Below are positions 1 through 16,100 of a stretch of DNA of 16,100 bases, one piece after another. Within the stretch, counting starts at the first letter, position 1. The number at the start of each line of letters is the position of its first letter. The stretch lies in IMG/VR virus record IMGVR_UViG_2778261673_000002; one strand, written 5' to 3'. Under the pieces are notes generated by a model that was not told the origin of the DNA, made no database searches, and saw nothing but the letters and a program-made list of their open reading frames with translations. Source of the stretch: a virus. Taxonomy: Duplodnaviria; Heunggongvirae; Uroviricota; Caudoviricetes. The translations under genes and the position numbers were made by a program.

Positions 1-158
1 CCCTGCCAGGTGACCGGCTCACCTTTTTCGTTCTGCTCATTACAGAAAAAATAACGTTCTCCACCGACCTCTGTCAGGTCGATTTCCCAGAGCACCACGC
101 TGGCCGACTGCTCCGTACGGGTGCATTCATTCAGTGTTTCCTGCCGGATATCCTGCAT
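1..158 (-). CDS. L: Tail tip assembly protein L, N-terminal part only (gene continues past the window start)
   Basis: Reverse complement of 1-158 translates to MQDIRQETLNECTRTEQSASVVLWEIDLTEVGGERYFFCNEQNEKGEPVTWQG, matching my recollection of the lambda gpL N-terminus. ATG at 158..156 overlaps the M stop by 1 nt. Confidence 0.85.
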   Translation of the reverse strand, partial: MQDIRQETLNECTRTEQSASVVLWEIDLTEVGGERYFFCNEQNEKGEPVTWQ

Positions 159-487
159 CAGTTCACCACCTGTTCAAACTCTGCGCTGAACTCAACACGC
201 AGCATACTGACCCGCGACGACCATTTTGCGCAGGTCACCTTTATCTGCCGCCACTCATAAGGCGGCGTCCACAGAAAGGATTTCCAGCCCCCGTGCTCTT
301 CCAGAAACGACTCCAGTACCGTGGCCTCCTCACGGGGGACAGAAAGCGTCACGCTGTACGTTTTCAGGTTGGCATTCAGCCCGGCAGGCGCTCGCTGAGA
401 ATAGCCATCACCAAAGCGCACCGTTCTTACAGAAGGGACCGAAGCCACATCCATACCGGGTTTCACTTTCCAGCGGAAGGTCTTCAT
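158..487 (-). CDS. M: Tail tip protein M (109 aa)
   Basis: ORF-track 109-aa product MKTFRWKVKPG... has lambda gpM length and position, immediately downstream of H with an ATGA-type start/stop overlap. Confidence 0.9.
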   Translation of the reverse strand: MKTFRWKVKPGMDVASVPSVRTVRFGDGYSQRAPAGLNANLKTYSVTLSVPREEATVLESFLEEHGGWKSFLWTPPYEWRQIKVTCAKWSSRVSMLRVEFSAEFEQVVN

Positions 488-3045
488 CGTCCACCTCCGG
501 AGAACAGGCCACCATCACGCATCTGTGTCTGAATTTCATCACGGGCACCCTTGCGGGCCATGTCATACACCGCCTTCAGAGCAGCCGGACCTATCTGCCC
601 GTTCGTGCCGTCGTTGTTAATCACCACATGGTTATTCTGCTCAAACGTCCCGGACGCCTGCGACCGGCTGTCTGCCATGCTGCCCGGTGTACCGACATAA
701 CCGCCGGTGGCATAGCCGCGCATCAGCCGGTAAAGATTCCCCACGCCAATCCGGCTGGTTGCCTCCTTCGTGAAGACAAACTCACCACGGTGAACAATCC
801 CCGCTGGCTCATATTTGCCGCCGGTTCCCGTAAATCCTCCGGTTGCAAAATGGAATTTCGCCGCAGCGGCCTGAATGGCTGTACCGCCTGACGCGGATGC
901 GCCGCCACCAACAGCCCCGCCAATGGCGCTGCCGATACTCCCGACAATCCCCACCATTGCCTGCTTAAGCAGAATTTCTGTCATCATGGACAGCACGGAA
1001 CGGGTGAAGCTGCGCCAGTTCTGCTCACTGCCGGTCAGCATCGCCGCCATATTCTGTGCAATACCATCAAAGGTCTGCGTGGCTGCACTTTTTACCTGCG
1101 ACATACTGTCCGTGGCGCTCTCTTCCCACTCACTCCAGCCGGACTTCAGGCCTGCCATCCAGTTCCCGCGAAGCTGGTCTTCAGCCGCCCAGGTCTTTTT
1201 CTGCTCTGACATGACGTTATTCAGCGCCAGCGGATTATCGCCATACTGTTCCTTCAGGCGCTGTTCCGTGGCTTCCCATTCTGCCTGCCGGTCAGTCAGC
1301 CCCCGGCTTTTCGCATCAATGGCGGCCCGTTTTGCCCGTTGCTGCTGTGCGAATTTATCCGCCTGCTGCGCCAGCGCGTTCAGGCGCTCCTGATACGTAA
1401 CCTTGTCGCCAAGTGCAGCCAGCTGGCGTTTGTACTCCAGCGTCTCATCTTTATGCGCCAGCAGGGATTTCTCCTGTGCAGACAGCTGGCGACGTTGCGC
1501 CGCCTCCTCCAGTACCGCGAACTGACTCTCCGCCTTCCACAAATCCCGGCGCTGCTGGCTGATTTTCTCATTTGCTCCGGCATGCTTCTCCAGCGTCCGG
1601 AGTTCTGCCTGAAGCGTCAGCAGGGCAGCATGAGCACTGTCTTCCTGACGATCGCCCGCAGACACCTTCACGCCGGACTGTTTCGGCTTTTTCAGCGTCG
1701 CTTCATAATCCTTTTTCGCCGCCGCCATCAGCGTGTTGTAATCCGCCTGCAGGATTTTCCCGTCTTTCAGTGCCTTGTTCAGTTCTTCCTGACGGGCGGT
1801 ATATTTCTCCAGCGGCGTCTGCAGCCGTTCGTAAGCCTTCTGCGCCTCTTCGGTATATTTCAGCCGTGACGCTTCAGTATCGCTCTGCTGCTGCGCATTT
1901 TTGTCCTGTTGACTCTGCTGCTCAGCCTTCTTTCTCGCGGCTTCAAGCGCAAGACGGGCCTTTTCACGATCATCCCAGTAACGCGCCCGCGCTTCATCGT
2001 TAACAAAATAATCATCCTTGCGCAGACTCCAGATGTCGTCCGCTTTCTTAAACGCAGCCTCTGCCTTAATCAGCATCTCCTGAGCGGTATCAGGACGACC
2101 AATATCCAGCACCGCATCCCACATGGATTTGAATGCCCGTGCTGTCCTGTCTGCCCAGGTCTCCAGCGTACCCATGTTCTCTTTCAGGCGGCGGGTCTGG
2201 TCATCAAATCCTTTCGTCGCGGCCTCGTTCGCCGCCTGCAATGCCCCGGCTTCATCGCCGGAACGCTGCAACTGAGCAACATACGCAATCTGCTCCGCCG
2301 TCACGTTATGGAACTGGCGTGCCATCGCTGTCAGCCCTGACGTCGGGTCTGTGGTCAGCTTCCCGAAGGCTTCAGCGACCTTGTCCACCTCCACGCCGGA
2401 TGCAGAGGAGAAACGCGCCACACTCTGGCTGATGGATGCAATCTGAGCCTCACCGCTTACTCCCGCCTTAACCAGTGCGCTGAGTGACTCGCTGGTCTGG
2501 TTAAACGTCAGCCCTGCCGCCTGCCCGGCTCTGGACAGGACCAGCATACGATCTGCCGTCAGACCCGACTGATTGCCGGAAAGGACCAGCGTTTTGTTGA
2601 AATCGGACAGGGTTGAGTTGCCCTGATACCAGGCATACGCCAGCGCACCGGTCGCCACCGCCAGCGAGGTGGCCCCCACCATCGGCAGGGTGATCGCACC
2701 GGCAAGCCCCCTGAACATGGGGATCATCCCGCCGAAGGAGTCCTTAACCTGACCACCCTGTTGCAGCAGGATCAGCCACGGACTTTGCCCGCCTGCAAGC
2801 TGCGTGGCCACGTCGGTGAACTGTGCAGGCAGCATACGCATGGCGGCTTTATACTGCCCGACGGAAATCCCCGCTTTCTGTGCAGCCAGCGCCTGTCGTC
2901 TCAGCGACTGTTCAACGACTGCCGCTGTTTTTTTCGCATCACTTTCCGTACCGGAAAAATGACGCCTGACTCTGGCCATCTGCTCGTCAAATCTGGCCGC
3001 ATCCAGACTTAAATCAACGACCAGATCGCCTACCGGTTCAGCCAT
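484..3045 (-). CDS. H: Tail tape measure protein H (853 aa)
   Basis: 853-aa ORF, the lambda gpH length. Long Ala/Gln/Glu-rich helical region and Gly-rich C-terminal segment typical of tape measure proteins; sits between T and M as in lambda. Confidence 0.95.
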   Translation of the reverse strand: MAEPVGDLVVDLSLDAARFDEQMARVRRHFSGTESDAKKTAAVVEQSLRRQALAAQKAGISVGQYKAAMRMLPAQFTDVATQLAGGQSPWLILLQQGGQVKDSFGGMIPMFRGLAGAITLPMVGATSLAVATGALAYAWYQGNSTLSDFNKTLVLSGNQSGLTADRMLVLSRAGQAAGLTFNQTSESLSALVKAGVSGEAQIASISQSVARFSSASGVEVDKVAEAFGKLTTDPTSGLTAMARQFHNVTAEQIAYVAQLQRSGDEAGALQAANEAATKGFDDQTRRLKENMGTLETWADRTARAFKSMWDAVLDIGRPDTAQEMLIKAEAAFKKADDIWSLRKDDYFVNDEARARYWDDREKARLALEAARKKAEQQSQQDKNAQQQSDTEASRLKYTEEAQKAYERLQTPLEKYTARQEELNKALKDGKILQADYNTLMAAAKKDYEATLKKPKQSGVKVSAGDRQEDSAHAALLTLQAELRTLEKHAGANEKISQQRRDLWKAESQFAVLEEAAQRRQLSAQEKSLLAHKDETLEYKRQLAALGDKVTYQERLNALAQQADKFAQQQRAKRAAIDAKSRGLTDRQAEWEATEQRLKEQYGDNPLALNNVMSEQKKTWAAEDQLRGNWMAGLKSGWSEWEESATDSMSQVKSAATQTFDGIAQNMAAMLTGSEQNWRSFTRSVLSMMTEILLKQAMVGIVGSIGSAIGGAVGGGASASGGTAIQAAAAKFHFATGGFTGTGGKYEPAGIVHRGEFVFTKEATSRIGVGNLYRLMRGYATGGYVGTPGSMADSRSQASGTFEQNNHVVINNDGTNGQIGPAALKAVYDMARKGARDEIQTQMRDGGLFSGGGR

Positions 3046-3876
3046 ACCGGACTCCTCCTGCGATCCCTTCTGATACTGTCATCAGCATTACGTCATCCTC
3101 CGTCATGTCCGCCACATCCGGGGAAGCGGGGATAACTTCTTTCCCGTCCGGGCCAAAACGAACGCCTCCGGCAAGCCCTGCCGCTTTCTGCATCAGCACA
3201 TCATCTTCAGGCTCTTCGTCAGCCTCGCGCCGGTTCAGCAGACTGAAATCCAGCGGATGCATATCCGGATCGCTGAAAAACAGGCTGAGCACGGTGTATG
3301 TCAGCCCGGAAAAGTGCATATCCAGCAGAACATCATGAAAATAATGGGTACTGTAAAAGCGGTGCCAGTCGGCATACTCCGTGGATGACATCCCGGCAAG
3401 CATGGCACGCCAGTCGGGTCGCCCCATCTCACGCGCCAGTTTCAGGGCAAAACTCAGCTCACCGTCGAACACTTTCCCGCAGAAACAGGCTCTGCGGGCC
3501 CGGCGTCCTCTGCCTGTTCAGGGGCATTATTCACAACAAACTCATACATACCAAACAGCCGGTACACCACGTTTTCAGCATGAGAAATTGCCTCCGTGGG
3601 CCAGGTGGTAAGCACTTCCTGCTCAATCTGTTTAACGGCTTCATTCATGGACGGCATCTGCGTCTTCTGCGGATGGTTATGCCACAGGGACATCGCCACC
3701 AGAAACGCGCCGGTTCTGATGGCATCTTCCACAGTAAACTTCCGGTTGCTGTCTGACTCCGCCTGTTCTGCCTGCCGTTTCATCAGGGCGAGATGCTCAA
3801 TGCGCTGCAGGGCTGACAGTTCAGAAAGCGTGACGGTCACACCGTTATGTTCAAATGATTCGGTTTTCAGGAACAT
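3038..3876 (-). CDS. T: Tail assembly chaperone G-T fusion, made by programmed -1 ribosomal frameshift near the 3' end of G
   Basis: The -1 frame ORF 3038..3472 (..FDGELSFALKLAREMGRPDW..) has no independent start. Its apparent first codon is a GTG inside the slippery heptamer GGGAAAG (minus strand 3478..3472). Arrangement is the known lambda G/GT pair. Confidence 0.88.
3454..3876 (-). CDS. G: Tail assembly chaperone G (140 aa)
   Basis: ORF MFLKTESFEHNGVTVTLSELSALQRIEHLALMKRQ... matches lambda gpG in sequence and length, between V and T. Confidence 0.93.
   Translation of the reverse strand: MFLKTESFEHNGVTVTLSELSALQRIEHLALMKRQAEQAESDSNRKFTVEDAIRTGAFLVAMSLWHNHPQKTQMPSMNEAVKQIEQEVLTTWPTEAISHAENVVYRLFGMYEFVVNNAPEQAEDAGPAEPVSAGKCSTVS
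3472..3478 (-). other. Slippery heptanucleotide G GGA AAG for the G-T -1 frameshift
   Basis: Plus strand 3472-3478 reads CTTTCCC, reverse complement GGGAAAG, at the junction where the G frame reads ..AGKCSTVS* and the -1 frame continues ..GKVFDGELS. Confidence 0.85.
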
Positions 3877-3891
3877 CGCTGACTCTCCGGA

Positions 3892-4632
3892 TTAACTGGC
3901 GGTGACGGTGATTTCTGCAACCGCAGCAAGTTCACCATTACCGGATACGACCGGAATGTTGACCTTGCCTGCAGCAACGCCTTTCACGGTAATGGTCATA
4001 CCACTGACCGACACGGTGGCTTTTGTTTTATCCGCAGACACCGCACGGAAGCTCTTGTCGGTTGCGCCTTCCGGCTGGAATGCCACGGTCAGCGTGGTGC
4101 TCTGCCCTTTCACCACCGAGGTGCTGGCAGGCGTCACGGTCATGCCGGTTGCCGCTGTGACCGTGCTGCGATCTTCTGCCATCGACGGACGGCCCACATT
4201 GGTGACCTTCACCGTGCGGGTGATCACTTCCTTCGCCGTCACCGCCTTACCGATACTGCTGACCCAGCCGCGGAACACATCGACCGTGCCGTTCGGGAAG
4301 CGGATTTTATAGGCTCGGGTATCCCCTTCATTAAACCACGCCAGCAGCGCCTGCTGCCCCTGCTCTCCGGGCATCCACGCCAGCGTGAAGCTGGTATCTC
4401 CGGCAGATTTCTGCCCCTGCCCGGTCGCAGTCCAGTCTGCATCTTCATCATCGAGATAGCTGTCGTCATAGGACTCAGCGGTCAGTTCGCCGGGCGTCAG
4501 GTCTTTAACTTTTGCCAGACGCGACCAGTCAACGTCTGAAAGCGGGTTCGCATAAGGGTCACCGCTCCCCTTATAAACCCACAGGGTGGTCCCGGCACCT
4601 TTCACCGGCATTACAGGATTTGGTACAGGCAT
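3892..4632 (-). CDS. V: Major tail tube protein V (246 aa) with C-terminal Ig-like domain
   Basis: Product [22 protein letters not shown]... matches lambda gpV. Start placed at ATG 4632..4630 with an upstream GAGGA Shine-Dalgarno; the ORF-track start at 4662 adds 10 residues absent from lambda V. Confidence 0.92.
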
Positions 4633-4639
4633 AGCGTCC

Positions 4640-5035
4640 TCACATTTCATAGGTAATGACATAAGTCAGATCGGCTGAACTCCACAGGCCCGCATCATCG
4701 TCGCGCCGGTAGTCATAGCCACTGGCCACCATACTGGTGATCAAATCTGACAGTGCCGGGATATCGCTCATCACCGGATAAATCCGGGACTCCATCCACG
4801 AATCCAGCTCTGAATCCGGCACCTGAGCAGGCAGGAAAACTTCGATATGCAGCTCCGCCTGCCAGGTATCGCTGTCCAGCTCTTCGCCCGTGTATTCAGC
4901 GCCGGTGAGATAAACGGCAATTGCCGGAAAATCTTCCTCATCAAAAACAGCGGGGCGACCATCAAAAAGCGTCGCCCCGGTGTCATGCTTCTCCAGTGCA
5001 TCCAGTACGGCTGCACGGAGTTCAGTATGTTTCAT
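4640..5035 (-). CDS. U: Tail terminator protein U (131 aa)
   Basis: 131-aa [25 protein letters not shown]... matches lambda gpU in sequence, length and position. Confidence 0.93.
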
Positions 5036-5610
5036 CGCTTTATTACCATCCTCAGTTGATGCTGCAGCGCATAGCCCAGCTCTTTCGGAAGACGTTCACG
5101 CCGTATCCGCTCAATATTTTGTTTAAACGCCGTGGTCAGCGGCACCGCCATCGGGATTTTCACCACATCAATGGGATAACGGTTTTTCCCGGCCACACGC
5201 TGCATGACATGCCACCGGCCATTTTTCAGTTGCTGAATAAACGCGCCGGGAATACGACGGTTTCCCACCACAAGCACGCTGCCGCCACCTTTCAGGGCTG
5301 AACGCTGCCCCTTTTTACGACACCTGCGTCGGGACAGGACAATCCGCGCGTTACCCAGCCTGATTACGGGCAAATCCCCCCGGTTAACTTTGATTCTGGC
5401 CTGCGGATTTTTGACCGTGGCCCTTTTCAGCCTGGCCCTTTCCTTTACCAGTTTCCGGCGTACCTTTGTCTCACGGGCAACCTGTGACGCCGACTGCGAT
5501 ATCGCGGATGAAGCAACGCGGTTAATGGCCATTGCGGCGGCACCAGGCACCGCCGTTTTGCTGATACGGCTGAGGTTTTCAACGGCCTGCTCAAGACCTT
5601 TTATGGCCAT
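5032..5610 (-). CDS. Z: Tail completion protein Z (192 aa)
   Basis: 192-aa ORF MAIKGLEQAVENLSRISKTAVPG... matches lambda gpZ; its stop overlaps the U start by 4 nt. Confidence 0.93.
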   Translation of the reverse strand: MAIKGLEQAVENLSRISKTAVPGAAAMAINRVASSAISQSASQVARETKVRRKLVKERARLKRATVKNPQARIKVNRGDLPVIRLGNARIVLSRRRCRKKGQRSALKGGGSVLVVGNRRIPGAFIQQLKNGRWHVMQRVAGKNRYPIDVVKIPMAVPLTTAFKQNIERIRRERLPKELGYALQHQLRMVIKR

Positions 5611-5621
5611 ACATCCCCCTT

Positions 5622-5975
5622 TCAGCGGCGACGGTTAACGGCAGGCGGTACGCCCCGCCCAAGCCAGAGATGACAGCTTCCACCATCATCCGGCGAAACC
5701 CGGTCTATCCAGAAGTTTTCCTCACCGATGGTCAGCGTGTCTCCACGCCGCAGTTGCCGCACATCATCAGTCCGGACAAACAGGGACGGGCTGGAGCCTT
5801 CAACGCGCACGCCCTGTCCGGCATAGCTGATATTTTCAGGGTCATCAAAAACACCACGTATCACAGCGCCGGACTGCTCACCGGATGTCATGGTGGCTGA
5901 CGTTCCCATGTACCCGCGTATCGTTTCATCGGCGCGGGCAATGGCAGCATCGAACAGGTTATCGAAATCAGCCAC
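5622..5975 (-). CDS. FII: Head-tail joining protein FII (117 aa)
   Basis: 117-aa ORF MADFDNLFDAAIARADETIRGYMG... matches lambda gpFII. Confidence 0.93.
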   Translation of the reverse strand: MADFDNLFDAAIARADETIRGYMGTSATMTSGEQSGAVIRGVFDDPENISYAGQGVRVEGSSPSLFVRTDDVRQLRRGDTLTIGEENFWIDRVSPDDGGSCHLWLGRGVPPAVNRRR

Positions 5976-5986
5976 AGCGCCTCCCG

Positions 5987-6385
5987 TTATTGCATTCTGG
6001 CCAGGCCGCGCTCTGTCATTTCGGCTGCCACACCGGCAGAGACACGAAACGCCGTTCCCGGCAGCACAAATGCCACAGGTTCATCCCGCGTGGCGTGAAG
6101 TGCATCAGTATGCAGCGTCACCAGTGCCACAACCGTGACCAGTTCAGACGTATCCAGAATCACGGTATCCGGCTGCGCTGATCCCACCTCATTTTCATGT
6201 CCGGTCAGCACATTTTCCCGGCTGAGAGGGGTGTCCTGACCGGCAGTTTCATCCGTGTCATCAAGCTCCTCTTCCAGCTCTGCCACACGGAGCGCCAGTT
6301 CTTCTTTCGTCCCCGTCAGGCTGACATCACGGTTCAGTTGCTCACCCAGCGACCGGAGACGGACAATCAGTTCATCTTTCGTCAT
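5987..6385 (-). CDS. FI: DNA packaging / head completion protein FI (132 aa)
   Basis: Product MTKDELIVRLRSLGEQLNRDVSLTGTKEELALRVAELEEELDD... matches lambda gpFI. Start at ATG 6385..6383, preceded by a GGAGGAG Shine-Dalgarno; the ORF-track start at 6424 lies inside an intergenic hairpin. Confidence 0.9.
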   Translation of the reverse strand: MTKDELIVRLRSLGEQLNRDVSLTGTKEELALRVAELEEELDDTDETAGQDTPLSRENVLTGHENEVGSAQPDTVILDTSELVTVVALVTLHTDALHATRDEPVAFVLPGTAFRVSAGVAAEMTERGLARMQ

Positions 6386-6426
6386 GGACTCCTCCACAGA
6401 GAGAAAATGGCCCCTAAGGGCCATGA

Positions 6427-7452
6427 TTACGCCAGTTGTACGGACACGAACTCATCAGGGTCAGCCAGCAGCATCAGCGGTGCTGACTGAATCATGGTGA
6501 ACTCACGCGCCGGATCGCCGGTGGTCACCCAGTTTTTCGGGTAACGGGCAGAAGCGTTAATGCCTTCGCGCTGTGCGTCCGCATCCTGAATGCAGCCATA
6601 GGTGCGCAGACCGCGTGCCTGAGTGTTCCCTAGTACCATCGTGTTGTCCGGCAGGAAGTTCTTTTTGACGCCGTTTTCCACGTACTGTCCGGAATACACG
6701 ACGATGGCCACATCGCCATACATCCCCTTATAGGACACCGCTTTGCCCAGGTCTTTCACCGCTGTCTCCAGCTCGGAATGAGAGCCGCGACGGGTATCCA
6801 GCTTCTCCCTGACGGCTTTGAAGGAACGGAACAGCGCCCAGCCTTTCGGATCAAACACGATGATATTCACCACGCCGCTGGCGTTCAGCGCGTAGGCTTC
6901 GATATCGTCGGTCGGGTCATACGTGGACTTGTCACGCTTGCTCCACTCCGTGCCGCCGGACTGCGTGATGTTGTTCGCCGCACTGCGGCCCATATCCACC
7001 TCAACCGGATCGAAGGCTTCACCGGTCATGGTGTATTTGCCCTTGAGCACGGCAGAAACTGCCTGCATCTCTTCGACCTGAGCAATGGCCAGCTCTTCGT
7101 CACGCATGTTCTGCATGATGATGCGACGGCGGCGGTAAGCCGGGTCCGCCAGATTCTGCGGATCTTCATCCGGCAGGCGACGCAGGGTCATCTGCGGATT
7201 CACCTCATGCTTGGGTTTGACATATCCCGGCGTAAATTCAGAGGTGGAGCCGCCACGGGAACGGATAACCTCACCGGAAACAATCGGCGAAACGTACAGC
7301 GCCATGTTTACCAGTCCCGGGATTTGTGAGAGATAGACTTTCTCCGTAGTGAAGGGATAGCTCTCACGGAAAAAGAGACGCAGAAACAGCGGATCAAACT
7401 TAAATTTCTGCTCATTTGCCGCCAGCAGCTGGGCGGTTGTGTACATCGACAT
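6427..7452 (-). CDS. E: Major capsid protein E (341 aa)
   Basis: Product MSMYTTAQLLAANEQKFKFDPLFLRLFFRESYPF... matches lambda gpE. Start at ATG 7452..7450; the ORF-track start at 7479 adds 9 residues not in lambda E. Confidence 0.95.
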   Translation of the reverse strand: MSMYTTAQLLAANEQKFKFDPLFLRLFFRESYPFTTEKVYLSQIPGLVNMALYVSPIVSGEVIRSRGGSTSEFTPGYVKPKHEVNPQMTLRRLPDEDPQNLADPAYRRRRIIMQNMRDEELAIAQVEEMQAVSAVLKGKYTMTGEAFDPVEVDMGRSAANNITQSGGTEWSKRDKSTYDPTDDIEAYALNASGVVNIIVFDPKGWALFRSFKAVREKLDTRRGSHSELETAVKDLGKAVSYKGMYGDVAIVVYSGQYVENGVKKNFLPDNTMVLGNTQARGLRTYGCIQDADAQREGINASARYPKNWVTTGDPAREFTMIQSAPLMLLADPDEFVSVQLA

Positions 7453-7465
7453 AAAAAAATCCCGT

Positions 7466-7486
7466 AAAAAAAGCCGCACAGGCGGC
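7466..7486 (-). terminator. Terminator-like hairpin plus U7 tract in the D-E intergenic region
   Basis: Minus-strand RNA reads GCCGC-CUGU-GCGGC followed by UUUUUUU (plus-strand A run 7466-7472), ending 13 nt upstream of the E start codon. Confidence 0.35.
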
Positions 7487-7507
7487 CTTTAGTGATGAAG
7501 GGTAAAG

Positions 7508-7840
7508 TTAAACGATGCTGATTGCCGTTCCGGCAAACGCGGTCCGTTTTTTCGTCTCGTCGCTGGCAGCCTCCGGCCAGAGCACATCCTCATAACGGAA
7601 CGTGCCGGACTTGTAGAACGTCAGTGTGGTGCTGGTCTGGTCAGCAGCAACCGCAAGAATGCCAACGGCAGCACCGTCGGTGGTGCCATCCCACGCAACC
7701 AGCTTACGGGTGGAGGTGTCCAGCATCAGCGGGGTCATTGCAGGCGCTTTCGCACTCAATCCGCCAGGCGCGGTTGCGGTATGAGCCGGGTCACTGTTGC
7801 CCAGCGGCTGGTAATGGGTAAAGGTTTCTTTGCTCGTCAT
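7508..7840 (-). CDS. D: Capsid decoration protein D (110 aa)
   Basis: Product [43 protein letters not shown]... matches lambda gpD. ATG at 7840..7838 has an AAGGGA Shine-Dalgarno at good spacing. Confidence 0.93.
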
Positions 7841-7849
7841 AAACATCCC

Positions 7850-8455
7850 TTACACTGGTGTGTTCAGCAAATCGTTAACGGCATCAGATGCCGGGTTACC
7901 TGCAGCCAGCGGTGCCGGTGCCCCCTGCATCAGACGATCCAGCGCAGTGTCACTGCGCGCCTGTGCACTCTGTGGTGCTGCGGCCAGAATGCGGCGGGCC
8001 GTTTCCACGGTCATACCGGGGGTTTCGGCCAGCACGCGAGCCTGTTCTTCGCGTCCGTGAGCCTCCTCACAGTTGAGGATCCCCATAATGCGACTGTTTT
8101 CTGCCGCAACCGCTGCGGTGATCTGCGCGTTCACGTCCGGCTGCGCCGCGCTGGCGTTCTCGCCCTCCGTCGCTTGCACCACGCCAGTAACGTCAGCCTG
8201 CGAAGCAGTGGCTGAAACAGTTGTTGATTGAGTCTCTTTGGTCATTCGCCCTCCTGAGAGACGGGATTTACGTGCATCCAGTGCATCACGCATAACGGTG
8301 ATCGCATCGGTGCTGTTGACAAGTTCATCAGCCAGTCCGGCATCAATGGCCTCCTGACCGCTGTACACTGCAGCCTCGGTATCCAGCACAGCCTGCACGG
8401 ACAGGCCGGTATATGCCGACACCTTCTGCGCAAACATCTGGCGGGTTGCATCCAT
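7850..8455 (-). CDS. Nu3: Scaffolding protein Nu3 (201 aa), nested in-frame in the 3' part of C
   Basis: In-frame ATG at 8455..8453 gives MDATRQMFAQKVSAYTGLSVQ... sharing the C stop codon; this is the known lambda C/Nu3 nested arrangement. Confidence 0.8.
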   Translation of the reverse strand: MDATRQMFAQKVSAYTGLSVQAVLDTEAAVYSGQEAIDAGLADELVNSTDAITVMRDALDARKSRLSGGRMTKETQSTTVSATASQADVTGVVQATEGENASAAQPDVNAQITAAVAAENSRIMGILNCEEAHGREEQARVLAETPGMTVETARRILAAAPQSAQARSDTALDRLMQGAPAPLAAGNPASDAVNDLLNTPV

Positions 8456-9149
8456 CCGGGACTGCAGTGTCTCCCGGACGTCATCCGGAAGATGGCTGTA
8501 GGGGTTGCCATCCACCTTATGGCTGCCGCTGTAAATCAGCGTGATTTCCACGCCCTGTTTCTCCAGCGCAGCACCGTAATTACTGTGAGCCATCATGACG
8601 CCGATGGAGCCTGTCCGGGCGGTCTGCGTGACCAGACGCCGGGAGGCGGCGCTGGCAAGCAGCTGCCCTGCACTGCAGTTCATGTCATTGGCCAGCGCCC
8701 ATACCGGCTTTATGTCACGCACACGGGCGATGATGTCAGCGCAGTCAAATGCCCCTGCCACCATCCCGCCTGGCGTATCCATATCGAGCAGAATGCCGTC
8801 CACCATCGGGTCGCTGGCAGCCTGTTGCAGACGGGCGATAATGCCGTTGTAACCGGTCATCCCCGAATACGGCTGCAGCGCTCGCGTCCGGCTGACCAGC
8901 GTACCGGACACCGGCAGCACGGCGATGCCGTTCATGACCTGATAACTGCGGGCCTGTCGTGGTCCGTCATCATCACCGGATAACGCCTGCGCCGCGGGTG
9001 CCTCTCCGGCAGTCAGGCTGTCGCCGGACACCGCATCCGTCAGGCGACTGATCCCAAGCTGGCCTGCAAGCGCACAAAAGAAAACCCGCGCATAGGCGGG
9101 TTCAAGCATCAGCGGCTCATTAAAGGCCATGCTGGCAATATGCGGGAGA

Positions 9150-9169
<20 letters not shown>
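7850..9169 (-). CDS. C: Head maturation (prohead) protease C (439 aa), GTG start
   Basis: Product VTAELRNLPHIASMAFNEPLMLEPAYARVFF... matches lambda gpC. GTG at 9169..9167 is preceded by GGAGGAGAAGA and overlaps the 3' end of B by 20 nt, as in lambda. The ORF-track extension to 9304 is upstream read-through in frame. Confidence 0.88.
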
Positions 9170-12850
<3,681 letters not shown>

Positions 12851-12876
<26 letters not shown>

Positions 12877-13396
12877 TCAGCAACCCCGGTATCAGTTCAT
12901 CCAGCGCGGCTGCTTTGTTCATGGCTTTGATGATATCCCGTTTCAGGAAATCAACATGTCGGTTTTCCAGTTCCGGAAAACGCCGCTGCACCGACAGGGG
13001 GATCCCGTCGAGAATACTGGCAATTTCACCTGCGATCCGCGACAGCACGAAAGTACAGAATGCAGTTTCCACCACTTCAGCGGAGTCTCTGGCATTTTTC
13101 AGCTCCTGTGCGTCGGCCTGCGCACGCGTAAGTCGATGGCGTTCGTACTCAATAGTCCCTGGCTGGAGATCTGTCTCGCTGGCCTGCCGCAGTTCTTCAA
13201 CCTCCCGGCGCAGCTTTTCGTTCTCAATTTCAGCATCCCTTTCGGCATACCATTTTATGACGGCGGCAGAGTCATAAAGCACCTCATTACCCTTGCCACC
13301 GCCTCGCAGAACGGGCATTCCCTGTTCCTGCCAGTTCTGAATGGTACGGATACTCGCACCGAAAATGTCAGCCAGCTGCTTTTTGTTGACTTCCAT
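12851..13396 (-). CDS. Nu1: Terminase small subunit Nu1 (181 aa)
   Basis: 181-aa ORF MEVNKKQLADIFGASIRTIQNWQEQGMPVLRGGGKGNEV... matches lambda Nu1 and is the first gene downstream of cos. Confidence 0.95.
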
Positions 13397-13425
13397 TGTT
13401 CATTCCACGGACAAAAACAGAGAAA

Positions 13426-13573
13426 GGAAACGACAGAGGCCAAAAAGCCCGTTTTCAGCACCTGTCGTTTCCTTTCTTTTCAGAGGGTATTTTAAATAAA
13501 AACATTAAGTTATGACGAAGAAGAACGGAAACGCCTTAAACCGGAAAATTTTCATAAATAGCGAAAACCCGCG
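13426..13573 (-). other. cosB: terminase (Nu1) binding region with R elements
   Basis: Three copies of the GGAAACG / CGTTTCC core at 13426-13432, 13466-13472 and 13527-13533. The first two lie in an 11-bp perfect inverted repeat GGAAACGACAG (13426-13436) / CTGTCGTTTCC (13462-13472). Sequence is the reverse complement of the lambda left end as I recall it. Confidence 0.8.
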
Positions 13574-13585
13574 AGGTCGCCGCCC
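13574..13585 (-). other. cosN cohesive-end sequence (12-nt overhang region)
   Basis: Plus strand AGGTCGCCGCCC, reverse complement GGGCGGCGACCT (the lambda cohesive end), flanked by CGCGGGTTTTCGC (left-end side) and CGTAACCTGTCGGATC (right-end side). Confidence 0.9.
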
Positions 13586-13620
13586 CGTAACCTGTCGGAT
13601 CGCCGGAAAGGACCCGCAAA

Positions 13621-13637
13621 ATGATAATAATTATCAT
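13621..13637. repeat. Perfect 17-bp palindrome ATGATAATAATTATCAT between cosN and the next ORF (candidate cosQ-proximal protein-binding site or operator)
   Basis: 8-bp arms ATGATAAT / ATTATCAT around a single central A; lies about 36-52 bp from the cosN nick position. Confidence 0.4.
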
Positions 13638-13784
13638 CTACATGTCACAACGTGCATCTACGCCATCAAACCACGTCAAATAATCAATTATGACGCAGGT
13701 ATCGTATTAATTGATCTGCATCAACTTAACGTAAAAACAACTTCAGACAATACAAATCAGTGACACTGAATACAGGGCAACCTC

Positions 13785-14018
13785 ATGTCAACGAAGAACA
13801 GAACCCGCAGAACAACAACCCGCAACATCCGCTTTCCTAACCAAATGATTGAACAAATTAACATCGCTCTTGATCAAAAAGGGTCCGGGAATTTCTCAGC
13901 CTGGGTCATTGAAGCCTGCCGCCGGAGACTGTGCTCAGAAAAAAGAGTTTCTCCTGAAGCAAACAAAGAAAAGAGTGACATTACTGAATTGCTCAGAAAA
14001 CAGGTCAGACCAGATTGA
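13785..14018 (+). CDS. Small hypothetical protein (77 aa) with ribbon-helix-helix-like N-terminal region
   Basis: ATG at 13785. The segment RNIRFPNQMIEQINIALDQKGSGNFSAWVIEACRRRL fits the RHH pattern (beta-strand, helix, G-turn, helix) of Arc/CopG-type DNA binders, with a basic N-terminus. The 5' part of the gene lies in lambda-like right-end sequence. Confidence 0.55.
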   Translation: MSTKNRTRRTTTRNIRFPNQMIEQINIALDQKGSGNFSAWVIEACRRRLCSEKRVSPEANKEKSDITELLRKQVRPD

Positions 14019-14075
14019 AGCAATTTAGATAATCGTGCAGACTACGCCCCATCATATCACATGGAAGGTACTACA

Positions 14076-14486
14076 ATGGCTCAGGTTGCCATTTTTAAAC
14101 AAATATTCGATAAAGTGCGAAATAATTTAAACTATCACTGGTTTTATTCTGAACTAAAACGTCACAATGTCTCACATTACATTTACTATTTAGCCACAGA
14201 GAATATTCATCTTGTTCTTGAAAACGATAATACGGTTTTAATAAAAGGACAGGGTAAGGTTGTAAATGTAAGATTTTCAAAAAATAAATGCCTTATAGAA
14301 GCCACCTTAAAAGGATTCAAATCAGGAGAGTTATCATTTTACGAATACAGGAAAAATCTTGCTACAGCAGGGGTTTTCAGATGGATTACAAATATCCACG
14401 AAAACAAAAGGTATTACTATACCTTTGATAATTCATTACTATTTACTGAGAACATTCAGAACACTACACAAATATTTCCGCACTAA
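14076..14486 (+). CDS. Hypothetical protein (136 aa), tentatively YbcV/DUF1398-like; AT-rich accessory gene
   Basis: ATG at 14076 preceded by GGAAGG at good spacing (the ORF-track start at 14061 is less likely). Visibly AT-rich codon usage unlike the structural genes. Size and position (between lysis genes and cos) resemble ybcV of lambdoid prophages; the family assignment is from memory and unverified. Confidence 0.55.
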
Positions 14487-14531
14487 ATCATAACGTCCGG
14501 TTTCTTCCGCGCCAGAACCGGACTCGCTGGC

Positions 14532-14696
14532 ATGATGAAATATGTGTACCCGGTAACCCCGGTGTGCATCGTTTTTGATTATTCCCGCACACTCACGCAG
14601 AAGGAATTCCCCGTCGGGCTACGGTCATGGTTAATGCGGGAATACGGCGACGATACAGCGTATGATGTGTCAGGCTTGAATACCTTTATCCGTTAA
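14532..14696 (+). CDS. Possible small ORF (54 aa), hypothetical
   Basis: Hand-translated ATG..TAA ORF MMKYVYPVTPVCIVFDYSRTLTQKEFPVGLRSWLMREYGDDTAYDVSGLNTFIR, below the ORF-track length cutoff. No convincing Shine-Dalgarno; may not be expressed. Confidence 0.25.
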   Translation: MMKYVYPVTPVCIVFDYSRTLTQKEFPVGLRSWLMREYGDDTAYDVSGLNTFIR

Positions 14697-15000
14697 AAGG
14701 GATATCAGTTAAGTTATCCCGTGTAGGGTATAAGCCATTGTCGAGACCACTCATTGAATGGCCTCTGCAATAACCGATGTCTTTCCATCAGTCCGCCACC
14801 ACAAAGAATCTTTTTTGCCTTAAGGCAGGAGCTTCATCTTTCAGTGGCTGCCAGTGTTATTTCCCCACTTACTGGCTTGGGTTGTTTCGTGGTACTGCCG
14901 TTAACTGGTGGCCCAGAATAAATTCCGGTTTCATTATCAAGCCCACCCGTAAATGGGCTTTGTAATGAAGAGTTGTTATGAAAATTGCTCTAAACAAGCA

Positions 15001-15489
15001 TTAATAGCCATCAGAAGTAATCGCTACAGATTTCAATCCCTCAATGTCATCCTTGGACAGGGCGAACCATTCACCGTGCTTTCTCTTTGCGGCAAATTTG
15101 CGATGAAGCATGTTTTCAGTTTCTCTTCCACCAGGGATCAGGCACTCAAGCTTCAAGCAGTCTGGTCCAGAGTTGCCAAGCGATTTGATGCGTTGTGGAA
15201 TGTTGGATGAATACCCAATTTTGGTTAGCCCAGTTTTCTTCGATGACAAAACGTATACCTGAGGAGGTTCTTTTCTCTGGTCTTCCATTACACGTCTCAT
15301 TGTTGCCATAAGTCCGCCGTGCATCAGCATTTCAACAAAGAACGCTGACCGAACACCTGACGACTTAAGCATGCCAGAAAATTCACTTGCCAATTCCATT
15401 AACTCTGCGATGTTTTCAGGAACTTTTTGGCAGTTATCTTCCTTGTATAAGGAAATCATTCTTTGAAGCTTTTCTTCTAATTGGTTCAT
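15001..15489 (-). CDS. T5orf172 / GIY-YIG-like domain protein (162 aa) with an uncharacterised helical N-terminal region
   Basis: C-terminal segment VYVLSSKKTGLTKIGYSSNIPQRIKSL....HRKFAAKRKHGEWFALS carries the GIY / KIGxT / R / H / EWF motif series of the T5orf172 (GIY-YIG-like) family. Start placed at ATG 15489 (MNQLEEKLQ..); the ORF-track start at 15525 is a GTG. Not part of lambda as I recall it. Confidence 0.7.
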   Translation of the reverse strand: MNQLEEKLQRMISLYKEDNCQKVPENIAELMELASEFSGMLKSSGVRSAFFVEMLMHGGLMATMRRVMEDQRKEPPQVYVLSSKKTGLTKIGYSSNIPQRIKSLGNSGPDCLKLECLIPGGRETENMLHRKFAAKRKHGEWFALSKDDIEGLKSVAITSDGY

Positions 15490-15638
15490 AGCGTCTTTAC
15501 CTTTTAGAAAGTGAGCCTGTCTCACAGAAAAGCCGCCCCGAGATGGTCGCCACCATATACGGCAGTTCTCAGGCTCAACTTTCTGAAAGGCTCGGGTGAT
15601 GTAATATGCGCGTGAGATGCGCTGTGAAATTCAGATGT

Positions 15639-15662
15639 AAAAAAAGCCCCGCATCGCGAGGC
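15639..15662 (-). terminator. Intrinsic terminator downstream of Rz
   Basis: Minus-strand RNA: GCCUCGC-GAU-GCGGGGC (7-bp stem with one G-U pair) followed by UUUUUUU, about 35 nt after the Rz stop codon. Confidence 0.55.
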
Positions 15663-15695
15663 TCATTAAATGGACTTTGTGATTTGCAAAAAAAA

Positions 15696-16100
15696 TTATT
15701 TCAGGCATTGCGTCCTGATGTATTCCTGCAGGTAGTTAACCTGCGCGGTTATCTTGTCGATTCCACTTCGGAGACGGTAATAATTGAGTTCAGCATCTGC
15801 TGTAAGTCCTGGGCTTTCTCCATCGCCCATGCCGCTGGCTCCGGTCGTTGACTTTGCACAGGTGGCGGCGACTTGCAGGCGCTTACGCCCAGCAGAAACA
15901 TCAGCACGGAGACTTTCGATAGTCGCGTTAGCATCAGCAAGCTCCTTTGTGTATCTTGCATCGAGCGCAGCAACATCACGCTGACGCATCTGCATGTCAG
16001 TAATTGCCGCGTTCGCCAGCTTCAGTTCTCTGGCATTTTTGTCGCGCTGGGCTTTGTAGGTAATGGCGTTATCACGGTAATGATTAACAGCCCATGACAG
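15696..16100 (-). CDS. Rz: Spanin inner-membrane subunit Rz, C-terminal part (N-terminus lies beyond the window end)
   Basis: The frame is open from the window edge: [57 protein letters not shown]..., matching lambda Rz closely in the first ~60 residues and diverging towards the C-terminus. Confidence 0.85.
15749..15934 (-). CDS. Rz1: Spanin outer-membrane lipoprotein subunit Rz1, embedded in the +1 frame of Rz
   Basis: [20 protein letters not shown] has a signal peptide with a lipobox (VSAC), followed by a Pro-rich segment ([16 protein letters not shown]). Lies entirely inside Rz, as lambda Rz1 does. Start chosen at ATG 15934; the ORF-track start at 15979 is an alternative. Confidence 0.75.

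Follow-up and report, generated by a model that had tools for sequence, protein, structure and literature searches.

A probable mosaic of catalogued lambdoid modules between the lysis genes and cos of a lambda-like phage

The interval between the lysis genes and cos of this lambda-like phage is very probably a mosaic of three catalogued lambdoid modules rather than one new island. This reading is drawn from sequence comparison, and the high confidence attached to it covers the identity of the modules and the mosaic structure of the interval. The window analysed is a 16,100-nucleotide stretch of viral DNA (IMG/VR virus record IMGVR_UViG_2778261673_000002). Nearest to cos, the first module would be a two-gene unit, ynfO-ydfO (DUF3950 plus DUF1398), that matches the Qin prophage of K-12; the second would be a non-coding junction common to many lambdoid phages between lysis or accessory and packaging regions; and the third would be a 733-bp cassette with a small T5orf172 gene at the position of bor in lambda. 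For the three proteins of the interval, "known" means catalogued, not understood. The features are as follows, in window positions.

13575..13586, no strand: cosN, the 12-nt cohesive-end site (read directly)
13785..14018, plus strand: YlcI/YnfO-family gene, DUF3950, 77 aa (Pfam, PHROG)
14076..14486, alternative start 14061, plus strand: DUF1398 gene, YbcV/YdfO family, 136 aa (Pfam, PDB 2HH8)
14487..14660, no strand: lambda/DLP12-type non-coding flank 3' of the DUF1398 gene (lambda alignment)
14497..14521, plus strand: hairpin CCGGTTTCTTCCGCGCCAGAACCGG directly past the DUF1398 stop codon (conservation, direct reading)
14700..14969, no strand: conserved non-coding junction, about 270 bp, with a near-invariant core at 14776-14905 (alignments, genome survey)
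14970..15702, minus strand: T5orf172 cassette, 733 bp (comparison with cargo-less loci)
15001..15489, alternative GTG start 15525, minus strand: T5orf172/MUG113 (GIY-YIG superfamily) gene, 162 aa (Pfam)
15644..15664, minus strand: intrinsic terminator, 3' of Rz and 5' of the T5orf172 gene (hairpin and T-run)
15696..16100, minus strand: 3' part of Rz with embedded Rz1, continuing beyond the window end (ORF list)

The sequence AGGTCGCCGCCC at 13575..13586 is taken to be the reverse complement of the lambda left cohesive end, GGGCGGCGACCT, and the lambda right end starts at 13587.

Relationship of the interval to lambda and other lambdoid genomes

Three segments of the window align with lambda: 13300-13947, across cos, at 96.9% identity; 14002-14660, with the DUF1398 gene, at 82.8% to the YbcV region; and 15885-16100, in Rz, at 92%. 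Lambda similarity is absent only in 13948-14001 and 14661-15884. At the first of these places 54 bp of the window stand against about 613 bp of lambda, ybcW among them. At the second, bor and another Rz 3' end in lambda correspond to the junction and the T5orf172 cassette in the window, whose last 63 Rz codons are of the HK106 type. From these alignments the real replacements relative to lambda appear to be only two, namely the missing ybcW and the 733-bp cassette at 14970-15702, and the small nuclease-like T5orf172 gene at the bor position appears to be the sole lambda-foreign gene of the interval.

In K-12, the nohA-ynfO-ydfO segment of Qin is collinear with window positions 13300-14524 in one piece, with no gap and 91.1% identity. 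Gene lengths (77 and 136 aa), the 57-nt spacer and the orientation are all equal to those of the window; at the protein level YnfO is 97.4% identical but YdfO merely 75.6%. The same order and orientation of DUF1398 and DUF3950 genes are found in lambda (Rz-bor-YbcV-YbcW-small ORFs-cos) and in DLP12 (rzpD-borD-ybcV-ybcW-ylcI-nohD). Thus, the layout Rz-(bor)-ybcV/ydfO-(ybcW)-ylcI/ynfO-Nu1/noh is common to lambda, DLP12 and Qin, and a ynfO-ydfO-type unit is a regular part of their right ends; ybcW, which lies between the two genes in lambda and DLP12, is missing from the window as it is from Qin. The other end of the interval resembles phage HK106, with 97% identity over 14685-14915 and 93.6% over 14919-16094 (likewise 93.6% from Rz at 15696 on). 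Because the closest relatives differ from piece to piece (Qin, lambda/DLP12 and HK106), the pieces do not seem to have arrived jointly.

The full arrangement is present in 73 of 5426 complete E. coli genomes, counted where at least 80% of 13300-16100 occurs in one place, with 97-99% identity in those listed, and PGAP names all three genes in genomes that have it. Phage Chlobot also carries the arrangement and is 98.5% identical over 96% of the window.

A preliminary description of this DNA had placed a single non-lambda island between Rz and cos, starting at position 13900. That label fits the T5orf172 cassette and little else: two of the three genes are lambda/K-12 orthologues, the product of the third is 99.4% identical to HK106 gp64 (annotated as a GIY-YIG nuclease family protein), and position 13900 falls within the DUF3950 ORF. 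The misjudgement arose because so little is known of the ORFs at lambda's own right end (YbcV, YlcI-type). Aligned with lambda and other prophages, as the description had advised, each piece of the interval is collinear with a common, well-known prophage; the genes concerned, however, lack assigned functions, so that the island proposal is refuted in part. Its observations on composition and coding content were borne out. GC content is 31-33% in the DUF1398 gene and 40-48% elsewhere in the interval, whereas the terminase genes have 52-57%, and about 0.5 kb (14487-15000) holds no credible ORF. ARAGORN found no tRNA or tmRNA, an Rfam scan of 13300-16100 (E<=1) returned as its sole match a chance miRNA over the cosB hairpin, and a search of the interval for repeats gave no meaningful structure.

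The interval thus appears to be an ordinary recombinant of catalogued modules that does not point to a new defence or conversion system, and the value of the result is negative in that one candidate is removed. All three proteins are abundant members of the y-ome, found in hundreds to thousands of E. coli genomes, and any function they prove to have would apply widely.

The ynfO-ydfO unit and the non-coding junction

The DUF3950 protein matches PF13132 with 74.6 bits (cut-off 25, E=5e-21) and PHROG 949 (E=8e-34), and its first 55 residues are 94.5% identical to a lambda small ORF and to K-12 YlcI. The ORF had been called RHH-like, and while the ORF itself is real, the protein is only possibly a small RHH-like DNA-binding protein. 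Against Arc, hhalign gives the register expected for the strand and helix A, at E=0.024 and a probability of 2%; CopG gave no match by the same program, no RHH family of Pfam was found at E<=0.1, and a profile search of PDB sequences returned no match. A weak match to a HicB-like PHROG (E=0.007) falls below significance. The DUF1398 protein, whose plus-strand, AT-rich gene had been rightly assigned to the YbcV type, matches PF07166 across the full profile length (147 bits, E=3e-43) and PDB 2HH8, which is YdfO (E=1.4e-69). It has 76-78% amino-acid identity to lambda YbcV, K-12 YbcV and K-12 YdfO (the last at the 75.6% given above). The AF2 model has a pLDDT of 48, and a weak match to HEPN_AbiA_CTD (E=0.014) is below the family cut-off. 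Literature searches for a function of DUF1398 or of ydfO, ynfO, ybcV and ylcI returned no paper addressing it in title or abstract.

The pair runs away from cos, antisense to the late operon as bor is, and judging from this orientation its expression is most likely from the prophage. The hairpin at 14497..14521, which has no T-run, is the probable 3' end of the unit and is kept in lambda, DLP12 and Qin, Qin having C-G for T-A in one pair of the stem. The flank at 14487..14660 is 81.7% identical to lambda. A 54-aa ORF at 14532-14696, annotated in phage Chlobot, was rejected as a gene, as lambda has a 1-nt deletion and frameshift in it. Database proteins that seem to fuse DUF3950 to DUF1398 (P0176, with 761 member sequences, and P0172) were likewise rejected as a functional link; they have W at the window's TGA and result from gene calling under a wrong genetic code.

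Between the flank and the cassette lies the unannotated junction, 14700-14969, a segment of about 270 bp that occurs in lambda-like, HK97-like and P22-like phages. It is 97% identical in HK106 and Sf101 and 91.5% identical in BTP1, and its flanks vary on both sides among loci. About a fifth of complete E. coli genomes (1051 of 5426, counted where at least 80% of 14690-14915 is present) contain it, nearly always unannotated. In a scan of one genome per species, E. coli, Shimwellia and a few MAG contigs were its sole carriers, a divergence too low for a covariation test.

No conserved ORF spans 14754-14997. A plus-strand ORF from the ATG at 14777, at the left edge of the conserved core, was dismissed on account of a frameshift in at least nine loci, mostly non-synonymous changes and no Shine-Dalgarno sequence, and a minus-strand ORF of 24 aa (Sf101_0064) is not kept across junction variants. 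The junction has no Rfam match and no promoter match. Folded as RNA, it has z-scores of -3.3 (minus strand) and -2.3 (plus strand). Among 78 unique copies, substitutions that disrupt a predicted pair are as frequent as those that preserve one, and paired positions are not spared, which lends an RNA structure no support, in a test of low power. STnc6030 of BTP1 sits elsewhere, antisense to the tailspike gene. A full-text literature search with strings of the junction sequence gave no match.

The T5orf172 cassette and its variable slot

The T5orf172 gene was correctly placed on the minus strand, in the direction of the lysis genes. Residues 90-163 of its product match PF13455 (MUG113) with 55.7 bits (cut-off 22.3, E=7e-15) and PF10544 (T5orf172) with 40.8 bits (cut-off 20, E=3e-10). 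The family profile is matched by 38,349 library representatives (E<=0.001), and most of the best 150 listed match in the C-terminal domain only. An AF2 model (pLDDT 87.4) has an N-terminal three-helix bundle and a C-terminal nuclease-like domain. Residues 1-75 have no Pfam match, and fold searches with the N-terminal domain recognised no DNA-binding fold, matching generic helical bundles only. Across 10 homologues, down to 35% identity, Y79, K90-I91-G92-Y93, R100, E125 and H129 are invariant; from knowledge of the motif rather than structural superposition, Y79, R100 and E125 are presumed to be the GIY-YIG catalytic positions (the Tyr of strand 1, Arg and Glu), on which the fold searches gave no information.

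Comparison with 14 loci in which Rz adjoins the junction delimits the cassette, which measures 733 bp in the window against 159 bp in those loci. Window homology ends at 14968/14969 in all 14 cargo-less loci and resumes at 15698 or 15703 in 13 of them, and the boundaries against phages without cargo are 14969/14970 and 15702/15703. The cassette thus appears to be a clean replacement with sharp boundaries, 93.6-97% identical to HK106, and it is present or absent at the same position among relatives in the manner of a moron, the term used in HK97 and lambdoid phages for an additional gene unit within an operon. It is found on lambda-type and HK97-type backbones. Homologues of the protein with 48% and 76% identity come from prophages whose lysis cassettes are of other types, and are encoded just past the lysis genes, co-oriented with them and before terminase or portal genes; a second lineage, g341c/epsilon34, with an identity of merely 33%, is found at the cassette site too, 10 bp away from the junction, and a Klebsiella homologue overlaps a downstream Endonuclease_NS gene.

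The space between lysis cassette and packaging genes had been proposed as a variable accessory slot, and by comparison of loci this is evidently what it is. Tabulating the gene that adjoins the shared junction in 126 related loci, the window included, gave KilA-N with P63C in 57, this T5orf172 type in 20, a short KilA-N gene in 14, Rz with no annotated cargo in 14 and a Tad2-like gene in five, with Rha also represented. A slot in which such genes are interchangeable is a reasonable place to seek counter-defence or competition genes.

The terminator that had been noted between Rz and the T5orf172 gene is present just past the Rz stop codon at 15696, as a 9-bp stem with six GC pairs followed by TTTTTTT (15664-15644 on the minus strand), and a rho-independent terminator is annotated at the equivalent place in HK106. 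A promoter scan of 14487-15700 found no consensus sigma-70 site. By eye, a weak TTCACA-16-TATTAC lies on the minus strand at about 15610-15583, outside the scanner's rules, so that transcription of its own, as expected of a moron, is possible; a hairpin without a T-run lies 3' of the gene at 14940-14965. Because the T5orf172 gene is co-oriented with the lysis genes, behind the Rz terminator and without a consensus promoter of its own, it would most likely be made late in lytic growth by Q-antiterminated read-through of that terminator, a timing suggested by orientation. The protein is probably a dispensable competition factor with DNA as its target, which it would bind or cut in a sequence-directed way. 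Taken jointly, the late timing and the DNA-directed role are a tentative reading, somewhat more likely to fail than to hold.

Alternative readings and comparison with known systems

That the interval is one foreign accessory island with an undescribed lysogenic-conversion, exclusion or defence function is improbable. The slot is indeed variable and elsewhere holds Tad2-like (Thoeris anti-defence) and KilA-N/Rha genes, base composition is atypical, and none of the three proteins has a known function; however, two of the three genes are lambda/K-12 orthologues at their usual places, the pieces have separate closest relatives, and a T5orf172 gene co-oriented with the late operon behind a terminator is ill-suited to prophage expression. 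The defence function suggested in the preliminary description was not sustained, as the three proteins have no significant defence-system match in PADLOC-DB v2, the T5orf172 domain giving a weak, domain-level match to the candidate PDC-S57 (E=8e-6, 23.6 bits) and Csx23 appearing at E=0.025. It is more improbable still that ynfO-ydfO is a toxin-antitoxin-like or abortive-infection pair, with a DUF1398 toxin encoded after an RHH antitoxin. Type II systems usually have a small gene of this RHH-like kind immediately 5' of the other gene, and the weak HicB-like and HEPN_AbiA_CTD matches point the same way. Yet both matches are below significance, the searches with Arc and PDB sequences do not establish an RHH fold for YnfO, PADLOC has no significant match, the database fusions are gene-calling artefacts, and in lambda and DLP12 the opposite-strand ybcW splits the two genes, unlike a tight operon.

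For the T5orf172 gene, a free-standing homing-type endonuclease is an unlikely alternative. Made late, it would cut lambdoid genomes without the gene, whether co-infecting or resident, at the junction or close to it, and repair would then copy the gene in, the junction and Rz supplying the homology. The main homing-endonuclease family in ICP1-like phages is that of the T5orf172 proteins, which lie at genetic-exchange boundaries, often near terminase genes (PMC10448857), and the fixed site with sharp boundaries, the sporadic distribution (arrangement in 73 genomes, junction in 1051), the 33%-identical lineage at the same site, the two backbone types and the conserved motif residues are all consistent with homing. 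On the other hand, the protein has no recognisable DNA-binding domain and, at 162 aa, is small for a sequence-specific endonuclease. Because the slot also holds non-nuclease genes, ordinary recombination via the conserved junction accounts for the pattern equally well. The further proposal that temperate lambdoid phages have in the cassette a selfish nuclease of homing type, with the junction as target and homology platform or as a cis-acting element of the late transcript, is improbable; if true, both would drive the exchange of cassettes between lysis and packaging modules in lambda-, HK97- and P22-like phages. It is also unlikely that the protein has been domesticated into a DNA-binding regulator or antirepressor-like factor that does not cut and that does the job of the KilA-N/Rha proteins found in the slot in other phages. 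KilA-N, Rha and T5orf172 modules do alternate at the site, and there is a precedent in CapR, a domesticated T5orf172 protein reported to act as a repressor in the PLE satellite (PMC8096241). Tyr, Arg and Glu are, however, invariant at the presumed GIY-YIG catalytic positions in 10 of 10 homologues, which would be unexpected after a loss of catalysis, and the Klebsiella homologue that overlaps an Endonuclease_NS gene points to DNA degradation and not regulation.

The window departs from its nearest relatives in several ways. Past ydfO, Qin has gnsB, ynfN and cspI, whereas the window has the lambda-type flank, the junction and the T5orf172 cassette. HK106 shares the Rz terminator and the 3' junction of the cassette but is HK97-like, with a 62-bp insertion at the equivalent of 14916-14918 and, past the junction, an HNH endonuclease gene and HK97-type packaging genes instead of DUF1398, cos and Nu1. 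The characterised T5orf172 homing endonucleases of ICP1-like, T5-like and other lytic phages carry a separate Zn-finger DNA-binding domain (CapR/DUF723/DUF4397; PMC10448857) where the window protein has a three-helix bundle, and the latter is shorter, belongs to a temperate lambdoid phage and is known from its sequence only. What the window protein shares with them is the Pfam nuclease-like domain, a location at a mosaic boundary near terminase genes and a patchy distribution.

Mosaic composition of the Rz-to-cos interval

The window is a lambda-like phage in reverse orientation: lambda matches 92% of its bases at 97.5% identity, and the closest phage record, Chlobot, is 98.5% identical over 96% of it. 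The cosN site, read directly from the sequence against the known ends of lambda, lies at 13575-13586. Thus, the interval between Rz and cos corresponds to the right end of lambda.

Features of the interval and its flanks
10951-12876, minus: terminase A (ORF list)
12851-13396, minus: Nu1 (ORF list)
13785-14018, plus: DUF3950 (YlcI/YnfO) ORF (Pfam, above curated cut-off)
14076-14486, plus: DUF1398 ORF (Pfam, above curated cut-off)
15001-15489, minus: T5orf172/MUG113 ORF (Pfam, above curated cut-off)
15664-15644, minus: terminator-like hairpin and T-run directly after Rz; a terminator is annotated at the equivalent spot in HK106
15696 to window end, minus: Rz (ORF list)

Much of the preliminary description is borne out. 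The three genes lie on the strands it assigned, each above the curated Pfam cut-off; the T5orf172 gene is separated from Rz by the terminator-like hairpin; and about 0.5 kb (14487-15000) holds no credible gene when its ORFs are checked for conservation. The shift toward AT is likewise real, with GC contents of 31-33% in the DUF1398 gene and 40-48% in the remaining interval versus 52-57% in the terminase genes. The reading of 13900-15695 as a new, non-lambda island fails, however, since blastn alignments match its pieces to lambda, the K-12 prophages DLP12 and Qin, and HK106.

Alignments of the interval to lambda, K-12 DLP12, K-12 Qin and HK106 (blastn identity)
13300-13947: lambda and DLP12 (best match), 96.9%
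14002-14660 (DUF1398 gene and 3' flank): lambda, 82.8%
13998-14660: DLP12, 83.6%
13300-14524: Qin nohA-ynfO-ydfO, one ungapped-order block, 91.1%
14685-14915: HK106, 97%
14919-16094: HK106, 93.6%

By annotation, lambda, DLP12 and Qin likewise carry DUF1398 and DUF3950 genes between Rz and Nu1/noh, in the order and orientation of the window. Only two differences from lambda are left, the absence of ybcW and the replacement of the bor region. As in Qin, ybcW is missing, 54 bp standing in place of about 613 bp in lambda and DLP12. A direct repeat, TGCTCAGAAAA(A/C)AG, flanks this 54-bp segment at 13932-13945 and 13990-14003 and may mark the joint of the deletion or replacement. The 3' end of Rz (its final 63 codons) and that of the overlapping Rz1 (15696-15884) are of HK106 type and show no blastn similarity to lambda, which returns at 15885; the exchange that brought the T5orf172 cassette therefore had one breakpoint inside Rz.

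Of 5426 complete E. coli genomes, 73 have the whole arrangement, with 97-99% identity among the matches listed, and PGAP names every gene. Most full-length E. coli matches to 13300-16100 consist of three pieces that extend over about 2964 bp, compared with 2801 bp in the window, and so carry an indel of some 163 bp; in strain L26 an IS903B-family element is inserted within the interval. Judged by sequence, the interval is a recombinant of modules that lambda, HK106 and the K-12 cryptic prophages already carry, and it is common in E. coli genomes.

An 83-aa ORF (13512-13763, plus) crosses cosN and is thus unbroken only when the DNA is circular or in the prophage state. PHROG 9395 matches the 40 residues at its C-terminus (E=1.3e-25); the ORF is annotated in Chlobot, and a shorter ORF is annotated there in lambda records.

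The ynfO-ydfO unit

The window YnfO is 97.4% identical to that of K-12, and the DUF1398 protein shares 76-78% identity with lambda YbcV, K-12 YbcV and K-12 YdfO, the last of which has a structure solved by NMR (2HH8). The two genes run antisense to the late operon, and a hairpin 3' of the unit is kept in lambda, DLP12 and Qin; the unit is likely expressed from the prophage. Profile comparisons did not establish an RHH character for DUF3950, a literature search found no paper on the function of either family, and none of the DUF3950, DUF1398 and T5orf172 proteins had a PADLOC match of any weight. The two genes share one frame, with a lone TGA and 57 nt between them and no other stop (14016-14075). 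A database protein, P0176 (233 aa, 761 member sequences), joins DUF3950 to DUF1398 with W at the TGA; such fusions were rejected, as they look like gene-call artefacts of a TGA=Trp code.

A conserved junction beside a variable slot

Between the DUF1398 3' flank and the T5orf172 cassette lies an unannotated, ORF-free junction (14700-14969), nearly invariant among lambda-, HK97- and P22-like phages and mosaic on both flanks. A 27-mer from this ORF-poor region retrieved 120 viral contigs; adding the window and further loci gave 126 copies for comparison. To the left of a near-invariant core (about 14776-14905) stand at least five sequence variants unrelated to one another. The left-hand neighbours are Sf6-type or P22-type small terminase genes, DUF2560, Gp49/66, an HK97-type HNH gene or DUF1398.

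Occupants to the right of the junction
KilA-N+P63C: 57 loci
This T5orf172 type: 20 loci
Short KilA-N: 14 loci
Rz directly: 14 loci
Tad2-like: 5 loci
Rha: at least 1 locus, plus BTP1 and Sf101

The slot is variable, as had been proposed, in that the neighbouring gene differs between loci; the variable unit, however, is the T5orf172 cassette alone and not the entire interval. Where Rz adjoins the junction (14 loci), homology to the window extends to 14968/14969 and, in 13 of 14, returns at 15698 or 15703, which delimits a cassette of 733 bp (14970-15702) replacing 159 bp. In locus L016 and four other viral loci, all from related phages, the slot (equivalent to about 14977-15579) carries the Tad2-like gene, whose product has a Thoeris anti-defence 2 domain (Pfam E=6e-22), where the window has T5orf172.

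Among the 5426 complete E. coli genomes, 1051 contain at least 80% of 14690-14915 (94-100% identity among the matches listed), almost never annotated, and in P22-like phages the junction makes up most of the stretch of about 250 bp that separates the variable gene from the DUF2560 gene (orf80). Recent spread together with use as a recombination patch may account for the conservation of the junction, or alternatively a function in cis. A scan of one genome per species found the junction in few taxa; searches within it found no conserved ORF, Rfam family or promoter match, and substitution patterns gave no support for RNA pairing.

The T5orf172 protein

The T5orf172 protein is 99.4% identical to HK106 gp64. 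Its full-length architecture defines a small family (16 clusters in a word-indexed search), whereas the family of its C-terminal domain is very large (38,349 representatives at E<=0.001). Residues Y79, KIGY90-93, R100, E125 and H129 do not vary among homologues down to 35% identity. The P22-like phages g341c and epsilon34 have, in the same slot and 10 bp away from the junction, a 33%-identical homologue of like architecture. In prophages whose lysis cassettes are unrelated, homologues of 48% and 76% identity again closely follow the lysis genes, in the same orientation and upstream of terminase or portal genes; a 35%-identical homologue has a different, unannotated neighbourhood. The 76%-identical gene, in a Klebsiella variicola prophage (L135, 4001-5187), is followed, with a 4-nt overlap, by an Endonuclease_NS (PF01223) gene of 232 aa; the lysis cassette lies on one side of this pair and a small terminase gene of P22 gp3 type on the other.

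A scan found no consensus promoter ahead of the T5orf172 gene, and we infer, as the simplest case, that it is likely expressed late by read-through of the Rz terminator. The best-supported statement of mechanism is limited to a probable DNA-directed activity of the T5orf172 protein and to the likely timing of the two units, T5orf172 late and ynfO-ydfO in the prophage. In ICP1-like phages, T5orf172 proteins can be homing endonucleases and occur at exchange boundaries near terminase genes (PMC10448857), and one such protein, CapR, has been domesticated as a repressor (PMC8096241). Those proteins have Zn-finger DNA-binding domains, whereas the window protein is without them.

Follow-up and report, generated by a model that had tools for sequence, protein, structure and literature searches.

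The closest described relatives of the locus examined here lie in Escherichia coli K-12 and at the right end of lambda. In Qin of K-12, ynfO (b4533) and ydfO (b1549) follow one another in this order on the same strand, with lengths of 77 and 136 aa and a spacer of about 57–58 nt, and they adjoin the Nu1-type terminase gene nohA, located on the minus strand. At the right end of lambda and in DLP12, the order is ylcI (64 aa), ybcW/gp79 on the opposite strand, and ybcV/p78; lambda p78 has been scored as non-essential. The lambda “morons” bor and lom share several properties with these genes, as they too lie within or next to late-gene regions, are not needed for plaque formation, and vary in presence among lambdoid phages. 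They differ from ynfO and ydfO in having known products and in being expressed in lysogens (PMC7067206).

Small DNA-binding proteins provide further points of comparison. Arc and Mnt of phage P22 (Arc family, PF03869) are ribbon-helix-helix (RHH) repressors that are, like YnfO, small and phage-encoded. Type II toxin–antitoxin systems with RHH antitoxins (HicAB, ParDE, CcdAB, and RelBE) resemble ynfO–ydfO in gene order, with a small putative RHH protein encoded upstream on the same strand.

The stretch of DNA analyzed here (16,100 nt of IMG/VR virus record IMGVR_UViG_2778261673_000002, Caudoviricetes; hereafter the window) carries a pair of the same kind. ORF1 (13785..14018, + strand) is a ynfO-type gene of 77 aa, and ORF2 (14076..14486, + strand) is a ydfO/ybcV-type gene of 136 aa. 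An initial annotation of the window, made from the sequence, had proposed that the two form a small module in which an RHH protein precedes a partner, with a mosaic breakpoint inside the first gene. The pair is already annotated, as ynfO–ydfO (ylcI/ybcV), in K-12 and in thousands of other genomes.

Gene layout at the right end

The window is a lambda-type genome, prophage or phage, in reverse orientation, with the pair occupying its right-end accessory region. ORF calls place terminase A at 10951-12876 and the Nu1 terminase at 12851-13396, both on the minus strand. The 12-nt cosN cohesive end was read from the sequence at 13574..13585, where AGGTCGCCGCCC is the reverse complement of lambda bp 1-12. 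Position 13586 of the window corresponds to lambda bp 48502, and it is here that the alignment with the lambda right end begins in both blastn and MAFFT. ORF1 and ORF2 come next, in the interval from cos to the lysis genes, and run antisense to the late operon. No Rfam family was matched in the window.

This arrangement is common. Chlobot (99.6%), Kati, PhiR49_1, and ev099 are near-identical phages, and the region was matched in 3800 of 5426 complete E. coli genomes, with about half of the genomes (2676/5426) matching at ≥80% coverage. In the matching E. coli genomes, the RefSeq labels are “YlcI/YnfO family protein” and “DUF1398 domain-containing protein”.

ORF1 belongs to the DUF3950 family

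ORF1 is a member of the DUF3950, or YlcI/YnfO, family, as it matches Pfam PF13132 with 74.6 bits (cutoff 25, E 5e-21) and NCBIfam NF041551 with 35.7 bits (cutoff 30), and 75 of its 77 residues (97%) are identical to Qin YnfO of E. coli K-12. Family alignments and an AlphaFold2 (AF2) model delimit a conserved core in codons 1-50 (13785..13934, + strand), made up of a basic N-terminal arm, a putative beta-strand (RNIRFP), and two helices. Against divergent loci, dN/dS across these codons was 0.04-0.25. One such comparison is with loci in which the DUF3950 gene accompanies an HNH-type packaging module. There, homology to ORF1 begins exactly at the ATG and the upstream DNA is unrelated; over the 50 codons, 17-24 synonymous and 6-10 non-synonymous differences were counted, giving a dN/dS of 0.04-0.14.

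These values bear on whether ORF1 is a gene at all, as its conservation could also be due to cis-acting cos-proximal DNA or to recent recombination. Lambda, DLP12, Qin, and the window have 95-99% DNA identity over the entire block that reaches from cos to codon 54; the reference lambda annotation has no gene at this position, and ylcI is absent from the feature lists of the reference and classical lambda records. However, such a reading is ruled out by the codon-substitution pattern in the HNH-type loci together with homology that starts at the exact ATG, and the curated Pfam and NCBIfam families also speak against it, leaving it with next to no probability. Both ORF1 and ORF2, for which selection is considered below, are real genes under purifying selection.

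The position of the DUF3950 gene is as constant as its core. In the window it separates the lysis genes from the packaging module and reads away from the terminase genes, and across the family it holds this slot beside two unrelated modules, one composed of Nu1/A with cos and the other of HNH, Terminase_2, and TerL. It is always a few hundred nt or less from the right end of the genome. Constancy beside two unrelated packaging modules would be expected if ORF1 served the packaging or entry end of the genome, either as a cos-proximal DNA-binding factor or as an early gene on the virion DNA end that is injected first. However, accessory genes, among them bor, iss, rha, KilA-N, and T5orf172, usually occupy this slot as well, so that position by itself is weak evidence for a role of this kind. 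DNA with a minimal cos fragment of about 200 bp can be packaged in the absence of an ORF1-type gene, which also counts against a packaging role. We consider a packaging or entry function very unlikely.

ORF2 is a DUF1398 protein

The initial annotation had likened the second gene to YbcV/DUF1398, and this was borne out: ORF2 matches Pfam DUF1398 (PF07166; YbcV/YdfO/YcgX) with an E-value of 3e-43 and is 76% identical to YdfO (PDB 2HH8), thereby matching both a family model and a solved structure. No signal peptide or toxin signature was found in it. As had also been stated, it starts on the same strand 58 nt downstream of ORF1 (ORF1 end 14018, ORF2 start 14076). An in-frame ATG at 14061 would lengthen ORF2 to 141 aa, but the same ATG is out of frame in lambda, which makes 14076 the conserved start; GGAAGG lies just before it, at 14063-14068. 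The annotated lambda p78 frame (177 aa) is probably 41 codons too long.

Although the Qin pair otherwise corresponds closely to that of the window, its ORF2 allele differs (the 76% protein identity given above). E. albertii and many IMG/VR prophages carry copies with 100% identity to the allele of the window. For ORF2, dN/dS was 0.18-0.39. Its central third shares only 68% DNA identity with Qin, and positive selection was considered as a cause. This was rejected, as dS is also high in this part of the gene and dN/dS is 0.14-0.37; the divergent middle appears to be old or mosaic rather than positively selected.

Searches of ORF2 with PADLOC and NCBIfam were empty, and the neighborhoods of distant DUF1398 homologues had nothing in common. 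The labels “head protein” and “envelope protein” that are attached to some DUF1398 proteins are unsupported here. A reported effect of YdfO overexpression against oxidative stress (PMC4077768) was also set aside, as the source (Wang 2010) names YfdO of CPS-53, not YdfO.

A mosaic boundary inside ORF1

To locate the junction with lambda, the window was aligned with the lambda right end by blastn and in a four-way MAFFT alignment (window, lambda, DLP12, and Qin). A first collinear block (13586..13947, + strand; 95% identity) comprises the region upstream of ORF1 and ORF1 codons 1-54, and is also matched by DLP12 and Qin. Window–lambda mismatches cluster from 13932, and the alignment stops at 13947. 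The initial annotation had expected a lambda match that diverges from about 13935, an estimate that proved accurate to within about 12 nt. A second collinear block, corresponding to lambda p78 and the region upstream of bor, spans 14002..14660 (+ strand) with 83% identity, which is also the DNA identity of the DUF1398 gene to its lambda/DLP12 counterpart.

Between the two blocks, the window has a ynfO-type-specific segment of 54 nt (13948..14001, + strand; codons about 55-72), where lambda and DLP12 have 613 nt instead. Those 613 nt hold the tail of the 64-aa YlcI and, in the opposite orientation, ybcW/gp79, together with the stretch by which the annotated p78 is extended at its 5' end. The YlcI tail, TSEKRAYTSIKSDEE, differs from that of the window and is shorter. 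The window is thus not collinear with lambda throughout: as predicted, a recombination junction lies within the coding sequence of ORF1, with collinearity breaking abruptly in its 3' part and resuming just as abruptly at 14002, as is seen at lambdoid mosaic junctions (here, 54 nt against 613 nt). A 14-nt direct repeat, TGCTCAGAAAA[A/C]AG, at 13932-13945 and 13990-14003 roughly brackets the 54-nt segment and may be a microhomology mark at the junction.

What the initial annotation had called a new C-terminal tail is not new. The window and Qin are collinear across the entire ORF1 with 99% DNA identity in the four-way alignment, and the 77-aa tail is the common Qin YnfO form. Across the family, at least eight natural tail types occur after ...CRRRL (residue ~49-50). 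In other prophages the first block ends at lambda-RC 409-411, and in those with a lambda-type tail homology is lost ~15 nt past the stop of the 64-aa YlcI. Given the varied tails and the alternative break points, the conserved unit consists of cos and the first ~50 codons, and its right edge is a zone of recurrent recombination. The difference between the window and lambda is an ordinary mosaic module boundary of the kind routine among lambdoid phages.

Is ORF1 a ribbon-helix-helix protein?

The initial annotation had also recognized an Arc/CopG-like RHH signature in ORF1, a claim that fared unevenly. In its favor, hhalign of YnfO against the Arc family (an alignment of matches from a search with the P22 Arc sequence, annotated Arc, PF03869) placed YnfO 11-34 on Arc 8-31, that is, on the beta-strand and helix A. 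The significance of this match was P 0.004, with a probability of only 7-8%; of 300 column shuffles, 1 attained this score, and reversal of the alignment gave a much lower one. YnfO and Arc have a common motif in register, N-[IL]-R-[FW]-P-x-x-[MV]-[IL], followed by a helix, G-x-S, and a second helix. The AF2 monomer of ORF1 fits this register, with residues 1-18 extended and helices at 19-32 and 34-54, where pLDDT is about 85. YnfO departs from Arc in its longer Arg/Thr-rich N-terminal arm, its longer second helix, and its variable tail, and an operon of the arc-ant type is not present around it.

Sequence-HMM and fold searches did not uphold the signature. No significant RHH match for ORF1 was found among PDB sequences with phmmer or with a profile hmmsearch, BLASTP of ORF1 against Arc returned nothing significant, and a Pfam scan of 23 DUF3950 family members gave no RHH family at E-values up to 10. 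A HicB-like PHROG match (E 0.007) was a further, faint signal in favor of the RHH reading. Foldseek with the AF2 monomer against PDB and BFVD gave nothing below E 1. The top PDB matches were TCP-domain factors, and a chain of the Rv0301/Rv0300 toxin–antitoxin complex stood at rank 8, all with E-values above 4. These Foldseek negatives are weak because the model has an overall pLDDT of only 70 and is a monomer, which cannot form the intermolecular sheet. Consequently, we treat the RHH reading of ORF1 as a likely but still putative one, with weak support from the Arc register and the modeled helices.

Regulatory signals around the two genes

Upstream of ORF1, the sequence and the listing of inverted repeats revealed a perfect 7-1-7 Fur-box palindrome, TGATAATAATTATCA, at 13622..13636, with its center 156 nt from the ORF1 ATG. 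Of its K-12 counterparts, the site listed under “nohA” scores 22.3 bits and was bound by Fur in a gel shift, and the one under “nohB” scores 25.3 bits (PMC2189734). A predicted sigma70-like promoter on the minus strand overlaps the Fur box, and the consensus scan found no sigma70 promoter on the plus strand upstream of ORF1. Closer to the gene, at 13683-13724, are inverted repeats (ATCAATTA...TAATTGAT and TTGATctgcATCAA) that are identical in lambda, DLP12, and Qin. We considered whether the lambda-type and HNH-type upstream regions have an operator in common and rejected this, as the upstream DNA is unrelated.

A second palindrome, AACAGGTCAGACCAGAT, resembles a PdhR box and lies over the last codons of ORF1 (13999..14015), exactly where lambda homology resumes. 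The PdhR box identified in vitro by gSELEX at Qin ynfO/ydfO, AAcaGGTcagACCAgaT, is identical to it, and in K-12 the mRNA of ybcV was 10-fold lower in a pdhR mutant (both PMC7660256). Lambda and DLP12 keep GGTCAGACCAGATTGA upstream of the DUF1398 gene, as does the window. Further downstream, GATAAT at 14028..14033 (+ strand) was read from the sequence as a possible -10 element of a promoter belonging to ORF2, and its position is kept in lambda, DLP12, and Qin; for want of a -35 element, it was not picked up in the consensus scan. As the PdhR box stands where homology resumes and is followed by GATAAT, ORF2 very probably carries its own regulatory region. No terminator was called between ORF1 and ORF2 by the consensus scan, and the RNA fold of the spacer was no better than that of shuffles (z -0.29), with no stable hairpin. 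Consequently, read-through from ORF1 into ORF2 would also be possible.

Linkage and separability of the two genes

Among the 80 closest loci in IMG/VR, all of the 77-aa type, a DUF1398 gene follows 60 nt downstream in 79, and the single exception has an IS5 insertion. This linkage arises because the 77-aa tail and the ORF2 leader are one contiguous piece of DNA. Elsewhere, the two genes are found apart. YlcI occurs next to terminase genes without DUF1398, its neighbor being instead a Rha-family gene, a hypothetical gene and gnsB, or iss. Beside the HNH/Terminase_2 packaging module, DUF3950 again occurs without DUF1398 and adjoins either an oppositely oriented 82-aa ORF plus a KilA-N gene or Rz1 itself. 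Conversely, at about 35 enterobacterial DUF1398 loci no DUF3950 ORF lies within 3 kb, and a conserved small ORF upstream is also lacking; among these are loci of Citrobacter, Klebsiella, Kluyvera, Raoultella, Pseudocitrobacter, and Salmonella diarizonae, as well as E. coli ycgX. Even where both genes are present, as in lambda and DLP12, ybcW/gp79 on the opposite strand separates ylcI from the DUF1398 gene. Judged by this distribution, ORF1 and ORF2 appear to be separable accessory genes, each widespread without the other.

This pattern weighs heavily on the comparison that the initial annotation had drawn with antitoxin–toxin and regulator–effector pairs. In a type II toxin–antitoxin system or a similar obligate module, ORF1 would be an RHH protein that neutralizes a toxic ORF2 and regulates its own expression. 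In its favor, a small DNA-binding-like protein is encoded ahead of a larger one on the same strand and no terminator intervenes, ORF1 has the weak HicB-like antitoxin match in PHROG, and ORF2 stands behind ORF1 in 79 of the 80 loci with the 77-aa tail. However, either gene is common without its partner, and stand-alone chromosomal DUF1398 genes such as ycgX remain intact. The 613-nt insert of lambda and DLP12 brings in an oppositely oriented gene, and a PdhR site lies ahead of ORF2. At 57 nt, the spacer leaves the genes neither overlapping nor abutting, as they would be in a tight operon. The remark that nothing marks ORF2 as a toxin held up in full, as PADLOC, Pfam, and NCBIfam assigned it no toxin or defense family. 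The window pair is therefore unlike known type II systems in its non-obligate co-occurrence, its lack of toxin-family homology, and its lack of gene overlap, and in the intervening gene that some of its relatives have. The gene distribution largely refutes the toxin–antitoxin reading, to which we assign only a minimal probability.

A looser connection would be a facultative regulator–target pair in which YnfO is a dedicated repressor or activator of the accessory gene downstream of it, here the co-transcribed ydfO. The common strand, the 57-nt gap without a terminator, the Arc-like core seen with hhalign, and the inverted repeats at 13683-13724 that are identical in lambda, DLP12, and Qin would all be in keeping with this. 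However, the HNH-type loci keep the protein core next to unrelated upstream DNA, and so there is no common operator; downstream neighbors are often on the opposite strand; and ORF2 has a site of its own for a host factor, PdhR. A functional link between ORF1 and ORF2 is possible within the tightly linked arrangement of the window, but a dedicated pair strikes us as unlikely.

Discussion

The explanation that we favor, and consider likely, is that the window carries two accessory genes that are separable and run antisense to the late operon, one for an Arc-like regulator and the other for an independent DUF1398 protein with a PdhR box. It builds on the family membership of the two proteins, the purifying selection on their genes, the coordinates of the junction, and the independent distribution of the genes. 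ORF1 would most likely be a small Arc-like RHH protein that binds DNA, with its function residing entirely in the first ~50 residues; DNA contacts would come from the basic arm and from a beta-strand fitting the major groove, and dimerization from the two helices. Such a protein could act as a small transcription regulator, probably on its own promoter region, which would make it autoregulatory, and perhaps on neighboring accessory genes. Its C-terminal tail would be dispensable, recording where the packaging-module block was joined to downstream DNA.

ORF2, in turn, is a cytoplasmic alpha/beta protein with the fold of YdfO (2HH8); its gene has a PdhR box and a candidate promoter in front of it and, in this particular arrangement, could also be reached by read-through from ORF1. 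Both genes are presumably expressed from the prophage, and ynfO and ydfO would be “moron”-like accessory genes.

More speculative, and rather improbable in our view, is a broader role in which DUF3950 is an Arc-like regulator of lambda itself, held at a fixed site between lysis and packaging genes with a Fur box upstream and a PdhR box downstream. A regulator so placed might couple the iron or pyruvate state of the host to transcription into the cos/terminase region or of the right-end accessory genes, or might act from the end that is injected first.

The 77-aa tail is no novelty, and the discovery value of the locus is small; what is useful in the analysis is corrective. What the family offers beyond this is a strongly conserved 50-residue protein, probably Arc-like, at the right end of lambda-type genomes beside a Fur-binding site. 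The ynfO–ydfO pair should stay off lists of candidate toxin–antitoxin systems.

ORF2 alleles and gene boundaries

[quoted passage not shown] Among the IMG/VR loci, ORF2 was found as two alleles, at 100% and approximately 75% identity. Taken together, the discrepancy between the two genes and the split between alleles imply an additional, putative mosaic boundary either within ORF2 or immediately 5' of it. The pairing itself was broken at one IMG/VR locus (L087, 400-1460), where an IS5-family transposase lies directly 3' of ynfO and the DUF1398 gene is absent, the sole exception among 80 loci of the 77-aa type. At the end of ORF1, a PdhR-box-like palindrome (13999-14015) overlaps the final codons and is identical to the gSELEX site of the K-12 ynfO/ydfO interval; lambda homology restarts at this palindrome.

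Candidate regulatory sites near cos

A Fur box with a perfect 7-1-7 arrangement, TGATAATAATTATCA, is present at 13622-13636; approximately 36 nt separate it from the cos end, and it precedes ORF1 by 156 nt. Its K-12 counterparts, which had been attributed to nohA and nohB, reach 22.3 and 25.3 bits, and the Qin counterpart was positive in a Fur gel shift (PMC2189734). This putative site is positioned between the terminase gene and ynfO/ylcI and could serve either one. It also overlaps a sigma70-like promoter on the minus strand (GTGACA-16-TATCAT; 13621-13648), which is directed toward cos and Nu1.

Annotation of lambda homologs and DUF1398 proteins

Lambda p78 is annotated as a 177-aa “putative envelope protein” (928-1461 of the reverse-complemented lambda right end, L001, versus 14061-14486 in the window). 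Its 41-codon N-terminal extension is not kept in the window or in Qin, and from the conserved start p78 is 136 aa, matching the corrected K-12 ybcV entry. Inspection of the sequence by eye showed neither a signal peptide nor a membrane segment. Lambda also carries an intact YlcI/YnfO gene of 64 aa (L001 200-394, or lambda bp 48303-48109, complement), which is missing from the J02459 features and from the table of lambda genes in the CRISPRi study, where the final entries are bor, p78, and p79.

DUF1398 proteins are labeled “head protein” in PHROGs (phrog_413), RefSeq phage records (e.g., NC_049953 and NC_049951), and pharokka-style annotations; a virion role found no support among the results of the present analysis. 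Names have been mixed up in the literature, with ydfO (Qin) confused with yfdO (CPS-53). The oxidative-stress phenotype given for YdfO (PMC4077768, PMC9181523) is one of YfdO in the cited source (PMC3105296).

The genome contig search also returned the lambda right end in approximately 30 species-representative “genomes” of unrelated phyla (L019-L042, L051-L055), including Pedobacter, Flavobacterium, Brevibacillus, Kitasatospora, and Bradyrhizobium, with 71-76% protein identity to ORF2. Because the contigs are either ~3.5 kb or ~48 kb, these copies look like contaminating lambda control or spike-in DNA.

Neighboring genes

Downstream of ORF2, a 54-aa plus-strand ORF (14532-14696), “hypothetical” in phages Chlobot and ev099, had no match in Pfam, PHROG, PADLOC, or NCBIfam. 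At the DNA level, this ORF shows 83% similarity to the p78-bor interval of lambda. At roughly the position of lambda bor, the minus strand encodes a 174-aa protein with a T5orf172/MUG113 domain (15001-15525; Pfam E 7e-15; phrog_4284), which had a weak PADLOC match to PDC-S57 (8e-6). In related phages, the same slot is occupied by KilA-N, Rha, or Ant-like genes, and antirepressor-like DNA-binding genes are thus recurrent near DUF3950.

What the first reader, a model, noticed from the sequence alone, without database searches (positions are those of the whole stretch)
15001..15489. Stand-alone T5orf172/GIY-YIG-like gene with its own transcriptional boundaries
The C-terminal ~85 residues carry the T5orf172 motif series (VYVL, KIGYS, R, H, GEWF); the ~75-residue N-terminal region is helical and not recognisably related to Bro-N/KilA-N or other common partners. 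The gene lies between two terminator-like hairpins (15639-15662 upstream; a weaker GCCCA..TGGGC hairpin at about 14940-14960 downstream). A weak sigma70-like promoter (TTCACA, 16-nt spacer, TATTAC) can be read around 15600-15630. This autonomous-cassette layout is typical of morons expressed from the prophage. Candidate roles are nuclease-based exclusion or defence, or a DNA-binding regulator.
Basis: partly seen in the sequence, partly recalled or inferred. Interest (0 to 1): 0.75.

Follow-up and report, generated by a model that had tools for sequence, protein, structure and literature searches.

The report
Swappable late-operon GIY-YIG nuclease gene
This is an intact small nuclease gene of the T5orf172/GIY-YIG family that fills a swappable slot between the lysis genes and the packaging genes of a lambda-like E. 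coli prophage; it is already annotated in databases, and the new points are where it sits and the folded RNA leader in front of it.

Summary

The gene is not autonomous. It lies in the late operon, just after Rz and its terminator. It is one of several alternative cargos (Rha, KilA-N, ANT, two T5orf172 types) that follow the same conserved leader and start codon. Phage L has this slot empty. The proposed promoter is no better than chance. The downstream hairpin lacks a U-tract and is shared with other cargos. The leader folds into a covariation-supported hairpin that hides the ribosome-binding site.

Most likely this is a late-expressed accessory DNA nuclease used in conflicts between mobile elements. 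That role is inferred, not shown. RefSeq already names the protein "GIY-YIG nuclease family protein". Interest is moderate to low.

The parts
15001..15489 (-). Complete ORF of 162 aa plus stop: a two-domain T5orf172/MUG113 (GIY-YIG superfamily) protein. It is identical to E. coli WP_016245257.1, which RefSeq calls 'GIY-YIG nuclease family protein'.
   Evidence: PHROG 4284 at E 9e-88. dN/dS 0.08-0.15.
15274..15489 (-). N-terminal domain, residues 1-72: an acidic (pI 5.3) three-helix bundle restricted to this family. Its role is unknown; targeting or oligomerisation is inferred.
15037..15258 (-). T5orf172/MUG113 nuclease domain, residues 78-151. Codons: Y79 (15253-15255), K90-I-G92 (15214-15222), R100 (15190-15192), catalytic E125 (15115-15117), H129 (15103-15105), G139-E-W-F142 (15064-15075).
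15500..15590 (-). Conserved structured leader: a long imperfect hairpin whose basal helix pairs CCUUU with AAAGG, the ribosome-binding site upstream of the ATG.
   Evidence: MFE z-score -3.8. RNAalifold gives 24 pairs, 10 of them with compensatory changes. 94.4% of cells are paired; 10 covarying pairs against 2.5 +/- 1.3 in shuffles (0/500), and slid controls give 36-54% paired. No Rfam family.
15634..15664 (-). Rho-independent terminator at the end of the lysis cassette. It is shared by all cargo types in the slot.
   Evidence: Annotated in HK106 and epsilon34. Aligned across phages.
15601..15628 (-). It is present as a string but is weak, at chance level and not conserved.
14939..14960 (-). 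A 9-bp GC-rich hairpin without a U-tract. It is shared with KilA-N cassettes and with the empty allele of phage L, so it is not a gene-specific terminator.
14968..15695 (-). The whole insert relative to the empty slot of phage L: terminator, leader, ORF and 33 nt. Recurrent mosaic joints lie at 15694/5 and 14967/8, with sub-joints at the ATG (15484-15489), at 15604 and at 15640.
   Evidence: blastn mapping against HK106, epsilon34, Sf101, mEp234, HK022, ev099, L, HK140 and Lyz12581Vzw.
15696..16100 (-). 3' part of the Rz spanin gene, with Rz1 embedded. It is the last gene of the lysis cassette and lies immediately upstream.

Best explanation
The gene encodes an intact, selected 18-kDa nuclease of the T5orf172/MUG113 branch of the GIY-YIG superfamily. 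It is one of several interchangeable cargo genes in an accessory slot of lambdoid phages, between the spanin gene Rz and cos/terminase.

Shown: the domain identity, the GIY-YIG fold, conservation of the catalytic set (Y79, R100, E125), the slot polymorphism, the empty allele, and the conserved hairpin in the leader.

Inferred:
1. The gene is silent in the lysogen. A terminator lies upstream, there is no credible promoter, and the ribosome-binding site is sequestered.
2. It is transcribed only as part of the Q-antiterminated late transcript. Translation is gated by opening or processing of the hairpin. This tight control suits a toxic cargo.
3. The protein cuts or nicks DNA by one-metal GIY-YIG chemistry. 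The N-terminal helical bundle supplies targeting or oligomerisation.
4. Its role lies in conflict between co-resident mobile elements during lytic growth. By analogy with ICP1 Odn, it would damage competitor phage, prophage or satellite DNA.
For: - Active site: Y79, K90, G92, R100, E125 and H129 are 99-100% conserved in 148 representatives. E125 aligns with Odn E180, and the E180A change abolishes Odn cleavage (PMC8263062).
- Selection: dN/dS is 0.08-0.15 in both domains.
- Position: the gene sits after the spanin gene and before the terminase genes, in the same orientation, in phages with three other lysis-cassette types and in homologues down to 49% identity.
- Shared slot: the same leader precedes Rha, KilA-N, ANT and two T5orf172 types that are only about 30% identical to each other.
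- Expression control: no promoter. The terminator, spacer, hairpin, ORF order is kept even where the sequences have diverged. The hairpin shows covariation.
- Foreign origin: low GC in the ORF.
- Precedent: T5orf172 proteins with an N-terminal targeting domain and a C-terminal nuclease act in phage-satellite conflict or as homing endonucleases (PMC8263062, PMC10448857).
Against: - No biochemical or expression data exist for this protein.
- The N-terminal domain is acidic and has no recognisable DNA-binding fold, so how a target would be recognised is unclear.
- Like Odn, the protein lacks the His or Tyr in helix 1 that canonical GIY-YIG enzymes have.
- CapR, a T5orf172-HEG relative that keeps only the N-terminal DNA-binding part, acts as a repressor (PMC8096241). 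Relatives of these nucleases can therefore have non-nuclease roles.
- The other occupants of the slot are DNA-binding or antirepressor-like proteins, not nucleases.
- A weak local promoter cannot be excluded.
- The hairpin analysis rests on 12 sequences, and the structure was derived from that same alignment.
Confidence: 0.45

Rival explanations
1. Free-standing homing endonuclease gene. The nuclease cuts slot alleles that lack it in co-infecting or resident lambdoid phages. Repair from the conserved flanks then copies the cassette into the cut genome.
For: T5orf172 genes are the main putative homing endonucleases of ICP1 and T5-like phages. They cluster near terminase genes and at boundaries of genetic exchange (PMC10448857). 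Here the cassette has sharp recurrent joints, flanks conserved at 96-97%, and an empty allele in phage L. The ORF is 100% identical in 82 E. coli genomes, while the 1.8-kb region around it is 97-98.6% identical.
Against: No recognisable DNA-binding module is present. In Barth et al., 87% of T5orf172 homing endonucleases carry CapR-type zinc fingers, whereas here there is only one conserved Cys. There is a single copy per genome. The allele is rare: 82 genomes, against 13,982 places in 5,155 genomes that match at least part of the 14300-16100 region. The same leader variant is linked to Rha, KilA-N and T5orf172 cargos, so no immunity polymorphism is visible. The alternative alleles are other genes exchanged at the same joints, which ordinary homologous recombination explains.
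Confidence: 0.2
2. A moron expressed in the lysogen that protects the host, by nuclease-based superinfection exclusion or defence.
Against: No promoter-like site was found, and the proposed one is not conserved. The gene runs in the same direction as the late operon, behind a terminator, with its ribosome-binding site occluded. The PADLOC match covers only the shared domain. There are no partner genes.
Confidence: 0.15
3. A non-catalytic DNA-binding or protein-binding regulator. It would be functionally equivalent to the Rha, KilA-N and ANT 'Bro network' proteins that replace it in the slot, acting for example as an antirepressor-like or late regulatory factor.
For: Every other cargo behind the same leader is a Bro-network protein (network defined in PMC10111431). 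T5orf172 was first described as a partner domain of Bro-N and KilA-N (cited in PMC8096241). CapR, derived from a T5orf172 homing endonuclease, is a repressor (PMC8096241).
Against: The complete catalytic set is invariant across 148 diverged representatives. That is hard to explain without catalysis. CapR retains the DNA-binding part of such proteins, not the T5orf172 domain.
Confidence: 0.15

Closest known systems
Odn (Vibrio phage ICP1 gp88), an origin-directed T5orf172 nuclease (PMC8263062)
   Same: Both have an N-terminal non-nuclease domain and a C-terminal T5orf172 domain. The domains align at 27% identity (hhalign probability 91%), and Y, KxG, R and the essential Glu (Odn E180 = E125 here) are conserved. 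Both lack the canonical His or Tyr in helix 1.
   Different: The N-terminal domain of Odn is a RepA_N DNA-binding domain borrowed from its satellite target. Here it is an acidic three-helix bundle with no known relatives. Odn has its own promoter in a lytic phage, whereas this gene sits in the late operon of a temperate lambdoid phage.
ICP1/T5-type T5orf172 homing endonucleases, and CapR (PMC10448857, PMC8096241)
   Same: They share the T5orf172 domain, lie close to terminase genes and mark boundaries of mosaic exchange.
   Different: Those proteins carry one or more CapR/DUF723/DUF4397 zinc-finger DNA-binding repeats and occur in many copies per genome. This protein has no zinc finger and is single-copy.
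Canonical GIY-YIG nucleases (I-TevI catalytic domain, Slx1, UvrC N-terminal domain, T4 EndoII, Eco29kI)
   Different: The second motif is KIG instead of YIG. There is no His or Tyr in helix 1. A family-specific GEWF strand is added. The generic Pfam GIY-YIG model is sub-threshold.
Rha, KilA-N and ANT ('Bro network') proteins at the same slot (Sf101 gp63, a Rha-like protein; HK97 gp73, HK022 gp73 and mEp234 gp58; ev099 gp69)
   Same: They occupy the same genomic slot, with the same terminator, leader and start-codon context, in the same orientation, and are of similar size at 160-235 aa.
   Different: The protein folds are unrelated and none has a nuclease domain.
Lambda bor and the morons of HK97/HK022
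   Same: They are accessory cargo with low GC, inserted in the Rz-cos region or between late genes.
   Different: Classical morons carry their own promoter and terminator and are expressed from the prophage. Lambda bor is on the opposite strand. Here no promoter is evident and the gene runs with the late operon.

Membership tests
T5orf172 (PF10544) / MUG113 (PF13455), GIY-YIG clan | Profile-HMM score above the curated cut-off | tested here: met
   MUG113 scores 56 bits against a cut-off of 22.3. T5orf172 scores 41 bits against 20.
T5orf172 (PF10544) / MUG113 (PF13455), GIY-YIG clan | GIY-YIG alpha/beta fold (beta-beta-alpha-beta-alpha core) | tested here: met
T5orf172 (PF10544) / MUG113 (PF13455), GIY-YIG clan | Catalytic Tyr (strand 1), Arg (helix 1) and metal-binding Glu (helix 2) | tested here: met
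   Y79 is conserved at 99%, R100 at 100% and E125 at 100% in 148 representatives. Y and R align with the GIY-YIG proteins 1zg2 and 2wsh. E125 aligns with Odn E180.
Canonical GIY-YIG (PF01541) | YIG second motif, His or Tyr in helix 1, and a profile score above cut-off | tested here: not met
   The score is 12.5 bits against a cut-off of 22.6. KIG replaces YIG, and position R+4 is Leu104. The same deviation is reported for Odn.
T5orf172 / GIY-YIG nucleases | Metal-dependent DNA cleavage or nicking | not testable with these tools
   This needs purified protein and E125A/R100A controls.
Free-standing homing endonuclease gene | Presence/absence polymorphism at a conserved site, with empty alleles | tested here: met
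   In phage L, positions 14967 and 15694 are joined with only 33 nt between them. HK140 holds a different ORF between the same joints.
Free-standing homing endonuclease gene | A separate sequence-specific DNA-binding module attached to the nuclease domain | tested here: inconclusive
   The N-terminal domain is an acidic helical bundle with no match to known DNA-binding domains. No zinc-finger motif is present.
Free-standing homing endonuclease gene | Cleavage of the cognate allele that lacks the gene, and super-Mendelian inheritance | not testable with these tools
   This needs co-infection crosses and cleavage assays.
Moron (autonomous promoter-ORF-terminator unit expressed from the prophage) | Own promoter | tested here: not met
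   The scan found 0 promoter-like sites in 14400-16100, against 2.5 expected. The candidate TTCACA-16-TATTAC lacks the -7 T and is not conserved. A consensus scan cannot exclude a weak or activator-dependent promoter.
Moron (autonomous promoter-ORF-terminator unit expressed from the prophage) | Own downstream terminator | tested here: not met
   The hairpin at 14939-14960 has no U-tract. It is shared with KilA-N cassettes and with the empty allele.
Moron (autonomous promoter-ORF-terminator unit expressed from the prophage) | Inserted between conserved genes, with deviant base composition | tested here: met
   The insert is 14968-15695 relative to phage L. GC is 0.43 in the ORF, against 0.57 in the structural genes and 0.52 in Rz.
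Bro-network proteins (Bro-N, KilA-N, Rha, ANT, ORF11CD3 and others) | Contains at least one of the network's named domains | tested here: not met
   There is no hit to any of them in the whole protein or in the N-terminal part alone. The gene only shares the slot with these proteins, and T5orf172 is a known fusion partner of their domains.
Known anti-phage defence systems (PADLOC) | Full-length match to a defence protein model, with any required partner genes | tested here: not met
   The only hit is PDC-S57 at E 7e-6, over 74 residues of the shared domain. No partner genes are adjacent.

The most novel reading that the evidence does not exclude
The Rz-cos slot could be a dedicated 'socket' in lambdoid phages. 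It would consist of a terminator, a conserved hairpin that occludes the ribosome-binding site, and a shared start codon. This arrangement would keep toxic cargo doubly silenced until Q-dependent late transcription begins, and it would allow phages to swap effectors. On this reading the T5orf172 cargo is an Odn-like nuclease aimed at satellites (PICIs) or at competing prophages, and the Rha, KilA-N and ANT cargos are alternative weapons or regulators in the same conflict.
Probability: 0.15. Interest if true: 0.7.

Novelty: new variant of a known kind. Interest (0 to 1): 0.35.

Why it matters
The protein family is already catalogued and the gene is ordinary accessory cargo, so the finding as first stated is of limited interest.

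Two points could still matter. First, the characterised T5orf172 proteins come mainly from the lytic vibriophage ICP1. This one sits in genetically tractable lambdoid coliphages (HK106, Chlobot, epsilon34), so the function of the domain could be tested directly there.

Second, the slot has a leader conserved across P22-like, HK97-like, lambda-like and Stx phages, and that leader contains a covarying hairpin over the ribosome-binding site. This is a concrete, testable example of how mosaic phages exchange and control potentially toxic cargo. Parts of this Rz-cos region match in about 95% of complete E. coli genomes.

Tried and rejected
- A phmmer search of the protein against PDB sequences found nothing.
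- NCBIfam gave no hit.
- Rfam gave no family for the leader or the flanks, at gathering or at relaxed thresholds. No tRNA genes were found.
- A profile search with the N-terminal domain alone found only fragments of the same family. There is no evidence that this domain is borrowed from another protein, unlike the RepA_N domain of Odn.
- The upstream in-frame GTG at 15525 (174 aa) and the 224-aa database call (P0001) were rejected as real starts. Diverged homologues all begin at the ATG/MN position, and other leader variants have stop codons in that frame.
- A small conserved ORF inside the leader was considered and rejected, because indels break the reading frame between variants.
- The inner part of the leader hairpin was considered as a second intrinsic terminator and rejected, because the U-run is absent in the Klebsiella homologue.
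- dN/dS against HK106 could not be computed because there were no synonymous differences between the two alleles; they differ by one residue.

Full report
**1. What is there**

The window is the late region of a lambda/DLP12-type E. coli prophage, read in reverse. Tail and head genes, portal, terminase (10951-12876) and nohD (12851-13396) are on the - strand. Two small + strand genes follow (YlcI/YnfO at 13785-14018 and DUF1398/YbcV at 14061-14486). Then come the finding's ORF and the 3' end of Rz/Rz1, from 15696 to the window edge.

The ORF at 15001-15489 (-) has an ATG at 15489 and encodes 162 aa. The same DNA is 100% identical in 82 of 5,426 complete E. coli genomes, where RefSeq calls it "GIY-YIG nuclease family protein" (WP_016245257.1). 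It is nearly identical in phages HK106 (gp64) and Chlobot.

**2. The protein**

- Residues 78-151 match Pfam MUG113 (E 6e-15) and T5orf172 (E 2.8e-10), both above the curated cut-offs. The generic GIY-YIG model is sub-threshold. The whole protein matches PHROG 4284, of unknown function.
- An exhaustive search finds more than 11,000 cluster representatives that share the C-terminal domain. Only about ten, each roughly 160 aa long, share the N-terminal part as well.
- AlphaFold gives a confident model (pLDDT 87) with three long helices (3-71) followed by a beta-beta-alpha-beta-alpha-beta-alpha domain.
- Structure searches with the whole model were uninformative.
- In 148 diverged representatives, Y79, K90-I-G92, R100, E125, H129, R136 and G139-E-W-F142 are 93-100% conserved.
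- A profile of the domain weakly hits the GIY-YIG proteins 1zg2 and T4 EndoII. That alignment places Y79 on the GIY tyrosine, KIG on YIG, and R100 on the catalytic arginine.
- Alignment with ICP1 Odn (BLASTP E 6e-5, hhalign probability 91%) places Odn Glu180 on E125. The E180A change abolishes Odn cleavage (PMC8263062).
- The N-terminal 72 residues are acidic (pI 5.3) and match no Pfam family. A profile search with them recovers only fragments of this same family.
- dN/dS against alleles that are 73-81% identical is 0.08-0.15 in both halves. The gene is a functional two-domain gene, not a remnant of a larger protein.

**3. The surroundings: a shared slot, not private boundaries**

Mapping by blastn against nine phages gave the following.

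- Phage L has the slot empty. There, window positions 14967 and 15694 are separated by only 33 nt.
- HK140 carries a different 91-aa ORF between the same two joints.
- Sf101 and the Stx phage Lyz12581Vzw share the terminator and leader down to the start codon (15484-15489), but continue into a Rha gene.
- mEp234, HK022 and ev099 carry KilA-N genes, with joints at 15604 or 15640 and at 14967.

An 18-nt core of the leader retrieved 120 IMG/VR loci. Among these, 103 complete ORFs follow the same leader and ATG. Representatives of the main groups were classified with Pfam.

- Most are Rha proteins, with or without ORF11CD3.
- KilA-N and ANT proteins, and an unassigned family of about 198 aa, also occur.
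- Thirteen are T5orf172 proteins of two types. Nine are the window type. Four are the epsilon34 gp68 type, which is only about 30% identical to the window protein.

These partners are the "Bro network" of domain-swapping phage proteins (PMC10111431). T5orf172 is a known fusion partner of their domains.

The upstream terminator (15644-15664), the leader and the downstream hairpin (14939-14960) therefore belong to the slot. The hairpin has no U-tract. The proposed promoter exists as a string but fails a lenient consensus scan that expects 2.5 chance hits in this region. It is also not conserved.

The gene is oriented like Q, the lysis genes and the terminase genes. From established lambda biology, Q-modified RNA polymerase would read through both hairpins, and the gene would be part of the late transcript.

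Homologues of 49-83% identity occupy the same position, after the spanin gene and before the terminase genes. They do so in prophages with unrelated holin, endolysin and terminase types. The ORF has 43% GC, against 57% for the structural genes.

**4. The leader**

- Positions 15500-15590 fold into a long imperfect hairpin (z -3.8). Its basal helix pairs CCUUU with the AAAGG ribosome-binding site.
- The core sequence is nearly invariant across P22-like, HK97-like, lambda-like and Stx phages.
- More distant homologues, which precede T5orf172 alleles in Salmonella, Klebsiella and two metagenomic or unnamed-assembly prophage contigs (L140, L012), keep the helix through compensatory changes.
- On 12 sequences, RNAalifold predicts 24 pairs, 10 of them with double changes. 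94.4% of cells are paired. Ten pairs covary, against 2.5 +/- 1.3 in shuffles (0 of 500), and slid controls give 36-54% paired.
- Two caveats apply: there are few sequences, and the structure was derived from the same alignment.
- The leader matches no Rfam family.
- The order terminator, spacer, hairpin, ORF is kept even where the sequences differ.
- I infer a double lock that keeps the cargo silent until late transcription. This would suit toxic cargo.

**5. Interpretation**

The identity of the gene, as an intact T5orf172/GIY-YIG-type nuclease gene carried as swappable cargo, is well supported. Its biological role is not shown.

My best reading (0.45) is a late-expressed DNA nuclease used in conflicts between co-resident mobile elements, by analogy with Odn. 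The rivals are as follows.

- A selfish homing endonuclease (0.2). It fits the sharp joints, the empty allele and the position near terminase (PMC10448857). It is weakened by the lack of a DNA-binding module, the single copy and the rarity of the allele: 82 genomes, against 13,982 places matching at least part of the 14300-16100 region.
- A lysogen-expressed defence moron (0.15). No promoter is evident, and the only PADLOC hit is a domain-level match at E 7e-6.
- A non-catalytic regulator equivalent to the Rha and KilA-N proteins that replace it (0.15). This is weakened by the invariant catalytic set.

**6. Novelty and score**

The protein family is catalogued and annotated, and the domain has characterised relatives. 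This protein differs from them in three ways. It has a private N-terminal helical domain. It holds a fixed place in the late operon of temperate lambdoid phages. It sits behind a structured leader that it shares with unrelated cargos. I rate it a new variant of a known kind, with interest 0.35.

Noticed in passing
window 15500-15590 (- strand); also L138:4890-5000, L012:5890-6000, L137:4890-5000, L140:4890-5000: A conserved leader hairpin of about 90 nt lies in front of the slot's start codon. It occludes the ribosome-binding site and is kept by compensatory changes in diverged phages. It has no Rfam family. It could be a translational lock or an RNase III site.
   Followed up: partly
window 15484-15489; IMG/VR loci L017-L136: Unrelated cargo genes (Rha, KilA-N, ANT, an unassigned family of about 198 aa, and two T5orf172 types) all begin at the same ATG behind the same leader, often sharing the second codon (AAC/AAT). 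The mosaic joint therefore sits exactly at the start codon.
   Followed up: yes
window 14685-14967: A non-coding stretch is 94-97% identical in P22-like and HK97-like phages, which is more conserved than the neighbouring Rz gene. In phage L/ST64T it is the 5' region and N-terminus of orf118, so elsewhere it appears to be a remnant that serves as a recombination linker.
   Followed up: partly
L137:5489-6187 (Klebsiella variicola prophage): The 76%-identical T5orf172 homologue is followed by a 232-aa Endonuclease_NS (PF01223) gene that overlaps its stop codon by 4 nt. This suggests translational coupling of two nucleases.
   Followed up: no
protein P0002 (Salmonella cluster representative; 114 member sequences in the cluster): This cluster representative, 98% identical to the window protein, has GGWF instead of the otherwise invariant GEWF (E140G), plus D110Y. 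It is either a natural variant at a family-invariant position or a sequencing artefact.
   Followed up: no
window 15525 (GTG); proteins P0001, P0003, P0004: Some gene callers start the ORF at the in-frame GTG (174 aa), and one variant is called at 224 aa. Start annotation of this gene is therefore inconsistent across databases. Diverged homologues support the ATG at 15489.
   Followed up: yes
window 13785-14486 (+ strand) and 14812-14831: The YlcI/YnfO and DUF1398 (YbcV-like) genes have very low GC (0.365). They run towards the nuclease gene, antisense to the late transcript. A terminator-like hairpin on the + strand lies at 14812-14831.
   Followed up: no
window 14300-16100 compared with E. 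coli genomes: The ORF is 100% identical in 82 genomes, while the 1.8-kb region around it is 97-98.6% identical in the listed best matches. Pieces of this region occur in 5,155 of 5,426 complete E. coli genomes, with a median of two places per genome.
   Followed up: partly
window 15749-15979 (- strand, +1 frame inside Rz): An embedded Rz1 reading frame with a lipobox-like LLGVSAC lies inside the Rz gene, as expected for a lambda-type two-component spanin.
   Followed up: no
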